Below, in pieces: positions 1 to 64,000 of a DNA stretch of 64,000 nucleotides (positions are counted from its first letter, which is position 1; each line of letters starts with the position of its first letter). The DNA comes from Pseudobdellovibrionaceae bacterium. Lineage in GTDB: Bacteria > Bdellovibrionota > Bdellovibrionia > Bdellovibrionales > Bdellovibrionaceae. Both the position numbers and the translations under genes were made by a program. The notes below the pieces were generated by a model. That model made no database searches, had not been told where the DNA came from, and was given only the letters and a program-made list of their open reading frames with translations. The stretch spans positions 1 through 64,000 of the forward strand of contig JBDHWW010000008.1 of the NCBI GenBank assembly GCA_039810425.1. The letters run 5' to 3'.

Positions 1-17
1 CGTCCGTCTTTGCCCAT
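1..17 (-). CDS. 5' end of a gene running off the left edge (MGKDG...)
   Basis: Minus strand reads AGGAG ATG GGC AAA GAC GGA CG. SD-to-ATG spacing is very short and only 5 codons are visible. Confidence 0.3.
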
Positions 18-630
18 CTCCTCAGACTACAATTTTTCTGGGAAAAATGCAAACTATGTATTGCTCTGGTTAATAAGTCACAAGTCCGTTATTTTTTGCC
101 TGATTTTTCTACTGACAGAGATAGCGCCCCCCTCTTCAGCAGTTGCAAACTGCTGATCTGTTATCGTGAAGGATGCAGAACGAGTGCCCTTTTTATAAAG
201 AGCTTCAACGGAGCGAAGACAATCTTGAAAAAATGCTTTTTTTCACTGTTCAGGCAACTCTCCGGACTTGTCATACAACATTCCGTACTTCGACAAGTTG
301 TCAATTTGGTCTGGGCTGAGCGATCCGCGTGGTAGTGGAGGGTTGCCATTTTGAGCAACTGAAATAGCAGGTAGAATGATTACTAAAAAAAAATCCACAA
401 TTTTTTTTCATTTAAACACATCCTGATTGCCTTAAAGGATGATGGTTTTGAAGGTTTACAACAAGGGCCAGTCTGGTCTTGAGGACTTAATCAAATTGAG
501 CTTCCAGTGGTTTGGATCCACTATTGAACTCGTCGACAGACGCTGTAATCAATTTATAAGCCAGTACTACAGGTTTCATAAACAACATTTTTGCTATATA
601 AACCTGCAAATGAATTTTTAGGAAAAAACT

Positions 631-969
631 ATGAAAAATGTATTTACGATTCTTATTGTTTCACTGAGCATGTCAACGGCGTTCGCGGCTACTAAGACGG
701 TTTCTTGCGTAGGTCCAGTAGGCGGTGCAATTGCCTCTCTTCAAGGTGAGTTAGACTTAACTCCGCGAGCAAACGGACAACAATCAGTAAGTGGCATTGT
801 TCGAATCAACTCTGGCAGCCAAATCGCTGTTGGTGGAGCTTATGACAATGTTAGTGGTCTTGAATATGCTGCGCTGCGCGTCTCAGAAACGCTTCAGACG
901 AGCGATTTCCATCTTAGCTTCACTCAATGCTGCAAATGCCGCCTGAGCTTGAGCTTCTTTCTCAGTTAG
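631..969 (+). CDS. Small secreted hypothetical protein
   Basis: AGGA-type RBS and signal peptide (MKNVFTILIVSLSMSTAFA). The last 87 nt overlap the convergent gene. Confidence 0.55.
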   Translation: MKNVFTILIVSLSMSTAFAATKTVSCVGPVGGAIASLQGELDLTPRANGQQSVSGIVRINSGSQIAVGGAYDNVSGLEYAALRVSETLQTSDFHLSFTQCCKCRLSLSFFLS

Positions 970-1389
970 AAGCTTTTGCATATGATTTAAGCGCACTTCA
1001 AAGCTTTTGATCACATTGTTATGTCGATCGACCATTTCTTGAATTTTGGCATCCAGAGCTTTGCGTTCCGCGAGTTTATTATTGATTTGCTGAATTTTTT
1101 GGCCGGCTTCCATCGCAAGGCCGTTGTGGCTGGTTTCCAATCGGCTCATGCTTTGCTGGTAGCGGTCCATACGAGCCCCGCCCGTCTTATTGGCTTCATT
1201 CAAAGCCTGGGTGAGCCTCGTTAACTGCTCGTTCACACTCATCATTTGGGTCTTGAGCTCAAATATCTGGCGGTCTGTGTTCAAGTAGGTGGGGTCCGTG
1301 TTCGGAGCCGGCGGCACCAAAGCCTCTCTACGGGCAGGTGAGGCGCTTTTCTTTTCACCGAAAAGTTCGGGATTCAATTCCTTTTGCAT
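883..1389 (-). CDS. Coiled-coil hypothetical protein
   Basis: GAGGAGGAG RBS before ATG at 1389 (MQKELNPELFG); heptad-like Q/E/K/L-rich sequence. Confidence 0.75.
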   Translation of the reverse strand: MQKELNPELFGEKKSASPARREALVPPAPNTDPTYLNTDRQIFELKTQMMSVNEQLTRLTQALNEANKTGGARMDRYQQSMSRLETSHNGLAMEAGQKIQQINNKLAERKALDAKIQEMVDRHNNVIKSFEVRLNHMQKLLTEKEAQAQAAFAALSEAKMEIARLKRF

Positions 1390-1468
1390 GACTCCTCCTC
1401 GAGAATTTGCTACGAACACCATGCTATTTCTTCTGGACACTAAAATCAATTCTTCATAAAAAGGAACC

Positions 1469-2497
1469 ATGTTAAAAGTTGGGCAGCTCATCAGATTTGT
1501 AGCCGGTTTGAATCCGCAGAATACGCCTGCGAAGCTGTCATTCTATAATTTTTTACGTGGATTTCCGAATCCGGAAGAGCCCCTCACCCCTGAGTTGATC
1601 GAATTGTTCTTTATTTACTGCATGGACTACCCGCACTGGGCGGCGAACAAGAATCAGCTCGGGAACGAGGTCCAGTATCTTCTCGAAAACTTCAACTCGT
1701 TCTATCAACAGAATTTCGATCTGAGTCTTATCCGTTTCCCGCAAACGATGCAGCTGCTGGAGATTGAACGCCCGAACGATCTCGAAGATGTGCTGATGAT
1801 TTACTTGAAACGTCAGTATGCTGAGGCCGACAAAATTCGCCTGATCAATGATCAGAATAAACGCATGATCGCTATCATTCTTCATGAGGACAAGGGCCTC
1901 AGCGTGCGTATGTATGATAAAAAATTCACCATCCGTGACGGGCATCTTGAGCCTCTTCGTAAGGACCTTGCACTTTATTACACTCCGAACTTGGAGCTCA
2001 GCCCGGATCACAAACAGAAGATCGAAGTCGCTCCTTACATCATTTCTGAGTTCCGGGTGAAAAACGACAAGGTCTATGGCTGCCTCTTGCGCGGCTATGT
2101 TTATCAGAAACTCCTTGAATTCAAAGGGGAATCCCTGAAAGAACAAACCCGTCTGCTTTATCCTATCAAGCGTGTGGAGCAGTTCTTCGTCGATCGCCGC
2201 ACGGATCCTTACTACCAAGATATGATCAGCCAGCTCGAAAGGACTCTGGCACTGATTCAACAAGGTGATCGCGAGGCTCTGAACTGGAGCTCGATGGTTC
2301 TCACCCAGGCTGAAACCGCTCTCGAAAACGTGTTCACAGGTGACAAGTTGCTCTCCCTTCTGGTAAGAGATCTGCGTCATACTAGTGAAACTACTCGCAA
2401 ATTGGACCCTTCCCTGAAATTGGGGTCGGCGCATAACGAGGCGGATGAGGAATGTCTGAAAATAACCCCGAGAACAAATTACGACTTAACAAACTAA
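1469..2497 (+). CDS. Hypothetical protein (342 aa)
   Basis: Long ORF with AAGGA RBS; overlaps the start of the next gene. Confidence 0.75.
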   Translation: MLKVGQLIRFVAGLNPQNTPAKLSFYNFLRGFPNPEEPLTPELIELFFIYCMDYPHWAANKNQLGNEVQYLLENFNSFYQQNFDLSLIRFPQTMQLLEIERPNDLEDVLMIYLKRQYAEADKIRLINDQNKRMIAIILHEDKGLSVRMYDKKFTIRDGHLEPLRKDLALYYTPNLELSPDHKQKIEVAPYIISEFRVKNDKVYGCLLRGYVYQKLLEFKGESLKEQTRLLYPIKRVEQFFVDRRTDPYYQDMISQLERTLALIQQGDREALNWSSMVLTQAETALENVFTGDKLLSLLVRDLRHTSETTRKLDPSLKLGSAHNEADEECLKITPRTNYDLTN

Positions 2498-3330
2498 TCG
2501 CAGACAGCGGACTTGCAAGCCGCCGCCATGCCGACCGCATGATCGAAGAGGGTCAAGTGACCGTCAACGGGAAGCGCGTGTACGAGTTGGGTATTAAAGT
2601 GGACCCAGCCCATGACAACATCATGGTGAACGGCAAACCTCTGAAAAAACCAATGCAAAACGTTTACATTCTCTTCAATAAGCCGAAGGGCGTTTTGACG
2701 ACGATGGAAGATCCTCTCGGCCGTCCAACGATCGCGGAATACCTTGAAAGTGTTCCGGGCCGCGTTTTCCCGGTGGGTCGTCTGGATTGGGACTCTGAGG
2801 GTCTGTTGCTCCTTACGAACGATGGCGATTTCGCCAACAAAGTGACTCACCCAAAAGCGGAAGTCACTAAGACCTATATGGTGAAAGTTGACGGCCAGCC
2901 ATCGAAGGAAGATTTGCAGAAACTTCTTCGCGGCGTCACGATCGTCGGCGGCAAAGTGGCGGCAAAGCACATCGAGAAAATCAAACGCCAAGAAGGTTCT
3001 GATAAGTATGACTGGTACAAAATGGTCATCACAGAAGGTAAGAACCGTCAGATCCGTCAGATGTTTGAGAAAATCGGCTTCGACGTTATGAAGCTTCAAC
3101 GTGTGGCGATCGGTCGTTTGCGCATCGGCAATGTTGAGCGCGGCGAATTGGTGTTCTTAAATGATGCCGCCGTTGAACGCGTATTCTTGCCGGATTCTCC
3201 GGATGAGTTGAAAGTGAAAAAGACCTACAAAGGTCGCGCGGTCGCACAGCGTGCGGCTGCGGAAAAGAAAAAAACCGGCGGCAAAAAGCCTTTTGCCAAA
3301 AAAGGAAAAACACCTTTCAATAAGAGATAG
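2452..3330 (+). CDS. rluB: rRNA pseudouridine synthase, RsuA/RluB family
   Basis: S4 domain (LNKLIADSGLASRR), catalytic GRLD motif, EGKNRQIR motif. Confidence 0.9.
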   Translation: MSENNPENKLRLNKLIADSGLASRRHADRMIEEGQVTVNGKRVYELGIKVDPAHDNIMVNGKPLKKPMQNVYILFNKPKGVLTTMEDPLGRPTIAEYLESVPGRVFPVGRLDWDSEGLLLLTNDGDFANKVTHPKAEVTKTYMVKVDGQPSKEDLQKLLRGVTIVGGKVAAKHIEKIKRQEGSDKYDWYKMVITEGKNRQIRQMFEKIGFDVMKLQRVAIGRLRIGNVERGELVFLNDAAVERVFLPDSPDELKVKKTYKGRAVAQRAAAEKKKTGGKKPFAKKGKTPFNKR

Positions 3331-4205
3331 TGAATCGCACGTCCCTGACTGGAATAATTGAAATCACCCTAGGAAGCCTCGGTTTTGGCTTCCTGGGCAT
3401 TTTTGGTAAATGGGCCTTCGCCAGCGGCCTGGCTGTTGGCGAACTCCTCACCTATCGTTTCATTGTCGCCGCCCTTGTTCTGTGGATCGCCCTATTTATT
3501 TTTCAACGCGATAAAATCCGTCTCTCTCGTTCACAAATTTTAATCTCAGCGGCACTTGGGATTTTTGGTTATGCCGTGTTTGCAACGCTGTATTTTACCG
3601 CAGTTGCGGGGATGAGTGTCGGGCTTGCAGCTTTATTACTTTATACCTATCCATTTTGGGTCAGTTTGCTCGGACATTTTTTCTTGCGCGACAAGATGAC
3701 AAAGAATCAATGGCTTTTGCTCTTCGGCGCTTTTGCCGGTGTGACGTGCCTATTATGGGGTCAGTTCCATGTGAACAATATGGGCGCGCTCTTCGCGGGA
3801 CTGGGCTCTGCGGCGACTTATGCGGCTTATATTTTATTTTCCGCACGCTATCAGCGAAATGTAAAACCGATCTCTTCGAGTCTTTACGTTATCACCTTCG
3901 CCGCCCTGGCATTGGCGGCCTTTCACCAGCCAGATTTACGAGTATGGGCCGTGCTTACACCTTCCCAATGGCGATTTGTTTTGGGAATTGCCACCATCTC
4001 GACAATCTTTCCGATGACTCTGATTTTAGCGGGCTTGCAGAAATTAAAAAGCTCACAAGCCGCGCTGATCACCATGCTGGAACCCGTCACCGCAGCCATA
4101 GCTGCCGGATATTTACTCAATGAACGGATGAGCGCGCTACAAATCGCCGGCGCCACTCTCGTGCTGGCCTGCTTGGTCCTCAGTATTTTGCGCTCTGGAA
4201 AATAA
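3330..4205 (+). CDS. DMT/EamA family transporter
   Basis: About 10 hydrophobic helices, LLLYTYP and LEPVTA motifs. Confidence 0.85.
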   Translation: MNRTSLTGIIEITLGSLGFGFLGIFGKWAFASGLAVGELLTYRFIVAALVLWIALFIFQRDKIRLSRSQILISAALGIFGYAVFATLYFTAVAGMSVGLAALLLYTYPFWVSLLGHFFLRDKMTKNQWLLLFGAFAGVTCLLWGQFHVNNMGALFAGLGSAATYAAYILFSARYQRNVKPISSSLYVITFAALALAAFHQPDLRVWAVLTPSQWRFVLGIATISTIFPMTLILAGLQKLKSSQAALITMLEPVTAAIAAGYLLNERMSALQIAGATLVLACLVLSILRSGK

Positions 4206-4343
4206 CTGCATGGGGCGGGCGATCGGCGGCAGTTCCTGCTAAATCGCGGAAAATTCACATTTTCGTCGGCAATTTTGCCACGCCAAGATCAGCTTCGTTT
4301 CCACTGATTTTGCTATAAATGATTTCATCATGAAGGAGGAGTT

Positions 4344-4859
4344 ATGTATAGCAAGGCTAAAATCGCCAATCACCCTATTCATCCCATGCTTGTGGGCTTT
4401 CCAATTACATTCTACGTTTTAACTCTCGTTAGTTTTGTCGTCTTCAAAACCGCAAGCCCCGATATCTTTTGGTTCAAAATGGGTTACTTTGCGAACTATG
4501 CCGCCATCATCACAGCCCTGTGCGCGGCTACTCCTGGCTATATCGACTGGGCTCTGGGCATTCCAAATCAAACGGTGGCAAAAACCCGCGGCTTGATTCA
4601 TATGTCGTTAAATCTAACAACCCTGGCTCTTTATATTGTGAATGCTTTTCTACTCGAAGGCACTTGGGAAACCGGCACCGCAAGTCTGGGTCTGCCTATT
4701 ACTTTGTGTGCAATTGGCTGTTTGCTAACCGTTGGCGCAGGCTTCTATGGATGGCAAATGGTTCAGAAAGACAAAGTCGGTGTGGATATGAACTCGGAGC
4801 AGGCCAATATCCAAGAACGCTACGAGCGCGAGCACCACGAACCAACGGTATTCCACTAA
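4344..4859 (+). CDS. DUF2231-type membrane protein
   Basis: HPIHPMLVGFPI N-terminal motif, 4 TM helices, strong AAGGAGGAG RBS. Confidence 0.8.
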   Translation: MYSKAKIANHPIHPMLVGFPITFYVLTLVSFVVFKTASPDIFWFKMGYFANYAAIITALCAATPGYIDWALGIPNQTVAKTRGLIHMSLNLTTLALYIVNAFLLEGTWETGTASLGLPITLCAIGCLLTVGAGFYGWQMVQKDKVGVDMNSEQANIQERYEREHHEPTVFH

Positions 4860-6673
4860 AAAACTGGCAACTTGCACTCGTTAAATTGAAAGTCTTTCTC
4901 GCAGCCTATAACCGCGCGGATAGGTTGCGAAAAGAGTTCTTTGCGGCGTTGATCGCCTTCGGTGTGGGCGCTAAAGACAAACTCTTTCTCAGCCGAACTT
5001 TCATCCGGATAGTGGCTCGCCAAAGACGGTTCTGCACAAAGCCAAGAAGCTCCCGCTAGAAACTTGTTTCTGCGCTCCCATTGAAAAGGCAGCTGAGTTA
5101 AGAAATCCGCCATCGCGTAACTACCGATGACATCGGCAAAACGCTCTCCCGGAGGGGACGAATAGCCCCCGCTCTCAAGCTCATTCAAGCCCGAGAACTC
5201 GCCCTCAATTGCAAGTGTCTTTTCAATAATCTGTCTCGTCATATTCTTTGCGACCTCAATCGAAGATCGCATTTTCTGCGCGGGGGCTTCGTCCGAGCAT
5301 CTGTACGCCGCTGTAAAAAACATCAGTGTCGTGAGCTCATCATTCACCGGCTCTTCACCTTGGCTCCAAAGATAGTAGCTGCATGGGTTCAAGTAGTTTG
5401 GATTTTTCTGCGTGCGCCCGTCAGGCATGGGAATTCTTGCTTTCGTGATACGCAGGAAACGATCGCTCGTCGCCAATTGCGACACCCGGTCGCTTGCCAT
5501 ACTGCTTGCAAAGCGCTTGATGTCTTCACCCGTCAGAGCCTTACTGGTCGGCCGACGCTTTAAGCATCTTTGGAACTCTGGCAAATCCGGCTGAAAGCCA
5601 TCGAGTGACTTTAAGTTGGTAGTAAATTGTCCTTGAAATTCGTTCCATTTTTCACAAGAGAACTGCTGGGCCTCGCAGACGTTGGCCCTGAGCGTGCGGA
5701 CTTGCCGCCCCATTTCAGAGCTCACCTCAAACAAATAGGCGGTGCGATCAATGTCAAGCGAGTGGCCCATTTCATGCGCAAGAGTCTGCAAAATATCTTC
5801 ACTATTAAAATCGCCCGCACATACCGTGATGACGTTGAGATACGTATAGTAATAGGCATTTGCCTTGATGGTCGAGCACTCCTCATTCGAAATCGCCGGC
5901 AATGATCCCGGAAGAGCCAGCTGCACATCCTTGATCCTTTGCGACCAATTCGTTTTTAAAGTATCCGGAGCATCTAGCTGCTGAATCAATTTCAAATAGC
6001 TCAGCTTGAGCTTATCAAAAGTCATTTCGACCTGGCGCCAATTGGCATTCCCGTTCCAGATCGCTTTAGAGATTTCCGCGACTAACAGTCTTCTTGCGCG
6101 GCTTTGCTCCAGTGAAATCTCCAGCGGCACAAGCTTGTCAGGAAGAGTGTAAAACCCAGGAAATTTCTTACTCATTCTTGTTATCACAGTTTCATTAAAG
6201 GTCGCAGACCAGATCGAGCTGAGTTCAAAGCTATGTTGTTCTACGGCAAGGCGCTCAGAAAGGCTCATCTGCGGAATTGGCTTTCTTTGCAGAAATCCTT
6301 CCAGCTTCGCAAAGTAGGAATGGCGATTCAGAGTCCGCAGAAAATCCTTCGGCAACAAGTCCCTGTTTTGAAGCTTGGCTTTAGAATAGCTGTAAAAGAC
6401 CTGGCTAAATTGATTGGATGTTTCCCCTTGTAAAACCTTTGTCGCCGCTGTCGATCTCTTTATTTCCAAGTTCCCCGCCGCCATCGGCGAATAGAGGTAG
6501 TTGCAATAATAGTCCAACATCGACTTGCATTGAGGGGCCTCTTTAGAAGTATGAAAAATATCAGAAGAAAAACTCGCGATACCCCCGGGCTCTACTCTTT
6601 TAACTGGGGACTCGCAGCCGGCAAACACCTGTGCGAATAGTATTAAAAAAACGGTGACAGTGCTTTTTTTCAC
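4856..6673 (-). CDS. Lipoprotein with M13 (neprilysin)-like zinc metallopeptidase motifs
   Basis: Lipobox FAGC; NAYY, HEMGH and ERFAD motifs in M13 order. Confidence 0.65.
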   Translation of the reverse strand: MKKSTVTVFLILFAQVFAGCESPVKRVEPGGIASFSSDIFHTSKEAPQCKSMLDYYCNYLYSPMAAGNLEIKRSTAATKVLQGETSNQFSQVFYSYSKAKLQNRDLLPKDFLRTLNRHSYFAKLEGFLQRKPIPQMSLSERLAVEQHSFELSSIWSATFNETVITRMSKKFPGFYTLPDKLVPLEISLEQSRARRLLVAEISKAIWNGNANWRQVEMTFDKLKLSYLKLIQQLDAPDTLKTNWSQRIKDVQLALPGSLPAISNEECSTIKANAYYYTYLNVITVCAGDFNSEDILQTLAHEMGHSLDIDRTAYLFEVSSEMGRQVRTLRANVCEAQQFSCEKWNEFQGQFTTNLKSLDGFQPDLPEFQRCLKRRPTSKALTGEDIKRFASSMASDRVSQLATSDRFLRITKARIPMPDGRTQKNPNYLNPCSYYLWSQGEEPVNDELTTLMFFTAAYRCSDEAPAQKMRSSIEVAKNMTRQIIEKTLAIEGEFSGLNELESGGYSSPPGERFADVIGSYAMADFLTQLPFQWERRNKFLAGASWLCAEPSLASHYPDESSAEKEFVFSAHTEGDQRRKELFSQPIRAVIGCEKDFQFNECKLPVF

Positions 6674-8035
6674 TTAAGCCTCTTCTCTTGGAAAATCCAC
6701 CCTTACTTCTGTTCCGTCAAAGCCGCTCTGAATAGTGAGTTTCCATTCGTATATTTTTGCGACCGTTGTCACCCAAGCTAAACCAAGACCATTGCCCGTG
6801 AGCCCCTCTTCTTCATGGATTCCAATATTGAACGGTTGTCCAAGCCGCTCAATAACCTCTTTAGAAATACCCATGCCCCGATCACGGATCACCAAGGCGT
6901 GGTCTTCCACGACAACGTCCACCGGGGTGCCTGACGGAGAAAACTTCAACGCATTTGTCAGTATATTCATCACCATAAGGTCTAAATGGATTGGATTGGC
7001 AAAAACCGGAAAATCTGAGACCACTTTGATGCGAATCCTTTCGGGGGCAATTTTATCCAATCTGGCAACAAGTGATTTGACCAGGGCCTTCACCCTGAGG
7101 GCGTGAAGATTTTTTTGCACATCAGAGTTCTCAAGGTCGGCCCAGTCTAAGAACTGGGTAATAATCTCAGACATATGACGAATTTCTTTAAAAGTCTCTT
7201 GAGCATAGGGCTCTGGTAAAAGCCCCATTTTCTTTTTGGATTCAACCTCGGCCCTTAAAATCGCCAGTGGTGTCTTTAGCTCATGTGCCATTTGCAGCGT
7301 CCATGACCGCGTCAGCTTGTGATTCAAGTTGATCCTATCAATGAGCTTCTGCGTCGTGCTGACGAGACTGGAAAACTCATCGGCGCCCGCCCAGAAAACT
7401 CTCCCAAATTTCAAAACTTTTCGCGGCAGTGGCTTAAGGTCGCGTAAGTTCCCTAAGTTCGAGGTGATCTCATTTAGATGCCGAATAAGAAGCCGGAGCG
7501 GTGACAATAGAACCAAAGTCAAAAGCACCGAGGCAAAAAACAAGGCGACAACAATGCCCGTGATATAATTAAAGACGTGGGAATCAAGAATTTCCCAATT
7601 GAGAAAATTCTTATCCAAAACAAGCCCCACCTGAAGCGTGAGATGTCTTGGCCCGGGCAACTCGGTATTCCGAACCCGAACATATTCTTCCTCAGTCTTC
7701 ACCGCGACCCACTCCGGGTGAATCGGCAATTCTGTTTTTAGCAAACCAACATTGAAACTCTGATACAAAATTTTTGCATGGGAATCCCTGAGAATAAAGA
7801 CTTTCCCGATTCGTGCCCCCTCTAACACCGTTGAAATAGCGTCTTCAATGGTCTCAAGATGACCGGTTGCCGCTATAAACTTCGGAGAACTCATAAGAAT
7901 TTCGGAACTTTCACCGATTTGCTTATCAATCAATTTAAGGCGCTGACTCTGAAAAAAATAGACATGGACAAGATTGATACCAACAGCGGCAAAGACAAGC
8001 GTCGTCAGAATGATAATAAAGAATCTATTCCTCAA
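6674..8035 (-). CDS. Membrane sensor histidine kinase
   Basis: 2 TM, H-box AHELKTPL, N-box NALKF, DRGMG and GNGLGL. Confidence 0.9.
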   Translation of the reverse strand: MRNRFFIIILTTLVFAAVGINLVHVYFFQSQRLKLIDKQIGESSEILMSSPKFIAATGHLETIEDAISTVLEGARIGKVFILRDSHAKILYQSFNVGLLKTELPIHPEWVAVKTEEEYVRVRNTELPGPRHLTLQVGLVLDKNFLNWEILDSHVFNYITGIVVALFFASVLLTLVLLSPLRLLIRHLNEITSNLGNLRDLKPLPRKVLKFGRVFWAGADEFSSLVSTTQKLIDRINLNHKLTRSWTLQMAHELKTPLAILRAEVESKKKMGLLPEPYAQETFKEIRHMSEIITQFLDWADLENSDVQKNLHALRVKALVKSLVARLDKIAPERIRIKVVSDFPVFANPIHLDLMVMNILTNALKFSPSGTPVDVVVEDHALVIRDRGMGISKEVIERLGQPFNIGIHEEEGLTGNGLGLAWVTTVAKIYEWKLTIQSGFDGTEVRVDFPREEA

Positions 8036-8711
8036 CCCAGTAACCGATATTTCTCATGTTTTTAATTGTAATACCAGCATCGGCCTCTTTAAGGCGTCGG
8101 CGCAGTTTATTCACCGTAGCTTCAATCACATTGCTTTCAACATCCGTACTGATACCCCAGACTTGTTCATAGAGGTCGTTCTTATTAAAGACCTTTCCCG
8201 GCGACTGAACCAGCGTGCGTAACAGTGCGAACTCCTTATTCTGCAAAGGCACGACCTGGTCGGCAGCAATGAGCGTCCTGTCTTCGATATTCAAAACGAG
8301 GTTGCCAAAACGAACTTCCGGACGACTGCGCCGCTGCAGAACGCGAACCCTGGCCGCCAACTCGTCACTATCAAAAGGTTTCGACATGTAATCATCAGCG
8401 CCCATATTGAGAATCGCGGCCTTTTCTGCCGAGGTGCTAATTGCCGAGAGAACTAAGATTTTGCATTCTGGCAGACGTTGTTTAATCGCCGCGATAAAAC
8501 TTGCCGAGTCTTTGCTCTGAAGAAGACGATCCAGGACAATAACGTCGAACCTCTGATCATTTAGCAGGACAAGTTCTTCCAAGCACTGATAGGAATCACA
8601 AGGTGAAACCCAGTAACCTTGTTCCTGCAGAGCTTCAGAAAGCCGTTGCAAAAGTTTTACTTCATCCTCAACGACCAGTATACGTGTGTTTGAATTTACT
8701 TCTTTTATCAT
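8025..8711 (-). CDS. OmpR-family response regulator
   Basis: REC domain (VVEDE, LD, KPF) plus winged helix (NVIEATVNKLRRRL, RNIGY). Confidence 0.9.
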   Translation of the reverse strand: MIKEVNSNTRILVVEDEVKLLQRLSEALQEQGYWVSPCDSYQCLEELVLLNDQRFDVIVLDRLLQSKDSASFIAAIKQRLPECKILVLSAISTSAEKAAILNMGADDYMSKPFDSDELAARVRVLQRRSRPEVRFGNLVLNIEDRTLIAADQVVPLQNKEFALLRTLVQSPGKVFNKNDLYEQVWGISTDVESNVIEATVNKLRRRLKEADAGITIKNMRNIGYWVEE

Positions 8712-9005
8712 AGGTTCCTTCTACTTTAAGAAAGAAGCTGGAAAGAACCAGCATTCCTCCGATGGGAAACCCTAAATTAAAATTTATCTTTAAAGATTTT
8801 CAACCTTTATAAGACTTAAGATTTCGAAATTACAAATATTTTTCGAGCTTGCGCTGAAAACACCTCTTCATCAGTCGAGTTGCAGTTCGTTTGTGTCTAC
8901 GCCATTCTAAATCCGGTTTCTAAAAAATTCTCTAATTTTAATTTTGTGAAGCTTCTAGTCATCGAGCTCAACAAACAGATGTTCCATCTTTGGAAAGGCG
9001 GAAGA

Positions 9006-9524
9006 ATGCATTCAGGTTATTTACTACTCTTGGGCGGTCTTTTAGTTTTGGCTGCTTGCTCTAGCGGCCAAAAGAAACAAGCCGCGACGTTGCCGACGGC
9101 AATTGTTCAAAAAACGGAGGAAGCGACTATTCCCACGGTAACCCAGCCGCAAGCTAAAAAAGATGAAATTACCTGTGAACGCGGTCAAGAAAAACGCACT
9201 CTTCACATCGAACCAATCGATCCTAAAGGCTGCAAACTCTGGTATTCACACTACAGCACAAAAGACCCGGTGGCTTCGTCAAAAATCGCAAACACTCACT
9301 GTGAAAAAGTCCAAACGATCATCCGCGGCCATCTCGAAGAAGCCAAATTTAGTTGCAATGGAAGCAAAGCCCCTATTGCAAAGACTGCGGCTATGACGAC
9401 GACCACCCCCGCGGCAACACCATCTCCGACACCATCTCCGACACCATCTCCGACACCATCTCCGACACCATCTCCGACACCGACGCCAGGAGCAAGTCCA
9501 ACGGCCCCCTCAGTTAAGAAATAG
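9006..9524 (+). CDS. Lipoprotein with Pro/Thr/Ser-rich tail
   Basis: Lipobox LAAC, 4-Cys domain, (TPSP)n tail. Confidence 0.75.
   Translation: MHSGYLLLLGGLLVLAACSSGQKKQAATLPTAIVQKTEEATIPTVTQPQAKKDEITCERGQEKRTLHIEPIDPKGCKLWYSHYSTKDPVASSKIANTHCEKVQTIIRGHLEEAKFSCNGSKAPIAKTAAMTTTTPAATPSPTPSPTPSPTPSPTPSPTPTPGASPTAPSVKK
9417..9481 (+). repeat. Perfect 12-bp tandem repeat ACACCATCTCCG x5 plus partial copy
   Basis: Directly visible; in frame, encodes TPSP repeats. Confidence 0.95.
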
Positions 9525-9636
9525 TTTGCACCCCTCTTTCGTGGTCTCCAAAAGAGGCTTTCTGTCTACTTCCAAAATGGTCACACAAAGTTCATGGGAC
9601 GGAAGAGGGGTCTTTAATTTTTCGCCAAAGCCTGGC

Positions 9637-10743
9637 TTAGGCGGCGTCGCGGTGGGCGTCCCGAACAAGACGGCTGTGCGCCAGTTCCTGTAGATATTTT
9701 CCAAGGAAGATATTTTGCGCGAGCAAGCGATAGAATTCAGACTGGTTGATTTCCACAAGCAAAGTCTCGCGTTGCGCGAGGACTGATGCCGAACGAACAC
9801 CTTGATTGGCAAGCAATGCAATCTCGCCGAGGAACGCGCCTTGGTTCATCACGTTGATATTCTTTCCACCTTGATTGATCACGAGAGACCCTTGAACAAC
9901 AACATAAGCGCTTTGGCCTTTGTCCCCTTCATTGAAGAGAACTTGCCCATCGGTGCAACGAACAAACTTACCGGAGTGGCTCAAAGCATCGAAGCAATCC
10001 GACGGCACTTCTTTAAAAAGCGGTGAGTTCAGCAAAGCATGTTGTACCCAAAAACGAAATTGCAGGCCCTGGGCTTTGTCTTTCTTGAGGAAACGATCGA
10101 AGATCTCAGGCAAGCAAGGAATACGTAAGATCCGGCAATCCGTCATCGAGATCACGTCGGCAGACCGAGGCCGCCCTAGCAAGAAGGCTCCCTCACCAAA
10201 CACGGAATGCTCTGCCAAAGAGGCCACGAGATATTTTCCACCCTGTTGATGTTGCTTATAAACGCCCGCCGTGCCCTTAAGAATAACAAAGAGGTCACGA
10301 GTTGTCTCACCCTGGCGGCAAATCAAGGACTTTGGCGGCACATGGTGAATGGTGGTTTTTGACAACAAGAAGTCCGTTAATTGCGGCTCTAACGAGCGGA
10401 AAAACGGAAGTTCTTTATAAGACCTCAAGGAACCGATCGTGCTCTCGGGAGTATCGAGGTTCAATATCTTGTTCCACAATGACTTTTCAGAAACAGGCTT
10501 CATACGATCAAAATACGCGTAGAAAGTCGCATTACGAATCGCTTTAGCCGCCACGAGTTTTTCCATCAGATCCGCGAACTCAACAAAGTTCACGAGCCAG
10601 CCCTGCTGCAAAAAGTGATGAACCACTCCTTCGATAGATTTTCCGCCCTGCAGAATCTGCAGATACAATTTCTGCAAATCCGTCAAGTCTGGAAGACCTG
10701 AAAATCGTGAGTCAAAATGAACAACTTCTTTTTCGATTTTCAT
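9637..10743 (-). CDS. Protein with two cyclic-nucleotide-binding domains
   Basis: Two phosphate-binding cassettes: FGEGAF..RSADV and LGEIAL..RSASV. Confidence 0.85.
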   Translation of the reverse strand: MKIEKEVVHFDSRFSGLPDLTDLQKLYLQILQGGKSIEGVVHHFLQQGWLVNFVEFADLMEKLVAAKAIRNATFYAYFDRMKPVSEKSLWNKILNLDTPESTIGSLRSYKELPFFRSLEPQLTDFLLSKTTIHHVPPKSLICRQGETTRDLFVILKGTAGVYKQHQQGGKYLVASLAEHSVFGEGAFLLGRPRSADVISMTDCRILRIPCLPEIFDRFLKKDKAQGLQFRFWVQHALLNSPLFKEVPSDCFDALSHSGKFVRCTDGQVLFNEGDKGQSAYVVVQGSLVINQGGKNINVMNQGAFLGEIALLANQGVRSASVLAQRETLLVEINQSEFYRLLAQNIFLGKYLQELAHSRLVRDAHRDAA

Positions 10744-10745
10744 CG

Positions 10746-12626
10746 CTAGGCGGCCCTTCCTAGAAGTTCTTCAAGTTTCTTCAAATGAGGATTGGTGTTG
10801 TAGTACAACATATCGTTTTGCTTATAGTGCTCTACCAGTTTCAGCGCCACATAGCGGCCACTGGCCTGATGAACTTTATCAGACGAACGCAACAAGCTTT
10901 GCACGCGACCGACAAGCTCTTTGTCCACGACTTGTTTTCCTGTGACGAGCAAGGCATCCGCGGACAACCGATTGTGGTCTGAGTGAATAAATTTTTTCAA
11001 GAAACGAACATTTGACGGCGCTTCGCCCAATACCAATACGGCATTTGCTTGAACACGGGCATCTGAGAATTGCAAGTAGAGCTTCAGAATCTCCGTAAGC
11101 TTTTCCGAAACACTGCTTTGCGGGATCAAGTTATGGGTTAAAGAAACCACGGCTGATAAAATCTTAGGATCCACCGGCTTAATGTGGGATCTTCGGTAAG
11201 TGAATTCCAGAAAACCCGTGAATGAGCGCTCGAAGTCCGTCGAAATCATGTGGTTCTTCACGTGCTTTAAATCACCAAAGACTCGGAAGAACAATTCATC
11301 GCTTTGAGTTTCCACGAGTTTTTCCATGTACTTCATCAAAGCCATCAAATTCACATCACTGCGGAAATAAGTGCAGTATTCGGTCTTATTATTTTCCAAG
11401 AAGCTATCCTGGCTCGCAAAGCATTCAACAGCGCTAAAGCCCGGCTTGAACGAGTTGATTTTGCAGACGTTAGAAACGTACTCTTTGCAGGAATCAACTA
11501 GGCCTAAGACCGAGTCCGTAAAGCCATTTTCAACTTGAGTCAGGATCTTCGCAGATTCGGCATACGGCAGACCGCTTAAATTAAAGCCGCTTTCAAGTTT
11601 CGTGAAATGCGCGGTGCCACTGTGAAGGGCGGCATTTAGCCTAAACACTTTGCCCGCGGATGCTGGCAGTGTTCTTTCTATTTCTCCGGCCAGTTCAAAG
11701 AGCGAACGGATGCAGGCTACGGCCATGGGCTCAACCGCTTTGCGTGTGCCTTTAAAATGGAAAACCATCTCGCTCCCCGTGCTTGGGCAAGTTAAACCGC
11801 CGTACCGGGCGACGATTTCTTGTGCGCCCGCCTGGTACTTACTAAGCACCGACGTCAAGTGGTCGCTCGACACAATAGAGTGCTGTGTTGCTGTGTTCAA
11901 TTCAACCCGGACGACCGTGACTTCAAAAGTCGACGGCGCAAAGGTCTTATTTTTTACTTCGTGCAAAAGAGCCGGAGCCAATGGGCTCTTGTGACTTTCT
12001 TTGGCCGTGATTGGAACCAAGTTCGTCACGGATTTCAGCGGCACGTCTGACTCAGCCTTTTTAAGGCCGCGCAATTTCGTGAAGCTCACCGCATCTCTGA
12101 GTATAAAGAAGAAAAAGACCGCGGCGAAAAGGCTGATGATCATGAGATTATGAAGAACGAGGTACTTTTGCTCGCCAAACACGACGCGGGAAAGCGACTT
12201 CTTAGAGGTGTTCACACCGACCGTTAAACGATAGTCGTAGATTTGAATCGTCTTAAATGTGACATCTGAACTTTCAACAAATTGATTGAAGTTGGAATAC
12301 TCCTGGTTCAAATCGTCCGGATTGTTTTGTTTATTATAGAAAGTAACGACTTTGTCTTTCTTTTGCAGAATATAGAAATCCACCATGCGAAACTCGCGGG
12401 CCTGCTTCAGACGTTCTGACAGAGAATCGATATTGTCTTTGATAATGAGATTGCCAGAGAACTCAAGAACGAAGTCGACATCCTTCTTGCGGTCTTGAAT
12501 GACCCGGTCCACGCGTGACGTGATATTAAAATAGTATTCTGCTGACACGATGCCAACGTAGGCAAGCCAGATGCTTGCAATCGCCAGTAGCAGAATGGTT
12601 TTTCTATTTTTCTGTCGCGCCGACAA
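10746..12626 (-). CDS. Membrane protein with degenerate class III nucleotide cyclase-like domain and C-terminal HEAT-like repeats
   Basis: 2 TM; cyclase-like segment (VVRVELN..EIVARYGG..GSEMVFHF..ALHSG); DARVQANA HEAT-like motif. Confidence 0.6.
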   Translation of the reverse strand: MSARQKNRKTILLLAIASIWLAYVGIVSAEYYFNITSRVDRVIQDRKKDVDFVLEFSGNLIIKDNIDSLSERLKQAREFRMVDFYILQKKDKVVTFYNKQNNPDDLNQEYSNFNQFVESSDVTFKTIQIYDYRLTVGVNTSKKSLSRVVFGEQKYLVLHNLMIISLFAAVFFFFILRDAVSFTKLRGLKKAESDVPLKSVTNLVPITAKESHKSPLAPALLHEVKNKTFAPSTFEVTVVRVELNTATQHSIVSSDHLTSVLSKYQAGAQEIVARYGGLTCPSTGSEMVFHFKGTRKAVEPMAVACIRSLFELAGEIERTLPASAGKVFRLNAALHSGTAHFTKLESGFNLSGLPYAESAKILTQVENGFTDSVLGLVDSCKEYVSNVCKINSFKPGFSAVECFASQDSFLENNKTEYCTYFRSDVNLMALMKYMEKLVETQSDELFFRVFGDLKHVKNHMISTDFERSFTGFLEFTYRRSHIKPVDPKILSAVVSLTHNLIPQSSVSEKLTEILKLYLQFSDARVQANAVLVLGEAPSNVRFLKKFIHSDHNRLSADALLVTGKQVVDKELVGRVQSLLRSSDKVHQASGRYVALKLVEHYKQNDMLYYNTNPHLKKLEELLGRAA

Positions 12627-12685
12627 GGACGTCCTCCATAATTCACTTTCGATCGAAAACCTTTTCGATCAGCTCACTATGAGTC

Positions 12686-12712
12686 ATATCGGCGCGCTTT
12701 GGTAAATCTATA
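12686..12712 (-). promoter_or_regulatory. Putative sigma28 (FliA) promoter of the cyclase-like/cNMP operon
   Basis: TATAGATT-N11-GCCGATAT vs consensus TAAAGTTT-N11-GCCGATAA. Confidence 0.6.
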
Positions 12713-12800
12713 CTGGACTAGTCTAAAAAACCTTAAAGTAAACATCGCCCGGCGATGTCCCCCCGAGTGACGTCTCGGTGTGAGACATCTTTTAGATTCT

Positions 12801-12828
12801 TCAAGCTACACGACATTTTAGCCGATAG
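12801..12828 (+). promoter_or_regulatory. Putative sigma28 promoter of the lipoprotein at 12850
   Basis: TCAAG-N15-GCCGATAG, about 20 nt upstream of the ATG. Confidence 0.6.
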
Positions 12829-12849
12829 GTTATATAGTGGAGGGTTCAC

Positions 12850-13176
12850 ATGAGAACCGCAAAGTTACAGTCTGTATTTGTCTTTGCAATGTTGGCACTG
12901 ACGCTGACCGCCTGCTCTATGGAGGCTTCAATCCAAAGCCTTGTGCCTGATATTCAGCTCTTCAAAGCTCCAGGACAAGCTCACGGTATTACTTCTGGTT
13001 CCGGCCAAATGAAGAAAACTGTGAACACGACAACAAGCGCCGTAGGTGAATACAAAGTCTCTTCGTCTGTCGGTGTCGTCGGAGGGACAAACACTAACAA
13101 TGCCAGCCTTTACTATCAAACCAGCGGCGGCTATAAGGTCTATGGTACTGTTCAAGGCGCCATGGTTTCCCAATAG
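12850..13176 (+). CDS. Small lipoprotein
   Basis: GGAGG RBS, lipobox LTAC. Confidence 0.75.
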   Translation: MRTAKLQSVFVFAMLALTLTACSMEASIQSLVPDIQLFKAPGQAHGITSGSGQMKKTVNTTTSAVGEYKVSSSVGVVGGTNTNNASLYYQTSGGYKVYGTVQGAMVSQ

Positions 13177-13263
13177 CGCTTCTCATTTTGGGCCAAAGCT
13201 AGCCGATCGCCCCATATAGTTTCAAAATAAAACAACCGATCAGATCCCCAGGGAGTGTAAACT

Positions 13264-13818
13264 ATGAAACCTTGGGGATTTTTAATTTTAGCGTCACTAG
13301 TGACCAGTCAGCAGACCTTGGCCCAGGATCTGGGCATCATTGATGTCCGTCGTAATATCACTCTTGCGGACGACGACGTGGTTTACAAAGACTTCTATAT
13401 CAGCGGCGGCGAATCCGACGGTTTGAAAAAGAACCTCGTCGTCACGGCGATGAGAAAAATCCAGGTCCGCGACGCCAATGGCTCGCAGTCTTACGGTGAA
13501 ATTCTCATCCCCGTCGGCCAGCTTCGGGTGATCGCGACCTATGGTAAAGTCTCTGTCGCGCGTGAATACAAACTTCTGTCGCGCGATGAACTGCCGATGC
13601 TGGAACAGATCGGCATGATGAACGGTGATCGCATCGACATCAAAGGTGCCTTCGTTGACAATGCAAAACCCGTCCACAAAAAGAAAATAGCCGAGCATGT
13701 CGCGAAACCACCCACAGCGGTCGTGACCGTCGTAACGGCTTCCGAGCCTCCAAAGAACGCACCGGTAGCCCCAAAGACTGAAAAAACTGCAGAGGCGGCA
13801 GCTCCTAAAATTCAGTAA
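13264..13818 (+). CDS. Secreted hypothetical protein
   Basis: GGGAG RBS, signal peptide, low-complexity C-terminus. Confidence 0.7.
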   Translation: MKPWGFLILASLVTSQQTLAQDLGIIDVRRNITLADDDVVYKDFYISGGESDGLKKNLVVTAMRKIQVRDANGSQSYGEILIPVGQLRVIATYGKVSVAREYKLLSRDELPMLEQIGMMNGDRIDIKGAFVDNAKPVHKKKIAEHVAKPPTAVVTVVTASEPPKNAPVAPKTEKTAEAAAPKIQ

Positions 13819-13872
13819 AATTAAGATCTTAACTCCCCGCTGGACCCCAACAGGATTTTAGGGCACAACTAC

Positions 13873-14793
13873 GTGCCTATGTCATACTATCGCGTTCGCT
13901 TAAGCCAAGTCCCGACCCTTCTCGAAGACGACGTTACTCAGCACTCCTTTGAATATGGTGCAAGCGGCGTCACCGAAGCTTTAATCTACACTCAGCCCGA
14001 TCTGACTTACGATCCAGATCTCGTTCCCGTGAAAAGCCATGACCTCGATGTATTCTTCCTCGAGAAACCGGCACAAGAGTTCTTCAACGGACTTGGTGAA
14101 ATTGATCAAGGTATCAAGTGGGGCCTTTTCGAAGAGGAAGACAAAGACTGGCTCGAAGAGTGGAAGAAAGGCTTTAAACCATTCCAACTCGTGGGTCCTT
14201 TTTGGATCGTGCCGTCATGGTTAGAAACTCCGGCGGAGTGCGAACGTCCAATTTTCATCGATCCAGGCATGGCATTCGGTACGGGAACCCACGCGACAAC
14301 GAAGATGGCTTCATACTTCGTGCACAAGCTTGCGGAAAAATACAAAAAAGAAATTTCCGATTGGGCGTTGCTTGATGTCGGCACCGGCACAGCCATCCTC
14401 GCGATGCTGGCGCAAAAAAGCGGTTTCGGTCTTGTGACGGGCATCGAGATCGATCCAGAAGCCCGCCGTGTCGCTAAAGAAAATGTGAAGCTGAACAAGC
14501 TCAGCCAAATCGAAATTTCCGATGCGCTTCTTGAAGAAGTGCGCGGCGAATACGATGTGGTGATTGCAAACATCATTGATGGCGTTCTCATCAATATCCG
14601 CAAAGAGTTGCTCCGGGTTTTAAAACCAGGTGGCTTCTTGTTCCTGACCGGTATCCTGACCGAAAGAGATAATCTTTTCTTCGAGAAATTCATCGAGACT
14701 TCAAGCCTCAAAGTTTTACGCCGTTTGGAAAAAGAAGAATGGGTTGGCTACTGGGTGCAAAAACCTGATGCCACTGCGGCGGCTGAGGAGTAA
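13873..14793 (+). CDS. prmA: 50S ribosomal protein L11 methyltransferase
   Basis: DPGMAFGTGTHATT, LDVGTGTAILA, ANII motifs. Confidence 0.93.
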   Translation: MPMSYYRVRLSQVPTLLEDDVTQHSFEYGASGVTEALIYTQPDLTYDPDLVPVKSHDLDVFFLEKPAQEFFNGLGEIDQGIKWGLFEEEDKDWLEEWKKGFKPFQLVGPFWIVPSWLETPAECERPIFIDPGMAFGTGTHATTKMASYFVHKLAEKYKKEISDWALLDVGTGTAILAMLAQKSGFGLVTGIEIDPEARRVAKENVKLNKLSQIEISDALLEEVRGEYDVVIANIIDGVLINIRKELLRVLKPGGFLFLTGILTERDNLFFEKFIETSSLKVLRRLEKEEWVGYWVQKPDATAAAEE

Positions 14794-14795
14794 AC

Positions 14796-15554
14796 ATGCG
14801 CCGCTACTGGATTGAATCTAAAGATCTTTACGGTGACCGCGTGAATTTCACGGGCGATACTTTTCATCATATCTTCGATGTGTGTCGTCAAGAAGTGGGA
14901 TCGAAATTCGAAGTCCTCAACGAGGATAGTAAAGCCTTTCTCGTAGAAGTTGTTTCTGTTGCTAAAAAAACCGCCGAGGCCCGCGTGCTGGAAGCGCGCG
15001 TGATTCCGCCACTCCCAGAACCCCATATCCACTTGGCTCTCGCGGTTTCACGCTTTCCTGTGATGGACGCCATTGTCGAAAAAGCTGTGGAAATGGGCGT
15101 AAAGAGCATTCAGCCATTATTCACGGAGTTCAGTTTTGTGCGCACGCCGAGCGCTTTGTCGGCCAATAAAGTCGACCGCTGGGATAAGATCGTACGCTCC
15201 GCGACCCAACAAAGTGGCCGTGGAGATCTGATGCAGATCAAGCCCGCCCTGCAAATGGATGAGTTTCTTAAAAGTTTTAACCCAAAATCCTCCGTTATGG
15301 GTCTTTTTGCTTATGAGGGCGCGTCGACTCTCAGCATTAAGCATTATGTAACCGAAAAAAAGCGAGAGCTCGGAACCATAAAAGACATTTGGATCTTCGT
15401 TGGCAGCGAAGGAGGATTCTCCCTTGCTGAAGTTGAAAAAATGGGCAACCTGGCCCTTTATCCAGTGACCCTCGGACCGCAAGTTTTGAGAGTGGAAACG
15501 GCTTGCATGGCCCTAGTCTCCGTCCTAAAGTATGACTTTGATCTGATGTGTTGA
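14796..15554 (+). CDS. rsmE: 16S rRNA m3U1498 methyltransferase
   Basis: EKAVEMGV, GSEGGFS, LGPQVLRVETA motifs; follows prmA. Confidence 0.93.
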   Translation: MRRYWIESKDLYGDRVNFTGDTFHHIFDVCRQEVGSKFEVLNEDSKAFLVEVVSVAKKTAEARVLEARVIPPLPEPHIHLALAVSRFPVMDAIVEKAVEMGVKSIQPLFTEFSFVRTPSALSANKVDRWDKIVRSATQQSGRGDLMQIKPALQMDEFLKSFNPKSSVMGLFAYEGASTLSIKHYVTEKKRELGTIKDIWIFVGSEGGFSLAEVEKMGNLALYPVTLGPQVLRVETACMALVSVLKYDFDLMC

Positions 15555-15584
15555 TATTTCTGCCCGTCAGGAAAAGGAGATGGA

Positions 15585-16367
15585 ATGGATCCATTTGAAG
15601 AGTTTGAGTTTAAGCCCCTCACAGAAGGTCTGGGTTTTCACAAAAAGAAAGCCTCTGCGGCGCAAAAAGCGACCGATCTTGATTCTTCTTTTGAAGTGAC
15701 TAAGCCAGGCAGAAGCTTAAACCAAACCGGCCTTTCCCTGATTGAGGAAGAAGCTGTAGATCCTTTGCGCCCACCACTCCCACGGAAACCGGCAACTCCG
15801 GTGGCGCCTGTGGAGCCTGAAACGTCGCCGTCTTCTTCGGCCGTGAATGAAATCCTCAAGACATTGCAAAAAAACCGCCGTCTGGATTTCGAGAACAAAT
15901 CAGCAGCAAAAATCCAACAGCAAGCGACTCGCAAGGCTGAAGAATACAAACCGGATGTTTGGAACTTCTCTTCGGCGTTATTGGACGGCATGCTTGTGAT
16001 CGCCGCAAGCCTGTTGTGCATGATCGTGGTGTTGATGGTAACCCGGGCGGACTTAATTGCAAATCTCGCCAATCCAGATGCGTCTGGCATGATTTACGTG
16101 GCAACGGTCTCGTTGCTGGCCTCCGTTGCTTTCATTTACTTGTTAGTGAACCGCATGTTCTTGGGTGCGACTCCTGGCGAGTGGGCATTTGAACAACGTA
16201 TCGGTCAACCGGCGGAAATCACGACGGCAATGTATTCAATTCGTGTATTGGCTCGCAGTGTTTTGGTGATTGTGACGGGCTTTGTCGTATTGCCAGTTCT
16301 ATCCGCCTTGATGAACCGCGATCTTGCCGGTGAAATCACCGGAGCCAAACTCGTTAAAAAGGTTTAA
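15585..16367 (+). CDS. RDD-like membrane protein with disordered N-terminus
   Basis: C-terminal 3 TM with ALLD and GATPG motifs. Confidence 0.6.
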   Translation: MDPFEEFEFKPLTEGLGFHKKKASAAQKATDLDSSFEVTKPGRSLNQTGLSLIEEEAVDPLRPPLPRKPATPVAPVEPETSPSSSAVNEILKTLQKNRRLDFENKSAAKIQQQATRKAEEYKPDVWNFSSALLDGMLVIAASLLCMIVVLMVTRADLIANLANPDASGMIYVATVSLLASVAFIYLLVNRMFLGATPGEWAFEQRIGQPAEITTAMYSIRVLARSVLVIVTGFVVLPVLSALMNRDLAGEITGAKLVKKV

Positions 16368-16373
16368 TTCCAA

Positions 16374-16841
16374 ATGGGCCAGGTCTCTAAATTCGAATCC
16401 GTTGCCAAGGATCTGGCTTTCCTGAAATCCCAAAACAAAAAAATCGTTTTCACGAACGGCTGCTTTGATCTGCTTCATGTCGGCCACGTTCGCTATTTGC
16501 AAGAGGCTAAAAAACTCGGCGACGTTCTCGTTGTCGGTGTCAATAGCGACGCCAGCGTGAGAGTTTTAAAGGGCCCGACCCGCCCGGTACAGGTCGAAGC
16601 CGACCGTGCCGAGATTTTGGCGGCACTAGGAGCCGTTGATTATACAGTGATCTTTAACGAAGAGACTCCTCTTAAATTAATTGAAACCGTGAAACCTGAC
16701 ATTCTCGTGAAAGGTGGCGACTGGAAGGCCGATCAGATCGTCGGCAGCGATTTTGTGATCGCCAATGGTGGCAAAGTGATGTCTTTGCAGTTCGTTGATG
16801 GCAAGTCCACCACCAAACTCATCGAAAAAGCTCAAAAATAG
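16374..16841 (+). CDS. rfaE2: D-glycero-beta-D-manno-heptose 1-phosphate adenylyltransferase
   Basis: FTNGCFDLLHVGH, GVNSDASV, KGGD, STT motifs. Confidence 0.92.
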   Translation: MGQVSKFESVAKDLAFLKSQNKKIVFTNGCFDLLHVGHVRYLQEAKKLGDVLVVGVNSDASVRVLKGPTRPVQVEADRAEILAALGAVDYTVIFNEETPLKLIETVKPDILVKGGDWKADQIVGSDFVIANGGKVMSLQFVDGKSTTKLIEKAQK

Positions 16842-16904
16842 TACGTTAAAAAAACAAGCCCCAAAATCCCGGGTCAACAGCGGCCCCCGCCTGCGGCAAT
16901 AGAA

Positions 16905-17639
16905 CTAGAACCGAAGGCCTACTTTTCCGGCATAGGTCGACTGAACGTAACGGTCTACCTCGAGCGCGATAAAGGCACTCGACATCTTTATGCAGATACC
17001 GAAAACCGTGTGCGGAGAAGCGACGTCGGTCGTTTCGGTCACACCAGAATCAGTGATGCCCCCCGTGCCGCCGACAAAAGTTCCGACGGAGCGAGCTTGC
17101 CCAGCGCCAAAAAATAACGACACGTCTTTCATATTTACTGAAGCAATTAAGTCAGCGCCCGTAGTGTGTGCCCCGAGAACATTATTGAAATTCATCGCCG
17201 AACCGTGAAATACCAAACTGAGTGCCGCGGGCATAAACTTGGTTTCGTAAAATCCCCAGCGAAGCTGCGCCCCGTATCCAGAAATGGCTTCGTCTTGCGG
17301 TAACGGAATGAACTGCAAGAGCACATCGACATTGTAATAGAAACCCTTGCCGACAGTCAGGTTCAGGTAATTTAGATCACTTTTCGAGTTTGTCTTGTTC
17401 CCGAGACTGGCAACATCGGCCAGAGGAATGTACTCGCTGCTAAGCCCTATCTCGACCCCATCATAGCCACCCAAAGAATAGGGGCTTGCAAGAAGTTTGG
17501 CTGAGGAGCCAAAACCCAAAATGCCCAATGCGGCCTCGCGGTCGGATGCCTTTAAGCCCGTTGGCAAACTGAGCGTCGTGGAAGCAAATGCATGCCCTGA
17601 AATGATCAAGATGAAGAGCGCGATGAGAATTCTCGACAT
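16905..17639 (-). CDS. Putative outer-membrane beta-barrel protein
   Basis: Signal peptide, alternating amphipathic strands, C-terminal GLRF. Confidence 0.6.
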   Translation of the reverse strand: MSRILIALFILIISGHAFASTTLSLPTGLKASDREAALGILGFGSSAKLLASPYSLGGYDGVEIGLSSEYIPLADVASLGNKTNSKSDLNYLNLTVGKGFYYNVDVLLQFIPLPQDEAISGYGAQLRWGFYETKFMPAALSLVFHGSAMNFNNVLGAHTTGADLIASVNMKDVSLFFGAGQARSVGTFVGGTGGITDSGVTETTDVASPHTVFGICIKMSSAFIALEVDRYVQSTYAGKVGLRF

Positions 17640-17671
17640 CTCTTCATCAAAAACCAATTCCACGAATTAGT

Positions 17672-18736
17672 CTAGGTGTTTGAGAGGGATTGGATTTGGG
17701 TCAGCGCGTTTTGAGCAAGGCCGGCAACCGTAGAGTCTCCGCTCTTTGTTAAATTCTCAAAAATAGAAACAAACTGGCTATAGGTATTCTTCGTGCCTGA
17801 AGCTACCACACCTCGGCCACCGCTGCTTGCGCGAGTGCCGCCTGCATTTTGGCCATTTTTAACCTGCTCAAGACCTGTCACCATCACCTGCGCTGCGTGA
17901 GTCACCACTTGAGAGTCCTCAGACTGAAGTGCCAATGCCAGAATTGAAAGTTTTGAGCCAGACATGTAGCTCATCATATATGTGTCAGCGGCCTTTCTAT
18001 TATTCGCATCCAGCTTGTCATAGTTCGTAGAAACCGCGCTGAAGCTCTTCAAGCTGGGAACCGCTTGGGCGATCACCAGTGCCATCGCTTGGGTTTCCGT
18101 GTTTGAACTTTGGATCAGATCGTTCATAATTAAATACAATGTGTTCGCATCCACCTCTTTGTTGTTGAAAGCGTTAACAAGCTTACTCACATTTTCTTTC
18201 GTCGGCTGACCTACAACCAAAGCACGCCACTGAGCTGCACTCAAAGTGTCGGTCTTTGCCTGGTAATTAGTGTTTGCCCGGGCCGTTGGCATCGCACCGA
18301 TAGCGCCGCCTGACTGAGTTTGATGTTCTGTATTTAAATCGCCAGATGCCAATGGAGCCGTTGGAGCCGCGTTGTTAATAGTCACTTTCATCTCCGGCTT
18401 CCGCTGGGCCGCCGTCGCTTTTTGCTGAGCTGCCTTCTTCGCAGCTTCTGCTGCCTGGGCTTTAGGGTCGATTTTAGCGGCGTTCTTAGCATCGGAAAGT
18501 TTCTTCGCGTCTTTTTTGTCTTTGAAGGGGTTAATTTCAGTACGCTCGATCTCGCGGCCTTCTAAACCAAAAAAGAAGTTATACAGCGCACTCTTAGGAC
18601 GAGGCATGCTGTAGGACATGTCGAAATCAGCGTGTCTAACAGTTTTTACGGCGCCCCTCAGGAAGAAGAATCCTGCAAAGGCAATAATCGCTGCAGTCAG
18701 AATCATTCCGGTTACATATCGATTTGTTTGACCCAT
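17672..18736 (-). CDS. Membrane-anchored hypothetical protein with helical repeats
   Basis: Single N-terminal TM, A/K-rich linker, helical C-terminal domain. Confidence 0.7.
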   Translation of the reverse strand: MGQTNRYVTGMILTAAIIAFAGFFFLRGAVKTVRHADFDMSYSMPRPKSALYNFFFGLEGREIERTEINPFKDKKDAKKLSDAKNAAKIDPKAQAAEAAKKAAQQKATAAQRKPEMKVTINNAAPTAPLASGDLNTEHQTQSGGAIGAMPTARANTNYQAKTDTLSAAQWRALVVGQPTKENVSKLVNAFNNKEVDANTLYLIMNDLIQSSNTETQAMALVIAQAVPSLKSFSAVSTNYDKLDANNRKAADTYMMSYMSGSKLSILALALQSEDSQVVTHAAQVMVTGLEQVKNGQNAGGTRASSGGRGVVASGTKNTYSQFVSIFENLTKSGDSTVAGLAQNALTQIQSLSNT

Positions 18737-18767
18737 AAAAACCTCGCTTGGCTATAACTACTCAATA

Positions 18768-18783
18768 AGCCAAGGATGTGCCA
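18768..18783 (-). promoter_or_regulatory. Putative sigma54 promoter
   Basis: TGGCAC-N5-TGGCT with correct GG/GC spacing, upstream of 18736. Confidence 0.5.
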
Positions 18784-18978
18784 TGGGTGCTCGATTGTAG
18801 CGCTTCTGGGGGTCTCACTCTGGGAAGGAATGCCAACCGGAGCAATTTACGCGCACGTCTGCCCACAAAATAGACGGTCTCAGCTTGAGACACTTTGCCC
18901 GTAAGAGCGCCTAGCACCTTCGCCCCAAAGCAAAGCCATGCACACAAAAACAACGTCAACGCTAATAAAAAATGTTAC

Positions 18979-19374
18979 CTATGTTTTAGATCTCGCCGCC
19001 TTTGGAGTGCAGGGGCAGAAGCCCGGACGTGGACCAATGCTCGGAAAATCCCGGCAGACCCCAGGACGCTTTTCATAGACGGTACAAAGACGGGTCTTCG
19101 AATCGAGGAAATAGCAATCCCGGCCGTGCTTTTGCGTAAGCATAAAGAGTTCCGTACCCTGACGGTAGCTGCTGACGATCCCCTCTTTCATAAGCCGCTT
19201 CGCCAATTTCTTAATCGAGCCCTCAGCTTCGTCAGGCGTGACCACCTCAAGCCGGATGAGGTCCCTGAGCTTCACTTCGACAGGCATGGTGCAACAACCG
19301 CCAAAGCAGCCATCGCACATTCCTGTACGGTAGAGTTTCCAAGTGGAAGGACGATCAATATCGACGTGAGCCAT
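18979..19374 (-). CDS. YkgJ-family cysteine cluster protein
   Basis: CxxCxxxCC, CYFLD, CTVYEKRPGVCRDFP. Confidence 0.85.
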   Translation of the reverse strand: MAHVDIDRPSTWKLYRTGMCDGCFGGCCTMPVEVKLRDLIRLEVVTPDEAEGSIKKLAKRLMKEGIVSSYRQGTELFMLTQKHGRDCYFLDSKTRLCTVYEKRPGVCRDFPSIGPRPGFCPCTPKAARSKT

Positions 19375-19386
19375 ACAGGGCCCATA

Positions 19387-20487
19387 TTACGGAACGACGG
19401 GGGTCCTTGTCACGAGCTGACTGTCGTAGCGGGCGTTGTCGTCTAAGGATTGCAAAACTACCAGGGTATAGCCACGCCCATAAATCGCCTTCAAAAATTC
19501 CGGCAAAATTTCCAGGGTCCTCCGCTGAATATCATGAAATAAAACAATCCCACGCTGGTTTTTATCGACTTGATCAAGAACCCCTTTGAGAAGAACCGAA
19601 TTGCTTTGCGCCTTCCAGTCGGTGGAATCGATACTCCAATACATTTGCGCCACTTGGCGCTCAGCCAGGTAAGACACCAAGGCCGGGTCGGACTCGCCAT
19701 AGGGAAAGCGGAAAAACGGATCGACAAATCCCAAGATGTCATGCACGGCCTGATGCCCGCCGCGAATCTCCTCCACCGCCTCATCAAAGGTCAGCGGAGT
19801 TCCGTTATTCGCCTTGGCACACAGCCCATTGTCAGCCAGACAGCGGTGGGTGAGCGAGTGACTGCCGATCGCATGACCTTCCGCCGCCGCACGATAAACG
19901 ATGGTTGGATTTTCACGGACATGCGGCCCCAACGTGAAGAACATCACTCGGGCATTCACGGCTTTAAGAATGTCCAGGATCTGCGGTGTCAGCTCCGTGT
20001 TGGGACCGTCATCAAAGGTCAGCACAAGTTCTTTGGGTTGAACATCTCCCGTCGCCGCCCTATAACCTTTTGAAAGGTCGCGCTTTTCCACGCGTGGTTG
20101 AAACTGAAAATTCAAACCGGAGGTCTTTTCCAACAGCCGCTTTTGCTCTTGCCAGTATTTTTCCAACGTTTGTTTTAAAGAACTCCGGCAGTCTTTGAGA
20201 ATCGGTAAGTTTTCAGGTCTATTGATCTCTTCTTCAAAGAGAGAAAGATCCTGACCTTCCAACTCGGATAAACCACTGCAGACTTCTTTACCTAAGCCGG
20301 CGTTGGTCTTCACTTCCGCGCGCAAACGCGCAAACAGATTGCGCGGATTTTCGTCGGCACTTTCCCACTCAAGAATACTTTTAGCGTGTTGGTTTCTAAC
20401 GACGGACTCTTGGATTTCACTGTGCACAGGGTTTGTGCAGGCGACAAACCCAAACGTCAGAAGTATTATGTAACATTTTCTGAGCAT
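19387..20487 (-). CDS. Lipoprotein polysaccharide/peptidoglycan deacetylase (CE4/NodB)
   Basis: Lipobox FVAC; TFDDGP, HSLTH, RFPYG, DW, LFHD motifs. Confidence 0.88.
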   Translation of the reverse strand: MLRKCYIILLTFGFVACTNPVHSEIQESVVRNQHAKSILEWESADENPRNLFARLRAEVKTNAGLGKEVCSGLSELEGQDLSLFEEEINRPENLPILKDCRSSLKQTLEKYWQEQKRLLEKTSGLNFQFQPRVEKRDLSKGYRAATGDVQPKELVLTFDDGPNTELTPQILDILKAVNARVMFFTLGPHVRENPTIVYRAAAEGHAIGSHSLTHRCLADNGLCAKANNGTPLTFDEAVEEIRGGHQAVHDILGFVDPFFRFPYGESDPALVSYLAERQVAQMYWSIDSTDWKAQSNSVLLKGVLDQVDKNQRGIVLFHDIQRRTLEILPEFLKAIYGRGYTLVVLQSLDDNARYDSQLVTRTPVVP

Positions 20488-20492
20488 CGTAC

Positions 20493-21851
20493 TTACTCCA
20501 CGGAGCCCTGGTTCCCGAGCTGAAATTTAATTTTGGCATTTTCGATAACGACCCGTGGGTCTTGATTGTGATCGTCAAAGACCAACACATTGCGAACACT
20601 TTCCTTTTGCACCACCATGGGCGTCCAAAGATGTTGCAAATACACGAGGGTCAAACCCAAAGACAACGATAAGACCATGCACAAAAAACACAAAGTCACG
20701 AGGTCTATTTGCGGAGTCGTATTGTCATTGCGCGCTCTTTCGATAATTTCAAAGCGGTCTTTAACCGACAACTTCTGCGCTTCGACTTTGGCGAGCGTCT
20801 CTGTCAGCTCTTTATATTTCGAATACTCAAGTTCAGACTTCTTGCGCTTGTCCTCAAGCATTTGTGCGGCCACCGGCAGAACCTTGAGATGCTTGCCAAT
20901 CTGATCGACTGAGTCTTTAATCTGCGCAATCCGGCTTTCGAGCATTTTATTCTCTAAACGCAAGGCCTCGATGCGGCCACCAACCCCATAAAGTGCACTG
21001 CCGGTGGTTTTAGTCACCGGGCCACCGTCTTGAAGGAATTCAATGTCACGGGTGTTTTCAGAAACTTTGAGTCGAGCTTCATTCATTCGTACCATGAGGT
21101 CCGAAAGATACTCGCCCATTTTTTCTCGGCTGGTGAGCGAAATCAAATTCTCGGGCTGAGTTTGAAAATTCGCGAGATCTTCTGCCAGATCTTTGATATT
21201 TTTATCGACTTGGGCTTTTTGATCGGTGATGAACTTTTCGACTTCACTGATTTCAGCCATTTCGCGACGGCGGAGGTACTCAGAAGAAAGCTCCAGCGCC
21301 GTGTTTGTTAAAAACATGGAAAGTTCTTTTGAGGGCGTGGCAAAAGACACTTTGATTTCGTAGTCCGACTCCAACTTAGCCTGGGACCAGGAGTCCAACT
21401 TCAGAATAAAACCAAGTTTGCCAGCTTCATCCCTCATTGCATCATTCAAATATTTATCCTTAATATACTCATAAGCTTTCTGCTCTTCCACCGGCAGGTC
21501 TGGGCTACGGCCGCGCACGTCGATGCGTTGTAGCAGCTCTTCATAGAACTCGCGCGTTTTCAGCACCTCGAGCTGCTTTCCGATTTGGGTGTTGCCTTTT
21601 TTCCCGTCGGCAACGGACTTGGTCATGCCAAAATAAGCGGTTGAAAAAGCTTGCAGCGGGCTATTTTGGGCATCATTGACCAAAAGCCGCCCTTTTCCCA
21701 CATAGGGTATTTTAAAAACATAAAGTAAGAGGGAAACCACCAAGAGACTTCCAAAAAGTCCCACAAACAACTTCACGTGTCTCTTAAGAAGAGCCAGAAA
21801 ATCGCCCGCTTGAAATGTCCGTTCTACTTTGCTTTCTAGTAACTTTTCCAT
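20493..21851 (-). CDS. GumC/Wzz-like polysaccharide co-polymerase without kinase domain
   Basis: TM - long coiled coil - IIERA..P - TM architecture. Confidence 0.65.
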   Translation of the reverse strand: MEKLLESKVERTFQAGDFLALLKRHVKLFVGLFGSLLVVSLLLYVFKIPYVGKGRLLVNDAQNSPLQAFSTAYFGMTKSVADGKKGNTQIGKQLEVLKTREFYEELLQRIDVRGRSPDLPVEEQKAYEYIKDKYLNDAMRDEAGKLGFILKLDSWSQAKLESDYEIKVSFATPSKELSMFLTNTALELSSEYLRRREMAEISEVEKFITDQKAQVDKNIKDLAEDLANFQTQPENLISLTSREKMGEYLSDLMVRMNEARLKVSENTRDIEFLQDGGPVTKTTGSALYGVGGRIEALRLENKMLESRIAQIKDSVDQIGKHLKVLPVAAQMLEDKRKKSELEYSKYKELTETLAKVEAQKLSVKDRFEIIERARNDNTTPQIDLVTLCFLCMVLSLSLGLTLVYLQHLWTPMVVQKESVRNVLVFDDHNQDPRVVIENAKIKFQLGNQGSVE

Positions 21852-21961
21852 GAAGCCCGTTATGCCACAGACCATACCGGTCGCATAGCGGGCAGAGGTC
21901 GCTGGAACAAAGCTTATTATGGCGGTAACACCGCCGTCACAACAGAAACTCCAATGAGCTT

Positions 21962-22813
21962 CTAGAGGGCGTCAATGCGCGGAAATGTGACGGGGCGAAT
22001 CACCGGGCCAGTCGCTTTGGCCTCAGGTTTTATTTCGGTTTTCGTAACTGGCTTGTTGCCTTCAACAAAACCTTGGGTCACTTGCTGGAGGTGGTTCGCG
22101 GTTTCACAGGCCTGGCGGAAAGCATCACCCAACTTTTTCAGGGCATCTTGATCGGCCTTCGGCACCTCGAACGCCTTCGTCAAATCCACCGGTACTTCGC
22201 GGCTGAGTGGAGCCTCTAAATCAATGCGGGACTCCCGGAACGCATCCACGTCGGCGTCCGCCGCTGCGGCCTTCATCGCCGCCGGTGGTTCTGTGGAGGC
22301 CTGCGCCCATTCCGGCAGGCTCTCTTCGCAAAACATCAATTGATCTTTATTCACTTGCGCGATCATCTCGATTTCACCCAAGGAAAGATCGACTTGAGCC
22401 GCGATTTCCTGGACACTCATCCCCTGATGGGCCAGGCGTGCGGCTTTGACGTACTTGATTGTGCTTTGCCTTTCCACGATTTCACTGTGTGGAATGCGGT
22501 CTTGAAAAATCTTGGCAACCTCGAGGCTCTTCTGCATCGCCTGCTCAATTTTCTGAAGCTGCTTGTCCGAATTTTGCACTTGTTGCTGAATCTCGCGCAC
22601 CTTTTGTTCCAGCAATGTCGTCAACTGCTGAACTTGAACTTCCGTGCGGTCAGACAAGTCTTCGAGAACCGCGATCTTGCTCTGCAAAAGCTGCAGCCCT
22701 TTACTCAAGCGCGGATCATCTTTTTGAGGGCGTTGCAGGCGAATCCAGGCACCCACGCATCCCGCGACCAGAACTAAATCCACAAATACTTGCGTCAATA
22801 CCCAAAAGCTCAC
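21962..22813 (-). CDS. DUF2802-like membrane-anchored coiled-coil protein
   Basis: N-terminal TM, coiled coil, YVKAARLAHQGMSVQEIA..LSLGEIEMI motif. Confidence 0.7.
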   Translation of the reverse strand: MSFWVLTQVFVDLVLVAGCVGAWIRLQRPQKDDPRLSKGLQLLQSKIAVLEDLSDRTEVQVQQLTTLLEQKVREIQQQVQNSDKQLQKIEQAMQKSLEVAKIFQDRIPHSEIVERQSTIKYVKAARLAHQGMSVQEIAAQVDLSLGEIEMIAQVNKDQLMFCEESLPEWAQASTEPPAAMKAAAADADVDAFRESRIDLEAPLSREVPVDLTKAFEVPKADQDALKKLGDAFRQACETANHLQQVTQGFVEGNKPVTKTEIKPEAKATGPVIRPVTFPRIDAL

Positions 22814-22964
22814 GGGGCCTCCGTCGTGTCGTTATACAGACCAGTTTAGTGGAAAAGCGCCTGGACCTACAATGGACCAAGGTCTCAGTTTGAGGCAAAA
22901 AGTTTTCGCGGACGCGCGTTTATGAGACGGCTTATGCTAAGCTAAAGCTAGGGAGAATGAATTC

Positions 22965-24149
22965 ATGACGCCGTCTATTTTACAGAGACTCTTCATTTTG
23001 ATCGCGTCCGCGATGCTTTTAGCGTCTTGCGGAAATGTTAAATTCAGCGGTTTCTCCACCGAAAAAGTTGGTGAAGAGGGCATCCACGATGACAATGGAG
23101 GTCCCACTCCAGATCCTTCTCCAGGCGGAGGCTCTCCAACTCCGTCACCTGCTTTGCGAACAGTGACCTACTCGGAAGTGGTCCCGGCAAATCCAAATAA
23201 AGTCGACATCTTGTTAGTGATCGATGATTCGGGCTCAATGAAAACCGATCAGTTGAAACTTGCCAGCAAACTTTCCGGGTTCGCAAATTTGCTGGAAAGC
23301 CAAAACGTTCCTATGGACTGGCAAATGTGCGTGACTGTGACTCGCAGTCAGCTGATTAGCAATAACTACTACTGGGGGGCTTCCGTAAACTGGGTTGGAT
23401 ACTCACCTGCAGCGGGCACGCCCCAGTACGTTTTGAAAAAGGGCACCGCGAATCTCAATAGTATCTTCACTCAAACAATCAACGCGATTGGCGCCGGTGT
23501 TCCTGGCTCGGGCGATGAGCGCGGCATTAAAGCGGCCTTTCACCACTTCTATAATGGTGAGCCGGGCGTTTCTGGAACGAGCGGCTGTTACCGTAGTGAC
23601 GCCGCGGTTTCTGTGATCGTGATTTCCGACGAAGATGAACGTAGCGTGGGTGGCGATTGCTCTCGTATAAAAACGAATATGAACGAAGATCCGAAAACTT
23701 GCTTGCCTCTCGAGGCCGCCGACTTGCCAAACAACCTCTTGTCTCAAGCTAAGACAGTCTTCGGCACAAATGTACGCTTCACGTTCAACTCCATCGTGGT
23801 CGCGGATTCGGTTTGCGAAAAGACTCAAGATGAGACACCAGATGAGCTGAGTCAGCGCTCTCCTAGCCACCAAGGTTTGAAGTACATCGAGACTTCACGC
23901 CTGACCAATGGGGGTATCGGCAGCATCTGTGATAGCGACTTCTCGACTAACTTGAATATCTTTAAAGATAAAATCTTGAACTCGGTCTCATCGCTCACAT
24001 TAGAATGTGCCCCGGTTTCGGGAACCCTGGCTGTTGCAATCGACGGAGCCAACACAACAGCTTACACGCTGACTGGCGCGAACTTGAAATTTACCAGCGC
24101 GGTTGTCGAAGGTCGACGCGTAACGATGACATACAAGTGCACCCCATAG
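22965..24149 (+). CDS. vWA/MIDAS-domain lipoprotein (CglB-like adhesin)
   Basis: Lipobox LASC, MIDAS DDSGS, ISDEDE, multiple Cys. Confidence 0.8.
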   Translation: MTPSILQRLFILIASAMLLASCGNVKFSGFSTEKVGEEGIHDDNGGPTPDPSPGGGSPTPSPALRTVTYSEVVPANPNKVDILLVIDDSGSMKTDQLKLASKLSGFANLLESQNVPMDWQMCVTVTRSQLISNNYYWGASVNWVGYSPAAGTPQYVLKKGTANLNSIFTQTINAIGAGVPGSGDERGIKAAFHHFYNGEPGVSGTSGCYRSDAAVSVIVISDEDERSVGGDCSRIKTNMNEDPKTCLPLEAADLPNNLLSQAKTVFGTNVRFTFNSIVVADSVCEKTQDETPDELSQRSPSHQGLKYIETSRLTNGGIGSICDSDFSTNLNIFKDKILNSVSSLTLECAPVSGTLAVAIDGANTTAYTLTGANLKFTSAVVEGRRVTMTYKCTP

Positions 24150-24304
24150 TTCCTGTTAGTGATTTTACACTCGTAAAATCACTAAACACCCCTGTATAAA
24201 CAGTAGTCTCGGCCCTTGGATCGTCACGTCCCAAAGTAGGAACCCCCTATTAATACCTTTGTGTATTTAGTTGGCTATGCTAACTTGTCCTGAGGGGGAT
24301 AACC

Positions 24305-25618
24305 ATGGCTCAGAATCTTTTTAAGAGTGTAACTATTTCGTTACTCTTGATGTCTTTTCTGGCGGCGTGTGGAAACGTGCGTTTTTCTGCCAGCCCGTCA
24401 ACCGACGGAACAAGTGCCAACGGCAGACCTGGCGATGACGGTGCCATCGTCGGTAATGATGGCGGGCCTCGTCAAGGCGATGACGGCAGCGTGCCAGGAA
24501 CTACCCCACCCCCACCACCAAGCGGCGCTCGTGACCTTTCTTATTCGATGCAGGTTCATGCGGCGAGCAACAAAGTCGACTTTTTATTGGTTATCGATAA
24601 CTCCGCTTCAATGATTGCAGTCCAACAAAAGATGGCTCAGTCAATGTCCGCCTTGGCTTCCCAAATGAACTCATTGAATATCGATTGGCAAATGTGCTTA
24701 ACCGTAACTACTGATATGAATAAAGGTGGTGTTGCTTCTGGCACGGGTACTCACACCTGCACTGGTGACTACTGCACTGGTAGTTATACTAACGGCAGCT
24801 GGTTCTGGGGCGTTTCACTTCCTTGGGTGAACGGTAAATACGCGATCAACAAAGCGGACCTCACAGCCGATGCCAATATCTTTAATAACACGATTCCTAA
24901 ACTCGGTACCGGTGACTCCGGTACCGGTGACGAACGCGGCGTAAAGGCGGCTTACAACCACTTTGCCAATTGGAAAGCCGGCGGCCAGCATAACACGTCA
25001 AGCTGTTACCGCCCAGGCTCTTCTGTCGCCGTAATCCTTTTGTCTGACGAAGATGAGCGCTCTGTTGCAGGTGACTGTTCTCGCGTGAATGCTGATTTGG
25101 GTGACAAAGAAGTCCCTGCTTGCCGGGAGTACGTCACATCTGCATTGCGTGTTCTTGAGTTCCAAGATCAGCCCACAAACTTGGTTTCCCAGGCAAAGGC
25201 GGTATTCGGAGAGACAGCACGCTTTACATTTAACTCGATCATCTCAGACACGGATGCCTGTACGAATCAGTTAAACGCGAACGCGAGCTATGTAAAAAAT
25301 GGCACTCCTTACTTCTCACCACACTACACGGGAACTGTTTACAAACAGGCTTCTCAGTTAACTGGTGGCGGTGTCGCAAGCTTGTGTTCTTCAGACCTGA
25401 AACTGAACTTGTTCAGCGACGTGGTTTTAAATACGCTCTCTAAACTGACGATGGACTGCGCTCCGACTTCATTGACGGTGAAAAAAGCGGCTACTCAAAC
25501 AGGCCTTGCAGCCGCGACGCCAATGTCCGCCTATAGCGTGAACGGCGCTGTGGTTACTTTCAATCCTCCATTGCAACAAAACGACTGGGTTTCGTTGCAA
25601 TACCACTGCGCGCAGTAA
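24305..25618 (+). CDS. vWA/MIDAS-domain lipoprotein, tandem paralog
   Basis: Lipobox LAAC, MIDAS DNSAS, LSDEDERSV; shares blocks with the preceding gene. Confidence 0.8.
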   Translation: MAQNLFKSVTISLLLMSFLAACGNVRFSASPSTDGTSANGRPGDDGAIVGNDGGPRQGDDGSVPGTTPPPPPSGARDLSYSMQVHAASNKVDFLLVIDNSASMIAVQQKMAQSMSALASQMNSLNIDWQMCLTVTTDMNKGGVASGTGTHTCTGDYCTGSYTNGSWFWGVSLPWVNGKYAINKADLTADANIFNNTIPKLGTGDSGTGDERGVKAAYNHFANWKAGGQHNTSSCYRPGSSVAVILLSDEDERSVAGDCSRVNADLGDKEVPACREYVTSALRVLEFQDQPTNLVSQAKAVFGETARFTFNSIISDTDACTNQLNANASYVKNGTPYFSPHYTGTVYKQASQLTGGGVASLCSSDLKLNLFSDVVLNTLSKLTMDCAPTSLTVKKAATQTGLAAATPMSAYSVNGAVVTFNPPLQQNDWVSLQYHCAQ

Positions 25619-25652
25619 TCTGGTCATCGGCGCTATTAACTTTAGCTGCCAA

Positions 25653-26852
25653 TCAACGTAGCTGAGCCAAACAAGAAGCCATCCTCTGGATGGCTTCTTT
25701 CATTTGCGCTTCCGAGCATGCAAAGCTCAGGCGTAAATAGCCGTCACAACCGCACTCAGAACCCGGCACGGTCGCCACGAAATATTCATTGAGCAGAATA
25801 TCCGCAAAGTCCTTCGAGCCTTCAATCTTGCGGTCCTTATAAGACTTGCCAAAAATCGATTTCATTTCCACCCACAGGTAGAACGCGCCCTGGGGCTCAA
25901 TCACGCGCAATTGCGGAATTTCCGCAAAGGCCGCCATCGCCGCTTTTTTGCGCTGAATGAGCGTCTTTACAACTCCGGCTATATCCGGCTCAGAATGCTT
26001 GATCGCCGCAACCGCGGCATATTGGGAAATACTGGAGGGGGAACCCGTCGATTGGCTTTGGTAATCGCCCATCGCCGCAATCAACTTCTCCGGCCCCACG
26101 GCCCAACCGATACGCCAGCCGGTCATAGAGTACGCCTTCGAACCGCCATTCACGAGAACCACGCGGTCTTTGAGCTCCGGTGCCACATGCAAGATGTGCG
26201 GAGCTACGCTCGTACCATCAAACATCAGGCGGTTATACATATCATCAGAAATCACCACCACTTTTGGATGGCGCTTTAAAACTTCGGCAAGAGCCTTCAG
26301 TTCTTCGCGAGTGTATACAAGCCCCGTCGGATTGCTGGGTGAGCAAAACAAGAAAGCACGGGTTCTTGGCGTAATGGCTTTTTCGAGCTTCTCCGGAGTC
26401 ATCTTAAAGTGAACTTCTTCACCGCAATCAACCACCACAGGAACGCCGTCAGCCAATTCCACCATCGTTGGATAGCTCACCCAATACGGAGAATTAATGA
26501 TCACTTCATCGCCCGGGCTGCAGAGCATCTGCAAAGCACCGAAGATGATGAACTTTGCGCCTGATGCGACCGTCACGTTTTTAACTGTATACTCTAGGCC
26601 TATTTCACTTTTGACCTTATCAGCAACCGCTTGGCGGAGTTCAACGGTGCCGTTGGCGGGAGTGTATTTCGTAATGCCTTTTTCAATAGCCTCTTTCCCC
26701 GCATTCGCTGCCACGGGGAACGTCGGCCAGTCGGGTTCACCCACCGTGAGTGAAATCACCGGATGACCTTTCGCCTGAAGCTCTTTCGCTTTTGCGACGA
26801 GGAATAGGGTTGGAGAGGTTTTTAAATTTTGTGCTCTTTTTGATAACATCAT
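25653..26852 (-). CDS. PLP-dependent aminotransferase class I (aspartate aminotransferase-like)
   Basis: GEPD, SPSNPTG, SKAYSMTGWRIG motifs. Confidence 0.92.
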   Translation of the reverse strand: MMLSKRAQNLKTSPTLFLVAKAKELQAKGHPVISLTVGEPDWPTFPVAANAGKEAIEKGITKYTPANGTVELRQAVADKVKSEIGLEYTVKNVTVASGAKFIIFGALQMLCSPGDEVIINSPYWVSYPTMVELADGVPVVVDCGEEVHFKMTPEKLEKAITPRTRAFLFCSPSNPTGLVYTREELKALAEVLKRHPKVVVISDDMYNRLMFDGTSVAPHILHVAPELKDRVVLVNGGSKAYSMTGWRIGWAVGPEKLIAAMGDYQSQSTGSPSSISQYAAVAAIKHSEPDIAGVVKTLIQRKKAAMAAFAEIPQLRVIEPQGAFYLWVEMKSIFGKSYKDRKIEGSKDFADILLNEYFVATVPGSECGCDGYLRLSFACSEAQMKEAIQRMASCLAQLR

Positions 26853-27337
26853 TTGGACCTCCTCATTTTTTTCGTCAATGCCTCAGCAACAACGTCCGTG
26901 ACTAAACCAGTGAGAGCGCCGCCATGCTGCGCGACCTCTTTCACTCCGCGGGAAGAAATAAAATAATATTTTGGATCCGCAAAAACGAGCATGGTTTCAA
27001 TGTTCGGCGCCAGCATTTTGTTCATGTTGGCCATCGTTAGCTCGTACTCAAAATCAACAACCGCGCGCAGGCCACGCACGATCACATCAGACTTGATTTT
27101 TTTCATGTAGTCCGTCGTCAGGCCTTCATGGACGTCCACTTTGACGTTTTTTAAATGCGACAGACTTTTTTCGATGAGTTCTTTACGCTCTTGAGCCGTA
27201 AACAGTGAGGCTTTATTCGGAGATTGCGAAATCAGCACCACGGTCTCTTCATAGAGATGTGAGATTCTTTGGATAATATCCACGTGACCGAGGGTGATCG
27301 GATCGAAACTTCCTGGATAAACTGCGATCTTACTCAT
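26849..27337 (-). CDS. coaD: Phosphopantetheine adenylyltransferase
   Basis: YPGSFDPITLGH, VRGLR, DFEYE, ISS motifs. Confidence 0.95.
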   Translation of the reverse strand: MSKIAVYPGSFDPITLGHVDIIQRISHLYEETVVLISQSPNKASLFTAQERKELIEKSLSHLKNVKVDVHEGLTTDYMKKIKSDVIVRGLRAVVDFEYELTMANMNKMLAPNIETMLVFADPKYYFISSRGVKEVAQHGGALTGLVTDVVAEALTKKMRRSK

Positions 27338-27899
27338 GGCTTTCTTTATCCTGTTTTTTCGAGAAGAAAGATAGGACTTTGTCGCCAAACTCGCGATGGT
27401 CGTAACGCTCTAGATCGCCGTAAAGATCTTCCATTTTTTCGCGACGCTCAGACTCAATCGCCATCAAAGTTTGCGGTCCGAAAGCGGCACTTTGACTTGC
27501 ATGTTCCATGACCGCGTGGGCCATTTTCTCAGTAAATGGAGGGTCCGCAAAAATAATATCGAAGGCCGCACCTTGGTAGCTCTTTAAGTAGGCAAGGACT
27601 TCCATATTGACGATTTTATAGTCCGTATTGGGAACTTTCAGTTTCGCCAAGTTCTGACGAAGGATCTCAAGAGACTTCGGATGCTTCTCTACAAAAATCA
27701 CCTCACGTGCCCCACGAGACAAAGACTCCAGCCCAAGATTTCCCGTGCCCGAAAATAAATCCACGACACGCGAGGCTTCGATATCAAACATGAGTTTATT
27801 AAACAGCGTCTCTTTCACGCGGTCTGTGGTGGGACGAATGTGACTTGCTTGAAAATCAACAAGTGGATGGCCTTTGTATTTACCGGAAATAATTCTCAT
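27330..27899 (-). CDS. rsmD: 16S rRNA m2G966 methyltransferase
   Basis: MRIISG, RPTTDRVKE, DLFSGTG, DPPF; adjacent to coaD. Confidence 0.95.
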   Translation of the reverse strand: MRIISGKYKGHPLVDFQASHIRPTTDRVKETLFNKLMFDIEASRVVDLFSGTGNLGLESLSRGAREVIFVEKHPKSLEILRQNLAKLKVPNTDYKIVNMEVLAYLKSYQGAAFDIIFADPPFTEKMAHAVMEHASQSAAFGPQTLMAIESERREKMEDLYGDLERYDHREFGDKVLSFFSKKQDKESHE

Positions 27900-28261
27900 G
27901 ACGTTGAGCCTTTTGCCATTTTCTCGGCGACTGATACGATCGAAAAAATATCATCAAACGGCTTTGGTATAAAAAGGTCCGCGCCCATTTGCAAGGCTGT
28001 TTCCATGTTATGCTCACCGGAAAATGCGGATATGAGAATAACTTTGCCGGACCTCTGGTGACCGATCTCTGAAAGGACCTGGGGGCCGGTCATTTTCGGC
28101 ATGAGGACATCCAAAAAGACCAAATCGGGCTTCTGCTCGCGCCACATTTGTAGTCCCTGCAGGCCGTCCTCGGCCTCGAGAATGTCGTGACCATAACTTC
28201 TAAACGCGCGGCCAAGAGAGCGGCGTACAAGAGGTTCATCATCGACGACTAAAATCTTCAT
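27896..28261 (-). CDS. Single-domain response regulator
   Basis: VVDDE, LDVLMP, KPF. Confidence 0.9.
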   Translation of the reverse strand: MKILVVDDEPLVRRSLGRAFRSYGHDILEAEDGLQGLQMWREQKPDLVFLDVLMPKMTGPQVLSEIGHQRSGKVILISAFSGEHNMETALQMGADLFIPKPFDDIFSIVSVAEKMAKGSTS

Positions 28262-30306
28262 GCGGCGAACTCTTTAATAGGCAAAGTAATACAGAACACG
28301 GCCCCCTTGCCTGACTCGGTTTCAAAATGGATATCGCCGCCGAATCTCTCGATGATCGACCTCGACATACTTAAACCAAGGCCCGTGCCCAATCCTTCTT
28401 TTTTGGTCGTAAAGAAGGCTTCAAATATTTTATTCTGAATTTCCGGTGGAATGCCCGGGCCTGTATCCGACACGCGCAATTCCACCAGGCGTGGGTTCTT
28501 ACCCGAAACTCCCGACGTCACCGTCAACGTACCGGGATCTTTCATCGCTTGGCAGGCGTTATTCACGAGATTAAACACCACCTGCTGCAAAAGATGTGGT
28601 TCCACTTCGACCAAGACTTGCCGGGCGTCGAGGTGCAACTGAAAGCGATGCAAGCGCAAAGCGGTCTTCAACATCGGCAAAGTCTTTTCAACAACCTCAT
28701 CGACCGAAATAAGCGCCTGTGGCTGCTTCTCGTTTTGCGAGAATTCGAGAAGGTTCTTGATAATCTTTTGCGAACGAACCGCCGCCTTTTCGATTTCAGC
28801 AAGGTCCGAATGCAAGGCTTCGCCCTTCGGAGCTTCGTGCAACAAAACTTGCGCCAAAGAACGGAGACCTGTCAGCGGGTTATTGAGTTCATGTGCGATA
28901 TGGCCCGCTAGTTTACCGATGGCGCCCATTTTTTCGCTCTGCAGAACCTTCAGGTAAAGTTCGCGTGACTCGGTGATATCCACATATTGATTCACCACGG
29001 CTGTTGAGCGGCCACCATCCTCACTGGCAATAGGATAACTGTAAACTTGATACGTGCGCGGACCGACCTTGATCTGCCCGCTTTCGGAAGTTTTTTCTTT
29101 CAAGGCTTGCGCGGCGGGACAGCCGGTACAAACTTTTTTACCGCCGGTAAAGCTCTCGTGGCATTTCCCATGGCCCAGGAGCGAAAATTTCTTATTGGCG
29201 CGAATGACTTCATAGCCCACATCCACAATCGCAATAGGATCCTTCATGCTGTCGAACGTTTTCTCCCACCGGTAAGAGAAGCTTGAAAGCTGATTGTCCA
29301 AAAGCACACGATCCAAGGCCATGCTCAAAGGACCAAGTCTATCATTCATATACTCAAGGAAAAATCCCAGTTCCTTGTCAACGAGCGAACTTTCAAAACA
29401 CAAAATCGCTTCGGCCTTGCCTTCGGCAAACTGACGAATCAGTTTCAATTCCAGTGGGAAAATCAGCGTTTTAATAAATGGCCGACCATAGTGATTGGCA
29501 AAGTGTTTTACCATTTCCGGATGATTCGGTTGATACTTATCCGGGAACTCTATCTCAAGGGCCGTTTCCGATTGGGTAAACTGCCCGCCGTGAAAACTCA
29601 TCAGGGCGGTCTTTGAGCCGGTCACACGGTAAGCAAGGATTGGATCGCCCAATTTGTGAAACTTGCGAAGTTCCTTCCGGAGAACCTGCAAAAGGTCCTC
29701 AAAAGAACTTTGCCCCGCGAGCTCTTTGATAAACCGAATCAAGAGGCGCTCACGACTCAGCTTTTCACTCTCTTCAGTATGCGAGATTTCAATATGCAGA
29801 GTTCGTTCCTCCACAATCTGCTCAAGCCCACTGGTCAGGATTTCGAGTTCGCGATTTCTTTGCGAGGACTCTTTTAAAAGCTGTGACTGCTGAGATTTTT
29901 GCAGGTGCTTCTCAATCGCGCCGTTCAGAAAAATACGGAAGGTCTGAATATCGAGTTCTTGCGGGATAATTCGCAGAACTTGCCCCCGATTTATGCCTTC
30001 ACGCACGACACGCTCGTTAAGATCTTGCGAACGTATGATACGGCTGGAAAAAGCCTGATGAACTTTAGCGGCGTAGACGAGATCCAGCGCGATGTTTTCA
30101 CCAAGGTCGACTGAAATCAGAATGACGGAAAAGCGACCGGCCAACAACAGGCGCTCCGCCTGAACGGCAGACTGCGCTTCGGCCCAGTCCACTCGCGCGA
30201 TCAGCAATAACGCCCGGTACCCAGGGGGCAAAGGATCTTTTGAGATCCAGAGTATTGGATCAGCGCTTCTTATTGGTTTTACAGCGTCAGTCTTTGCTAG
30301 ATTCAT
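28258..30306 (-). CDS. Cytoplasmic histidine kinase (degenerate REC-like N-terminus, PAS-like, HisKA/HATPase)
   Basis: AHELNNPL, NLVNNA, DTGPG, GTGLGL; no TM. Confidence 0.88.
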   Translation of the reverse strand: MNLAKTDAVKPIRSADPILWISKDPLPPGYRALLLIARVDWAEAQSAVQAERLLLAGRFSVILISVDLGENIALDLVYAAKVHQAFSSRIIRSQDLNERVVREGINRGQVLRIIPQELDIQTFRIFLNGAIEKHLQKSQQSQLLKESSQRNRELEILTSGLEQIVEERTLHIEISHTEESEKLSRERLLIRFIKELAGQSSFEDLLQVLRKELRKFHKLGDPILAYRVTGSKTALMSFHGGQFTQSETALEIEFPDKYQPNHPEMVKHFANHYGRPFIKTLIFPLELKLIRQFAEGKAEAILCFESSLVDKELGFFLEYMNDRLGPLSMALDRVLLDNQLSSFSYRWEKTFDSMKDPIAIVDVGYEVIRANKKFSLLGHGKCHESFTGGKKVCTGCPAAQALKEKTSESGQIKVGPRTYQVYSYPIASEDGGRSTAVVNQYVDITESRELYLKVLQSEKMGAIGKLAGHIAHELNNPLTGLRSLAQVLLHEAPKGEALHSDLAEIEKAAVRSQKIIKNLLEFSQNEKQPQALISVDEVVEKTLPMLKTALRLHRFQLHLDARQVLVEVEPHLLQQVVFNLVNNACQAMKDPGTLTVTSGVSGKNPRLVELRVSDTGPGIPPEIQNKIFEAFFTTKKEGLGTGLGLSMSRSIIERFGGDIHFETESGKGAVFCITLPIKEFAA

Positions 30307-31741
30307 GAGCTTTAATGCTATCTTCAAGCATATAAACGCTCAAGATTCTTTGCAGCTTTTCGTGGATTTCCAAGCTGCGGCTGGCGACACTGTCTTGCGT
30401 GCCGGGCGGGATACGCAGCTTTTCCGTTTGGTACCACCTGATGATCGGCCCTACCGTCGGAATCATGCGTGCTACAGCCGCCATCACCTCATCCGCACGG
30501 TCCAGAAGCGGCCCCATCACTTCCAGACCTTTGTCTGGAATCGCGCGGATATTGTCCTGGGCAAGCTTGTTCACCTCGGAAATCCTCTCGATGGCCTGGA
30601 CGAACTGCAGATCATCCACAATCGGAAAATCACCACTCAGATAAAGCGCATGAATCAAATTCCAAGTAAAGAGTTCGCGGGGATCTTCATGGGGAACCTG
30701 ATAGCTTGCCAGACCGACGCTTCTTTGAATCAAACCGGCCGGAGCTTGCCCGCACAATACCTGGTGTATGTACAACCCAAGCTCTTCAGATACGACATCC
30801 TCGGGAAAACTCGCTTTATAGATATAACTTTGCGTCGCTTTTGGACCGGTCTCCCAAAAGTTGACTGAATCAAAACTGACATTCAAGCAAGGTGTGTTTG
30901 TCAGGCTTGCCATGTGCATCGGCGCACTGTCGCAACCGACAAGCAGTCGGGCATTTTTAAGCAGGTTAAAAATATCGCGAAGTTGGGTCTGGCCGATCAA
31001 GTTAATGATGCGACCACGGCTCACGCCGGCCTCAATTGCCTCTCCAAGGTTTCTTTCATTCGATGCACCGATCATCACAATTGGGGTTTCCAGATTATGA
31101 TCGAAGAAGTTCTTTAGAACTCGCGCCCACTTAAAGGGCGGCAGAGACTTCTTCGCTTCAGAAGCCCCGATGTGAACCAGTACAAAGCTTGCGGGTAGGC
31201 CGAAATCACGGCCATCCAGTTGAGGGCCGAGCCAATCGTCCTCTTTGTATTCGTAGCCAAGCATAGAAATAAAAATATCCGTCAAGTGAACGCGATTTTG
31301 GCCGTGGACACCGACTTGTGCGTAGAAGTACGCGCTGACTTCGTCTGGAATGCTCAGGAATCCATCGGCATGCCGAGTGTAACCAGTGACCCGTGTTTTC
31401 GCAGTGGAAATCGCATGAACCAGATAGCTCGATGCCGGAGAGAACGTCAAATTGATCACCCAGTCATACTCTTCGAGGCGAAGATCGGCGATAAAATGAT
31501 CCAGCCGTGCCATAGACCCATCCACGTCCACGGACGCTTGGATCATGGGTTCCAAAATATTGGACGTTGGCATTTGAATGTGACGGTCGATGGCGCGCAC
31601 CCCTTCGGTCGCGGCCGCAAACCTCGACCGGGTTAAGAAGTGTAAATCTGATTTGGGATGCAAACGTTTGAGCGCCCGTAACACAGGCCAGCTCATGTAA
31701 ATATCCCCAAGTCTAGCGAGCTGTATGACTAGAATTTTCAT
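30287..31741 (-). CDS. Glycosyltransferase family 9 protein
   Basis: QLARLGD, GCDSAPMHMA motifs. Confidence 0.85.
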   Translation of the reverse strand: MKILVIQLARLGDIYMSWPVLRALKRLHPKSDLHFLTRSRFAAATEGVRAIDRHIQMPTSNILEPMIQASVDVDGSMARLDHFIADLRLEEYDWVINLTFSPASSYLVHAISTAKTRVTGYTRHADGFLSIPDEVSAYFYAQVGVHGQNRVHLTDIFISMLGYEYKEDDWLGPQLDGRDFGLPASFVLVHIGASEAKKSLPPFKWARVLKNFFDHNLETPIVMIGASNERNLGEAIEAGVSRGRIINLIGQTQLRDIFNLLKNARLLVGCDSAPMHMASLTNTPCLNVSFDSVNFWETGPKATQSYIYKASFPEDVVSEELGLYIHQVLCGQAPAGLIQRSVGLASYQVPHEDPRELFTWNLIHALYLSGDFPIVDDLQFVQAIERISEVNKLAQDNIRAIPDKGLEVMGPLLDRADEVMAAVARMIPTVGPIIRWYQTEKLRIPPGTQDSVASRSLEIHEKLQRILSVYMLEDSIKAHESSKD

Positions 31742-31886
31742 GTGGTCCCTGTTCTTTAACGAGCTCTGCTAAAAGCTTCAATTTCTCTGCTTGTTCATCG
31801 TAACCTTGGGTTTTTAAAACTTCTTTATACGCTTTTTCAAGACGCTTCAGCGCCTCTGACAAATAGTTTTCGAGCTCGTTGTTCAT
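31713..31886 (-). CDS. Small helical protein, 57 aa (MNNELENYLSEALKRLEKAYKEVLK...), absent from the ORF track
   Basis: AAGGGGG RBS; fills the gap between the two GT9 genes and overlaps both. Confidence 0.6.
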   Translation of the reverse strand: MNNELENYLSEALKRLEKAYKEVLKTQGYDEQAEKLKLLAELVKEQGPHENSSHTAR

Positions 31887-33087
31887 TCGCAACCCCCTTA
31901 CTTGATTCCGTACGACGATTCAGTTCTTCCACGATCATCGTTTTGGCTTGTATAACTTCATCAAACTGATTTTTTTGAGCGACCGATAGACATTGCACGG
32001 TCCACCCCATCAGATGACGGATTTCCGTCTTTAATACATTCAGCTCCGCGTATTTCCGCGCAAAACTTTCCCATGCGGGACGATCCAAGTTTAACAATAT
32101 TCGGGCGGCTTCATAAACAGCATCCACCGGTACCATTTCGCCGCAACGATGGCTTACTTGAGAGCACTTCTCCGAATGCGGGCAGGGACCGCAACTCACA
32201 CGGCTCTGCAAAATCACTGAATTATTCGAGTATGCTCCCACTTGCAGGGGCTGACTGCTGCCCAACGCGAGCTCTAGGATCGCAATATCCTGAAGGGCCG
32301 CCAAGTGCTTAACACTCGTGTCCCCGGTAATCAGTAGCGCGGCGTTTTGAAGGGCTGCTTCGGCTCCTTGAAAATCACAAATCAGTAAATTCTCCTCTGA
32401 AAAATGCCCCAAAAGCTGTTCTTTCTCATAGGGCGCTCCAAGGACTTGAACCCGGTAAGATGTTTTCTGCTGCAACATCCCGACCAGCGTTTTGTACTTT
32501 TGCAGAGCCCAGTTCTTCTTCACATCGCTGGTGAGCGGTTGAATGACTACGGTCTTTTTGCCGGAAGGCCGGCGCCACTGAACCGCGCTCTGCTCCAATG
32601 GAATGTCCAAGGCCTTTGCCAACAGTTCCGTATAGTGGAATCCAGCGGCCTCACGACGACCGAAGTAGTTATTGAAGAACTGAATCCATGGGTTCGTCAG
32701 CCCATAGAAGGCCCCGTCCCACGAGTAAATACCGACACGATTCTGTGTCGAAATCAACCCAGACAAGTGAGCCGTTAAACGATTGTGGGTAAAATTATAA
32801 ACAGTGTCGTAAGAGTTCTGGTTTATCCCCTCAACGAACCCGCGAAGGTGCTTAAAGCCCCAAAGAATATTGTATTCTTTTTCGCCACAGCTTTTTTGAA
32901 AAGCCTCGCGATCAAAATAAATAAATTTGTCGACGAGTCCCGCGAAAAGAAATTCGATTTGGAAAAACTGCTTGTTCACTAGCAAATGAATCTCGCCTTG
33001 AGGATGCTTTTTACGCAGTCCCTCAATCAACGGTCTCTGGAGTATCAGGTCTCCGAGTCTTAATAGCGAGATTCCTAAAATCCTCAT
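31837..33087 (-). CDS. Glycosyltransferase family 9 protein
   Basis: LLRLGD, KKNW, GDTSVKHLAA motifs. Confidence 0.85.
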   Translation of the reverse strand: MRILGISLLRLGDLILQRPLIEGLRKKHPQGEIHLLVNKQFFQIEFLFAGLVDKFIYFDREAFQKSCGEKEYNILWGFKHLRGFVEGINQNSYDTVYNFTHNRLTAHLSGLISTQNRVGIYSWDGAFYGLTNPWIQFFNNYFGRREAAGFHYTELLAKALDIPLEQSAVQWRRPSGKKTVVIQPLTSDVKKNWALQKYKTLVGMLQQKTSYRVQVLGAPYEKEQLLGHFSEENLLICDFQGAEAALQNAALLITGDTSVKHLAALQDIAILELALGSSQPLQVGAYSNNSVILQSRVSCGPCPHSEKCSQVSHRCGEMVPVDAVYEAARILLNLDRPAWESFARKYAELNVLKTEIRHLMGWTVQCLSVAQKNQFDEVIQAKTMIVEELNRRTESSKGVANEQRARKLFVRGAEAS

Positions 33088-33707
33088 CTCAAAAGCTCTT
33101 TCAGCGTCTCAAAGTAACCACGGTTTTCTTGCGCCGTCCGACTGTTGGAGTTTGCAATGATGTCCGTTGCATCTTTGATCGTCAGCGGCTTCTCTGTTTG
33201 CTTGAGTGAAGTCAAGGTGCCTTCGTCAATTTCAATGCCCAAGTTCGCGAAGTGTTTGGCAATCGCATAAACGGAACGGCCAGTGAGGTTTTTCCACATT
33301 GAGTAGAAAAGATCCTCCTGCGCGCCCCACGTCGTTTGCATGAAATAGACCGGCAAAGACTTCATGATCACCGTTTCAAAAACCTCTGAGTCCAACAAAG
33401 ACTCTAGGCTTTGAAAGCAAGAATAGTTTTCAGCATGTGATCTAATTTGCTTTTTATAGATCGGCAAAAGCTGATCACGGCATTCAATCAAGTGAATTTT
33501 CAAGTACGGATGCGTCTCTTTCAACGCATCGATATGAAACCCGCCCCCCAGACCCAAAACGACGATCTCATTGGAAATCGAGAAGTCCTGTTTTACCGCC
33601 CAGGCCTCGGCCTCTGCGGCGGGACTGTTGAAGTCACAAAGCGCTTTACCATCCTCAAATGGAATCAAGTAACCTGCAGGGTTTTCAGAAAAAGAAATAA
33701 TGCTCAT
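33084..33707 (-). CDS. Protein resembling the N-terminal domain of Maf flagellin glycosyltransferases
   Basis: SPAAEAEAW, VVLGLGGGFHI, IHLIE pattern; flagellar context. Confidence 0.5.
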   Translation of the reverse strand: MSIISFSENPAGYLIPFEDGKALCDFNSPAAEAEAWAVKQDFSISNEIVVLGLGGGFHIDALKETHPYLKIHLIECRDQLLPIYKKQIRSHAENYSCFQSLESLLDSEVFETVIMKSLPVYFMQTTWGAQEDLFYSMWKNLTGRSVYAIAKHFANLGIEIDEGTLTSLKQTEKPLTIKDATDIIANSNSRTAQENRGYFETLKELLR

Positions 33708-33710
33708 ATC

Positions 33711-34781
33711 TTATGCTCTCTTAATATTTTTAAGTTTCTCACGTAAAGAGGCGACTTCTTGATTTTCAGGATTCCACAAAAGCACGCGCTCACACTCAAG
33801 CCGCGCTTCAGATATCTGGCTGTTACTGCAGTAAAGATTGATGAGTGCCAAAGACATGTCCTCATCAAACTCCACTTGGCCGAGATAATTTTGCAAAACT
33901 TCAATGCTTTGATCTTCACGTCGGTCGCGAACGCCCCAACTCGCTAAAAGTAAAACAGCAGTGCGATTGCTTGGATTGATGTCCACCGCAGTTTCCAAAT
34001 TCGCCCACGCCAAAGCGTGATCGCCGAATTGAGCGTGAACCATTGCGAGACCCACCCAGGCTTTGTCATTTCTTGAATTTGCTTCAACCGCTTGGCGGAA
34101 ACAGTATAGAGATTTGTCATAGTCCTGGCGCTGAACCTCCAGCGTACCGAAGTTCACCAAAAGCGTGTCGCAGCCCGGATTCAAGGTATAGGCCTTATTG
34201 TAGTACTCCTCGGCGCCTTCAAAATCGCCTTGGCGAACCATGATATTGCCAATATTTTTATAAATTTCAAAAAGTGCTTCGTTTTCTTCCGTTAACAACG
34301 ACAGCGCTTCAAAATAGCGGCCTTGGGCTTCTTCGTCTTTACCAAGCTTGTAGTAAAGCGTTGCAAGCTTGCGCACTTGTTCAAAGTTGCACGCCACCTT
34401 CACGGCGGCACTACGAACGATCAGCGCCTCATCAAAACGCTGGGTGCGCTCGAGGCATTCCGCTAACAGATTCAAAATCACCGAGTTCTTCGACTGACGG
34501 TTGCTGGCACTCCGGAGAAGATTCAGCGCCAGAGGGAATTCTTGATGCTTCATTAAGACACGGGCATTGGCCACGAGAAGAGCGGCTTTTTCGTCCAAGA
34601 TCTCAGTATTTACTTTCGGCTTTTCCCTCTCGGCTTCGTGATCGAAATCACGAATGGCCTCGGCACGGTCAAAATAGATCGCAGGTGCGGTCGTTTCAGG
34701 CTCCGCACCTGGGTGGGTTTCAGGACCCGTCGAAAGATCGCTGGACTTTTGAAGGTTGTGTAATTCTAGCAACTGGTTCAT
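33711..34781 (-). CDS. Tetratricopeptide repeat protein
   Basis: Multiple TPRs, e.g. IYKNIGNIMVRQGDFEGAEEYYNKAYTLNP. Confidence 0.9.
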   Translation of the reverse strand: MNQLLELHNLQKSSDLSTGPETHPGAEPETTAPAIYFDRAEAIRDFDHEAEREKPKVNTEILDEKAALLVANARVLMKHQEFPLALNLLRSASNRQSKNSVILNLLAECLERTQRFDEALIVRSAAVKVACNFEQVRKLATLYYKLGKDEEAQGRYFEALSLLTEENEALFEIYKNIGNIMVRQGDFEGAEEYYNKAYTLNPGCDTLLVNFGTLEVQRQDYDKSLYCFRQAVEANSRNDKAWVGLAMVHAQFGDHALAWANLETAVDINPSNRTAVLLLASWGVRDRREDQSIEVLQNYLGQVEFDEDMSLALINLYCSNSQISEARLECERVLLWNPENQEVASLREKLKNIKRA

Positions 34782-34833
34782 TGTTCGGCCCTTCTCCTTT
34801 TTTTAGACGAATCACGCGTCGTAAAATTAGAAA

Positions 34834-34850
34834 AGCAACCGCAATGCCAA
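34834..34850 (-). promoter_or_regulatory. Putative sigma54 promoter of the TPR-GT9 operon
   Basis: TTGGCAT-N5-TTGCT, near-consensus -24/-12. Confidence 0.7.
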
Positions 34851-34954
34851 AGAATTTCATTTCTGATTTGATTCTAAATTTGATCTGGCGCCCAAATCCG
34901 CACAGATGAGCCACAAGTTTGACTCCGACCGGGCACCAGACGTCATGAAATTGA

Positions 34955-35380
34955 CTAAGCCTCTTCGTCGAGGCGTTTACTAAAGGTCGGGCTCTTGTAA
35001 CCACCAACGGCTTTACGGGCTCGACGCACATCCTGAAGCTCACGGATGATGTTTGATTTAGCCGATTCTATACAGGCAAGAACTTCCAAGTCCTGTTCAA
35101 TGATACGGCTGACGTATTCATCTTTCGCCCGCATGGATTCAACAACCTGACGGCGCTCTTCGACTGTTATGCCGCTAAAGTCATGTGCCTCAGAGTTTTC
35201 TTGCTCAAGTTGGCCGTCAAGATACCTGATGATTTCCAAGATCCGCTCGCGCGTATTATAAAAGTTCTCGAGATTTTCAAAATTTCCTAGAGAGAAATTC
35301 AGAATTTCCGTCTCATTCAGAGAGTAGAATTTTTCCAAGTAATGGTTTTTTTCTTGCAATAAACTGATGATTCTTTGCAT
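34955..35380 (-). CDS. FlgN/FliT-like flagellar chaperone
   Basis: Helical protein after fliS; C-terminal KAVGGY. Confidence 0.6.
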   Translation of the reverse strand: MQRIISLLQEKNHYLEKFYSLNETEILNFSLGNFENLENFYNTRERILEIIRYLDGQLEQENSEAHDFSGITVEERRQVVESMRAKDEYVSRIIEQDLEVLACIESAKSNIIRELQDVRRARKAVGGYKSPTFSKRLDEEA

Positions 35381-35388
35381 GACCTCTC

Positions 35389-35781
35389 CTATTTCTTAAC
35401 TTCTTGTTCTTTTTTAAGTTTTTCCACAGCCTGCACCCAGCCTTCATAGAGGTTTTCTAAAACCTTTAAGCTGGCGTAAAGAGGTTCAGGTGACCCAGAG
35501 ATATTAGCTTTCGTGAACTGCTCCATTAAAAACATGTAGAGCTGCTCAAGGTTCTTCGCAATCTCGCCTCCAACTTTGTGGTCCAGCGTATTGTTCAGCT
35601 CCATGACGATATCAAAGGCTTTACCGATGTTATAGCCACGCTCGGCGATGTTTTTCTCTTCCGCCGCTTTGATTGCTTGCTTAACGAAGCGGATTGCCCC
35701 TTCATAAAGCATCAACAACAGCTTTTCCCTACTCGCACTTTGAATTGATGTATTTTTGTACTTTTGATAAGCGTTCTTCAT
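35389..35781 (-). CDS. fliS: Flagellin chaperone FliS
   Basis: AYQKY, LLMLYEGAI, EIAKNLEQLY motifs. Confidence 0.95.
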   Translation of the reverse strand: MKNAYQKYKNTSIQSASREKLLLMLYEGAIRFVKQAIKAAEEKNIAERGYNIGKAFDIVMELNNTLDHKVGGEIAKNLEQLYMFLMEQFTKANISGSPEPLYASLKVLENLYEGWVQAVEKLKKEQEVKK

Positions 35782-35828
35782 AAATCTCCTTCTATGCCTC
35801 CATCCCTGTAATCAGTTTCAATTCGCTA

Positions 35829-37202
35829 TTAACCTTTTGCCCCCTGAGCCATCGCCTGGACAGAGCCCATTTGCTGGTTCAGCTGAGACATTTTTGATTC
35901 TAAATCAGAAAATTTCCTTCTGAGACTTTCTTCCTTTTGCACCAACTGGCGTTCTTTGTTGTCGATGCGTTTGTTGATCTGATCAATCTTGTCTTGCATC
36001 CCTTTTTTCCGATTCCCGATAGGACCAAATTGTGAATTCACCATGTTGTTCACGGCATTCTTTACATTGACCACGAATCCAGTTTTAAAACCGTCTCCAC
36101 GGAAGAACTCGGCAACGCCTTGGGGGTTTGATTGCAGAACCTTATTGAACTTATCCTGTTTGAAATCCAAGGTGCCATTACGGTTAAACTCGATGCCCAG
36201 TTCGTTAATGAGCTTGATCGGACTTTCATTTGTAAACATCGGATTCATGATAACGCTACGGAGAGAGCTCTCTACCGTGCGTAACAGACCGTCGCCGCCG
36301 AGCGGGCCCATGGTCGGCGTCTTACTGCCATTTTGAGCTGTGAGCTTGTGTTGCTGCTGAATAAAGCCAAGAACAGAATTATAGGCGTCAACGAAGCTCT
36401 TGATCTTGCCGCTAATGACTTCGTAGTTTTCTTTGACATTGATACGAACCTGCTTGCCCGGCGCCGCCTGTTTCAAGTCCAGAGTCACACCCGGGAAAAG
36501 ATCGGCCACTTTATTCTCAGGCAATTCAATTTCAAAGCCATCGACTTTGATTTTCGCATTTTTTGCCGGGCGAGATTCATCGAAGTACATGTCCTGATCC
36601 CCGTCGAGCATATAGATCTTCGGGAACGCGATTTGTTTATCACTCCCCGTCGCCAAACCCGCAACAAGCAGGCGATAGGGATTTTCAGGGTCTTTACGGT
36701 CTTCAATGACCGAAGCGCGCAAGCCAGCATTCGCTGCATTGATTTGATCGGCAACACCCGTGAGGGTTGAGTTTTCACCGTTGATATAAACTTCTTTGGT
36801 GCCGTCGGGAGTTTCGAATTTGATATAGCCGACACCCATCTGAGCTTTGTCTTTATCAGGAAATCCGTTGGAAATCGCCGAAGGCTTTTCTGCCAGTTGC
36901 AGGACTTCCAAACTGTAATCGCCTGGAACCGCGAAGTTTGGATCCAAAGATCCGTCAGCGATATTTGGATCTCCGCTCGTAAGTTTTTTGTCAGAGAAAC
37001 CTTTGGTGTTCGTCAACTCACCGAGGTTTTTAACGATGTCGTTCACTTTGGACTCGAGGTCGGTGACGAGTTTTAACTTGTCCTCGTTTTTGGCTTTCTG
37101 TGACTCCATGTTCTTCACGGGAATACGCTCAGCGTCCATCAACTGATCGACGATATTCGGCGGTAATCCTGAGGCCATTCCGGAGATACGAATGCCAGCC
37201 AC
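35829..37202 (-). CDS. fliD: Flagellar filament cap protein FliD
   Basis: SGMASGL..IVDQLMDAER, GVTLDL, FVDAYN, KFSDLE. Confidence 0.95.
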   Translation of the reverse strand: MAGIRISGMASGLPPNIVDQLMDAERIPVKNMESQKAKNEDKLKLVTDLESKVNDIVKNLGELTNTKGFSDKKLTSGDPNIADGSLDPNFAVPGDYSLEVLQLAEKPSAISNGFPDKDKAQMGVGYIKFETPDGTKEVYINGENSTLTGVADQINAANAGLRASVIEDRKDPENPYRLLVAGLATGSDKQIAFPKIYMLDGDQDMYFDESRPAKNAKIKVDGFEIELPENKVADLFPGVTLDLKQAAPGKQVRINVKENYEVISGKIKSFVDAYNSVLGFIQQQHKLTAQNGSKTPTMGPLGGDGLLRTVESSLRSVIMNPMFTNESPIKLINELGIEFNRNGTLDFKQDKFNKVLQSNPQGVAEFFRGDGFKTGFVVNVKNAVNNMVNSQFGPIGNRKKGMQDKIDQINKRIDNKERQLVQKEESLRRKFSDLESKMSQLNQQMGSVQAMAQGAKG

Positions 37203-37207
37203 GTTGT

Positions 37208-37270
37208 GAGTCCTCCTGACTCGTTTATCTAAGAACCATCCATAGTTCTTAAAATCAGAGCATCCCTGAT
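37208..37270 (-). promoter_or_regulatory. Three consecutive GGA-containing hairpins in the fliD leader (putative CsrA sites)
   Basis: mRNA sense: AUCAGGGAUGCUCUGAU, UAAGAACUAUGGAUGGUUCUUA, GAGUCAGGAGGACUC (the last contains the SD). Confidence 0.7.
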
Positions 37271-37457
37271 AAGTTCATTCTCGCAGAATATTTGTAAAAC
37301 CGTGAGTCAATCAAATGACCTGGACAAAGCTCGAAAACCGCTTAAAACAGTTATTTTGAGAGGGAATTTTGACACTGGACAGGACCATGGTAAGGGGGCG
37401 TGTTGAGTCCATGCTCCATCAACGCCCCCGCAAACTGCGATATCAACTAATCTGCTA

Positions 37458-38411
37458 TTAGATTTTCGCCAACAGTGCTTGCAGCAAAACGGAAATCAAC
37501 TGTTGCTCTGTCGAGTTAAGTCCCAACTTACTTAAATTAGCGGACTGCCCGGCAATCACACTTGAAAGCAACTGATTGAGATTCAAGCCCATTGATGAAT
37601 TAGAACTCAGAAATTGAGACAAGCCCGACTGGGATCCGGCGGTCAAAGAGTTAATAAGCATTTGTGTGACGCTGCTGCTGTTGGAAAAACCAGAAAGCCC
37701 CTGAATGGACCCCGCACCGATCTTATTTAAAATATCGGATAAAACGCCGGAGCCAATATTGGCAATATTGAGATTGCCGATTCCCAGAACCGCACCCGAA
37801 GAAAGGCTTTGCAGTAAAGCCGAAAGATTTGTCGCCGGAAGGCCGGATGCTCCAAGAGATGAAACCAAGGAACTCATTAGAGTGCTCGACACTGACGACA
37901 GACTTCCATTGCTGACTCCTGCCGCTGAAAGATTCTGGAAAAGTGTCGTTGAGATGTTTTGAATGAGACCACTCGATAGGCCGCCACCGGAAGAAAGCAG
38001 CGATGTCTCAATAGCCGACGTTCCAAGTCCGGAAACAAGCGTCGCGATCTGCGGGCCGCTCAGGCCAGGAACGGTGGCACCGATATTCTGACTCATCCCC
38101 TGAATGATAATTGGAATTAAGGCGTTAACATCGGTACTTGAACTGAGGCCTTTGGCGTTGATGGCAACGGCGCCAGAGTTTAAAAGCGTAAGAAGTTGCG
38201 ACTCGGATAATAAAGACTTTTGACGAAGGCTCGTACCGAAGGTTTGCAATACTTTATTTGACGGAGCGGTATTTTCAGCTGCCGTCGGAGGAACCGCTGC
38301 GCTATTATTGACGGGAGCAGATTCCGCAGAGACGGGCGCATTAAATTTTCCGCCACAAGCTGATAACATGGAAACTGCAGTGATACTTAAAAGCGCGTAA
38401 CGTGATTTCAT
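37458..38411 (-). CDS. Ser/Gly/Leu-rich lipoprotein
   Basis: AAGGAG RBS, lipobox LSAC, low-complexity repetitive helices. Confidence 0.7.
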   Translation of the reverse strand: MKSRYALLSITAVSMLSACGGKFNAPVSAESAPVNNSAAVPPTAAENTAPSNKVLQTFGTSLRQKSLLSESQLLTLLNSGAVAINAKGLSSSTDVNALIPIIIQGMSQNIGATVPGLSGPQIATLVSGLGTSAIETSLLSSGGGLSSGLIQNISTTLFQNLSAAGVSNGSLSSVSSTLMSSLVSSLGASGLPATNLSALLQSLSSGAVLGIGNLNIANIGSGVLSDILNKIGAGSIQGLSGFSNSSSVTQMLINSLTAGSQSGLSQFLSSNSSMGLNLNQLLSSVIAGQSANLSKLGLNSTEQQLISVLLQALLAKI

Positions 38412-38646
38412 AGAGGACTCTCCTTGATATATAAAGGTTAGCTCTCTCTTGTTAGAATGAAAATACTCAGGTAAAAATAAATTTAAATTGTCAAAAATAG
38501 CTCCAGATTTTAAAAAAAATTTGAATAGAACTTCTACGTTTCCAACCTTCCTTTTTTGAAGTGTCTGGTTTGTTTTCGCTATTTAAAAGGTTCATTTAAG
38601 AGTGTGGAACCGATCGTCCCTACGTGAGACCCGGTGGCAAAGCTAT

Positions 38647-39030
38647 TTAAGCGGACTTCTTAAGGAGTTGGCCTTTTGCGCCTGGCTCATTGCCGGCGGG
38701 AAGAGTCCATAAATCAAGTTCAGGAATACGACGGATCACTGTGCCGTTTGTATCTTTGATGAGAACAAACTTTTTATTTTCGATAAGAAACAGTTCTACT
38801 AACCAACCGTGCTCTTTGATGGCTGAAAAATTTCGGAGTTGTTCGAGGGCTTTTTGGATTTGTTCATCGGTCATCGGCTCACGATGTTGCTGATTACCGG
38901 CGCCCGCCTGCTGTCCATTGGCATCGCGGTCCGCTGCCGAATCGGATTTAATCGCTCTCTCGGTTTTCGAGGCGCCCCGAATCGGATTCGTTGGTAGCAT
39001 GTTTCCTAATAGGCCTTTGATATTCATCAA
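38647..39030 (-). CDS. flaG: FlaG-like flagellar protein
   Basis: VLIKDTNGTVIRRIP motif; between flagellin and fliD. Confidence 0.65.
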   Translation of the reverse strand: MMNIKGLLGNMLPTNPIRGASKTERAIKSDSAADRDANGQQAGAGNQQHREPMTDEQIQKALEQLRNFSAIKEHGWLVELFLIENKKFVLIKDTNGTVIRRIPELDLWTLPAGNEPGAKGQLLKKSA

Positions 39031-39035
39031 CCTAC

Positions 39036-39062
39036 TTATCGGCTTTGACCCGAGATTGATTA
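39036..39062 (-). promoter_or_regulatory. Putative sigma28 promoter of flaG
   Basis: TAAT-N15-GCCGATAA (consensus -10). Confidence 0.65.
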
Positions 39063-39193
39063 AATTTCGAGCATAAATCCGGACCTAAGTACCCAGGAGA
39101 GCCTAGACGACTCCCCTGGTAGGTTGGTACTAGGAGGACAATGGAGAACATCCTCCCAGAACTTTTTAAATCTTTTTAAAATTCTTTTAAATA

Positions 39194-40027
39194 TTAACCC
39201 AAGAGTTTCAAAGCAAGCTGCGGTGTCGAGTTAGCTTGACCAAGAACACTTGTATTCGCGTTCAAGAGAATCGTATTTCTAGTCATCTCTGAAGTTGCTG
39301 CCGCTACATCTGTGTCACGGATACGAGAGTTTGCTGCCGAGATATTTTCGTACATGACACCCAAGTTGTCAGAAGTGGATTGCAAACGATTTTGGATCGC
39401 ACCTAGACTTGCGCGGTAGCCATTCACTTTGAATTGTGCATCATCCAGTTTTGAAAGAGCGGACTGCGCACCTTCTTTGGAAGTGAAATCGAGGCCTTCT
39501 ACGCCCAACTCATCAATTGTCGCGTTGGTCATCGCAGAATCATACGTGATACGATCTTCTGATTCATTATTGTTGATACCGACTTGGAAATCGAATGCGT
39601 TGCCAGAACCATTCAGAAGCTGTGTATTTCCGAAACGAGTTGTTTGAGAGATTCGTTGCATTTCCGCTTTAAGTTGTTGCACCTCTTTGTCAGTGAAACC
39701 GCGTTCACGGTCACCTACGGTGTCGGAAGCGGCCTGGATGCCCAACTCACGAATACGAGTCAAAATGTTGCTCACTTCGTTCAACCCGCCTTCTGCAGTT
39801 TGCACCATAGAGATACCATCGTTAGCATTACGTTGAGCCTGAACCATACTACGGCCTTGAGATTTTAAATTTTCACTGATTGCCAAGCCTGCAGCGTCGT
39901 CTGCTGACTTAGTGATACGAGAACCTGAAGCCAATTGAGCCATGCTCTTTTGGATTTCGCGCTGGCCATTAGCCATTGTTCGCTGCGCGTTAATTGCTGC
40001 TACGTTCGTCGAAATTCTGATTCCCAT
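39194..40027 (-). CDS. fliC: Flagellin A (277 aa)
   Basis: LASGSRITKSADDAAGLAIS, QNRL, SRIRDTDVA. Confidence 0.97.
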   Translation of the reverse strand: MGIRISTNVAAINAQRTMANGQREIQKSMAQLASGSRITKSADDAAGLAISENLKSQGRSMVQAQRNANDGISMVQTAEGGLNEVSNILTRIRELGIQAASDTVGDRERGFTDKEVQQLKAEMQRISQTTRFGNTQLLNGSGNAFDFQVGINNNESEDRITYDSAMTNATIDELGVEGLDFTSKEGAQSALSKLDDAQFKVNGYRASLGAIQNRLQSTSDNLGVMYENISAANSRIRDTDVAAATSEMTRNTILLNANTSVLGQANSTPQLALKLLG

Positions 40028-40198
40028 GTGGGACCTCCATTTTTTTGGCGGTCTTATACCTACTTAGACCGCCTGTTTGTACACGTTGGTGACTTCACTT
40101 CTTCCTCTAGAGCCTGCTAGCGATGAACTCTCGGCAGTCACTCCTTAAGTCCCTCTCAGCCCGTCCAGGTCGAGGTGTCGTCGTTGCTGTTGACATAC

Positions 40199-40225
40199 CT
40201 TTCGGCGAGGTCGTGGAAGTCTTTA
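40199..40225 (-). promoter_or_regulatory. Putative sigma28 promoter of flagellin A (leader ~165 nt)
   Basis: TAAA-N15-GCCGAAAG. Confidence 0.75.
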
Positions 40226-40439
40226 GTCGCGTCCGGCAGAACTGGACCATCGTCGCGCGCGAACTAGACTAAGGTTTTGCTTTTCTGGACTTTTTGCGCG
40301 GATTTCCCGGCTCTAGGTCGTGGAAATTTCCACGCCCGACCACAGTCTCGTCGGGCCGGTGCTGGACTATATACTAAGAGATCTTAGTCTTGGCTGATGA
40401 AAGGCTTGGTCTGGCCTGGAAGAAGCTGGTAAAACTCTA

Positions 40440-40895
40440 ATGGTGAAAACAAAAACAGCTGTCCTTATACTTACACTGATCATCACCGCATGCGCCTCTT
40501 CAGAAAGTGCGCAGAACGATCCTACGACAGGTGAAACAATGGCAAAGCTAAAATCCCGCCCGTTGGGCGTGTCCGTGATTGAGTTGCCTAACACCAATGC
40601 TATTTCCATTAAATTGAAATTTGACTGTCAGGATGAAAATTACAAAATCCGTATGCTTAAGTACAAGATCCGCGCGACTGAGAATGACAAAGAGATCCAG
40701 ACCGATGGCCTGCAAAAAAGCTGGCTCGATAAAAACATAACCATCGTGAATCTCAAGTACCCTAAAACCCGCCATATCAAGTTTAAGAGCATTGAGATCT
40801 CGGCCCACTCTTGGGTGCGCTCATTCCCCGATTCGCAGCTTAGCAGCCCCATTGGCCTGACTCTGCAGCAATGCAAGGACTTAGCGCCGTATTAG
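40440..40895 (+). CDS. Hypothetical lipoprotein
   Basis: Lipobox ITAC. Confidence 0.55.
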   Translation: MVKTKTAVLILTLIITACASSESAQNDPTTGETMAKLKSRPLGVSVIELPNTNAISIKLKFDCQDENYKIRMLKYKIRATENDKEIQTDGLQKSWLDKNITIVNLKYPKTRHIKFKSIEISAHSWVRSFPDSQLSSPIGLTLQQCKDLAPY

Positions 40896-40995
40896 TTGTC
40901 CTCTCAAAGGTCGCAAGAACCTTTTTTGCGTTTACTCGATCGTAGCTGCCGCGGCCATGGGCAGCAACTACCACTCACCGTATATTGTGTTTGCT

Positions 40996-41499
40996 CTAGC
41001 TATTTTCAGATTTCTCGCGGCGATCGCTTCGGGCTCTATAGAAAGCTTTGGTTGCAACGTAAATATTCTTGTCTATGGTTGAGACGATAGCACCCGACTC
41101 ATCAAACCAACTGACGGATTTTGCAAACTCATACTTGCCTTCAGAAGCAGTCACGCGTTTGATTTGCTCGACCTCGTCTTCGGTATAGATAAATTCAGCT
41201 TTGAGCTTTCCTTTGCCGGGCTTTTTAAACTGAATCGATGCCGACTTATCCCAAACGACGTAGCCATCGCCAAGAATATTAATCAGCATCACCATGTACA
41301 TTGGATCCGTGGCAGAAAATTGGCTGCCACCGAAAATCGTGCCAACATAATTGCGCGTCCAAATATTCAGTGACAAGCGCACAACTACCCTCATCCAATC
41401 ACCCGCGATAAACAGCACCTTACCACCGGTTCCGAAGAACATTGGATATAGATTAATACCATATCTGAAAAATCGCGTTTTTAAAGATTCAGGAGTCAT
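40996..41499 (-). CDS. DUF4442 / hot-dog thioesterase-like protein
   Basis: RNYVGTIFGGS, DPMY, VWDKSASIQFKKPG motifs. Confidence 0.85.
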   Translation of the reverse strand: MTPESLKTRFFRYGINLYPMFFGTGGKVLFIAGDWMRVVVRLSLNIWTRNYVGTIFGGSQFSATDPMYMVMLINILGDGYVVWDKSASIQFKKPGKGKLKAEFIYTEDEVEQIKRVTASEGKYEFAKSVSWFDESGAIVSTIDKNIYVATKAFYRARSDRREKSENS

Positions 41500-41509
41500 G
41501 CTTTTCCTT

Positions 41510-42523
41510 CTAATGCCAAACCAAAGGATCAGACCAAAGCGCATCAACGAGACTCACTTCCGCCGGCTGGTAGGATCTCATGCCCAATGCTTTCATAAAG
41601 CCGAACACCAACGCAAGGTTTGTCACCTCGGTCGCCGCATAGGGGTCATTAATCTGAACATCCGTCATATTCGCACGAATCTCGAGAGCCGCCTGAATCG
41701 TTTCTTGTGTCATCGCACTGGCGGCAATAATTTGCCGAGGAAGCGACTTTGCCAAAACACCGCCGATACCAACAACCACTGTTTCGGGATTTGCGAATTT
41801 TCTTTTGATGTTAGCCGGCACGGTTGCTGTTGCTTCTACTTCCGCAAGAGCTACTGAAGGCTTCACGTTTTTTTTCTTTAATGGGTTGGGAGAAGTGACT
41901 TTGTCCGGATTCATTTTCTGAACTTTAGCAATGACCTGATTTTTAAAACTCACCGACGCGAGATTGCCGTAATATACCGTCGGCTTGAGTGCTTCATCCA
42001 CGCTTGTCATTTGCATGCTGCCGCCGCCGATATCCCAAACCACCAGATCCCCAATAGGGACTTTGACTTTTTCGCGAGCCACTTGAAAGCCTAAGAAGGC
42101 CTCTTCGCTTTGCGAGATCACCTTTAAGGGAATGGACAGTTTTTCACGAATCACTTTTACGAAGCTGTCGGCATTTTTAGCCTGACGAAAAGCCGCCGTC
42201 GCGATGCCTGTGAACCTCTTCGTCCCTTTGGCCTGAGCTTCACTCTTTAATTTTTCGAGCGCGACTAGCCCCTCGGTTTGAACAGACTCTGAAAACTCCC
42301 CAGCCTCGTTCTTTTCAAGCGCGTCTCGGTAATCGACCTTCACTTGATCCTCGAGCACCGTTTGAGTCACATCCTGTGTGCAAGTATTAAACTCAACGAC
42401 CTTCATTTTAGTGGCACCGGATCCCACATCAAAGGCCGCGCGGATCTCGGGTCCACACTTCGGCGTCGTCTGGCAAGAAACCAAAGAAAGCGATATAAGA
42501 AGAAGAAATAAAACATGGTACAT
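41510..42523 (-). CDS. Ppx/GppA (ASKHA) phosphatase-family protein with lipoprotein signal
   Basis: DVGSGATK, ATAAFRQA, VISQSEEA, DIGGGS; lipobox LVSC. Confidence 0.85.
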   Translation of the reverse strand: MYHVLFLLLISLSLVSCQTTPKCGPEIRAAFDVGSGATKMKVVEFNTCTQDVTQTVLEDQVKVDYRDALEKNEAGEFSESVQTEGLVALEKLKSEAQAKGTKRFTGIATAAFRQAKNADSFVKVIREKLSIPLKVISQSEEAFLGFQVAREKVKVPIGDLVVWDIGGGSMQMTSVDEALKPTVYYGNLASVSFKNQVIAKVQKMNPDKVTSPNPLKKKNVKPSVALAEVEATATVPANIKRKFANPETVVVGIGGVLAKSLPRQIIAASAMTQETIQAALEIRANMTDVQINDPYAATEVTNLALVFGFMKALGMRSYQPAEVSLVDALWSDPLVWH

Positions 42524-42620
42524 AGATCGTCCTTGAAAGATTTCCTCCTATTACAAGCCGTATAGAACGAAACTTCAAGAAACCATCGCGCTGCATCCGA
42601 AAAAGGTACGGCGTACCCTC

Positions 42621-42656
42621 AAAAAAAAAACCCCGAAAGGCTTGCGCCTCCCGGGG
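42621..42656 (-). terminator. Intrinsic terminator ~230 nt downstream of flagellin B
   Basis: CCCCGGGAGGC-GCAA-GCCUUUCGGGG followed by U10. Confidence 0.85.
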
Positions 42657-42888
42657 TGGGCTTAAGAGTAGTTTTTGTGGGCGACTACTCGTAATTATTT
42701 GAAACTCCGTTCCCGCTGGAGTTCCTTTAAAATTTATCTCAAGAGTTCGCGCAATCAATTAGGATTACACCAACTCCTCAAATATTGTCCGCAATGACAA
42801 AGCAGTTTTGGAAGGCTCGGCAGATCTGTGAGCACTCACTCTCACAGATCCACCATTTTGTATCACTGAAGCTTTCAGTGAAATTTTA

Positions 42889-43713
42889 TTATAAGAGCTT
42901 CAATGCGACCGCTGGTGTTTGGTTGGCTTGAGCCAAAACCCCTACCGCCGCTTGTTGCAAGATATTGGCAGACGTCATCTCAGAAGTTTCTTTCGCGACG
43001 TCTGTGTCACGGATACGAGAGTTCGCAGCCGTCAAGTTTTCGTACTGGATGTCCAAGTTGCTTACCGTGGAATCCAAGCGACTTTGTACCGCACCGAAGT
43101 TCGCTCTCAGTGAGCTGACCTTCACGAGGGCATCATCGACGGTTTTCAAAGCAGCGCGCGCATCGGATTTCGTACCTACCTCAAGACCGTCGATACCAAG
43201 CTCTGAGCCTGTAGCATCGGCGCCAAGGTCGTACTTAATAATATTCTCATCACCGGCGAAGGCACCCACTTGGAACTCCATCTTACCGCCAGAGCCATCC
43301 AAGAGCCGTTTATCACCAAACACCGTAGTTTTCGCGATACGGTCCGCCTCTTGAGTCAGTTGGGTTGCTTCAAGATTCAAGAATCCGCGTTCGCGCTCAC
43401 CGATATGGTCAGAAGCCGCTTGGACTCCCAACTCACGCAAACGGATTAAAATATTACTGATCTCATTCAATCCCCCCTCAGACACTTGAATTGCTGAAGT
43501 CGCATTGAACGCATTGTTTCTGGCCTGAGCAATACCGCGCACCTGGCCGCGGATATTTTCAGAGATCGCGAGGCCGGCCGCATCATCAGATGCATGCACG
43601 ATACGCGAACCAGAAGCTAAGGCCGCCGTCGCATGTTCCGCACGTTTCTGCTGAACCGACAACACCCTTTGTGCCGATATAGACGCCATGTTGGTCTGAA
43701 TTCTTAAGCCCAT
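42889..43713 (-). CDS. fliC: Flagellin B (274 aa)
   Basis: LASGSRIVHASDDAAGLAIS, SRIRDTDVA. Confidence 0.97.
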   Translation of the reverse strand: MGLRIQTNMASISAQRVLSVQQKRAEHATAALASGSRIVHASDDAAGLAISENIRGQVRGIAQARNNAFNATSAIQVSEGGLNEISNILIRLRELGVQAASDHIGERERGFLNLEATQLTQEADRIAKTTVFGDKRLLDGSGGKMEFQVGAFAGDENIIKYDLGADATGSELGIDGLEVGTKSDARAALKTVDDALVKVSSLRANFGAVQSRLDSTVSNLDIQYENLTAANSRIRDTDVAKETSEMTSANILQQAAVGVLAQANQTPAVALKLL

Positions 43714-43940
43714 TGTATCCTCCTTAGGATGAAGCCAACGCGGTTCCGACCCACCGAAGCTCGCGCTGGAGTTCTAAAAAACTAACTACGTTAAAATGTT
43801 TTTTTAGATTGGAGCGGGCCCGCACTCTCTGACGGGGCGACTGTCCCTTCAGAGAGGCGAGCTATCCGCCTAAGGAGGATTCTGTCGAGTGACTGCTAGA
43901 CAAAGGTCCCGAGGTTTTAGCTCCAACGTGTACGCAATAC

Positions 43941-43967
43941 TTCTCGGCCTTGGTCCAGGAAACTTAA
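43941..43967 (-). promoter_or_regulatory. Putative sigma28 promoter of flagellin B (leader ~220 nt)
   Basis: TTAAGTTT-N11-GCCGAGAA. Confidence 0.75.
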
Positions 43968-44109
43968 GGCCCTTGGTCTAGCTTTTCTTTGGATGCGACG
44001 CGTCTTGTATGTGAAAATATTGAGAATGTGGATTAAAAAAATATTTTAAAAACACCTACTTAGGTCTAGGTCGAACTAGACCTTGCAGCAATTATGTTAC
44101 GGAGTTTGG

Positions 44110-44141
44110 GCGGCGAAGAACGCCATTAGCGTCTTCGCCGC
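44110..44141 (-). terminator. Strong hairpin downstream of flagellin C
   Basis: GCGGCGAAGACGCU-AAU-GGCGUUCUUCGCCGC; no clear U tract. Confidence 0.55.
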
Positions 44142-44173
44142 AAATTCAGTCGCCCCCAAATATATTCATAAAT

Positions 44174-44998
44174 CTAAGCGATTAATCGCAGCAGAACTTC
44201 ATTCGACATATTGGACTGGGCCAATACCGATGCCTGATATTGCTGCAAGATCTGACCACGGCGAACCTCGCTCACCGCTTGCGCGACATCAGTGTCGGCC
44301 ATTCTCGAGTGCGCGGCTTCGATGTTCTCGATGCCCACCGCGAGATTGTTGGCGGCGCTGTCCATACGTGATTGGACGGCTCCGTATTTGGCGCGTGCCT
44401 CGGCCACCTTCATCATCGCTTCATCGATGTCCTTCAGGTTACTGCGGGCATCGCTCTTGGATTCGATATCGCCGCCAGCCACGCCCAGTGAAGAGCCCGT
44501 GGTGTCGGTGTCCGAAGTGTACTTAATGATGCTGTCGCTGCCACCCGAAGTTCCGACTTGGAATTCGTAGTCTTTCGATCTTCCATTCAGCAATGAGGTG
44601 GAACCATAAGTGGTCGTCTTTGCAATACGATCCAACTCTTGCGACAGTTGAGTGTATTCAAAGTTAAGGTATTCGCGCTCTTTATCAGAGTACGTATCAC
44701 TCGCTGCCTGAACCGCTAGCTCGCGCATACGGATCAGAATATTATTCTGCTCGTTGAGAGCCCCCTCAGCGACTTGAATAAAACTCGTGGCATTGTCGGC
44801 ATTGTTCAATGCCGCCCTTTGGCCTCGCATTTGACCTTTGAGTTGCTCTGCGATTGCAGCGCCAGCGGCGTCGGAGCCGGGCGTATTGAAGCGGGTTCCG
44901 GAAGCCAAATCCTTCATAGCCTTTTCAGTAGACCGTTGGGTCGAGCCCAGGTATCTCTGCGCCATGAGAGATGCCGAAACAGGAGAAATACGTAACAT
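44174..44998 (-). CDS. fliC: Flagellin C (274 aa, more divergent)
   Basis: GGAGGT RBS before MLRIS; LASG..DAAG, RMRELAVQAASD, SRMADTDVA. Confidence 0.95.
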   Translation of the reverse strand: MLRISPVSASLMAQRYLGSTQRSTEKAMKDLASGTRFNTPGSDAAGAAIAEQLKGQMRGQRAALNNADNATSFIQVAEGALNEQNNILIRMRELAVQAASDTYSDKEREYLNFEYTQLSQELDRIAKTTTYGSTSLLNGRSKDYEFQVGTSGGSDSIIKYTSDTDTTGSSLGVAGGDIESKSDARSNLKDIDEAMMKVAEARAKYGAVQSRMDSAANNLAVGIENIEAAHSRMADTDVAQAVSEVRRGQILQQYQASVLAQSNMSNEVLLRLIA

Positions 44999-45102
44999 TG
45001 AAGCCACCTCCCCTTCCCCGAGTGCCTCGCCCCGAGACATTATGGAAGGAAAAAAGCGCCCACATTTAAACTCTTAAGACCTTTGTCTAGCAGTCACAAT
45101 TC

Positions 45103-45129
45103 TTTTCGGCGCATTGCGTTAAAACTTTA
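45103..45129 (-). promoter_or_regulatory. Putative sigma28 promoter of flagellin C (leader ~100 nt)
   Basis: TAAAGTTT-N11-GCCGAAAA, near-perfect consensus. Confidence 0.85.
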
Positions 45130-45164
45130 GGATCATTGCGAATTATTAGACCTTACGACTCATT

Positions 45165-46418
45165 TTAAGGCATCGGAATCGGACTCATCAGATCTTCTGA
45201 AGAAACACTGGATGAACTATCGAACGGCAAGAAGCTTTGCGCTGTATAGGCGAAGGGGTGCCGGCCGCCATACTGCTGGATTATATCCATTACTTTGTTT
45301 CGAATCTGGTCACGAGCGTTGCTCCAATCTGCCGGGCTCTCGGTGTTCATGAAAATGCCGAAATAGACATCGCCCTGAGTTGTGGAAAGGACCCCCGTTA
45401 ACGTGACGGCAGGGTCCACTGTGCCCGTCTTCGCCACCATACTGTTCGGGATAGGATCAAATCGCGGACTCAGAGTTCCACCATCCGCGCCAGAGACTGC
45501 CATCACATCCTTTAAGCTCATTCTGTATTTCGTCTGAAGCTCAGATTGCATTTGGTACTGAACACGAAGAATTGCTTCACAAGTGGCTCGGTTGTATGTT
45601 TTGGTGCCACCGTCTACGCCAGAAATAGAGTTCCCTGAGCCATTCACAAAGACGAGATCAAGATCGTTCAGATTTAAACTACTTTGTATAAAGCTGCGGA
45701 AATGAGGTGTCCCGCCGAGGATTTCAAAAAGTTTGTCGGCAACGTGATTGTTAGAAACCGTGTTCATTTCTTTGAGGTAGCGGAAAAGCGGCGCTGACTT
45801 CACGACAAAGGACTTTGTGGCAGATGAGGGTTGGAATGCCGCTGCCGGGACCAGCTCCACGGTTTGAGCGGTCAAACTGAGTGTCTTGGGCAGTGTCATA
45901 CCGAGATTCGCAGCCTCTTGGCGTGTTCGAGGGTATTCGGTCGCTAATGCCCTGATATGCCGAGCAATTGAGCCCGCAATTTCTTGGGGGGTTGGCTCCT
46001 CCGGCTCCACGCTGTCTGTAACAACAAACCAGCGGAAACCGAGATTCTCGTCAAAACTTAATTTCCGGATTTGACGAACTCCATTTCGATTCAACTCCGA
46101 AAATAAAAAATGGGTGAGCTGGCGACCCCAGAACGGATCTCGTGCTCCTTGAATGTGCACGTCGAAAACGTCGTGGCCCAAAGGCGTTATGAAAATACGA
46201 GTACTAAAACGAAATTGAGGGCCTAATTGGTAAAGTGCCCAATAGGAAGTAACAACTTTGGAAACTGAGGCGATCTCAAAAAGTTCGTTGCTGTGCACGC
46301 CTTGAATTCTTGAGTGGCCGCCTTCATCGAGCATATAGCAAACGGAGTTGAGACTCGTTTTCGCCTCTCCCAGGACTGTGAGGCTCAATAGAATGCTGAA
46401 AAGAACTATTCCCTTCAC
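45165..46418 (-). CDS. Secreted D-Ala-D-Ala carboxypeptidase/endopeptidase (PBP4/DacB, S13)
   Basis: Signal peptide; SVSK, SNN, NGSG, GTL, KTGT motifs. Confidence 0.88.
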   Translation of the reverse strand: MKGIVLFSILLSLTVLGEAKTSLNSVCYMLDEGGHSRIQGVHSNELFEIASVSKVVTSYWALYQLGPQFRFSTRIFITPLGHDVFDVHIQGARDPFWGRQLTHFLFSELNRNGVRQIRKLSFDENLGFRWFVVTDSVEPEEPTPQEIAGSIARHIRALATEYPRTRQEAANLGMTLPKTLSLTAQTVELVPAAAFQPSSATKSFVVKSAPLFRYLKEMNTVSNNHVADKLFEILGGTPHFRSFIQSSLNLNDLDLVFVNGSGNSISGVDGGTKTYNRATCEAILRVQYQMQSELQTKYRMSLKDVMAVSGADGGTLSPRFDPIPNSMVAKTGTVDPAVTLTGVLSTTQGDVYFGIFMNTESPADWSNARDQIRNKVMDIIQQYGGRHPFAYTAQSFLPFDSSSSVSSEDLMSPIPMP

Positions 46419-46677
46419 AGGATCTCCTTTCCAAAGTCATCTATATGCATGTTAGCGCCCTCGGCAATATATAAAAGTTATAAATTCTTCTTCGATAATC
46501 ATGTTCAGAGTCCTTCTAGAATTTTCCTAAAGGGTTAGAAAAATTGCCTTTAAATGTTTTTTTTCTGGTTTGGCGGCCCCTTATCATTTACAACATAAGG
46601 GTATTTTTACTTTCAGTTAGATTAGTCATACTCAGATAAAACACCATTGATGTAACAACTCGAAGCACAGGATTAAT

Positions 46678-46959
46678 ATGAAAGAGAATAAACTTCTGGC
46701 CGATTTCCTGAGAGATAAACGGATCGAATCCGGACACTCTCAAATGGATGTCGCCAAAAAGCTGGGCTACACCTCAGCTCAATTCGTTTCCAACTGGGAG
46801 CGAGGCCTCTCTAGCCCTCCGATTCACACTCTAAGAAATCTCAGCGAGCTGTATCAAATTCCTCCTGATGTGCTTTTCGATATCACTCTTAAGACGATGA
46901 TCAATCAAGTGACCATGGACTTGCGTAAAAAATTTTACGGCAAAAGAGGCAAAGGCTAA
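46678..46959 (+). CDS. XRE-family HTH regulator
   Basis: SQMDVAKKLGYTSAQFVSNWERG. Confidence 0.9.
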   Translation: MKENKLLADFLRDKRIESGHSQMDVAKKLGYTSAQFVSNWERGLSSPPIHTLRNLSELYQIPPDVLFDITLKTMINQVTMDLRKKFYGKRGKG

Positions 46960-46967
46960 TTTAGCAG

Positions 46968-47648
46968 TTAGGGGATATTGGGGTATGCCCGGTATTCCCT
47001 AACTATCTTAGCGATGTCCTCGCTCACTTTTTGATAGCCGAATCGATGTTTCTTGTCTCCTAATCCTATTTCCGCAAAGACATTGCCTTTGTCGAAGGGA
47101 CCAAAGAAACCGGTGAAAAAATCGAATCGTCCTTCACCGAGAATTGCGCCGCCTTGATCGCGCACCACCAAGTAACCATTGTGAGCCTTTCCGTCAGGCA
47201 GCCGCACACCCACAAGCCTCGGTACGAAAATCACGTCACCTACTTTATGAATACTCAGATCCGCCGCCACTGAATAGAAGGGATCCAAGCACAAGGCTTG
47301 AACGCCGTAGCCATAGGGGCAACGGGCTTCTTTCTTCTCGGCAAAGCGGCTAATGCCGTCTTTCTTCCTGGTGAAGTTGAAGTTGCGTGTGCGCTGCCCT
47401 TCAACCACATAGCAAGAACCTTGCAGCAAACAGTTGTCGTAATTTTTTTTGCAAAGTGAGATCAAAATTTTATCATTCTCATCAATGAGATCTTTAAGGT
47501 CGTTACCCGCGCAGACATCTTTTTCCTTATAGATCACCGGTTTGTAGTAAATCGTCGGCGTTATCATTGGCAAATTGTCACCCACGCTGCGGGCACAAGC
47601 CGTCGTGAGCAGAGAAAGAATGAAAAGAATTAGAAGCTGTCTTACCAT
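46968..47648 (-). CDS. Lipoprotein with 3D (MltA-like) domain
   Basis: Lipobox TTAC; SVAAD, DQGGAI, RFDFFTG. Confidence 0.75.
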   Translation of the reverse strand: MVRQLLILFILSLLTTACARSVGDNLPMITPTIYYKPVIYKEKDVCAGNDLKDLIDENDKILISLCKKNYDNCLLQGSCYVVEGQRTRNFNFTRKKDGISRFAEKKEARCPYGYGVQALCLDPFYSVAADLSIHKVGDVIFVPRLVGVRLPDGKAHNGYLVVRDQGGAILGEGRFDFFTGFFGPFDKGNVFAEIGLGDKKHRFGYQKVSEDIAKIVREYRAYPNIP

Positions 47649-47807
47649 GAGATACTGGATCTACCATGAAGACCTCATAAGACCAACGCAGATCATATCT
47701 TGTTTTGTTGAAAATAGCCTGAAGGGTCCGTCATAACCGTGTCTGTTGCGGGAGCGTTCAAAGATGCGGCGCCGCCGAGAGGCGTTTTATTTCGGATGCA
47801 GCTCTGC

Positions 47808-48458
47808 TTAGCGAATTCTTCTGTCCTCTACGATCGACCCGTTGCGAAGGATGCTGACTTTATTTGCGAGGGCCTCCACATCGGCCGGATCATGAGTCAC
47901 CAGAACCGTCGGGATTTTTTCTTTCTCGATCACACTCTTAATGAGGGCGCGGCTTTCTTGACGAAGCTCTTGATCCAAAGCCGAGAATGGTTCATCCAGC
48001 AACAAAATGCGTGGGTCCCCGCTCAGCGCGCGCGCAATCGCCACACGCTGCTTTTCCCCGCCCGACAAGACGCTGGTAGGCCGGTTTAGGAACGACGTCA
48101 TCTGAAGCACCTTGGTAAGCTCCTGGAGCCGCTCAAAAGACTGCTCTGGTGGAATCTCGCGGGCCTTTGCCGCAAAGAGGATGTTTTCTTCCGCTGTCAT
48201 GTGCGGAAAAAGATCCAGAGTTTGAAAAACAACTCCCAAGCGCCTTTGCGGAACAGCCATTTTTGCCAGATCATGATCTTTAAACATCCAACGAAAATCC
48301 GGCGCGGTCTCAATCCCGATGAGCAAGCGAAAGACCGACGTTTTTCCCGACCCCGAAGGACCCGAAAGAACCGTGACGCCTTCGTCGAGGATTTCCCAGG
48401 AGGGAATGTCGATTTTGAAATCGCCGTAATTTCTAAATAGATTTTCGACTAAAGACAT
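47808..48458 (-). CDS. ABC transporter ATP-binding protein (ThiQ-like)
   Basis: GPSGSGKT, LSGGEKQR, LLLDEPFSALD. Confidence 0.88.
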   Translation of the reverse strand: MSLVENLFRNYGDFKIDIPSWEILDEGVTVLSGPSGSGKTSVFRLLIGIETAPDFRWMFKDHDLAKMAVPQRRLGVVFQTLDLFPHMTAEENILFAAKAREIPPEQSFERLQELTKVLQMTSFLNRPTSVLSGGEKQRVAIARALSGDPRILLLDEPFSALDQELRQESRALIKSVIEKEKIPTVLVTHDPADVEALANKVSILRNGSIVEDRRIR

Positions 48459-49893
48459 TTCCCACTCCCACCATGACAAAGAAACAAATCACACCACAAG
48501 CGACCAGGCTCAAACTCAAAACGGTTGCAAGCCCCAGGCGATAACCCGACATCAAAGTCTCAGTCATCATCGCAAGCGTCACATCCCGGTGCGCGAGAAT
48601 CCGCGAAACCGAATAGTCGCCGCACGCCCACACAGCTGCGACTCCCGCAAACAGCGCCGCGCGTTTTGAGATCTGTGGCATAAGCACTTCTTTAAATATT
48701 TGCGTGCTGTTGGCACCGAGGATACGCGCAATCGTGATCTGCCCTTCCAGCGATCGCAAGACCCCGTCCCAGCCCATGCGATGCAAGCTCGCGAGGCAAA
48801 GCAGATTAAATGCCAGTGGAATTTTAATAAATGGCCAGAAAGATTCGTTCGTACCGACAATCAGAAAAGCAAAACAGCAAAGAGCCGTGCTCGGCGCCAT
48901 ATAGCCTGAAAGGAATTTTTCAAACCACGCCTTGGGCCAACAATAAGCAATCACCAACAGACTGCCGTAAGCGAGCAACCCCACTAAGATGCCCATCACA
49001 AGGCTGCCTAAGAAATTCCACAGCAATGGCGATTGCAATTCATAGAAGGCACTGATCTGGTGAAAACCTTCCACCACTCCCTGAACATAGCCCAAGAAAC
49101 CAAATGCCATGATCAGCAACAAAGCCCCAATGCCCGAAAAGGACCGAAGGATGCGCAGATTCACAACACGGCTGGGACCCGCGGCCCCACCGCGTTTAGC
49201 AAAGAATGAAACCGCAAAAATAAATGCGGACTGAATCACAGCCAGCACCACCGCTTCACTCCAATTGCTGGAAAGACGAATCTTTTCATAGATCAAAACT
49301 TCCATGGTCGTGCCTTTACCGCCCCCGACGATCAGCGGAATCGCAAAGCTTCCGAAACAGACGGCGAAGATAAAAAGGGTCAGCAGAAAGATGTCGTTTT
49401 TAAGAAGAGGCCAGAAAGCTTTTCGCAGAAACTGCCAACGCGTCGACCCCTCGATATAGGCGAGTTCCGCAAGACTCCCGATTTTGTTCTCGATAATATT
49501 CGCCATCATCACGGCCACCAGGCCAAAGTTGAGAATAGTATGGGCAATAGTGATTCCCGCAATTCCCATTGGGAAGGGATCGATGAAATTCAAAATCGAC
49601 AGCAAAGTAAAAAGTGGGGGTAAAAAATTTGGAAGCAGGCAAAGAATCTCCAAAATCATTCTGTAGTGCCGGCGGAAGCCGCCCGTAAAGGAAATCAATC
49701 CGAACGCAACCCAAGTCCCGAGGAGTAATGAAAAGACCGCTGAAAAAAATGCCTGAAGAAATGAATTCTTAAACGCCCAGAGGAGTTCCCGCCACTCTGG
49801 CCAATTGGTGATATGAAAATGCGACAACAGAAATAGAAATGGGAAAACCAAGTAAACCAGCAATGCGGAACGCATCAGATTGCGTGGGCTCAA
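48433..49893 (-). CDS. ABC transporter permease (ThiP-like, duplicated domain)
   Basis: About 12 TM and two EAA-like loops. Confidence 0.82.
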   Translation of the reverse strand: MSPRNLMRSALLVYLVFPFLFLLSHFHITNWPEWRELLWAFKNSFLQAFFSAVFSLLLGTWVAFGLISFTGGFRRHYRMILEILCLLPNFLPPLFTLLSILNFIDPFPMGIAGITIAHTILNFGLVAVMMANIIENKIGSLAELAYIEGSTRWQFLRKAFWPLLKNDIFLLTLFIFAVCFGSFAIPLIVGGGKGTTMEVLIYEKIRLSSNWSEAVVLAVIQSAFIFAVSFFAKRGGAAGPSRVVNLRILRSFSGIGALLLIMAFGFLGYVQGVVEGFHQISAFYELQSPLLWNFLGSLVMGILVGLLAYGSLLVIAYCWPKAWFEKFLSGYMAPSTALCCFAFLIVGTNESFWPFIKIPLAFNLLCLASLHRMGWDGVLRSLEGQITIARILGANSTQIFKEVLMPQISKRAALFAGVAAVWACGDYSVSRILAHRDVTLAMMTETLMSGYRLGLATVLSLSLVACGVICFFVMVGVGNVFSRKSI

Positions 49894-50930
49894 GTGCCGT
49901 CTCCACGGCGGACTTCAGACCACTTCTTCAACAATCTCTCCACTTCTTGCGCCGGCGGAATTTGGAAGTCTCCCAAAGTTTTAAATTGCGGAATGTCTGC
50001 AAACGGAGTTCCCTCTTTGACGTTCTTGATAATCGGGAACATATAGTTCTTTTGCATGATGAGCTTCTGCCCTTGATCCGACAACATCAAGTTCACGAAT
50101 CTTTCGGCAAGCTCACAGTTTTTGCAGAAATCAGGAATGCCCATGAATTCGTACTGAATTGGATGACCTTCCTTGAATTCCAAAGCCACGTAGTCGTTAT
50201 TTTTTTCTTCCACCTGATGGTAAACCGGAGACGTCACGTATGAAAGCGCCAGCTTTGCCTGTTTTTTCGTAAACAGCCCGTAAGCGGCGGACCATGTCGG
50301 TGAATAGCTGTGCACTTGGTCCATGATTTTTTGAATAAACTTGAAACCTTCGTCTTCGCCTTTCGCTCGGACCACCCAGTACAAGAACTGCATGCCCGGA
50401 GAACTCGTGCGCGGATCTTCAATCGCGATCTTACGTTTTAGCTCAGGCTCCATCAAATCATCAAGACTTCGTGGAGGCTGGTTCAGCTCCCCTTTACGGG
50501 CGACAAAAGCAATGACTCCCCAGTCAAAAGGAACAAAGTAACTGTTTTGCAAAGCCGGCTTCACTTCATCGTACGCATCCAGGCCCGAGATATTGAGTTC
50601 ACGCCACTTTTGTTCCGACAATGCTTTCTGTAAATCAAATTGATCAAGACCGACAACAAGATCGGCGCCAAGGCTATCGCCTTCGATTTTCAAACGCTGA
50701 AGAAGGATTCCAGAGTCACTGCCTTCGATATACTGGACTTGGCACTCGCAGTCTTTTTCGAAAAGCTCTTTCAAGCCGGGGCCCGGGCCCCACTGACCTG
50801 TAAAAGAACTATAACCGAATACGCGCAAAGTGGGTTTCACTTCCTGCGGCTTGGTTTCGTCGTTCTTATTCAGCAGCGCTAAGAAGAGACCGACAAAAAC
50901 GACTGTAACGAATAAAATAAAGTGCTTCAT
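49890..50930 (-). CDS. thiB: Thiamine ABC transporter substrate-binding protein
   Basis: SSFTGQWGPGP, DPRTSSPG, WSAAYGLF, SYVTSPVYH. Confidence 0.88.
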   Translation of the reverse strand: MKHFILFVTVVFVGLFLALLNKNDETKPQEVKPTLRVFGYSSFTGQWGPGPGLKELFEKDCECQVQYIEGSDSGILLQRLKIEGDSLGADLVVGLDQFDLQKALSEQKWRELNISGLDAYDEVKPALQNSYFVPFDWGVIAFVARKGELNQPPRSLDDLMEPELKRKIAIEDPRTSSPGMQFLYWVVRAKGEDEGFKFIQKIMDQVHSYSPTWSAAYGLFTKKQAKLALSYVTSPVYHQVEEKNNDYVALEFKEGHPIQYEFMGIPDFCKNCELAERFVNLMLSDQGQKLIMQKNYMFPIIKNVKEGTPFADIPQFKTLGDFQIPPAQEVERLLKKWSEVRRGDGT

Positions 50931-50937
50931 GCTTCAG

Positions 50938-51420
50938 TTACCACCAAATACCGCGGCGACGTTTAAAGAAGTAGTAGTCAAAACCCAAGCAACGACCGGC
51001 TCCCACCCACGCCATGATAAAGTGAATTGCCAAAAAGGTCTTATAGAGGTCCTCGTTCATCGGACCCGAAAAAAACAACATGTTGAAGCAAAGCAGAACA
51101 CCCAAAAGAGCCACAGGACGAACCACATACCCGGCAATGTAAGAAATCGCAATTGTGAATTCCAAACCGACAATGATGAAAGCCACGGTCTGCCAGTGCG
51201 GAATGATTTGGCTGCTCACGAAAAGTTTATACCAGTTCGGAGCGTGACTCGCCGGAAGCCATTCGGCGATTTGATCAGCGATACGCGGACGGGACAAGAA
51301 GTCGCCCTTAAATTTGCTCATCGCCTGCTGCAAATAATAATAGCCCAAGAAAACTCTCAGGAATGAAATTGGCAACAGATGACCGACATATTTAACACTT
51401 TCAAAAAAGGCTACGAGCAT
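50938..51420 (-). CDS. DoxX-family membrane protein
   Basis: LRVFLG, 4 TM, GAGRCLGFD. Confidence 0.8.
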   Translation of the reverse strand: MLVAFFESVKYVGHLLPISFLRVFLGYYYLQQAMSKFKGDFLSRPRIADQIAEWLPASHAPNWYKLFVSSQIIPHWQTVAFIIVGLEFTIAISYIAGYVVRPVALLGVLLCFNMLFFSGPMNEDLYKTFLAIHFIMAWVGAGRCLGFDYYFFKRRRGIWW

Positions 51421-51428
51421 GTGTCTGA

Positions 51429-52064
51429 TTAGACACCTTTTTGCGGGCAATGCTCAAGAAGAAAACACCTCTCACAGAGAGGTTTGCGCGCCTTGCAAAC
51501 TTGCCGGCCGTGGAAAATCAATTCATGTGACAGCTTAATCCAATGGCCTTTGGGGACGAACTCACAGAGACGCTTCTCAATAGCCACGGCGTCCTCCCCC
51601 TTCACCCAACCGAGGCGGTTGCTTAAACGAGTGACATGAGTATCCACAACAATACCGCTGGCGATATCAAAAGCATTTCCGAGCACGACATTCGCTGTTT
51701 TGCGACCCACCCCTGTCAGCGCCACAAGCTCTTCCATCTTGTCAGGAACTTGTCCCTGATGCTTTTCAACCAGCGCTTGAGCACAAGCCTTGATGTTTTT
51801 AGCTTTGTTTTTATAAAAACCCGCGGACCGGATCAGCTCTTCAAGGTTTTCTTGCTTGGCTGCGGCCATTTTCTCCGGCGTCGGATACTTGGCGAAAAGG
51901 CCCTTCGTCACGATATTCACGCGGTCGTCGGTACATTGCGCGGAAAGGATTGTTGCAATCAGAAGCTCAAAGGCATTCTTATGATCAAGAGCACAGTGAG
52001 CATTGGGATAATATCTCGGCAGGAGCTTCAGAACGATGGCGGCATTCGCCGGCGCTTTTTTCAC
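51429..52064 (-). CDS. nth: Endonuclease III
   Basis: LSAQCTD, GVGRKTANVV, VDTHV, Cx6Cx2Cx5C. Confidence 0.95.
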   Translation of the reverse strand: MKKAPANAAIVLKLLPRYYPNAHCALDHKNAFELLIATILSAQCTDDRVNIVTKGLFAKYPTPEKMAAAKQENLEELIRSAGFYKNKAKNIKACAQALVEKHQGQVPDKMEELVALTGVGRKTANVVLGNAFDIASGIVVDTHVTRLSNRLGWVKGEDAVAIEKRLCEFVPKGHWIKLSHELIFHGRQVCKARKPLCERCFLLEHCPQKGV

Positions 52065-52075
52065 CGACTTAGGTC

Positions 52076-52315
52076 CTAGGCCTTATCGCCGAAGTCGCCG
52101 ATAGCTTCCACCGGGCAGCCTTCCATTGCTTCTTTGCAAGCCGCTTCTTCTTCGGGCGTTTCAGGCTGTTTGGTAACAAAAGCATGACCATCGTCTTCGT
52201 GCATCGAGAAGTTTTTTGGAGCTGTTAAAACGCAGGCATCACAAGCGATACAAGACTGATCGACGAACATCTTGCCGTGCGCGTTTTCTTTCCATTTTTG
52301 ATCTAACTCAGCCAT
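52076..52315 (-). CDS. Ferredoxin
   Basis: CIACDAC...CPVEAI. Confidence 0.9.
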   Translation of the reverse strand: MAELDQKWKENAHGKMFVDQSCIACDACVLTAPKNFSMHEDDGHAFVTKQPETPEEEAACKEAMEGCPVEAIGDFGDKA

Positions 52316-52481
52316 TTCAAGCCTCCAAGAGGGCCTCAATATAATGCAAGACCATAAAAAGTCAATTTCCGCCTCAGGACTGAGGTCGCATTTAGGGCCG
52401 GAAGAGGGTTAATCCCCCGAACAAACACTGAAGAAAAGGGACGATTTCGCTAAACTGAAAGGGACATTCTAAGGAGGATCC

Positions 52482-53573
52482 ATGGAAGGACCGCGTTCAC
52501 CGGCAGAGTCGGAATTGCCCTCAGTTCTTAATTTTTTGACCCAAAGCCTTCGTTCCGCAGCTGATTGGTCGATTGCCGCGGAATACCCCACGGCGTTATC
52601 GAGTTCGAACCTCCACAACATGCGCATTATCACCGAGGCTGATGAGATTGTTTCGCACGCTGTTTTAAAACCGCTTGTTGTAAAATCTCCCCATGTTATT
52701 TTCAAAGTGGGAGCGATTGGGTCAGTTGTTACCAACGAAAATCATCGCAACAAGGGACTCAGCACGCAAATTATTGAGGACTGCATCGCCCAGGCGACCC
52801 GCCAGCAATGCGATATCGCGATTCTTTGGACGAACTTGTACGACTTCTATCGCCGTATTGGTTTTGAGCTGGCCGGGACAGAAATCAGCATCGTGGTCGA
52901 AGAAGAATTCCAAGTTCCAGACCCTTCTTTGCGCTTGTCGAAAGACTCCAAAGTGGCGGCGGAAGCCATCCACCGCCTTTACTCGACCCACACCGTAAAC
53001 TCAGTCCGCACGGTGGAAGAAACACGTAAGTATCTTTCCATACCACAGACACAAGTTTATACTGCTTGGGACGCCTCAGGCCAACTCGCGGCCTATGCGA
53101 TTGAAGGCAAAGGCGTTGATTTGAGCGGCTACATTCACGAATGGGGCGGCTCTGTCACCGCAATCATGACTTTGCTCAGCTTTATCCGCCGCGAAAAACA
53201 ACAGCCGATCACGATCATTGTTCCTCGTCATTCGCAAAACCTGATCCAGAGGCTGCGTGAGAAGCCCGTGACTTATAATCAAGGCTATTTAGGCATGATC
53301 AAAATTTTGAATTTCGATCAACTCTCAGCGAAAATCAAACGCGCCTTCCGAGCAGAGGGTGTCTCTGACATCGTGCTTGAAAAGCAAAATGGCAAATTCG
53401 TCTTCGGCGCGGGTCAAGACCTCGCGGTCCTGAATGGCGAGCAAAACCTGACTCATCTGCTTTTTGGCCCGGTGAACATAGCAGACCTTGAAGTTTTCAA
53501 ACCGGAAACCGCCGAAAAGCTCTCTCGGATTTTACCTCTGAACTTGTGGATTTGGGGCTGGGACTCTATATGA
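52482..53573 (+). CDS. GNAT acetyltransferase (Eis-like)
   Basis: IGSVVTNENHRNKGLS, FYRRIGFE; AAGGAGG RBS. Confidence 0.85.
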   Translation: MEGPRSPAESELPSVLNFLTQSLRSAADWSIAAEYPTALSSSNLHNMRIITEADEIVSHAVLKPLVVKSPHVIFKVGAIGSVVTNENHRNKGLSTQIIEDCIAQATRQQCDIAILWTNLYDFYRRIGFELAGTEISIVVEEEFQVPDPSLRLSKDSKVAAEAIHRLYSTHTVNSVRTVEETRKYLSIPQTQVYTAWDASGQLAAYAIEGKGVDLSGYIHEWGGSVTAIMTLLSFIRREKQQPITIIVPRHSQNLIQRLREKPVTYNQGYLGMIKILNFDQLSAKIKRAFRAEGVSDIVLEKQNGKFVFGAGQDLAVLNGEQNLTHLLFGPVNIADLEVFKPETAEKLSRILPLNLWIWGWDSI

Positions 53574-54463
53574 TCGGGGCCCTCCGCCGTTCAGCAATGT
53601 TAGGTCTTCTCATTGTGGCCACCAGTTGTTTAAAGCCGCCCTCCATGAGCGACAATAACGGTCCTGAAGTGCCCGCAGATGACGTTCAAAAGGCGGTTCT
53701 CGTCGCTTGGGACTCTGCAGATTTCAATTCGATCAAACTCAATGAGTTTTTGTACGTTGAGCAAGATCAAAAGATCAGCACTCTCGAACCAAAAGTGGTT
53801 TACAAAGAGGCCAGCAAAATCATCGCTCGTACCGTAAAAGCAGATACGATCGACTACAAGTTTCTGGTTCGTTCCCAGGCGATGGAAAACGGCAGCTTTA
53901 AACCTGTGACTTCATATGAAGATAATATTTCTGCGGCTAAAACAACCCCATCAGTGATGGCGCCGCCAACGACATCGGCGATTCAAGGCAAAGGCCTCCC
54001 CGGCTCGGTCGACGAGTTGCAAAAATCAATGGCCAATGGAACCGTGGGTGTCCGCTCCGGCACCGGAACGAGTCACTTCCTTGGCGTCCTCATGGTGCAG
54101 AACATGCTAAGTGCTTGCGTTAAAAGCGAAAACTGGGATGTGACATGTCACAACCTTAAAACTTCAGAAGGCGTGATGTCTCCGCCGACAGGAGTCTCCG
54201 GCCAGCAAGATTGCGGCGGCATTCCGAACTGCCAGATCCGTTACAAAAAAGTGGCGTTTGATCTCGTCGTAAACTTTAAAGACGCAGACACTGGAGATGC
54301 CCGCACGGAGAAAGTCGTTTACGAAATGACTTTCAGCCCCGACGTTCCTTACTTGTCGCGCCTGACTGAATTCTGCTATCAAGGTATGGTGCCGACTTTT
54401 TCTCAAAAAGTTCTCGTTAAGATTTGCAATCGCGTCCAAAATTTCGAACCTGGCGACAATTAG
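53570..54463 (+). CDS. Hypothetical lipoprotein
   Basis: Lipobox ATSC, paired Cys. Confidence 0.7.
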   Translation: MIGALRRSAMLGLLIVATSCLKPPSMSDNNGPEVPADDVQKAVLVAWDSADFNSIKLNEFLYVEQDQKISTLEPKVVYKEASKIIARTVKADTIDYKFLVRSQAMENGSFKPVTSYEDNISAAKTTPSVMAPPTTSAIQGKGLPGSVDELQKSMANGTVGVRSGTGTSHFLGVLMVQNMLSACVKSENWDVTCHNLKTSEGVMSPPTGVSGQQDCGGIPNCQIRYKKVAFDLVVNFKDADTGDARTEKVVYEMTFSPDVPYLSRLTEFCYQGMVPTFSQKVLVKICNRVQNFEPGDN

Positions 54464-54530
54464 TTTCATAGACATTTCCAGCCGCCTTCGTTAGAGTTGA
54501 AAGATCTCTTTTACTCTCACGGAGGACCCT

Positions 54531-55184
54531 TTGAAAAAAGTAGCCGTCGTTCTTGCGGGCTGTGGCAACAAAGATGGGGCTGAAATCACCGAGGCAGTGA
54601 GCCTCTTGATTGCCCTCAGCCAAAATGGTGCCGGGTATATGTGTTTTGCCCCTAGCATGGAATTCGAAGCTTTGAATTTCACCAATGATCAGGCCCTGGG
54701 CCAGAAGCGTAATGTTCTCACTGAGGCGGCGCGTATCGCTCGTGGCAATATTCAGGACCTGAAAACTCTTGATGTTAAAAACTACGATGCATTGGCCTTT
54801 GTCGGCGGCTTCGGCGCCGCGAAAAATCTCAGCGACTGGGCGTTCAAGGGCGCCCAATGCACGGTTCTTCCGGACGTAGAGAAACACATCAAAGCTTTTC
54901 ATCAAGAAACAAAGCCGATTGCGGCCATATGCATCGCCCCGGTGTTGCTGGCGAAAGTTTTGGGCAGCGAACGGGTCACGGTCACACTCGGTGATGATAA
55001 AGAAACTATTGCCGAGGTTTTGAAAACGGGGGCACAGCACGAAGTTTGCCCTGTGGATGATTATGTCACTGACCGCCAAACAAAAGTTATTACAACACCG
55101 GCTTACATGTATGGTAATGCAAAACCTCACGAAATCTTTAAAGGGATTTTTGGGCTGGCAAAAGAACTTGTGGAGATGGCATGA
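54531..55184 (+). CDS. elbB: ElbB / ES1 glyoxalase (DJ-1 superfamily)
   Basis: [40 protein letters not shown]. Confidence 0.92.
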
Positions 55185-56278
55185 AGAAAACAATAGCACT
55201 CATTTTTGGCGGGAAATCTTCAGAACACGAAGTGTCCATTCGCTCGGCCAAAAACGTTGCCAACGCCCTTGATAAAACAAAATACGACTTTATCCTGGTC
55301 GGCATCAGCAAAGAAGGCTCTTGGTATCGCTTTCACGGCCTCGAAGTTTTTGACCAGGTGGTTCGCTTGTCTGACAAGTCTTTGCCGGCGGGTTCGGATC
55401 CTGTGGCACTGATTTCTGAAGGCGGAAAACCCTGGTTTTTCTCTCTGAAAAACCAGGCAAAGACAGCAGTTGACTGCGCCTTCCCCGTTTTGCACGGCAC
55501 GTTCGGTGAAGATGGTACGATCCAAGGTCTGTTTAAAATGATGAATTTACCGTTCGTAGGTTGCGGTGTTTGGTCATCAGCAGCGGGCATGGATAAAGAG
55601 GTGATGAAACGTCTTTTGGCGGTGGCACAAGTTCCGAATGCGAAGTACGAACTTCTGACTCCAGAGCATACACCGGCTTACGATGAGCTTGTGAAAAAAC
55701 TCGGCACACCTTTCTTTATTAAGCCAGCGAACGCGGGCTCTTCCGTCGGCGTGCACAAGATCAAAGACAAGGCCGGTTTCGAAAAGGACTTGAAAGATGC
55801 TTTTGCCTACGACACCAAAGTTTTGGCTGAAGAATTCATTCAGGGCCGCGAGATCGAGTGCTCCGTCATGGGTCTTAACGCCACGGCCAGGGCTTCTTTG
55901 CCGGGCGAAGTGATCGCGCACCACGAGTTCTACTCATACGATGCGAAATACACGGACTCAAACGGCGCTTCGATTGTGATCCCGGCGCAATTGACGCCGC
56001 AAGAAATTGAAAAAATCCAGAAGATGGCCGTGAAGACCTTTCAAGTGATGGGTTGCGATGGCCTCACACGTGTCGACTTCTTCTTGAAAAAGAATGGTGA
56101 TCTCTGTGTAAACGAGATCAATACGATTCCTGGCTTCACCAAGATTTCAATGTATCCAAAGATGTGGGAAGCTACCGGTGTCAGTTACACCGAGCTGATT
56201 TCCAAACTCGTCGGCTTCGCTTTTGAAAAGCACGCCGCAGATGAAAAGCTGATGTTCAGCTACGCTGCTCTGAACTAA
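55181..56278 (+). CDS. ddl: D-alanine--D-alanine ligase
   Basis: [34 protein letters not shown]. Confidence 0.95.
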
Positions 56279-56302
56279 AACAAAAAAAGGCCGGGATGAC
56301 CC

Positions 56303-56735
56303 CTTACTATTACCCACATTTTTTACTGGATGTGGGTAATAGTAAGGGGTCATCACCTCATACATTTCAGCAGCTTCGATCAGTTTAAGCCACGTCATCC
56401 ATAAGATCCGCCAAGCAACAATCGACATCACATTTAAATAACGAATAATTCTTTTACCAGCTTCAAGTCGGCAACGCTCAACCCCACAGCCTGTTTTTAA
56501 AGCCTTAAAGTAGAGCTCCACTTCCCAGCGCATACGATAAGTATTCCCCACGCTGAAGGATCACGTAAAAATGCATTCTGAATACCTAGGACTTCTAAGA
56601 GTAATCTCTTAGAAGTAACCAACGAGCCATAGGACCTTGATGCAAGGAAAGGTAAACACGAGGCGGTATGCACCCAGAAATATGTTCTAAATAAAACAAA
56701 ACCCACATCTTTTACCAGATGTGGGTAATAGTAAG
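56303..56735 (-). mobile_element. Non-autonomous IS4-family (IS50-like) remnant, 433 bp
   Basis: 17-bp TIRs CTTACTATTACCCACAT (56303-56319; inverse 56719-56735), 10-bp direct repeat GGGATGACCC on both flanks, internal transposase fragment. Confidence 0.85.
56355..56551 (-). pseudogene. IS4-family transposase fragment
   Basis: YRMRWEVELYFKALKTGCGVE matches the IS4 Y-(2)-R-(3)-E-(6)-K signature; no N-terminal domain. Confidence 0.85.
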
Positions 56736-56754
56736 GGGATGACCCGGCTTTTCT

Positions 56755-57459
56755 TTATTCCTGACAGTGGAATGTCTCCGCATTTCCTAATTTTAAACAA
56801 ACTTGACCTTTAAGCTGCCCTGGCAGTCCCGGTACCGAGTCTACGCGATCTCGAGAGCATCCCCCCTGACCGATTTGGTCTCTCGGTGTGCTGTCATTGG
56901 CGGCTCCTTTGACTCCTGCTTCACCCGCTTCTCCGACCGTGTTCGTCCAGTTAATATTAAAACTATTATTATCAGCGACCTCCAAGTTGAGGCTTCCAGG
57001 GTTCCCTCCATTAGCTCCATCGGTAGGACACCCGCCGTGTCCTCCCTCAGACAGATAGCCATTCTTACCATGGCCGCCGCCTTCGCCATTCAGTTGAACA
57101 TCAAGGGTGCCACGCGCCCTCCGGACTGAAATAGTCACGGCCCCCCCAGTTCTTCCATTCATCGCAAAGTAAGCTTTTGCACCCGACGGAAAATTACTGA
57201 TCCTTGCGCCTTCGGTGACTAGCTCCTTAGCAATAATGGTGAGAGTCTTATCTTCCGTGGTTATCACGGCATTCTCGGTTAGAATCACGCGGTCCGCCTC
57301 AATTTTTAAATGCCGAGTCAGTTTCAACGGCCCATCAATTACGTAGTCGGGCTCCACCGCTGCCTGGACTTTTAACTCATCTTTGGGTTTATCTTTCAGC
57401 TCCACCGCGCAGCCGGCAAGTAAGTTGATCATCAGTAAAATACAAATTTTATGTTTCAT
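56755..57459 (-). CDS. Gly-rich (collagen-like) lipoprotein
   Basis: GGAGG RBS, lipobox LAGC, GxxG repeats. Confidence 0.7.
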   Translation of the reverse strand: MKHKICILLMINLLAGCAVELKDKPKDELKVQAAVEPDYVIDGPLKLTRHLKIEADRVILTENAVITTEDKTLTIIAKELVTEGARISNFPSGAKAYFAMNGRTGGAVTISVRRARGTLDVQLNGEGGGHGKNGYLSEGGHGGCPTDGANGGNPGSLNLEVADNNSFNINWTNTVGEAGEAGVKGAANDSTPRDQIGQGGCSRDRVDSVPGLPGQLKGQVCLKLGNAETFHCQE

Positions 57460-57640
57460 AGCAATCCCTCCGCCTCGAGGTTGCTTACAAAGCTGAGACC
57501 AAGGTCTGATTCACTTTATTGCGTTTCAGTATCCGGAAACTGGAGGACGTCCGGACCTTGGCCTGTGAACGGATCTTGCAGTGAAGTCTCTGGTACAGAG
57601 GAGTTACATCTTGGATAAATCGCAAAACATTACTGAGAAG

Positions 57641-57832
57641 ATGCAATATTTTGAAAATGCAGGCTGTGACAAGCATCGTGAGTTTATAAATTCCCAAAAC
57701 AATTGCGTACTTTGCGGCACTGTTCTGGAGCTTTCGCATGCGGTAGATCATATCGTAGGCCATATCCGAGAAGAAGCTCACTGCCCTTCTTGCGAAGTTC
57801 GCACCCGCGCTCGCTTCCATCCTTTGAATTAA
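57641..57832 (+). CDS. Small putative zinc-ribbon protein
   Basis: CVLC...CPSC pairs; start uncertain (57581 or 57641). Confidence 0.6.
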   Translation: MQYFENAGCDKHREFINSQNNCVLCGTVLELSHAVDHIVGHIREEAHCPSCEVRTRARFHPLN

Positions 57833-57874
57833 CGACAAATCTCTGACTGCTGTTTCGCCAAAGTTTTGCCGGTT

Positions 57875-59275
57875 TTATAAGCCCGTCAAAACTTTGACGT
57901 CGGAGTAGAATCGTCCCCAAGGTCCCGTATTGATCAGACCAAATGATGTCTGACGATGACCCGGCTCAAATTCCGCGGGAAACCACGAGTTCACAGACAC
58001 GGTCCCAACATCAATCTTCTCAGCAATCTTTAATGCCTTTTCGGAATTCGGCGCCCAAATCACTGCCGAGTGGCCGTAGTAACCGGTATTAGCCCACTTC
58101 ACCATTTCATGCTGGTATTTCACCGCGGTTAAAATTAACAACGGCCCACGAATCTCTTCTTGTTGCATCTCTGAACAGTTTGGCAAATCCAGACTGACTG
58201 TTGGTTGGAAGAAGTAACCATTACTGTCGGCTTTTACACCACCAGCAATAAGCTTACCCTCTTCCATCTTTATTTGCTGTGATTTTGCCTCGAGCTGCTG
58301 CAAAACTTCCGCGTTGATGGCGGGAGTCCACGGACTCGTGTCCTTCGGAGAGGTTGCTGGTTTTAAACTCGCTAAATACTCTTTAAGTTTTTCAGTGAAC
58401 TCTTTCTGGAAAGACTCCAAAACAAAAATCCGCGTCATATTCCAGCAAAGCTGCCCTTGTCCGATGAGAAAACTCTCGAGAATTTGTGGCATCTTCGTTT
58501 GAAAATCGACCTCGTTCAAAACAAAGATACTGTTCTTCACGCCTGAGTTAATTTGCACTTTTTTAAACTGTGGCAAAGCACCTTGAATAATTTTTTCGGC
58601 ATTTGTAAGCTTGCCAACGAAATTCACTGCGCGAATTGATGGGTGCGCCGCCAGCAAGGCTCCCACTTCAGAGCCACGACCTTGGATAAATTGCACCAAA
58701 CCTTTTGGCACTCCTGCGGCGGTCAGAACCTCGCCCATAATCACCGCTGTAATCGGAGAAAGTTCTGACACTTTCACAAGACAGATGTTTCCGGCAGCCA
58801 ATGCCGAAGCCAAACGTTCTGCTAACAACCGTAAAGAAAGATTCCAGGATAACACGATGGAAATAATTCCTGTCGGCTGCACTTGCAGCTCAGGAATTTT
58901 ATTCTGATCATACTTCGTTACGGCCTCGGAAATAATTCTGAATTGGTGGATCGCATACTGAAGACTTTTCTCTCGAACAAAATTTGCAGGCAGTCCCTGA
59001 TGAAGAGCTTCCTGGTAAGCATAGTCTTCGATCTTCTCTTCAAGTTTTGTCGCAACCTTGCTAAGAAGCTCTGCTCGCTGAGCAAGCGTCCACTTCTCCA
59101 TTTCCACTTGAGCACGCTTAGCCGCTTGAATAGCCCGAATCACATCCATCGCATCAGAAGCCGCAACATTTCCTAGCAACTCGCCAGTAAATGGACTCAT
59201 CTTCGCAAACGAAGCTTTGCTTTGTGCCGGAACAAATTCACCATCAATAAAATTCAGAAATTCTTGAGCGCTCAT
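57875..59275 (-). CDS. Aldehyde dehydrogenase family protein (divergent)
   Basis: NFIDGEF, WN, K.SE, GQLC, EEIRGP. Confidence 0.88.
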   Translation of the reverse strand: MSAQEFLNFIDGEFVPAQSKASFAKMSPFTGELLGNVAASDAMDVIRAIQAAKRAQVEMEKWTLAQRAELLSKVATKLEEKIEDYAYQEALHQGLPANFVREKSLQYAIHQFRIISEAVTKYDQNKIPELQVQPTGIISIVLSWNLSLRLLAERLASALAAGNICLVKVSELSPITAVIMGEVLTAAGVPKGLVQFIQGRGSEVGALLAAHPSIRAVNFVGKLTNAEKIIQGALPQFKKVQINSGVKNSIFVLNEVDFQTKMPQILESFLIGQGQLCWNMTRIFVLESFQKEFTEKLKEYLASLKPATSPKDTSPWTPAINAEVLQQLEAKSQQIKMEEGKLIAGGVKADSNGYFFQPTVSLDLPNCSEMQQEEIRGPLLILTAVKYQHEMVKWANTGYYGHSAVIWAPNSEKALKIAEKIDVGTVSVNSWFPAEFEPGHRQTSFGLINTGPWGRFYSDVKVLTGL

Positions 59276-59351
59276 GGCCCCAAGATCCAGCAATTCCCTG
59301 CAAAAAGCAAGGAATTGCAAAGTCAATTCGGAAAAGCGACCTGGTACCTTT

Positions 59352-60917
59352 TTAGAAGACGGATTGGTTGCGGTATTGCATTAGGTGTGTGGCGATGGCG
59401 TTGGTTTCAAGGATTTGTTCGGCGACGCCGACCTCGATGGCTTTCTGTGGAGCGTATGGGAACTGCGCGTCCTCGGGATGCTGAACCACCGTCATGCCAC
59501 CTTTGTTTTGAATCGACGTCAGCCCGTCGACGCCGTCGGCGCCAAAGCCTGCAAGCAGAATTCCGTAAACGCCGCCGCCATATGCTTGCGCCGCCGATTG
59601 GAATAGGACGTTTGCTGATGGCAGCTGCGAAGCCACCGGGATCCCTTTTTCGATTTTAAGCTGGGGGCCGTTGGTCGTTTGCACTACTTTGCCGTGATGA
59701 CCTGCGGGAATAAAATAAACATTCCCCATTCGCAACCACTCGCCGTCTTTTGCGGTGACTAAACTCACCTTTGTCTTAGATTTCATCTTCTGGAAGAAAC
59801 TCTCGAGGAAATTTGTCACGATACTGCAAGCCACCACCACAGAAGGCGTATCCACCGCCAGGCCCTCGAGGATTTTCTCGAGCGCGGGCGCGCTTCCGGC
59901 ATTCCCGCCCAACACCACGACTTTGAGCTCTGAAGATTTTTTCTTCGCTTTAAGTGGCGTTGGATTTGCATCGGCCACAGGCGCCGTTGCCGGTCTTTCT
60001 TTAATTTTCTTAAGCACGTTCACAGAGGCGGCAGCGCGAACTTTCTCTACCAAAGTGCCGGCAAGATCTTTGAGGATCTGCGGATCAAACTGCGAGGGTT
60101 TATGAACAAACTCCACAGCACCAAGCTCCAAGGACTTCATTGCCGCTTCCCCAGTGCTCCCCAAAGAAGACACCATCACCACTGGAGTGGGCTGAAACTT
60201 CATAATTTTTTCTAAGAACATCACGCCACTCATTCGTGGCATCTCGATATCTAATGTCAGCACATCGGGCTTTTTCGAAGCAATCAGCTCTCGAGCCTGA
60301 TAAGCATCCGCGGCCGCGCCGACAACTTCCAGCCCGCTACTCTGAAAGATCTTTGTGAAGAGCGTTCTAACCGTAGCCGAATCGTCCACAATCAAAACCT
60401 TAACGGCCTTCGCCACTTGCAAAGGTTTAAATCCTGAAACATCGACCGTTGATCCACTCGAGGCACTTTCGTTACTAAAACTATGCAGAACCTCAAAAGT
60501 AGCCGTGTTTAGCTTTAATGTACGTCCGGATTCGCCACCGACATTTTTTTCGACGATGCGAATTCCTTTGGCACTTAAAAGTTCTTCTGCCACTTCGATA
60601 TTTCTGCGGCCAATGCTCTCGCCAAGAGTAGATATCGCAATTACACTACCGCCGCCATAGACTTTTGCCTGCAAACGATTGAGCGAGGCCCCTAGGCACA
60701 ACATCTCATCAATGAGCATCTCAATGGCCGCCTTTCCATAACGTGGATTCGCGACGTCATTCGGACCTAACTCCGGGAGCAGATAATGATTAAGCCCACC
60801 AATACGCATTTCGGGATCAAACAATGCCACCGCAACACAAGAACCCAACAGGGTTGAAATCTGCGTTTCTTCTTTAAAGGCCGCAAGTTTTCCCGGAAAA
60901 AGATAGTGCTTATTCAT
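59352..60917 (-). CDS. CheD-REC-CheB fusion protein
   Basis: CheD motifs (TLLGSCVAV, NHYLLP, AKVYGG), REC (VDDS, LDIEMP, KP), methylesterase-like C-terminus. Confidence 0.88.
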   Translation of the reverse strand: MNKHYLFPGKLAAFKEETQISTLLGSCVAVALFDPEMRIGGLNHYLLPELGPNDVANPRYGKAAIEMLIDEMLCLGASLNRLQAKVYGGGSVIAISTLGESIGRRNIEVAEELLSAKGIRIVEKNVGGESGRTLKLNTATFEVLHSFSNESASSGSTVDVSGFKPLQVAKAVKVLIVDDSATVRTLFTKIFQSSGLEVVGAAADAYQARELIASKKPDVLTLDIEMPRMSGVMFLEKIMKFQPTPVVMVSSLGSTGEAAMKSLELGAVEFVHKPSQFDPQILKDLAGTLVEKVRAAASVNVLKKIKERPATAPVADANPTPLKAKKKSSELKVVVLGGNAGSAPALEKILEGLAVDTPSVVVACSIVTNFLESFFQKMKSKTKVSLVTAKDGEWLRMGNVYFIPAGHHGKVVQTTNGPQLKIEKGIPVASQLPSANVLFQSAAQAYGGGVYGILLAGFGADGVDGLTSIQNKGGMTVVQHPEDAQFPYAPQKAIEVGVAEQILETNAIATHLMQYRNQSVF

Positions 60918-61677
60918 AATCTACCAGCTTTTTAATATCCAAGAGCATCAGCGACTTTTCTTCACGGATGACGAATTGATCCACGACCGGAGAAAGCATG
61001 CTCGAGTCAGAGCATTTCTGAAACTGCGATGATTCAAATTCTAAAACTTCTTCTGTCGCATTCACTTCAAGTGCAAAGAATGCTTCTTTATAGTCACATA
61101 CCACGAAGTATGTTTTACGCCGTTCATCGCCCTTCTGGCGAGAAAAACCAAAATCACTCAAATTAACAACAGGAACCCCCTGCCCGCGGAATCCTATCAA
61201 TCCACTAATTCCGGATTGGGGCATTGGCAGCGGATAAATTTTTTTATTGTTTACGATCTCGATTACATTTCTTACCGGCACAAGAAAGTTATGCTCATCC
61301 TTCGTACATTGTAAATAGAGCTGAGCCGCCTCGGCCAAATGAATCCTGAAAACATTGTGATACTTTTCGAAAAAAATCGGAGAATCAGCGCGTGTTTTTA
61401 ATACCTCTAGATATTCTAACAAGGCTCGAGAAACCCAGAGCGAGTCTTCTTTCGATGAAAGTCGCTCCGTGGCAATAGCGCCTTTGAGGATTTCTAATAA
61501 ACCCGTAAAATGGTTCATATCATTAGAGCGTGCCTCGGCAATCCAATCATCAACCGCCAACTTCACTTCTACGAAATAATTTTCATAACTCTTGAAACGA
61601 TCCAAAGACTCCATCGTCGTTGTGATATAGTGTTGTCGCATTTCAAGCGTGAATTCATCTAATGCCAAGGCACTCAT
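60910..61677 (-). CDS. cheW: CheW-domain protein with N-terminal helical extension
   Basis: GLIGFRGQGVPVVNL, LLDIKKL. Confidence 0.75.
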   Translation of the reverse strand: MSALALDEFTLEMRQHYITTTMESLDRFKSYENYFVEVKLAVDDWIAEARSNDMNHFTGLLEILKGAIATERLSSKEDSLWVSRALLEYLEVLKTRADSPIFFEKYHNVFRIHLAEAAQLYLQCTKDEHNFLVPVRNVIEIVNNKKIYPLPMPQSGISGLIGFRGQGVPVVNLSDFGFSRQKGDERRKTYFVVCDYKEAFFALEVNATEEVLEFESSQFQKCSDSSMLSPVVDQFVIREEKSLMLLDIKKLVDYE

Positions 61678-63395
61678 GCGACCTCCTTTTGCAATAAGGA
61701 CTGCAACTCGGCAGAATCCACGACGTATGCAATCTGCTCATCCGACAATATGGAATTCCCTTTAAAGCCGGGAGCCTTCTTCATAAGGCCGCTAAAGGCT
61801 TTAATCACCAAATCTGTCTGATACTCAATTTTCTCAACTAAAATAGCTAAATGAAAATCCTGGATCCGCAGGAATACCGCAGACATCTTTTTAACCTGAT
61901 CCATACCGGTTATTTTTTTAAACTGATAAATCTCGGCAAACGTCATTAAAAGCACTGTGCGGCCTTCATACTGACAAAAACGAAGGTCACCGACGTCAGT
62001 GACCTGCAGTTCCTCACACGAACTGATGTGTGAAACCTCCGATAGTGGGAATGCCACAGACAACTCTCGCCAATGCGCCAACAAGCAGCGCTCCACCAAA
62101 AGTTTTTTCGGGACAGGGATACGCAAATGAATTTCCGAACCTTCACCAGGAGTAGACTTTATTTCTATGTGGCCATGGTACTTGATCACGATATTGTGAA
62201 CGACATCCATGCCCACCCCACGGCCAGACATGGTGGTGATTTTTTCTTTGGTCGAAAAGCCCGGGTGAAAAATAAAGCTAAAAATTTTTTCTTCTGGCAT
62301 CTGTGAGGCTTCAAGCGCGTTGGTCAGGCCTTTTTCTAAAGCTCTTTGCAAAATACGCTCGCGATCCAAGCCTTTACCGTCGTCTTTTACGATGCAGTGG
62401 ATGACAGACGACTTCTCTTCAACCGAGATGCGCAGCAAACCTTGAGCGGACTTATTGGCTTCAATACGGGCTTCTGTTTTTTCAATACCGTGATCTAAGG
62501 AGTTCCGCACCATGTGCATCAAAGCTTTATACATGTCATGAGCAAGAACTTTGTCGACTTGCAATTCAAAGCCGATGTCCTCAAAACGGACTTCCTTCTT
62601 AAGCTCATACGCCGCCTGACGAATCAGAGGGAAAAGACCCGAAAAAGCCTCTTTCAAAGGAACTTTCTGAGCCTTATCTAAAATTCCTTGAAACTGATCC
62701 GACAGCGTATTCAATGAGTGCGATAACGAACTTTGCTTCTCTTGAAACTTTTGCACCGTCGCATTTTCTTGAGACTGAGTCAGTGTCTGGAATGAGTTCT
62801 TTAAAATAATAAAGTCACTCGAAAGCTGCATCAAAGAAGCCATCTGCTCTTTGGAAAGCCAGATACCATCTTTGTTTCTTGGTCCTTCATTCTCGGCCGC
62901 GCCCACAATGCCAACACGCTCCGACGCTGTCTCTATCGAAGTATTCAACTGGAAGGTCCCATACCGGGCGATCAACTCGATCGCCTCGCTAAGCTCTTCG
63001 GGATAAATTTCACGATGAGTGCGTAAGTTCTCAGCTAAGATTTTTAGAATCCGCGAGCTGTGCAAAAATATCTCAATGCATTCTTTGTTAGGGATGATCT
63101 TCTGCTTGCGCAAACGATCTAACAAAGTTTCAAACTCATGCGACAACGAACCTAAAAGCTGCCCGCCGGGAACGGCCCCTACGCTGCCTTTAAGAGTGTG
63201 CACTTTGCGGAAAAGACCTTGTAAGAGAATTTCATCATGGGGATGAGACTCGAGACGAAGGATATGTTCGTCGAGATCTGAAAGGATCTCTTCGGATTCT
63301 TTGAAGAAAGCCTCAGAGACTACTTGAACCTCGTTGAAATCGAAATCGAGTTCAATGATTTGCTGTGATTTATTGCCTTCTTCAGAATTCGACAT
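61674..63395 (-). CDS. cheA: Chemotaxis histidine kinase
   Basis: FRKVHTLKG, HMVRNSLDHGIE, DDGKG, SGRGVGMDVV, CheW-like domain. Confidence 0.95.
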   Translation of the reverse strand: MSNSEEGNKSQQIIELDFDFNEVQVVSEAFFKESEEILSDLDEHILRLESHPHDEILLQGLFRKVHTLKGSVGAVPGGQLLGSLSHEFETLLDRLRKQKIIPNKECIEIFLHSSRILKILAENLRTHREIYPEELSEAIELIARYGTFQLNTSIETASERVGIVGAAENEGPRNKDGIWLSKEQMASLMQLSSDFIILKNSFQTLTQSQENATVQKFQEKQSSLSHSLNTLSDQFQGILDKAQKVPLKEAFSGLFPLIRQAAYELKKEVRFEDIGFELQVDKVLAHDMYKALMHMVRNSLDHGIEKTEARIEANKSAQGLLRISVEEKSSVIHCIVKDDGKGLDRERILQRALEKGLTNALEASQMPEEKIFSFIFHPGFSTKEKITTMSGRGVGMDVVHNIVIKYHGHIEIKSTPGEGSEIHLRIPVPKKLLVERCLLAHWRELSVAFPLSEVSHISSCEELQVTDVGDLRFCQYEGRTVLLMTFAEIYQFKKITGMDQVKKMSAVFLRIQDFHLAILVEKIEYQTDLVIKAFSGLMKKAPGFKGNSILSDEQIAYVVDSAELQSLLQKEVA

Positions 63396-63430
63396 ACACC
63401 CTTGCGATCGACGTTAACCTGTTTGATAAA

Positions 63431-63457
63431 CTATCGGAATTACAAAAGGTTGCCTTA
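63431..63457 (-). promoter_or_regulatory. Putative sigma28 promoter of the che operon
   Basis: TAAG-N15-TCCGATAG. Confidence 0.6.
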
Positions 63458-63600
63458 ACGATGGAAATGGCAAGTTAGTGAAATTTGACAGAACTGTCTA
63501 ATAGAAGGGCTTGTAAACAAACTTGAAAGTGGCGGGACGGCCTGGATCCTTTCGGCGTTTCAGCCGTCCGCCTGACAAAGTTGGCGAAGGTCTAGTACGG

Positions 63601-63648
63601 CTAAGAAGCCGCCACCTCCGCCTTGGTTATGTCATATGATTGAACCAT
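63601..63648 (-). CDS. Candidate 15-aa peptide MVQSYDITKAEVAAS
   Basis: Full AAGGAGGT SD 7 nt upstream; followed by GC-rich hairpin 63531-63572. Confidence 0.4.
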   Translation of the reverse strand: MVQSYDITKAEVAAS

Positions 63649-63764
63649 AAGCACCACCTCCTTCCCAGCCACCAGAGTAGCTTTACTTTATATTACCTTT
63701 TTACGAATTTCGTCGCTACAAGAAAGAAGTCTAGTTGTCAGTTCTCAATGTGAGACGTGTCGAT

Positions 63765-64000
63765 TTAAACGTCTAAATTCTTAATAATTTCAGCTTGGAT
63801 TTTTTTCATCTCCGCTTCAGAGCGACGTTGCGCTCTTTTGAAATCGAGGTCTGGGATAGACCACGCTGGAATGAGATGCAGGTGATAGTGAGGCACTTCA
63901 AAGCCGGCAACAATTTGTCCCACACGAGGACTGCCCGAAGCTTTCAGAATCGCTTTACCGATTTTCTGCGAGACAACGTGCAGCCTTGCATAGACATCTG
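63765..64000 (-). CDS. HIT-family hydrolase (3' part; starts beyond the window)
   Basis: Manual translation gives AGFEVPHYHLHLIP (histidine triad). Confidence 0.9.
   Translation of the reverse strand, partial: DVYARLHVVSQKIGKAILKASGSPRVGQIVAGFEVPHYHLHLIPAWSIPDLDFKRAQRRSEAEMKKIQAEIIKNLDV

What the first reader, a model, noticed from the sequence alone, without database searches (positions are those of the whole stretch)
39044..45129. Candidate mRNA-mRNA pairing network linking the UTRs of three flagellin transcripts
Seen: each flagellin has its own sigma28-like promoter and a 100-220 nt leader. At least six inter-gene complementary blocks lie in their UTRs, and all involve flagellin B: C5'/B5' (20 nt), C5'/B3' (9+8), C3'/B5' (10), A5'/B5' (11 and 10), A3'/B-SD (7+6). 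They are antisense rather than same-strand matches, so gene duplication does not explain them. Two start at predicted transcript 5' ends. Established: multi-flagellin filaments in Bdellovibrio are spatially ordered, and post-transcriptional flagellin control known to me uses proteins (CsrA/FliW, FlbT/FlaF) or dedicated sRNAs. Inference: the flagellin mRNAs act directly as riboregulators or sponges of each other to set order or stoichiometry. I do not know of a described system like this, but could not search the literature.
Basis: partly seen in the sequence, partly recalled or inferred. Interest (0 to 1): 0.88.

Follow-up and report, generated by a model that had tools for sequence, protein, structure and literature searches.

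The report
Flagellin mRNA leaders that pair together
Three neighbouring flagellin genes of a Bdellovibrio-like predator carry untranslated RNA stretches that fit one another like antisense partners, and matching mutations keep that fit across dozens of related genomes, which points to RNA-to-RNA cross-control of how the flagellar filament is built.

Summary
All six block sets exist. Complementary blocks of 10 nt or more between the UTRs number 6, against 0.30 in shuffles (0 of 400 reach it).

Three interactions are under selection:
- The predicted 5' end of fla3 (C) mRNA pairs with a hairpin in the fla2 (B) leader. Within-locus score is 32.6 against 22.2 across loci in 47 non-redundant loci; 0 of 20000 permutations reach it. 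Same-sense and reversed controls are near flat.
- The predicted 5' end of fla2 mRNA pairs with the fla1 (A) leader (24.6 vs 19.0; 0 of 20000).
- A conserved two-hairpin module in the fla2 3' UTR pairs with the fla3 leader and with fla2's own start codon.

G:U exceeds A:C inside the duplexes, which favours RNA over DNA. Two blocks, C3'/B5' and A3'/B-SD, are not conserved.

It is not without precedent. Vibrio FlaX and Listeria hly-prsA2 work alike, and RNAs named APsRNA3 and APsRNA4 flank the corresponding flagellin gene in B. bacteriovorus. Earlier notes of this scan report the same theme in other genomes.

No expression data exist for this organism, and the regulatory outcome is inferred. I rate it a new variant of a known kind.

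The parts
45103..45129 (-). sigma28-like promoter of fla3 (TAAAGTTT ... GCCGAAAA)
   Evidence: pattern scan; sequence; conserved in 6 same-genus relatives
45078..45097 (-). fla3 5'-terminal seed GTGACTGCTAGACAAAGGTC; pairs with the fla2 hub hairpin
   Evidence: duplex kept with changed sequence in 17 of 18 genomes and in 47 of 52 loci at score 25 or more
45057..45064 (-). fla3 leader TGTGGGCG, complementary to the loop of the fla2 3'-UTR module
   Evidence: 65C; flanks co-vary, e.g. GTTTTGTGGGCG with CGCCCACAAAAC
45044..45055 (-). fla3 anti-SD (U6-CCUUCC), predicted to pair with the SD at 45007-45017
   Evidence: MFE; unpaired probability of the SD 0.02, call 83C; CCTTCC/GGAAGG co-varies within the genus, read
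44174..44998 (-). fla3 (flagellin C) coding sequence
   Evidence: Pfam; tblastn
44064..44083 (-). hairpin GGTCTAG-N-CTAGACC downstream of fla3, followed by a T-rich tract; not a canonical terminator
   Evidence: co-varies GGTCYAG/CTRGACC; no terminator was called here
43941..43967 (-). sigma28-like promoter of fla2 (TTAAGTTT ... GCCGAGAA)
   Evidence: region about 80% conserved across the order
43923..43933 (-). fla2 5'-terminal seed GTACACGTTGG; pairs with the fla1 leader
   Evidence: three perfectly matched variants within the genus
43881..43908 (-). fla2 hub: the 20-nt block 43889-43908 folds as a hairpin (arms 43899-43904 and 43881-43886) with GCAGTCAC in the loop
   Evidence: the same hairpin in 36 of 37 loci, call 83B; loop unpaired probability 0.70, call 83C
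43869..43880 (-). fla2 anti-SD ATCCTCCTTAGG, 12-nt complement of fla2's own SD (43717-43728)
   Evidence: B5/B5 12 nt; long-range helix in the MFE; unpaired probabilities 0.01 and 0.07, call 83C
42889..43713 (-). fla2 (flagellin B) coding sequence; start region TGGGCTTAAGA at 43702-43712 is complementary to fla2's own 3'-UTR linker
   Evidence: codons 2-4 fixed at synonymous sites, call 65D
42620..42701 (-). fla2 3'-UTR module: hairpin with loop CGCCCACA (42676-42683), linker TCTTAAGCCCA (42657-42667), terminator 42630-42657 and a U-run
   Evidence: the position corresponds to APsRNA4 of HD100 (PMC3627812)
40199..40225 (-). sigma28-like promoter of fla1 (TAAAGACT ... GCCGAAAG)
   Evidence: nearly the same promoter has a mapped start site at Bd0606 in HD100
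40134..40143 (-). fla1 leader GAGTGACTGC, complementary to the fla2 hub loop
   Evidence: unpaired probability 0.67, call 83C
40079..40089 (-). fla1 leader CCAACGTGTAC, partner of the fla2 5' end
   Evidence: 65B
39194..40027 (-). fla1 (flagellin A) coding sequence
44147..44156 (-). C3' block GGGGCGACTG (partner 43834-43843): present but not conserved, probably chance
   Evidence: lies in a stretch that none of the 6 same-genus relatives aligns

Best explanation
The three sigma28-driven flagellin transcripts form a base-pairing network in trans, with fla2 as the hub.

1. The first 18-20 nt of fla3 mRNA are complementary to a hairpin in the fla2 leader. The loop (GCAGUCAC) offers a toehold, and the 5' arm of the hairpin is the rest of the target, so pairing would open that hairpin. 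The hairpin sits directly upstream of the 12-nt anti-SD that is predicted to lock fla2's ribosome-binding site.
2. The first 11-13 nt of fla2 mRNA are complementary to an exposed site about 60 nt upstream of the fla1 start codon. fla1 also carries a 10-nt match to the fla2 hub loop.
3. The fla2 3' UTR ends in a conserved two-hairpin, sRNA-like module. Its loop matches the fla3 leader next to fla3's anti-SD, and its linker matches fla2's own start codon.

Inferred, not shown. These duplexes form between whole mRNAs or between stable leader and 3'-UTR fragments of them. They couple the stability and translation of the three flagellins to one another, either by shielding 5' ends from RNase E-type decay or by making RNase III substrates, and by shifting the balance between anti-SD and SD. 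This would tune filament composition on top of sigma28 and CsrA-FliW control. The long duplexes fit a genome in which I found neither Hfq nor ProQ.
For: Statistics in this window:
- 6 complementary blocks of 10 nt or more against 0.30 in shuffles; 0 of 400 reach it.
- Cofold gain for the fla3 and fla2 leaders is -33.1 kcal/mol (z -7.3; 0 of 60 shuffles reach it). For the fla2 3' tail with the fla3 leader it is -21.9 (z -4.6; 0 of 60).

Co-evolution:
- The fla3/fla2 duplex persists with different sequences. Examples: GACCTTTGTCTAGCAGTCAC, GGAACTCATCAACAGTC, CTTGGACTGACTAGCA, GATCTCGTCTAACAGTCAA, AAACATATCAGCCGTCA.
- Within-locus score is 32.6 against 22.2 (sd 4.1) across loci in 47 non-redundant loci. 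0 of 20000 permutations reach it. The cognate partner is the best of its row in 28 of 47.
- Controls: same-sense 22.1 vs 21.0; reversed-only 20.1 vs 20.0.
- fla2 5' end with the fla1 leader: 26 of 32 loci score 20 or more. In 28 non-redundant loci the score is 24.6 vs 19.0, with 0 of 20000 permutations reaching it. Within the genus there are three perfectly matched variants.
- 3'-UTR loop with the fla3 leader: 21.0 vs 17.8; 0 of 20000.

RNA rather than DNA:
- G:U against A:C inside the duplexes is 22:6 with one genome per genus, against a G:U share of 0.57 in non-cognate pairs (p 0.015). It is 63:35 in the 47 loci, against 0.52 (p 0.009).
- The seeds begin at the predicted +1. The spacing is calibrated on a mapped start site.
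- The hub hairpin is present in 36 of 37 loci.
- fla2 codons 2-4 are GGC in 75 of 76, TTA in 69 of 76 and AGA in 63 of 76, against background shares of 0.20, 0.23 and 0.18.
- In the 3'-UTR module all 11 predicted pairs show compensating changes, and the unpaired stretches GCCCACA and TTAAGCCC are near-invariant.

Expression in a relative. In B. bacteriovorus HD100, attack-phase RNAs APsRNA3 (128 nt, FliA promoter) and APsRNA4 (98 nt) lie 276-149 nt upstream and 30-127 nt downstream of flagellin gene Bd0604 (PMC3627812 Table 2 and supplement rows).

Genome context. RNase III and an RNase E/G protein are present. Hfq, ProQ and RNase J were not found in a genome 99.9% complete.
Against: - No transcript data exist for this organism. 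The public runs are contigs and show neither ends nor chimeras.
- One RNA-library contig of a relative spans the fla2 promoter (43843-44016). That would fit read-through from fla3, meaning pairing in cis, or DNA in the library.
- In this window the fla2/fla1 pairing is only 11+10 nt, and its cofold gain is no better than shuffles (-15.4; z -1.0; 9 of 60 shuffles reach it).
- The core GCAGTCAC/GTGACTGC hardly varies, so it could also be a protein-binding motif.
- The same-sense control shows a small within-locus excess (307 of 20000).
- The pairing is missing in some genomes. G014 lacks the fla3/fla2 duplex. G007 and G019 lack the fla2/fla1 duplex. 5 of 52 loci score under 25.
- Relatives are not independent, and the two genome sets overlap, so the p-values are too optimistic.
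- RNAalifold found no consensus pairs for the hub hairpin, because the register differs among sequences.
- The direction of regulation is unknown.
Confidence: 0.68

Rival explanations
1. The same pairings are real, but the acting molecules are small stable RNAs cut or terminated from the flagellin transcripts: a 5'-leader fragment and a 3'-UTR sRNA of fla2. This would be a FlaX-type sRNA network, not mRNA-mRNA pairing.
For: In HD100 the regions flanking Bd0604 were scored as separate attack-phase RNAs: APsRNA3, 128 nt with a FliA promoter, and APsRNA4, 98 nt (PMC3627812). The fla2 3' module has the build of an sRNA: a seed in a loop, a single-stranded linker, then a terminator with a U-run. 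FlaX gives a precedent (PMC11879080).
Against: The fla3 and fla2 seeds are the 5' ends of transcripts that run into the coding sequences. I found no terminator-like site inside the fla2 or fla3 leader of this window. The APsRNA calls rest on coverage of intergenic regions and may simply be UTRs. The two readings do not exclude each other.
Confidence: 0.35
2. The fla3/fla2 duplex forms in cis within a read-through fla3-fla2 transcript. It loops out the fla3 cistron as a processing stalk for RNase III, much as happens in rRNA precursors.
For: No canonical terminator was called between fla3 and fla2. A 20-bp perfect helix is a typical RNase III substrate (established knowledge), and RNase III is present. 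An RNA-library contig of a relative spans the fla2 promoter. A comparable cis case is reported for yabJ-spoVG of S. aureus (bioRxiv 10.64898/2026.09.18.752551; I saw only the search listing).
Against: fla2 has its own strongly conserved sigma28 promoter upstream of the hub. The fla2/fla1 and 3'-UTR/fla3 pairings cannot be cis. A strong terminator, two further genes and an opposite-strand lipoprotein-like ORF lie between fla2 and fla1. One same-genus relative has about 1.7 kb inserted between fla3 and fla2 and still keeps the pairing.
Confidence: 0.2
3. The complementary blocks act at the DNA level. They would be inverted repeats for a Hin/hix-like inversion switch, or repeated binding sites of a flagellar transcription factor (the CTAGAC-type boxes), with concerted evolution by gene conversion.
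For: A 20-31 bp inverted repeat flanks the 1.15-kb fla3 segment. The motif CTAGACNNA[AG]G occurs 24 times in the genome, 5 of them in this locus and in both orientations. Direct repeats around the fla2 promoter co-vary (CTAGACTAAGG / CAGGACTAAGG in one relative).
Against: None of the 11 neighbouring ORFs scanned has a recombinase domain. The sequences differ among genera while staying complementary, which a shared protein site would not do. G:U is favoured over A:C on the mRNA strand. The 11-15 nt fla2/fla1 blocks lie 0.7-3.7 kb apart and are too short for recombination. The seeds track the transcription start.
Confidence: 0.04
4. The blocks are chance matches, or by-products of shared hairpins and palindromes in AT-rich or CTAG-rich intergenic DNA.
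For: Blocks of 8-10 nt are expected now and then (shuffles reach 10-13 nt). Two of the six claimed blocks are not conserved. Among the seven flagellin leaders of this genome only fla2 with fla3 stands out (43.5; all other pairs score 15-29, call 65A).
Against: 0 of 400 shuffles reach the observed counts. 0 of 20000 permutations reach the within-locus scores for any of the three interactions. The reversed-only control is flat.
Confidence: 0.02

Closest known systems
FlaX of Vibrio cholerae, an sRNA from the flaA flagellin 3' UTR (PMC11879080; abstract and passages read)
   Same: An RNA made from one flagellin transcript pairs at several sites in the 5' UTR of another flagellin mRNA and changes filament composition. 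The authors propose this as a general way for flagellin mRNAs to control one another. The fla2 3'-UTR module here pairs in silico with the fla3 leader.
   Different: FlaX is cut out by RNase E and needs ProQ; no ProQ was found here. The main pairings here run from a 5' end to a leader, between leaders of sigma28 transcripts, and form a chain fla3 to fla2 to fla1. There is no sequence likeness. The outcome here is untested.
hly-prsA2 mRNA-mRNA pairing of Listeria monocytogenes (PMC8722363; abstract and section headings read)
   Same: A full-length mRNA pairs through a UTR with the 5' end of a functionally linked mRNA and shields it from 5'-dependent decay.
   Different: In Listeria the pairing is 3' UTR to 5' end and the nuclease is RNase J1. 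No RNase J was found here; RNase E/G would be the candidate. Here the partners are paralogues and the links are several.
APsRNA3 and APsRNA4 of Bdellovibrio bacteriovorus HD100 (PMC3627812; Table 2 passage and supplement rows read)
   Same: By coordinates they lie in the leader (FliA promoter) and in the 3' UTR of flagellin gene Bd0604 (fliC1). That gene has the length of fla2 and precedes a fla1-length flagellin gene (Bd0606, fliC2). These are the positions of the fla2 hub leader and the fla2 3' module.
   Different: In the passages I read the paper treats them as orphan attack-phase sRNAs and names no targets. I did not hold the HD100 sequence, so the correspondence rests on coordinates, gene lengths and gene order, not on an alignment.
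sigma28-dependent UTR-derived sRNAs MotR, FliX, FlgO and UhpU of E. coli (PMC10578931; abstract read)
   Same: RNAs derived from UTRs of flagellar transcripts under sigma28 control that tune flagellin level and flagellar number.
   Different: They depend on Hfq (paper keywords); no Hfq was found here. MotR and FliX act on coding sequences of ribosomal-protein mRNAs, not on sister flagellin leaders.
icaR 5'-3' UTR pairing of Staphylococcus aureus
   Same: A 3' UTR that is complementary to the translation start region of its own mRNA, like the fla2 linker TCTTAAGCCCA with the fla2 start codon.
   Different: Here the same module also matches another mRNA (fla3). Whether it acts in cis or as a released sRNA is unknown.

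Membership tests
FlaX-type flagellin 3'-UTR sRNA | Regulatory RNA lies in the 3' UTR of a flagellin gene, ends at its terminator, and accumulates as a separate species | tested here: inconclusive
   A conserved module sits at 42620-42701 before the terminator. A 98-nt RNA is reported at the corresponding place in HD100. There are no RNA data for this organism.
FlaX-type flagellin 3'-UTR sRNA | Base-pairs with the 5' UTR of another flagellin mRNA | tested here: met
   In silico only. The loop CGCCCACA matches the fla3 leader and the flanks co-vary. Cofold gain is -21.9 kcal/mol, z -4.6.
FlaX-type flagellin 3'-UTR sRNA | Depends on the chaperone ProQ | tested here: not met
   No PF04352 match in a genome 99.9% complete.
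mRNA-mRNA 5'-end protection (hly-prsA2 type) | Pairing covers the extreme 5' end of the target mRNA | tested here: met
   The seeds start at the predicted +1 of fla3 and fla2. The spacing is calibrated on a mapped start site. The starts in this organism are predicted, not mapped.
mRNA-mRNA 5'-end protection (hly-prsA2 type) | Protection from the 5' exonuclease RNase J1 | tested here: not met
   No TIGR00649 match. An RNase E/G protein is present.
mRNA-mRNA 5'-end protection (hly-prsA2 type) | The regulator acts as a full-length mRNA | not testable with these tools
   Needs Northern blots or long-read RNA data.
Hfq-dependent sigma28 UTR-derived sRNAs (MotR/FliX type) | sigma28 promoter and origin in a UTR | tested here: met
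   sigma28-like promoters lie upstream of all three leaders.
Hfq-dependent sigma28 UTR-derived sRNAs (MotR/FliX type) | Hfq-dependent pairing | tested here: not met
   No PF17209 match.
Hin/hix-type invertible flagellin switch | Inverted repeats flank a promoter- or gene-bearing segment | tested here: met
   Arms of 20-31 nt at 43889-43919 and 45067-45097.
Hin/hix-type invertible flagellin switch | Both orientations occur, and a recombinase gene is adjacent | tested here: not met
   Genes are co-oriented in 80 of 80 loci. None of the 11 neighbouring ORFs scanned has a recombinase domain.
CsrA-FliW control of flagellin translation (an added layer, not a rival) | csrA and fliW genes present; GGA motif at the SD of the flagellin leader | tested here: met
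   CsrA and FliW lie adjacent on contig C10. The fla2 SD reads AUCCUAAGGAGGAU. Binding was not tested.
icaR-type pairing of an mRNA's own 3' UTR with its start region | 3' UTR complementary to the mRNA's own ribosome-binding or start region | tested here: met
   11 nt here. 10-12 nt in 15 of 16 genomes that have the module, and a gapped 5+5 match in G007. Codons 2-4 are fixed at synonymous sites. In silico only.

The most novel reading that the evidence does not exclude
A chaperone-free daisy chain of messenger RNAs. The 5' end of each flagellin mRNA invades a toehold hairpin or exposed site in the leader of the next flagellin gene on the chromosome (fla3 to fla2 to fla1). The fla2 3' tail feeds back on fla3 and on fla2 itself. 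The transcripts thus license or limit one another's translation in sequence. That RNA hierarchy would write the spatial order of flagellin blocks in the filament. In B. bacteriovorus, FliC1 is followed by FliC2 in the filament (PMC2791853). Their genes, Bd0604 and Bd0606, match fla2 and fla1 in length and order.
Probability: 0.25. Interest if true: 0.88.

Novelty: new variant of a known kind. Interest (0 to 1): 0.77.

Why it matters
How bacteria with several flagellins place each one in the right amount and position along a single filament is an old open question. Transcription (sigma28) and CsrA-FliW explain whether flagellins are made, but not which one and in what order.

A conserved, co-varying set of leader-to-leader and tail-to-leader pairings among the flagellin transcripts would be a direct RNA-level link between the paralogues. 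It gives short, precisely placed seeds that can be mutated and then compensated, so the question becomes testable.

It would also add a natural multi-partner case of mRNA-mRNA, or UTR-fragment, regulation in a lineage in which I found no Hfq and no ProQ. And it would assign targets to two orphan attack-phase RNAs of Bdellovibrio.

Tried and rejected
- **Rfam.** Only a weak NsiR1 match below threshold on the fla2 terminator (23.9 bits against 39). I take it as chance.
- **Public runs.** 22 runs were listed, all kept as contigs. Four were laid and gave fragments only, with no starts, ends or inter-gene joints. One opposite-strand joint inside the fla2 coding sequence in X20 looks like an assembly artefact. 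These data bear on nothing except the weak read-through hint.
- **A partner for the fla1 5' end.** A genome-wide 10-mer complement search gave only scattered hits of 10-14 nt. No candidate emerged.
- **The other four flagellin genes** (contigs C2, C4, C27). All-against-all leader scores are 15-29, at background level. I found no sign that they belong to the network in this genome.
- **CTAGAC boxes as a transcription-factor site that would explain the blocks.** The motif is enriched. It cannot explain complementarity that changes sequence between genera.
- **RNAduplex on whole leaders**. Energies near -100 kcal/mol came from forced long duplexes, so I replaced it with a local complementarity score. 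Its permutation result pointed the same way.
- **RNAalifold on the hub hairpin**. It gave 0 pairs because the stem register differs among sequences. Single-sequence folds were used instead. For the same reason count of structure pairs was not run.
They did not fit, so I dropped this and used the gene coordinates from the paper's supplement.
- **Dropped from counts.** L123 (the upstream gene was mis-assigned and gave a self-match). Three near-duplicate genomes. Loci sharing 30% or more of their 12-mers with another locus.
- **Promoter mis-detection.** The promoter regex picked the wrong site in a few loci (for example L068 and L097). This lowers that count rather than raising it.

Full report
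**What is there**

The stretch 39044-45129 holds three flagellin genes on the minus strand: fla1/A 39194-40027, fla2/B 42889-43713 and fla3/C 44174-44998. Each has Flagellin_N and Flagellin_C domains.

Between fla2 and fla1 lie a Ppx/GppA-like gene, a DUF4442 gene and an opposite-strand ORF with a lipoprotein-like start. FliD lies further downstream.

The genome is 3.54 Mb in 149 contigs, with 49% GC. It has seven flagellin genes in all.

Each of the three genes has a sigma28-like promoter. For the start sites I used the spacing of the one mapped start available to me, Bd0606 of B. bacteriovorus HD100, where +1 is the 8th nt after GCCGAAAG (PMC3627812 supplement row). This gives leaders of about 98 nt (fla3), 221 nt (fla2) and 164 nt (fla1).

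- fla3 5' / fla2 5': 20 nt. This extends to 31 nt at 84% as the top inverted repeat of the region.
- fla1 5' / fla2 5': 11 nt and 10 nt.
- fla3 3' / fla2 5': 10 nt.
- fla3 5' / fla2 3': 9+8 nt.
- I also found an 11-nt match between the fla2 start-codon region and fla2's own 3' UTR, and a 12-nt anti-SD/SD pair inside the fla2 leader.

Against 400 dinucleotide shuffles of the six UTRs, complementary blocks of 10 nt or more number 6, against a mean of 0.30 (0 of 400 reach it). Blocks of 8 nt or more number 14, against 4.87. Same-sense blocks of 8 nt or more number 7. The 20-mer has no other copy in the genome at up to 3 mismatches.

**Comparative evidence**

The six same-genus genomes keep the order fla3-fla2-...-fla1. 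Their alignments show compensating changes.

| Genomes | fla1 leader site | fla2 5' end |
|---|---|---|
| G000, G005, G001 | CCAACGTGTAC | GTACACGTTGG |
| G002, G006 | CCAACGTGTAT | ATACACGTTGG |
| G003, G004 | CCAACACGTTAC | GTAACGTGTTGG |

- One genome changes CA to TG in the fla3 seed and makes the matching change in fla2.
- The other departures are G:U pairs or a one-base bulge.

I then took 20 loci from other genera of the family and order and 80 named loci. The named loci are Bdellovibrio sp. records and MAGs labelled Pseudobdellovibrionaceae, Bdellovibrionaceae or Bdellovibrionales. The two sets overlap in genomes and are not independent.

*fla3 5' end with the fla2 leader.* The duplex is present in 17 of 18 genomes of the first set. 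In the second set 47 of 52 loci score 25 or more (L123 dropped as an artefact). The sequences differ between genera but remain complementary. In 47 non-redundant loci:
- The within-locus complementarity score is 32.6, against 22.2 (sd 4.1) for non-cognate pairs.
- 0 of 20000 permutations reach it.
- The cognate partner is the best of its row in 28 of 47.
- Same-sense control: 22.1 vs 21.0 (307 of 20000 reach it). Reversed-only control: 20.1 vs 20.0.

*fla2 5' end with the fla1 leader.* 26 of 32 loci score 20 or more, with duplexes of up to 22 perfect pairs. In 28 non-redundant loci the score is 24.6 vs 19.0, and 0 of 20000 permutations reach it.

*fla2 3'-UTR loop with the fla3 leader.* The score is 21.0 vs 17.8, and 0 of 20000 permutations reach it. 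The flanks co-vary.

**RNA or DNA?**

Inside the best duplexes I scored G:U and A:C alike, yet G:U outnumbers A:C:
- 22 to 6 with one genome per genus. The G:U share is 0.79, against 0.57 in non-cognate pairs (p 0.015).
- 63 to 35 in the 47 loci. The share is 0.64, against 0.52 (p 0.009).

The seeds sit at the predicted first nucleotides of the fla3 and fla2 transcripts in genome after genome.

All flagellin genes are co-oriented in 80 of 80 loci, so no inverted form of the fla3 segment was seen. None of the 11 neighbouring ORFs scanned has a recombinase domain.

A transcription-factor site would not change sequence between genera while staying complementary to its partner. I therefore put the DNA-level readings at a few percent.

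**Anatomy of the hub**

- In the fla2 leader the target of fla3 folds as a hairpin. GCAGUCAC sits in the loop, and the 5' arm of the stem is the rest of the target. This holds in 36 of 37 loci. The loop's unpaired probability here is 0.70.
- The fla3 5' end thus equals the complement of the loop plus a copy of the 3' arm. That is the layout of a toehold followed by strand invasion.
- Directly 3' of the hairpin lies ATCCTCCTTAGG. The minimum-free-energy fold pairs it with fla2's own SD 150 nt downstream. Unpaired probabilities are 0.01 and 0.07.
- The fla3 leader likewise buries its SD (0.02) under a U6-CCUUCC anti-SD. That pair co-varies within the genus: CCCTCC/GGAGGG and CCTTTC/GAAAGG (read).
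- The fla1 sites are predicted to be open (0.67).

**The fla2 3' module**

The sequence just before the strong terminator at 42630-42657 is an island of conservation. It has three parts: a hairpin with loop CGCCCACA, a single-stranded CTCTTAAGCCCA, and the terminator.

- A regex finds the module downstream of fla2 in 35 of 78 loci. In 13 more only the loop motif is found.
- RNAalifold on 26 sequences gives two hairpins. All 11 predicted pairs show compensating changes, and the two unpaired stretches are near-invariant.
- The linker matches the fla2 start region over 10-12 nt in 15 of 16 genomes that have the module. G007 keeps only a gapped 5+5 match.
- fla2 codons 2-4 are GGC in 75 of 76, TTA in 69 of 76 and AGA in 63 of 76. 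Their background shares among synonymous codons are 0.20, 0.23 and 0.18.

**What is not supported**

- The fla3 3' / fla2 5' 10-mer lies in a stretch that none of the six same-genus relatives aligns.
- The fla1 3' hairpin behind the A3'/B-SD claim changes sequence while the fla2 SD stays fixed.
- The 9-mer of C5'/B3' is not kept within the genus.
- In this window the fla2/fla1 cofold gain (-15.4 kcal/mol) is no better than shuffles (9 of 60 reach it). By contrast fla3/fla2 gives -33.1 and the 3' tail with fla3 gives -21.9, each with 0 of 60 shuffles reaching it.
- The other four flagellin leaders show nothing above background.

**Expression**

No usable RNA data exist for this organism.

In B. 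bacteriovorus HD100 the attack-phase RNAs APsRNA3 (561854-561981, 128 nt, FliA promoter) and APsRNA4 (562984-563081, 98 nt) flank flagellin gene Bd0604 (562130-562954). Bd0606 has a mapped FliA start with a 164-nt leader (PMC3627812, Table 2 passage and supplement rows).

Bd0604 and Bd0606 are fliC1 and fliC2 (PMC2791853). They match fla2 and fla1 in length and order. I did not align the sequences.

So leader and 3'-UTR RNAs at the corresponding places are abundant in a relative. In the passages I read the paper names no targets for them. A library search for the name APsRNA found no later Bdellovibrio paper.

**Mechanism, and how sure**

*Shown in silico:* complementarity, its co-evolution, the strand bias, the placement at 5' ends, and the hairpin and anti-SD layout.

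*Inferred:* the RNAs pair in trans and thereby couple stability and translation of the three flagellins.

- Base-paired 5' ends are known to shield mRNAs from 5'-end-dependent decay (established knowledge; the Listeria case is PMC8722363).
- Here an RNase E/G protein and RNase III are present, and RNase J was not found.
- Hfq and ProQ were not found. That fits the long duplexes.
- CsrA and FliW are present and probably act on the same SD hairpins as a separate layer.
- I cannot tell activation from repression. I also cannot tell whether whole mRNAs or fragments act.
- For fla3/fla2 a cis duplex in a read-through transcript remains possible. No terminator was called between the two genes, and there is the weak contig hint.

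**Comparison and novelty**

The closest described system is V. cholerae FlaX. It is a flagellin 3'-UTR sRNA that pairs at three sites in the flaB leader, and its authors suggest that flagellin mRNAs in general may control one another this way (PMC11879080).

This case differs in four ways:
- The pairing runs from a 5' end to a leader.
- The links form a chain along three genes.
- The target is built as a toehold hairpin.
- There is no known chaperone.

My library searches found no description of such pairing among Bdellovibrio flagellin transcripts. Those searches cover only open-access PMC papers and bioRxiv.

Earlier notes of this scan report the same theme on other genomes. I reached the pairings and the 3' module before reading those notes. 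I took from them only the lead to the APsRNA paper.

**Verdict:** a real, conserved RNA feature and a new variant of a known kind. The function is inferred.

Noticed in passing
window 43941-43985 (minus strand) and the same place in relatives: Two direct CTRGACC-NNRGG boxes surround the fla2 sigma28 promoter, one just upstream of the -35 box and one in the spacer. They are conserved across the order at about 80% identity and partly co-vary with each other (TAAGG in both boxes in one relative, CTAGG in both in another). Possibly an extended promoter or a regulator site.
   Followed up: partly
genome contigs C17, C32, C53, C77, C90, positions about 51-55: The same 27-nt string containing GCTAGACAAAGGACC sits about 50 nt from the end of five contigs. 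This is a repeat that breaks the assembly; its nature is unknown.
   Followed up: no
window 38647-39053: A conserved GCCGATAA box (sigma28 -10-like) lies a few bases before a 127-aa ORF with no Pfam match, directly downstream of fla1. It is followed by a 317-aa ORF with no Pfam match and by fliD (35829-37202).
   Followed up: no
window 44084-44173 and locus L021: The spacer after fla3 is variable. This genome has a stretch that none of the six same-genus relatives aligns, with a 14-bp GC-rich hairpin (44110-44143) and no U-run. One close relative (G005) has about 1.7 kb inserted between fla3 and fla2 and still keeps the pairing blocks.
   Followed up: partly
window 43834-43850: A second CAGTC(A/G)C motif sits in the loop of a long hairpin in the fla2 leader (GGGACAGTCGCCCC). 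At least two such motifs occur in 45 of 78 fla2 leaders. It may be an alternative docking loop for the GTGACTG seeds of fla3 and fla1.
   Followed up: partly
window 40440-40895 (plus strand): A 151-aa ORF with a lipoprotein-like signal sequence and no Pfam match lies between fla2 and fla1 on the opposite strand.
   Followed up: no
genome contig C10:3126-3953 (minus strand): csrA and fliW lie side by side. Hfq, ProQ and RNase J were not detected in a genome estimated 99.9% complete.
   Followed up: yes

Follow-up and report, generated by a model that had tools for sequence, protein, structure and literature searches.

The window, i.e. the complete stretch of 64,000 nucleotides that was analysed, contains three flagellin genes (A, B and C) whose untranslated ends carry short complementary segments. 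This raises the question of whether these segments are accidental, act as repeats in the DNA or allow the flagellin mRNAs to pair with each other. The genes, their predicted promoters and the terminator of B are located as follows:

39194..40027, minus strand: flagellin A, FliC2 orthologue, 277 aa, Pfam Flagellin_N/C
40200..40225, minus strand: sigma28-type promoter of A, +1 set at 40191, giving a 164-nt leader
42620..42657, minus strand: intrinsic terminator ending the B transcript, 12-bp stem and nine U
42889..43713, minus strand: flagellin B, FliC1 orthologue, 274 aa, Pfam Flagellin_N/C, the proposed hub mRNA
43943..43966, minus strand: sigma28-type promoter of B
44174..44998, minus strand: flagellin C, a seventh flagellin, Pfam Flagellin_N/C, 274 aa when counted from ATG 44998 (45040 is where the listed ORF starts)
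45104..45129, minus strand: sigma28-type promoter of C, +1 at about 45095

The lengths and identities of A and B agree with Table 1 of PMC2791853. The A promoter differs very little from the mapped Bd0606 promoter, and in Bdellovibrio bacteriovorus the mapped start of the orthologous gene likewise gives a 164-nt leader (Table S2 of PMC3627812). The +1 of B (43933) was predicted by analogy with this mapped A start. Since A, B and C share the minus strand, the complementarity is one between transcripts.

The earlier note described two complementary blocks between the A and B leaders, and both are exact. B GUACACGUUGG (43923-43933), which begins at the predicted +1 of B as claimed, is complementary to A CCAACGUGUAC (40079-40089; helix H1), and B GCAGUCACUC (43887-43896) is complementary to A GAGUGACUGC (40134-40143). 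The proposed pairing of B with the Shine-Dalgarno region of A was also recovered, between B GGGACCUUUGU (43900-43910) and A AUGGAGGUCCC (40030-40040; H4). The match of C to B was present but understated, as the 5' end of C is a perfect 20-nt complement of B 43889-43908, found genome-wide at these two places only, and the helix (H2) reaches 22 bp once G-U pairs are counted. Taken alone, the H1 11-mer is not rare in the genome, as it occurs four times on both strands compared to about 1.7 expected copies. By our own arithmetic, the number expected by chance between leaders of 164 and 220 nt is about 0.008 for perfect 11-mers and 0.03 for perfect 10-mers. The blocks are considered real because they are conserved.

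Conservation was assessed in 112 non-redundant Bdellovibrionales loci. In an all-against-all test, only three of 15 UTR region pairs favoured their own partner over non-cognate ones: the 5' regions of A and B (n=74, p=8e-9), the 5' regions of B and C (n=60, p=3e-21), and the C 5' with the B 3' region (n=58, p=5e-9). The remaining region pairs, including A5':C5', A5':A3' and B5':B3', had no cognate excess, nor was one found in 24 comparisons of the UTRs of the other four flagellins with the A, B and C regions (best p=0.09; 10-22 genes each). A 10-bp match of the C 3' UTR with the B loop (-20.4 in this genome) is absent from relatives and was discarded as chance. Four helices (H1, H2, H3 and H5) covary across the relatives. 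For H1, the mean energy was -18.1 kcal/mol for cognate, -11.7 for non-cognate and -6.8 for shuffled pairs, with 69/74 pairs at or below -12 kcal/mol. Both the comparison with shuffled leaders and the covariation analysis suggested in the earlier note came out in favour of pairing. On the B-protein tree, 44 double-sided changes were counted for H1 (0-1 if slid), 84 for H2 and 78 for H5; the registers were picked for best pairing, and register slips may inflate these counts.

The position and composition of the helices bear on whether RNA or DNA is the relevant molecule. In H2, the share of Watson-Crick pairs is 17-34% at -6 to -2, 69% at -1 and 93-100% at +1 to +9, so that pairing sets in at the predicted +1. 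G-U pairs outnumber A-C mismatches by 30:9 and 22:8. The perfect 20-bp repeat flanks gene C and the B promoter and could thus be read as an inverted repeat of an invertible segment, as protein sites or as a coincidence. An invertible phase switch would need inverted repeats of fixed sequence, with both orientations occurring in the population, whereas these repeats vary in sequence while keeping their complementarity and contain bulges, and no inversion joint was found in the contigs of the single sequencing run covering the stretch, which is a weak check. This reading is highly implausible and largely refuted by the cognate test, the +1 profile and the double-sided changes.

Long-range contacts in cis within a read-through C-B(-A) transcript could also explain pairing between co-oriented genes. 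The starts of C and B are a median of about 1.29 kb apart, and a terminator-like site was found between them in only 28/63 loci. Against this, each gene has its own promoter and B is followed by a strong terminator. H1 is retained in L074 and L138, whose A gene has the opposite orientation, opposite-strand ORFs sit between B and A in 44/72 loci, and H2 is retained across such ORFs between C and B (L062, L144 and, by eye, L115), which makes cis contacts very unlikely. The complementary segments lie on separately transcribed mRNAs and are conserved as pairs, the pattern of a trans mRNA-mRNA interaction. Sequence evidence supports the helices, the assignment of partners, pairing as RNA and action in trans, and the A, B and C mRNAs very probably pair at the RNA level.

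The contact between A and B involves the following elements:

40079..40089, minus strand: A strand of H1, 3' foot of a long hairpin
40135..40141, minus strand: A kissing loop GUGACUG (H3), tip of the long hairpin, unpaired in the fold and covarying with the B loop
43923..43933, minus strand: B 5' end, +1 to +11, H1 strand
43837..43843, minus strand: B kissing loop CAGUCGC (H3), from fold and covariation
43808..43815, minus strand: CUCCA-type strand that may pair in cis with B +7 to +14 and might be displaced by A
40058..40064, minus strand: second A hairpin loop AGUAGGU, candidate CsrA-type site

The single duplex proposed in the earlier note was right in that the leaders pair as RNA. However, H3 and H5 were overlooked, and the second block, despite being an exact complement, was mostly assigned to the wrong partner, as its B site belongs to C. 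In three loci that have both B sites (L084, L113 and L118), the A heptamer changes in step with the B loop and not with 43887-43896, and loci lacking C keep the B hairpin loop and lose the 43887-43896 site. Pairing of A with the latter is regarded as a minor alternative because the heptamer follows it in two exceptions (L062, L125) and because both options have a similar computed energy in this genome (-24.8 vs -22.6). The CUCCA motif occurs 3' of the B loop in 59/65 pairs at a distance of 26-33 nt (central 80%), with a weak energy test. Pairing of the freed CUCCA strand with the A Shine-Dalgarno sequence occurs strongly in some loci (L061, L106, L118) and was rejected as a general feature. 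The second A loop is probably a CsrA-type site, judging from the AGGU or GGA loop found in 61/74 A leaders. No covarying RNA partner was found for it, and a match to a stretch upstream of csrA was dismissed since it falls within the -35 region of a promoter-like site and shows no covariation.

For the contact between C and B, these elements were identified:

43889..43910, minus strand: B landing site for the C 5' end (H2), its 5' half (43900-43910) being the H4 strand
45076..45097, minus strand: C 5' end, H2 strand
45057..45064, minus strand: C leader motif UGUGGGCG (H5)
42666..42690, minus strand: hairpin in the B 3' UTR; its loop, CGCCCACA (42676-42683), is the H5 partner of the C leader
43748..43755, minus strand: second B loop (GGUGGGUC), a weak candidate for cis pairing with the B 3' loop

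The cognate energy of H2 is -14 or better in 57/60 loci. Flagellin C was not found in genus g10, and the C site of B is absent from all 25 g10 loci as well as from 12/14 other genomes without a detected C. The B 3' loop is retained in 26/26 g10 loci lacking C. A pattern search for its partner in five C-less genomes gave 5-15 hits each compared to 3-8 for the control, and among 30 loci compared, nothing was shared beyond the site itself and a single match between two genomes. Outside g10, the second B loop pairs with the 3' loop better than shuffled sequences (p=1e-4), with no clear advantage over non-cognate ones (p=0.07); g10 gave no signal. Loops were detected here with a weight matrix, which found 62/109.

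Two further regions concern the ribosome-binding sites:

40030..40040, minus strand: A Shine-Dalgarno sequence and spacer, target of H4
43717..43728, minus strand: B Shine-Dalgarno region, predicted to pair in cis with 43869-43880 (12 bp, this genus only; fold z = -3.75)

Any CCUCC pairs with Shine-Dalgarno sequences. The mean energy of H4 was -8.9 for cognate, -7.1 for non-cognate and -4.1 for shuffled pairs. H4 is kept in g10 without C (18/24 at or below -10), shows compensatory changes in L231/L232, and a cytosine faces Shine-Dalgarno position 3 only if A has G there (six cases). It is limited to certain lineages, being present in g1 and g10 and, among the 45 loci outside both, strong in 8 and weak in 37; in g10, its B strand also matches B's own site (mean -8.1 vs -12.1). 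As H1 and H3 are order-wide while H4 is strong in few lineages, the output common to the whole order may be a different one. The cis helix on the B Shine-Dalgarno region is strong in 5/5 loci of this genus, 7/24 of g10 and 1/45 elsewhere. Modelled refolding, calculated for every second locus, shifts the opening of ribosome sites little (medians -0.2 to +0.6 kcal/mol), with a small shift toward more open for A bound at H1 and H3 without H4. Allosteric control by refolding was therefore rejected.

The competition of A and C for B proposed in the earlier note is possible for part of B, where H4 and H2 overlap, but the main A grips (H1, H3) are clear of those of C. Because they do not overlap, a three-way complex is possible. 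The helices could then be a physical scaffold holding the three mRNAs in one complex, with joint or ordered translation and export of the flagellins at the flagellar pole as the result. C clamping both ends of B, the tight spacings (medians of 53 nt from the A loop to the H1 strand and 29 nt from the B loop to the CUCCA strand) and the small modelled changes at ribosome sites agree with this. However, the spacing in one partner does not follow that in the other and the mutual exclusion of H4 and H2 looks regulatory, so a scaffold is improbable.

In the proposed regulatory mechanism, the three sigma28 flagellin mRNAs would be joined by RNA-RNA pairing in trans into a chain centred on B (fliC1), in which every link combines a loop contact with a helix trapping the 5' end of a transcript. 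A would grip B by the loop-loop kiss H3 and take its first 11-13 nt (H1), while the first 15-22 nt of C would bind the B leader (H2) and the second C motif the B 3' UTR loop (H5). After docking through H3 and H1, the third B strand (H4) may cover the A Shine-Dalgarno sequence, and FliC2 translation would be repressed while fliC1 mRNA is abundant. Since the C 5' end covers the H4 strand of B, C mRNA would free A and mildly dampen B. Flagellin amounts and order (FliC1 before FliC2) could thereby partly be set without Hfq or ProQ, neither of which was found as a family in the 99.9% complete genome. FliC1 is the major and FliC2 the minor filament component, in that order (PMC2791853). Reported RPKM values are 11984 for fliC1 and 1932 for fliC2. 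The similar band intensities of single mutants and wild type (PMC2791853) count against repression. This favoured reading, in which B mRNA keeps the translation of A down and is itself counteracted by C mRNA, appears evenly balanced between true and false.

The same trans helices could instead govern mRNA stability, either by shielding the buried 5' ends of B and C from 5'-end-dependent decay or by offering the 15-22 bp H2 to RNase III. Both long helices begin at a transcript's +1, the genome has genes for RNase E/G, RNase III and RNase Y, and ungapped H2 runs of at least 15 occur in 35/60 loci. However, 20 bp are reached in only 9/60, and the covariation of H4 on the A Shine-Dalgarno sequence is left unexplained. 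In Listeria monocytogenes, hly and prsA2 are likewise two full-length mRNAs pairing in trans via a UTR and a 5' end, which protects the prsA2 5' end (PMC8722363). There, one 3'-UTR/5'-end contact blocks RNase J1, whereas here four or five helices join three paralogous mRNAs and a search of the genome found no RNase J. A role in stability is therefore rather unlikely.

Another possibility is that the active species are small RNAs released by cleavage or termination from the leaders or the B 3' UTR. FlaX of Vibrio cholerae arises by processing of a flagellin 3' UTR and represses a different flagellin by multi-site pairing with the flaB 5' UTR including its ribosome-binding site, setting filament composition (PMC11879080); a third flagellin-derived RNA, FlaY, may antagonise FlaX as a sponge (proposed in 10.64898/2026.08.28.747715). 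The B 3' hairpin directly before the terminator and an A/U-rich linker 3' of the first B domain fit such an origin. A FlaX-type RNA would be released by RNase E, and RNase E/G is encoded here. In contrast, FlaX requires ProQ, and here three of the four core helices are formed entirely by 5' leaders, with loop-loop contacts, and H5 alone uses the B 3' UTR. The leaders have no internal terminator-like site on their own strand, and the lack of detectable Hfq and ProQ does not fit a FlaX-type dependence. Small RNAs are thus judged a poor candidate, and no sequence link to FlaX is claimed.

Returning to control by full-length mRNAs, the complementary hairpin loops of A and B resemble CopA-CopT of plasmid R1, in which a chaperone-free loop-loop kiss is followed by a distant helix and controls translation (PMC10798244). 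However, CopA is cis-encoded and almost perfectly complementary, whereas here short patches on separate genes kilobases apart are involved. CsrA-FliW also provides post-transcriptional control at flagellin leaders (PMC13443453), and csrA and fliW are encoded here. It is protein-mediated and does not explain the covarying helices, but would fit the other four flagellins, which have GGA loops by eye, and may also act on A. In the window, no Rfam family matched at the gathering score, with one sub-threshold terminator-like hit (E=0.21), and a flagellin mRNA network was not found in the published literature.

The covarying fit of the untranslated ends points to an undescribed RNA-to-RNA control of filament building. 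To our knowledge, bacterial mRNA-mRNA regulation is limited to few single cases; here, an order-wide, multi-helix network would connect three structural genes, with one module naturally gained and lost. The helices show precisely which bases to alter and compensate in a laboratory predator that is amenable to genetics, and 5'-end capture with a loop kiss in the absence of Hfq and ProQ would be a natural strand-displacement circuit design. Bdellovibrio flagellins are laid in ordered blocks by an unexplained mechanism (PMC2791853). Tentatively, the paralogous full-length mRNAs might form a chaperone-free daisy chain, with the C 5' end on B, the B 5' end on A, a loop kiss per link and C also clamping the B 3' end, which could serve as an RNA timer ordering the flagellin blocks along the filament. 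If true, this would explain how FliC1 comes before FliC2 in Bdellovibrio from promoters of one sigma class.

Sequence comparison leaves little doubt that the pairing among the mRNAs of three flagellin genes, A, B and C, is real, conserved and formed at the RNA level in trans. The genome encodes seven flagellins, and the genes concerned, all three ahead of fliD and fliS, are:

44174-44998, minus strand: flagellin C, upstream member of the trio
42889-43713, minus strand: flagellin B, 274 aa
39194-40027, minus strand: flagellin A, 277 aa

Proteins A and B are 54 % identical, and A shares 71, 70 and 62 % identity with three other flagellins. Table 1 of PMC2791853 lists FliC1 with 274 aa and 55.3 % identity to FliC2, itself of 277 aa; B and A match these two in length and identity, and C is a seventh flagellin, additional to the six of that paper. 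A sigma28-type promoter precedes each of the three genes. The start site (+1) of A was placed at 40191 based on the start mapped for its orthologue Bd0606, which has a leader of 164 nt and an almost identical promoter (Table S2 row of PMC3627812); analogy alone places the +1 of B at 43933 and that of C at about 45095.

GACC words (CTAGACC or CTGGACC) are repeated in the promoters of B (43943-43990) and A (40200-40330, upstream of the gene), with one copy inside the -35/-10 spacer and a second lying upstream by about 23 bp. They are conserved order-wide and are probably sites for a transcription factor sorting these sigma28 promoters into classes; the C promoter spacer carries a conserved AACGC..GCG in their place. 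The palindrome GGTCTAGGTCGAACTAGACC lies between gene C and the B promoter (44063-44085), and its half GTCTAGTTCG recurs upstream of the A promoter. Between A and fliD, a 127-aa gene without Pfam match (38647-39030), preceded by its own promoter-like GCCGATAA, may be FlaG-like by position. A putative Ser/Gly/Leu-rich lipoprotein of 317 aa, also without Pfam match, is located within the flagellar cluster (37458-38411).

Sampling of 39 genome stretches, 80 loci from relatives of B, all named ones belonging to Bdellovibrionales, and the window resulted in 96 distinct B loci, and the promoter was scored in 92 of them. The addition of 40 loci from g10, a genus in which C was not found, gave 131, and removal of leaders at least 95 % alike left 112, with a promoter-scored A leader in 74 and C leader in 60; loci without a scored promoter were left out. 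For loci with two A-type genes, the copy with the better A-B helix H1 was chosen, a choice that biases these few loci towards pairing. Among the 15 pairs of the six untranslated regions (UTRs), the own-genome (cognate) partner outperformed foreign ones in three, namely the 5' UTRs of A and B (n=74), those of B and C (n=60), and the C 5' UTR with the B 3' UTR (n=58). The remaining twelve pairs showed no cognate excess (p 0.13 or more; p-values are overstated since the loci include kin and are non-independent), and 24 comparisons of the UTRs of the other four flagellins with the A, B and C regions yielded nothing. Tandem duplicates of the A-type flagellin occur in the relatives' loci L051, L070/L135, L071/L134, L076, L132, L141 and L160; a single copy in each retains the leader that pairs with B, and the leader of the other is often very short.

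The earlier note had described two complementary blocks between the A and B leaders and a B match to the A Shine-Dalgarno region, all of which are exact in the sequence. The first block, helix H1 (B +1 to +11 with A 40079-40089), held up against controls, with a mean energy in 74 loci of -18.1 kcal/mol for cognate, -11.7 for non-cognate and -6.8 for shuffled partners, and values of -12 or lower in 69 of 74. Covariation also bore it out: 44 double-sided changes on a B-protein tree of 70 tips versus 0-1 with the partner slid by 1 or 2. There are 48 distinct H1 strings, including a wholly different yet complementary one in L066. Five loci are weak, three with short A leaders (L058, L088, L097), one with the B site outside the test window (L090), and L118. 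The B leaders of L088, L097, L092, L093 and L095 retain the C site and have no consensus 5' end or kissing loop; the short A leader in L088 and L097 suggests that the A module was lost jointly.

H3 is a loop-loop kiss of A GUGACUG with B CAGUCGC, each within a predicted 8-nt loop. Automated selection gave a 7-bp Watson-Crick match for 60/74 pairs and at times took the first site of B in place of the loop (window, L084, L113), and variants were therefore inspected by eye. These are GUGAUUG/CAAUCAC (L067, L084, L087, L137, L156, L227, L244, L248, L256), GUGACAG/CUGUCAC (L118), GUGACGG/CCGUCAC (L113) and GUGACUA/UAGUCAC (L229). The partner claimed for the second block, the first B site, was mostly not upheld: A tracks this site in L062 and L125, whereas in L084, L113 and L118 the B loop tracks A and the first site stays C-like. 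In L134 and L135, both H3 loops are missing and H1 comprises 16-17 bp. Counting against H3, the A kissing loop is predicted mostly unpaired in 42/66 leaders only.

The strongest match, that of C to B, had been understated: the C 5' end and B 43889-43908 form a perfect 20-nt complement found at these two genome places only. This helix, H2 (C 5' end with B 43889-43910), gave -34.1 kcal/mol for cognate versus -21.9 for non-cognate partners in 58 loci before the 95 % filter, with z below -3 against shuffles in 55 and the cognate B top-ranked in 31. The B-protein tree holds 84 double-sided changes, and cognate H2 reaches -14 or lower in 57/60 loci, with none in L116. In L108, L109 and L111, an insertion in C interrupts H2, which is unusually weak (-22 to -24), and H5, the second C-B helix, is strong. 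A C-profile search of g10 genomes matched the B gene alone in 41/44 and nothing at cut-off in 3. The C site of B is missing in 25/25 g10 loci and in 12/14 other genomes without detected C (exceptions L113 and L151, fragmented assemblies), by a partner-blind score that also fails in 20/72 loci with C, mostly through divergent sequence.

Several observations point to pairing of RNA rather than DNA. Watson-Crick pairing in H2 is 17-34 % at -6 to -2 and 93-100 % at +1 to +9, and in H1 20-29 % upstream of the start versus 94-100 % at +2 to +10, with position -1 intermediate (60-69 %); the register was picked with core columns, yet pairing falls abruptly upstream and gradually downstream. G-U outnumbers A-C 30:9 and 22:8 in these two long helices. 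No inversion joint was found in the one sequencing run covering the stretch (contigs; probably the source sample). In favour of pairing in trans over cis, a strong terminator ends the B transcript, H1 is retained in L074 and L138, where A is encoded on the opposite strand, and opposite-strand ORFs lie between B and A in 44/72 loci and between C and B in 7/63. A strong G+C hairpin just past the C stop codon (44110-44141) lacks a U tail, and transcription of C may therefore continue into B.

H5 joins C 45057-45064 to a loop in the B 3' UTR (42676-42683; 8 bp in this genome). Ten or more Watson-Crick pairs out of 12 occur in 23/58 cognate, 20/174 non-cognate and 0/58 shuffled combinations, and the core is predicted unpaired in 57/61 consensus sites. 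The loop is kept in 26/26 g10 loci without C, pointing to a further function. Outside g10, it may also pair more weakly with the leader of B itself, some 40-55 nt ahead of the start (-13.1; shuffled -8.8, p=1e-4; against non-cognate partners p=0.07). The B 3' UTR (about 270 nt; stretch 42760-42890) has several hairpins and repeats an 11-mer of the B leader (43764-43774) that could also pair with the B 5' end; the 15-pair UTR test gave no conserved cognate signal for it. A ~35-bp element just past the terminator (42583-42620) recurs on other contigs of the sequencing run that covers the stretch; it is likely to be a terminator present in several copies, or a sequence of REP type.

H4 pairs B 43900-43910 with the A Shine-Dalgarno and spacer. 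Since its B strand sits inside the landing site of C, H4 and H2 are mutually exclusive. It reaches -10 or lower in 3/5 loci of this genus, 18/24 in g10 and 8/45 elsewhere, and is retained where C is lost. Among A leaders of the GGRGRUYC form, 37/51 have an H4 register of 6/8 or better; position 3 is A-U in 27, G-C in 6, G-U in 4 and A-C in none, and a compensatory change is present in L231/L232. With opening costs subtracted and no geometry penalties applied, the helices sum to -22.6 for H1+H3, -31.9 with H4 and -17.5 for H2, and refolding alone moves ribosome-site opening by less than 1 kcal/mol (median). Since a 5' end is buried in each of the two long helices, control of mRNA decay is the main rival to translational control. 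CsrA, FliW, RNase E/G, RNase III and RNase Y are encoded in the genome, in which searches for Hfq, ProQ and RNase J found none. Leaders of the other four flagellins (G000 contigs C2, C4 and C27; L290-L329) carry GGA hairpin loops, consistent with CsrA control by analogy with PMC13443453, and some have AGGU at the same place, a putative CsrA site; on contig C10, csrA and fliW come after flgL.

In the translational model, the most likely one, B mRNA would dock on A via H3 and H1, H4 of the docked B would block FliC2 translation, and C mRNA would capture B at both ends and free A. That B represses and C releases A, with sign and output predicted from sequence, has an even chance of being correct. 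FliC1 as the major, proximal and FliC2 as the minor flagellin (PMC2791853) and a fliC1 to fliC2 RNA ratio of about six in attack phase (PMC3627812 supplement) agree with the model and do not prove it, and the similar band intensities in mutants in PMC2791853 sit against it. The window is without Rfam match, and the matches listed, from a coverage outside which most subscription journals fall, include no description of base pairing between flagellin mRNAs of Bdellovibrio. The A/B/C pairing works like the Vibrio FlaX/FlaY circuit described in PMC11879080 and bioRxiv 10.64898/2026.08.28.747715, yet is not a member of it, and would represent a variant form of mRNA-mRNA regulation.

What the first reader, a model, noticed from the sequence alone, without database searches (positions are those of the whole stretch)
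43889..45097. First 20 nt of the flagellin C transcript are perfectly antisense to the flagellin B leader
Seen: 45078-45097 is the exact reverse complement of 43889-43908. The C promoter -10 box ends at 45103, so the predicted +1 (~45096-45097) coincides with the start of the block GUGACUGCUAGACAAAGGUC. The target in B lies 8 nt upstream of B's anti-SD. A rough uniform-base expectation for a 20-mer match between a ~100-nt and a ~220-nt leader is about 1e-8. Inference: trans pairing remodels the B leader. Alternative: DNA inversion sites, but no recombinase is in the window and inversion would cut both genes off from their promoters.
Basis: partly seen in the sequence, partly recalled or inferred. 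Interest (0 to 1): 0.85.

Follow-up and report, generated by a model that had tools for sequence, protein, structure and literature searches.

The report
Flagellin mRNA 5' end pairs paralog leader
The start of one flagellin messenger RNA is complementary to a hairpin in the leader of the neighbouring flagellin messenger, and this match has been kept by co-ordinated sequence change across many predatory Bdellovibrio-like bacteria, which points to direct RNA-to-RNA cross-talk between flagellin genes.

Summary
43889-43908 is the exact reverse complement of 45078-45097, these are the only two copies in the genome, and none is expected by chance. Both arms lie on the sense strand of two flagellin genes. 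One arm begins 5 nt after the -10 box of flagellin C's sigma-28-type promoter. The other is the loop plus 5' stem strand of a hairpin in flagellin B's leader, 8 nt upstream of B's anti-SD.

The complementarity is present in 47 Bdellovibrionales genomes from 26 genus-level groups. The arm sequences differ between lineages but stay complementary within each genome (16-29 Watson-Crick pairs). Mismatches favour G·U over A·C in the sense RNAs (47 to 16). The arms lie 1.0-8.6 kb apart, and in one genome opposite-strand genes lie between them. No assembly shows an inverted orientation.

I read this as RNA-RNA pairing, probably in trans. DNA inversion is unlikely. The consequence is not shown: folding predicts no release of either SD. 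I found nothing like it in print for flagellins. It is a new variant of antisense or regulatory-mRNA control. No RNA data were available.

The parts
45103..45129 (-). Sigma-28 (FliA)-type promoter of flagellin C: -35 TAAAGTTT (45129-45122), conserved spacer TAACGCAATGC, -10 GCCGAAAA (45110-45103)
   Evidence: Read from the sequence. The same promoter type, with the same spacer motif, sits upstream of the arm in relatives. The FliA consensus TTAAG-N16-CCGATA was reported for Bdellovibrio attack-phase promoters (PMC3627812, passages read).
45078..45097 (-). C arm: the predicted first ~20 nt of the flagellin C mRNA (GUGACUGCUAGACAAAGGUC); predicted +1 lies within 45095-45097
   Evidence: In 46 of 47 genomes the complementarity starts 0-7 nt after the -10 box. 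The 47th row was mis-anchored by my regex.
44999..45077 (-). Rest of the C leader. It includes the conserved UGUGGGCGC motif, C's own anti-SD (about 45057-45044) and its SD GGGGAAGGGGAGG (45019-45007)
   Evidence: The SD's unpaired probability is 0.043. It stays at 0.058 to 0.072 when the arm is blocked.
44174..44998 (-). Flagellin C coding sequence. The likely true start is ATG 44998; the ORF list gives 45040
   Evidence: Pfam Flagellin_N and Flagellin_C. Flagellin_N begins at residue 21 of the 288-aa ORF, and an SD lies 8 nt before 44998.
43941..43967 (-). Sigma-28-type promoter of flagellin B: -35 TTAAGTTT (43967-43960), spacer CCTGGACCAAG, -10 GCCGAGAA (43948-43941)
   Evidence: It is conserved across families. 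The strict pattern occurs in 57 of 384 genomes of the order.
43889..43908 (-). B arm in the flagellin B leader (GACCUUUGUCUAGCAGUCAC), about +28 to +47 of the B mRNA
43881..43904 (-). Hairpin H1 of the B leader: 5' strand UUUGUC (43904-43899), loop UAGCAGUCACUC (43898-43887), 3' strand GACAGA (43886-43881)
   Evidence: A hairpin is predicted in 21 of 21 leaders that carry the loop motif. The stem sequence differs between lineages but still pairs. Cognate stems reach 5 bp or more in 19 of 21, against 41% of 364 non-cognate combinations.
43869..43880 (-). Anti-SD of the B leader (AUCCUCCUUAGG)
   Evidence: It pairs with SD region 43730-43717 in the MFE and in the ensemble. A cognate anti-SD/SD complement is also found in relatives.
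43714..43730 (-). B Shine-Dalgarno region (AUCCUAAGGAGGAU plus spacer) before ATG 43713
42889..43713 (-). Flagellin B coding sequence. An intrinsic terminator lies downstream at 42630-42657
   Evidence: Pfam and the terminator scan.

Best explanation
The two arms are the two halves of an RNA-RNA duplex formed between two flagellin messengers made from separate sigma-28 promoters. The extreme 5' end of the flagellin C mRNA is single-stranded or only weakly structured. It is complementary to the loop of hairpin H1 in the flagellin B leader and to the 5' strand of that hairpin's stem. I infer that pairing starts at the loop and then displaces the 3' strand, giving a duplex of about 20-28 bp next to B's anti-SD. 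This has the same topology as IS10 RNA-IN (5' end) meeting RNA-OUT (loop), but here the two RNAs come from separate genes and both are mRNAs of paralogs. What is shown is the complementarity, its conservation with compensating change, its sense-strand bias, and its placement at the predicted +1 and in a hairpin loop. The outcome is inferred only. Both SDs are predicted to stay sequestered by their own anti-SDs. The most likely effect is therefore on RNA fate, either through cleavage of the long duplex by a double-strand RNase or through protection of C's 5' end. That would link the levels of the two flagellins. A direct effect on B translation is less likely.
For: 1. The 20/20 match is unique in the genome and none is expected by chance.

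2. In 47 genomes from 26 genus-level groups, the cognate C 5' end and B hairpin share 16-29 (median 22) Watson-Crick positions, although the sequences themselves differ. Examples are the cores GACGGCUG, GGCUGCUG, GACUACUG, GACUGUUGAUGAG, CUAGUCAGUCC, GACUAUAAACGACC and CUAACUACUGAAAUGAAUCC. Among the first 22 genomes, cognate duplexes average -37.1 kcal/mol and non-cognate ones -25.7.

3. Transition mismatches are G·U-type 47 times and A·C-type 16 times in the sense RNAs. The sense duplex is more stable than the antisense one in 37 of 47 genomes, equal in 2 and worse in 8. By genus group the count is 22 better, 3 worse and 1 equal. G·U exceeds A·C in 14 groups, A·C exceeds G·U in 1, and 11 tie.

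4. The C arm always follows a C-type sigma-28 promoter directly.

5. The B arm is presented as a hairpin loop plus stem strand, and the stem covaries.

6. The same bulges and mismatches between the arms persist across species. The same 1-nt bulge occurs in G002, G003, G004, G006 and M32, so the arms are not being homogenised.

7. Trans action is favoured by spacing. The arms are 1.0-8.6 kb apart, and in G321 they are on different contigs. In G012, three opposite-strand ORFs lie between them, two with Pfam matches (TgpA-like, MoxR AAA). In G005 a cupin gene lies between them.

8. The predicted duplex for this window is -50.1 kcal/mol.
Against: - There is no RNA evidence. No raw RNA reads were available, so the TSS, co-expression and the duplex are all unobserved.
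- Folding predicts no change in SD accessibility of B or C when the arm is blocked, so no regulatory output can be named from sequence.
- In about 12 of 47 genomes the local alignment extends into the 0-3 nt just after the -10 box, which probably lies upstream of the TSS. This may be chance extension.
- The G·U excess could partly reflect C-to-T mutation bias on the non-template strand of highly transcribed genes (recalled knowledge, not tested here).
- One genome, G010 (96% complete), has the hairpin but no detectable partner.
- No partner was found in the fetched upstream sequence for 16 of 41 additional genomes. A genome-wide search of 5 of those 16 gave a C-type partner in 3.
- There is no canonical terminator between C and B in this window, so read-through and cis pairing cannot be excluded here.
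Confidence: 0.7

Rival explanations
1. The same RNA pairing occurs, but in cis. A read-through C-B transcript folds so that its own 5' end pairs with the inter-cistronic B leader 1.2 kb downstream. This would form a long-range structure that controls processing or B expression within the bicistronic RNA.
For: No canonical intrinsic terminator lies between the C stop and the B promoter in this window. Two hairpins are present there, but neither has a proper U tract. The two genes are adjacent and on the same strand in most genomes. A cis RNA-RNA interaction that forms an RNase III substrate within a bicistronic transcript is described for S. aureus yabJ-spoVG (bioRxiv 10.64898/2026.09.18.752551, abstract seen in the listing).
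Against: B has its own conserved sigma-28 promoter between the two arms. In G012 the arms are 4.9 kb apart with three opposite-strand ORFs between them. In G302 the arms are 8.6 kb apart, in G329 5.8 kb, and in G321 they lie on different contigs.
Confidence: 0.1
2. The arms are sites for site-specific DNA inversion. Under this reading, 43889-45097 is an invertible segment that phase-varies flagellin expression.
For: A perfect 20-bp inverted repeat flanks a flagellin gene, as in classical flagellar phase variation. The genome encodes 9 resolvase-family matches.
Against: - None of the 9 resolvase matches is on the window's contig.
- All 47 genomes, plus G302 and G329, have both arms in the same promoter-to-gene orientation.
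- The source contig and the other contigs laid on the region show no joint, although contigs do not show minor forms.
- Inversion would detach both genes from their promoters and set the two promoters face to face (read from the sequence).
- The arms carry stable 1-3-nt bulges and mismatches.
- The sequences differ widely between genera.
- The sense-strand G·U bias and the coincidence with the predicted +1 have no DNA-level explanation.
Confidence: 0.03
3. Both arms are operators for one DNA-binding regulator that sits just downstream of the two sigma-28 promoters. The arm sequences would then change together because the protein's specificity drifts.
For: Both sites lie in the initially transcribed region of co-regulated promoters. 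The orientation of a site does not matter for many DNA-binding proteins.
Against: - Within each genome, identity between the two sites is contiguous over 16-29 bp, while the sequences are almost unrelated between some genera. This is not the pattern of a degenerate protein site.
- The B site's distance from its promoter varies from 41 to 52 nt after the -10 box.
- The B site coincides with a covarying RNA hairpin.
- Mismatches show an RNA-sense G·U bias.
Confidence: 0.05
4. The repeat is a relic of an ancient inverted duplication of a flagellin leader. It would be kept alike by occasional gene conversion and have no present function.
For: The reverse complement of the first ~60 nt of the B leader resembles the A-type and C-type leaders, with the same motifs in the same order. 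This fits an origin by inverted duplication.
Against: Arms of about 20 bp are short for homologous conversion (recalled). Stable bulges and mismatches shared by several species show the arms are not being homogenised. Complementarity has persisted across 26 genus-level groups while neighbouring leader sequence diverged.
Confidence: 0.05

Closest known systems
IS10/Tn10 RNA-IN / RNA-OUT antisense pairing
   Same: The 5' end of an mRNA is complementary to an antisense stem-loop RNA and forms a long duplex. RNA-OUT's first 35 nt are perfectly complementary to RNA-IN (PMC5006887, passages read). That pairing begins between the 5' end of RNA-IN and the loop of RNA-OUT is recalled (Kittle et al. 1989) and was not read here.
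   Different: IS10's RNAs are cis-encoded from overlapping opposite strands, and the duplex covers the ribosome-binding site. Here the partners are separate genes 1-8.6 kb apart, both are mRNAs of paralogous structural proteins, and the duplex does not cover either SD.
Regulatory mRNAs and mRNA-mRNA base pairing (for example Listeria hly 5'UTR with prsA2, S. mutans irvA with gbpC; recalled, not read here)
   Same: One protein-coding transcript uses an untranslated segment to pair in trans with another mRNA.
   Different: Those cases were found by experiment in single species. This one links flagellin paralogs, uses the very first nucleotides of the transcript, is supported only by comparative sequence, and is conserved across an order.
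Sigma-28-dependent UTR-derived small RNAs of E. coli flagellar genes (PMC10578931; title and abstract start seen in the listing; the names MotR, FliX, UhpU and FlgO are recalled)
   Same: Transcripts from class-3 flagellar promoters base-pair with flagellar mRNAs to tune flagellum synthesis.
   Different: Those are small RNAs derived from UTRs and act on many targets. Here the pairing element is the 5' end of a full flagellin mRNA with one dedicated paralog target. Whether a short 5' fragment is released is unknown.
Hin/Gin-type invertible flagellar phase-variation switch
   Same: Inverted repeats flank a segment at a flagellin locus.
   Different: There is no recombinase on the contig and no orientation polymorphism. 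The arms carry bulges, and inversion would silence both genes.
FliW-CsrA-flagellin partner switch (B. subtilis hag, C. jejuni flaA; recalled)
   Same: It gives post-transcriptional control through the flagellin 5' leader. csrA and fliW are present next to a flgL-like gene in this genome.
   Different: That control is by protein binding at GGA motifs and the SD, not by RNA-RNA pairing. It may act on the same leaders in parallel.

Membership tests
Trans-encoded base-pairing RNA regulation (regulatory mRNA) | Complementarity between two separately transcribed RNAs beyond chance | tested here: met
   A 20/20 match that is unique in the genome, with 0 matches in 100 shuffles. The predicted duplex is -50.1 kcal/mol.
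Trans-encoded base-pairing RNA regulation (regulatory mRNA) | Pairing conserved through compensating changes in relatives | tested here: met
   Found in 47 genomes from 26 genus-level groups, with 16-29 WC pairs and different sequences. Cognate duplexes average -37.1 kcal/mol and non-cognate -25.7 in 22 genomes.
Trans-encoded base-pairing RNA regulation (regulatory mRNA) | Both RNAs are made, with the ends assumed, in the same cell at the same time | not testable with these tools
   Both have sigma-28-type promoters. No RNA holder was listed and only contigs were available.
Trans-encoded base-pairing RNA regulation (regulatory mRNA) | Pairing changes translation or stability of a partner | tested here: inconclusive
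   Constraint folding predicts no change in SD accessibility for B or C. Effects on decay or processing cannot be computed.
Site-specific invertible DNA switch (Hin/Gin or tyrosine-recombinase type) | Recombinase gene in or next to the invertible segment | tested here: not met
   The ORFs from 37.4 to 51 kb are flagellins, an S13 peptidase, Ppx/GppA, DUF4442, ABC transporter parts and a 3D-domain protein. There are 9 resolvase-family hits in the genome and none on contig C8. Tyrosine recombinases were not searched.
Site-specific invertible DNA switch (Hin/Gin or tyrosine-recombinase type) | Both orientations occur among cells or assemblies | tested here: not met
   The same orientation is seen in 47 of 47 genomes, plus G302 and G329. 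No joints appeared in the contigs of 4 runs. Contigs hide minor forms, so this is weak for within-population variation.
Site-specific invertible DNA switch (Hin/Gin or tyrosine-recombinase type) | Inversion reconnects a promoter to a different gene or turns one gene on or off | tested here: not met
   From the sequence, the B promoter lies inside the segment and the C promoter outside it. Inversion would detach both genes and set the promoters face to face.
Described RNA families (Rfam 15) | Match to a curated covariance model | tested here: not met
   Over 42500-45400, only three matches appeared, all far below the gathering score (E 0.096 to 2.9) and none at either arm.
CsrA/FliW-controlled flagellin leader | csrA and fliW present, and GGA motifs at the SD | tested here: met
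   CsrA lies at C10:3795-3953 and FliW at C10:3126-3485. B's SD is AAGGAGGA. Binding itself is not testable here. This would be a parallel control and does not explain the repeat.

The most novel reading that the evidence does not exclude
The flagellin messengers form a base-pairing relay. The 5' end of C pairs with a hairpin in B's leader. The predicted 5' end of B (GUACACGUUGG, 43933-43923) pairs with an internal site in A's leader (CCAACGUGUAC, 40089-40079), and that second pairing also covaries. Through mutual cleavage or protection, each mRNA would set the fate of the next. This would give the cell an RNA-level way to fix the order or ratio in which flagellin paralogs enter the filament, which is known to be built from paralogs in a fixed order in Bdellovibrio.
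Probability: 0.25. Interest if true: 0.9.

Novelty: new variant of a known kind. Interest (0 to 1): 0.78.

Why it matters
Many bacteria carry several flagellin genes. In Bdellovibrio bacteriovorus the paralogs are laid down in a fixed order along the filament, and deleting one raises the mRNA of others (PMC2791853, abstract and passages). How this co-ordination is achieved is not known.

A conserved, covarying duplex between the very 5' end of one flagellin mRNA and a hairpin in the leader of its paralog would be a direct RNA-level link between paralogs. It would need no dedicated small RNA. It can be tested at once in cultured relatives, for example the isolate behind L024, by 5'-end mapping, compensatory mutagenesis and RNA interactome methods.

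It would also add a clear, widely conserved natural case to the short list of mRNA-mRNA regulatory pairs. Its loop-toehold plus strand-displacement layout resembles designs used in synthetic RNA switches.

Tried and rejected
- **Reads.** No RNA holder was listed for the region. All four runs laid were contigs. The likely source contig spans the region in reference orientation with no joints, and the other runs cover only fragments. This gives nothing on expression or on minor inverted forms.
- **Rfam.** Nothing relevant was found.
- **Small ORF.** A 30-codon ORF starts at the GTG of the left arm on the + strand, behind AAGGAGGA. I rejected it because the 1-nt indel in the B arm of G002, G003, G004 and G006 breaks the frame.
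- **Gapless searches for a C partner.** Searches in G010, G013, G021 and G012 found none at up to 3 mismatches. G013 and G012 later proved to have bulged partners. The 13-14-mer hits in G010 and G012 lie in unrelated sequence and are chance. G010 remains without a partner.
- **Failed scripts.** One search used a faulty regex and was redone. let the local alignments run into promoters and wrong loci, giving G·U 66 and A·C 58. I discarded it and replaced it with the anchored version. Rows G125-127 and G324 are still mis-anchored there.
- **Genome-wide 11-mer scan.** I scanned for complementarity between predicted sigma-28 5' ends and other sigma-28 leaders. It gave 18 pairs against roughly 8 expected by my own estimate. 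It recovered C->B and B->A, but shows that an 11-mer alone is near chance.
- **Literature.** Searches for flagellin mRNA-mRNA or antisense pairing in Bdellovibrio found nothing on point. Searches failed on term format and were re-sent.
- **SD release.** The hypothesis that C binding releases B's SD found no support in folding.
Full report
**Observation.** The + strand at 43889-43908 reads GTGACTGCTAGACAAAGGTC, and 45078-45097 is its exact reverse complement. At up to three mismatches these are the only two copies in the window, and none of 100 dinucleotide-preserving shuffles had any. They are also the only two in the 3.54-Mb genome. Weaker complementarity extends the arms to 31 nt at 84%.

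**Gene context.** All relevant genes are on the minus strand. Flagellin A is 39194-40027, flagellin B is 42889-43713 and flagellin C is 44174-45040 in the ORF list. Each has Pfam Flagellin_N and Flagellin_C. The real start of C is probably ATG 44998. It is preceded by GGGGAGG, and the Flagellin_N match begins at residue 21 of the longer ORF. That makes the C leader about 99 nt.

**Promoters and leader elements.** C is preceded by TAAAGTTT-N11-GCCGAAAA (45129-45103), and B by TTAAGTTT-N11-GCCGAGAA (43967-43941). These fit the FliA consensus TTAAG-N16-CCGATA reported for 92 of 140 attack-phase promoters of Bdellovibrio bacteriovorus (PMC3627812, passages read). The C arm starts 5 nt after the -10 box, so the predicted +1 (45095-45097) falls on its first bases. 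The usual sigma-28 spacing of about 6-8 nt is recalled. The B arm lies about +28 to +47 of a leader of about 222 nt. It sits 8 nt upstream of AUCCUCCUUAGG (43880-43869), which is complementary to B's SD region (43730-43717) and pairs with it in the predicted fold.

**Organism.** Record titles of close relatives place the organism in Bdellovibrionales, in the GTDB family Pseudobdellovibrionaceae. The closest named isolate is Bdellovibrio sp. HCB337.

**Conservation in the genus.** Both arms are present in all six other genomes of the genus, in the same positions relative to the two promoters. All six loci are collinear with the window. The arms are not always identical. G002, G003, G004 and G006 share a 1-nt bulge and a G/A difference. 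G001 changed both arms together, with CUAGAUGAAAGUC opposite GACCUUCAUUCUAG.

**Conservation across the order.** I searched further genera and families of the order, plus metagenome and genome contigs. This gave 47 genomes in 26 genus-level groups in which a C-type promoter is followed by a stretch complementary to the B-type leader. Many have quite different sequences. Examples:

| Genome(s) | Arm core |
|---|---|
| G036, G012 | GACGGCUG |
| G007 | GGCUGCUG |
| G042 | GACUACUG |
| G019 | GACUGUUGAUGAGUUCC |
| G009 | GUUGCUAGUCAGUCCAAGGUC |
| G038 | CUGACUAUAAACGACC |
| G031 | CUAACUACUGAAAUGAAUCC |

Each has the matching complement in its own B leader. Watson-Crick positions per pair range from 16 to 29, with a median of 22. 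In the first 22 genomes, cognate duplexes average -37.1 kcal/mol and non-cognate combinations -25.7. The most diverged genera pair well only with their own partner.

**RNA level or DNA level.** Four lines of evidence point to RNA.

- *Strand bias of mismatches.* Where the arms differ by a transition, the sense RNAs would form G·U in 47 cases and A·C in 16, and there are 64 transversions. The sense duplex is more stable than the duplex of the opposite strands in 37 of 47 genomes, equal in 2 and worse in 8. By genus group the count is 22 better, 3 worse and 1 equal. G·U exceeds A·C in 14 groups against 1, with 11 ties. For perfect pairs the two duplexes have identical energies, so this difference measures wobble pairs only.
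- *Caveats on that test.* The genomes are related. Four rows are mis-anchored by my regex. A C-to-T bias on the non-template strand could add to the G·U excess (recalled, not tested).
- *A covarying hairpin in B.* The B arm is the 5' strand plus loop of a hairpin. A hairpin is predicted in 21 of 21 leaders that carry the loop motif. The loop is conserved (AGCAGUCAC). The stems differ yet still pair: UUUGUC/GACAGA here, UUCAUUC/GAAUGAA in G001, UUUGUUC/GAACAAA in G002, CUUGUUC/GAACAAG in G023. Cognate flanks form 5 bp or more in 19 of 21, against 41% of 364 non-cognate combinations.
- *Position at the transcript start.* Complementarity begins 0-7 nt after the -10 box in 46 of 47 genomes. A DNA-level element has no reason to respect this landmark.
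- *No homogenisation.* The same bulges and mismatches between arms persist across species, so the arms are not being kept alike by recombination.

**Trans or cis.** In this window there is no canonical terminator between C and B, so read-through cannot be excluded here. Elsewhere the arms are far apart:

| Genome | Separation of the arms |
|---|---|
| G005 | 2.8 kb, with a cupin gene between |
| G012 | 4.9 kb, with three opposite-strand ORFs between, two with Pfam matches (TgpA-like, MoxR AAA) |
| G329 | 5.8 kb |
| G302 | 8.6 kb |
| G321 | on another contig |

In G302, G329 and G321 the distant arm is directly preceded by a C-type promoter. This favours pairing between separate molecules.

**DNA inversion.**
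- The window's contig has no resolvase-family gene. The genome has 9 elsewhere. Tyrosine recombinases were not searched.
- All 47 genomes, plus G302 and G329, show one orientation.
- The contigs laid on the region show no joints, although contigs cannot show minority forms.
- The B promoter lies inside the segment and the C promoter outside it. Inversion would detach both genes and set the promoters face to face.

I rate inversion at about 3%. A shared operator for a DNA-binding protein fits poorly with contiguous 16-29-bp identity that is lineage-specific, and with the RNA-sense wobble bias.

**What the pairing does is not shown.**
- With the arm blocked, or with the whole 5' part blocked, B's SD stays sequestered. 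Mean unpaired probability is 0.012 free, and 0.011 and 0.010 blocked.
- C's SD is likewise held by its own anti-SD: 0.043 free, and 0.058 and 0.072 blocked.
- Anti-SD/SD complements recur in B-type leaders of relatives, with lineage-specific sequence.
- So the pairing opens hairpin H1, but it is not predicted to free the SD.

A duplex of 20-28 bp that begins at the first nucleotide of an mRNA suggests control of RNA fate. Either a double-strand-specific RNase cleaves both partners, or C's 5' end is protected from 5'-end-dependent decay. This is inference. The genome also has csrA and fliW beside a flgL-like gene, so protein-based leader control probably acts in parallel.

**Distribution and gaps.**
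- The strict B-leader pattern occurs in 57 of 384 genomes of the order, in 27 of 121 genera. It is present in only 1 of 44 genomes of genus g10.
- The one g10 genome I inspected (G015) has a B-type leader without the hairpin and no C-type promoter.
- G010 has the hairpin but no detectable partner.
- In 16 of 41 additional genomes no partner lay in the 0.6-3.5 kb of upstream sequence I fetched. I searched 5 of these genome-wide. Three had a partner, one had an uninspected candidate and one had none.

**A second complementarity.** The predicted 5' end of B (GUACACGUUGG, 43933-43923, starting 7 nt after the -10 box) is complementary to CCAACGUGUAC in the A leader (40089-40079). A's GAGUGACUGC (40143-40134) is complementary to B's loop. 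These blocks change together in G003/G004 (UGUAACGUGUUGG with CCAACACGUUACA), in G006 (AUACACGUUGG with CCAACGUGUAU) and in G015 (a G·U). An 11-mer alone is near chance in a genome-wide scan: 18 pairs against about 8 expected by my estimate. The whole-leader duplex energies also show no sense bias. This stays a lead. If real, it makes a C-to-B-to-A relay.

**Comparison with known systems.** The topology is closest to IS10 RNA-IN/RNA-OUT (PMC5006887, passages read; the loop-initiation detail is recalled), but here the partners are encoded apart and both are mRNAs. It belongs with the few regulatory mRNA-mRNA pairs (recalled). It also sits beside the sigma-28-dependent flagellar small RNAs of E. 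coli (PMC10578931, abstract start seen in the listing). My searches found no report of flagellin paralog mRNAs pairing with each other. That is a related idea with a different layout, and I did not test it.

**Verdict.** This is a new variant of a known kind.

Noticed in passing
window 40079-40089 and 40134-40143 (minus strand, flagellin A leader) versus 43923-43933 and 43887-43896 (B leader): The A leader carries CCAACGUGUAC, complementary to the predicted first 11 nt of the B mRNA. It also carries GAGUGACUGC, complementary to the B hairpin loop. Both blocks change together with B in G003/G004, G006 and G015. An 11-mer alone is near chance in a genome-wide scan.
   Followed up: partly
window 45111-45121 and 43949-43959 (spacers of the C and B promoters); 40207-40219 (A promoter): Each flagellin type has its own conserved sequence between the -35 and -10 boxes. 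C has TAACGCAATGC, B has CCTGGACCAAG and A has CTTCCACGACCTC. These are kept across families. Promoter spacers are not normally conserved like this, and I have no explanation.
   Followed up: no
window 45054-45064 (minus strand, C leader): The motif UGUGGGCGC (UGUGGGCAC in other families) lies 12-25 nt after the arm in nearly all C-type leaders. In this window it can pair partly with the first 10 nt of the B leader.
   Followed up: no
window 44996-45040: The ORF list starts flagellin C at ATG 45040. The SD and the Pfam alignment point to ATG 44998, which gives 274 aa, the same length as B.
   Followed up: yes
window 45007-45057 and 43717-43880: Both the C and B leaders hold an anti-SD that sequesters their own SD in predicted folds. 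In B-type leaders of relatives the anti-SD changes together with the SD.
   Followed up: partly
window 44040-44173 (minus strand, between the C stop and the B promoter): Two strong hairpins are present, GCGGCGAAGACGC...GGCGUUCUUCGCCGC and AGGUCUAG...CUAGACCU. Neither has an adjacent U tract, and the scan calls no terminator on this strand.
   Followed up: partly
G000 contig C10:3126-5136: A flgL-like gene, csrA and fliW lie in a row. This is the arrangement of the FliW-CsrA flagellin partner switch.
   Followed up: no
L023 (G005) 2869-3405: The closest relative has a 1.7-kb insertion between flagellin C and the B promoter. It carries a cupin-domain gene on the same strand, and the arms stay intact at 19 of 20.
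   Followed up: partly
window 43889-43981 (+ strand): A 30-codon ORF starts at the GTG of the left arm, 9 nt after AAGGAGGA (the complement of B's anti-SD). Its frame is broken in relatives, so it is probably not a gene.
   Followed up: yes
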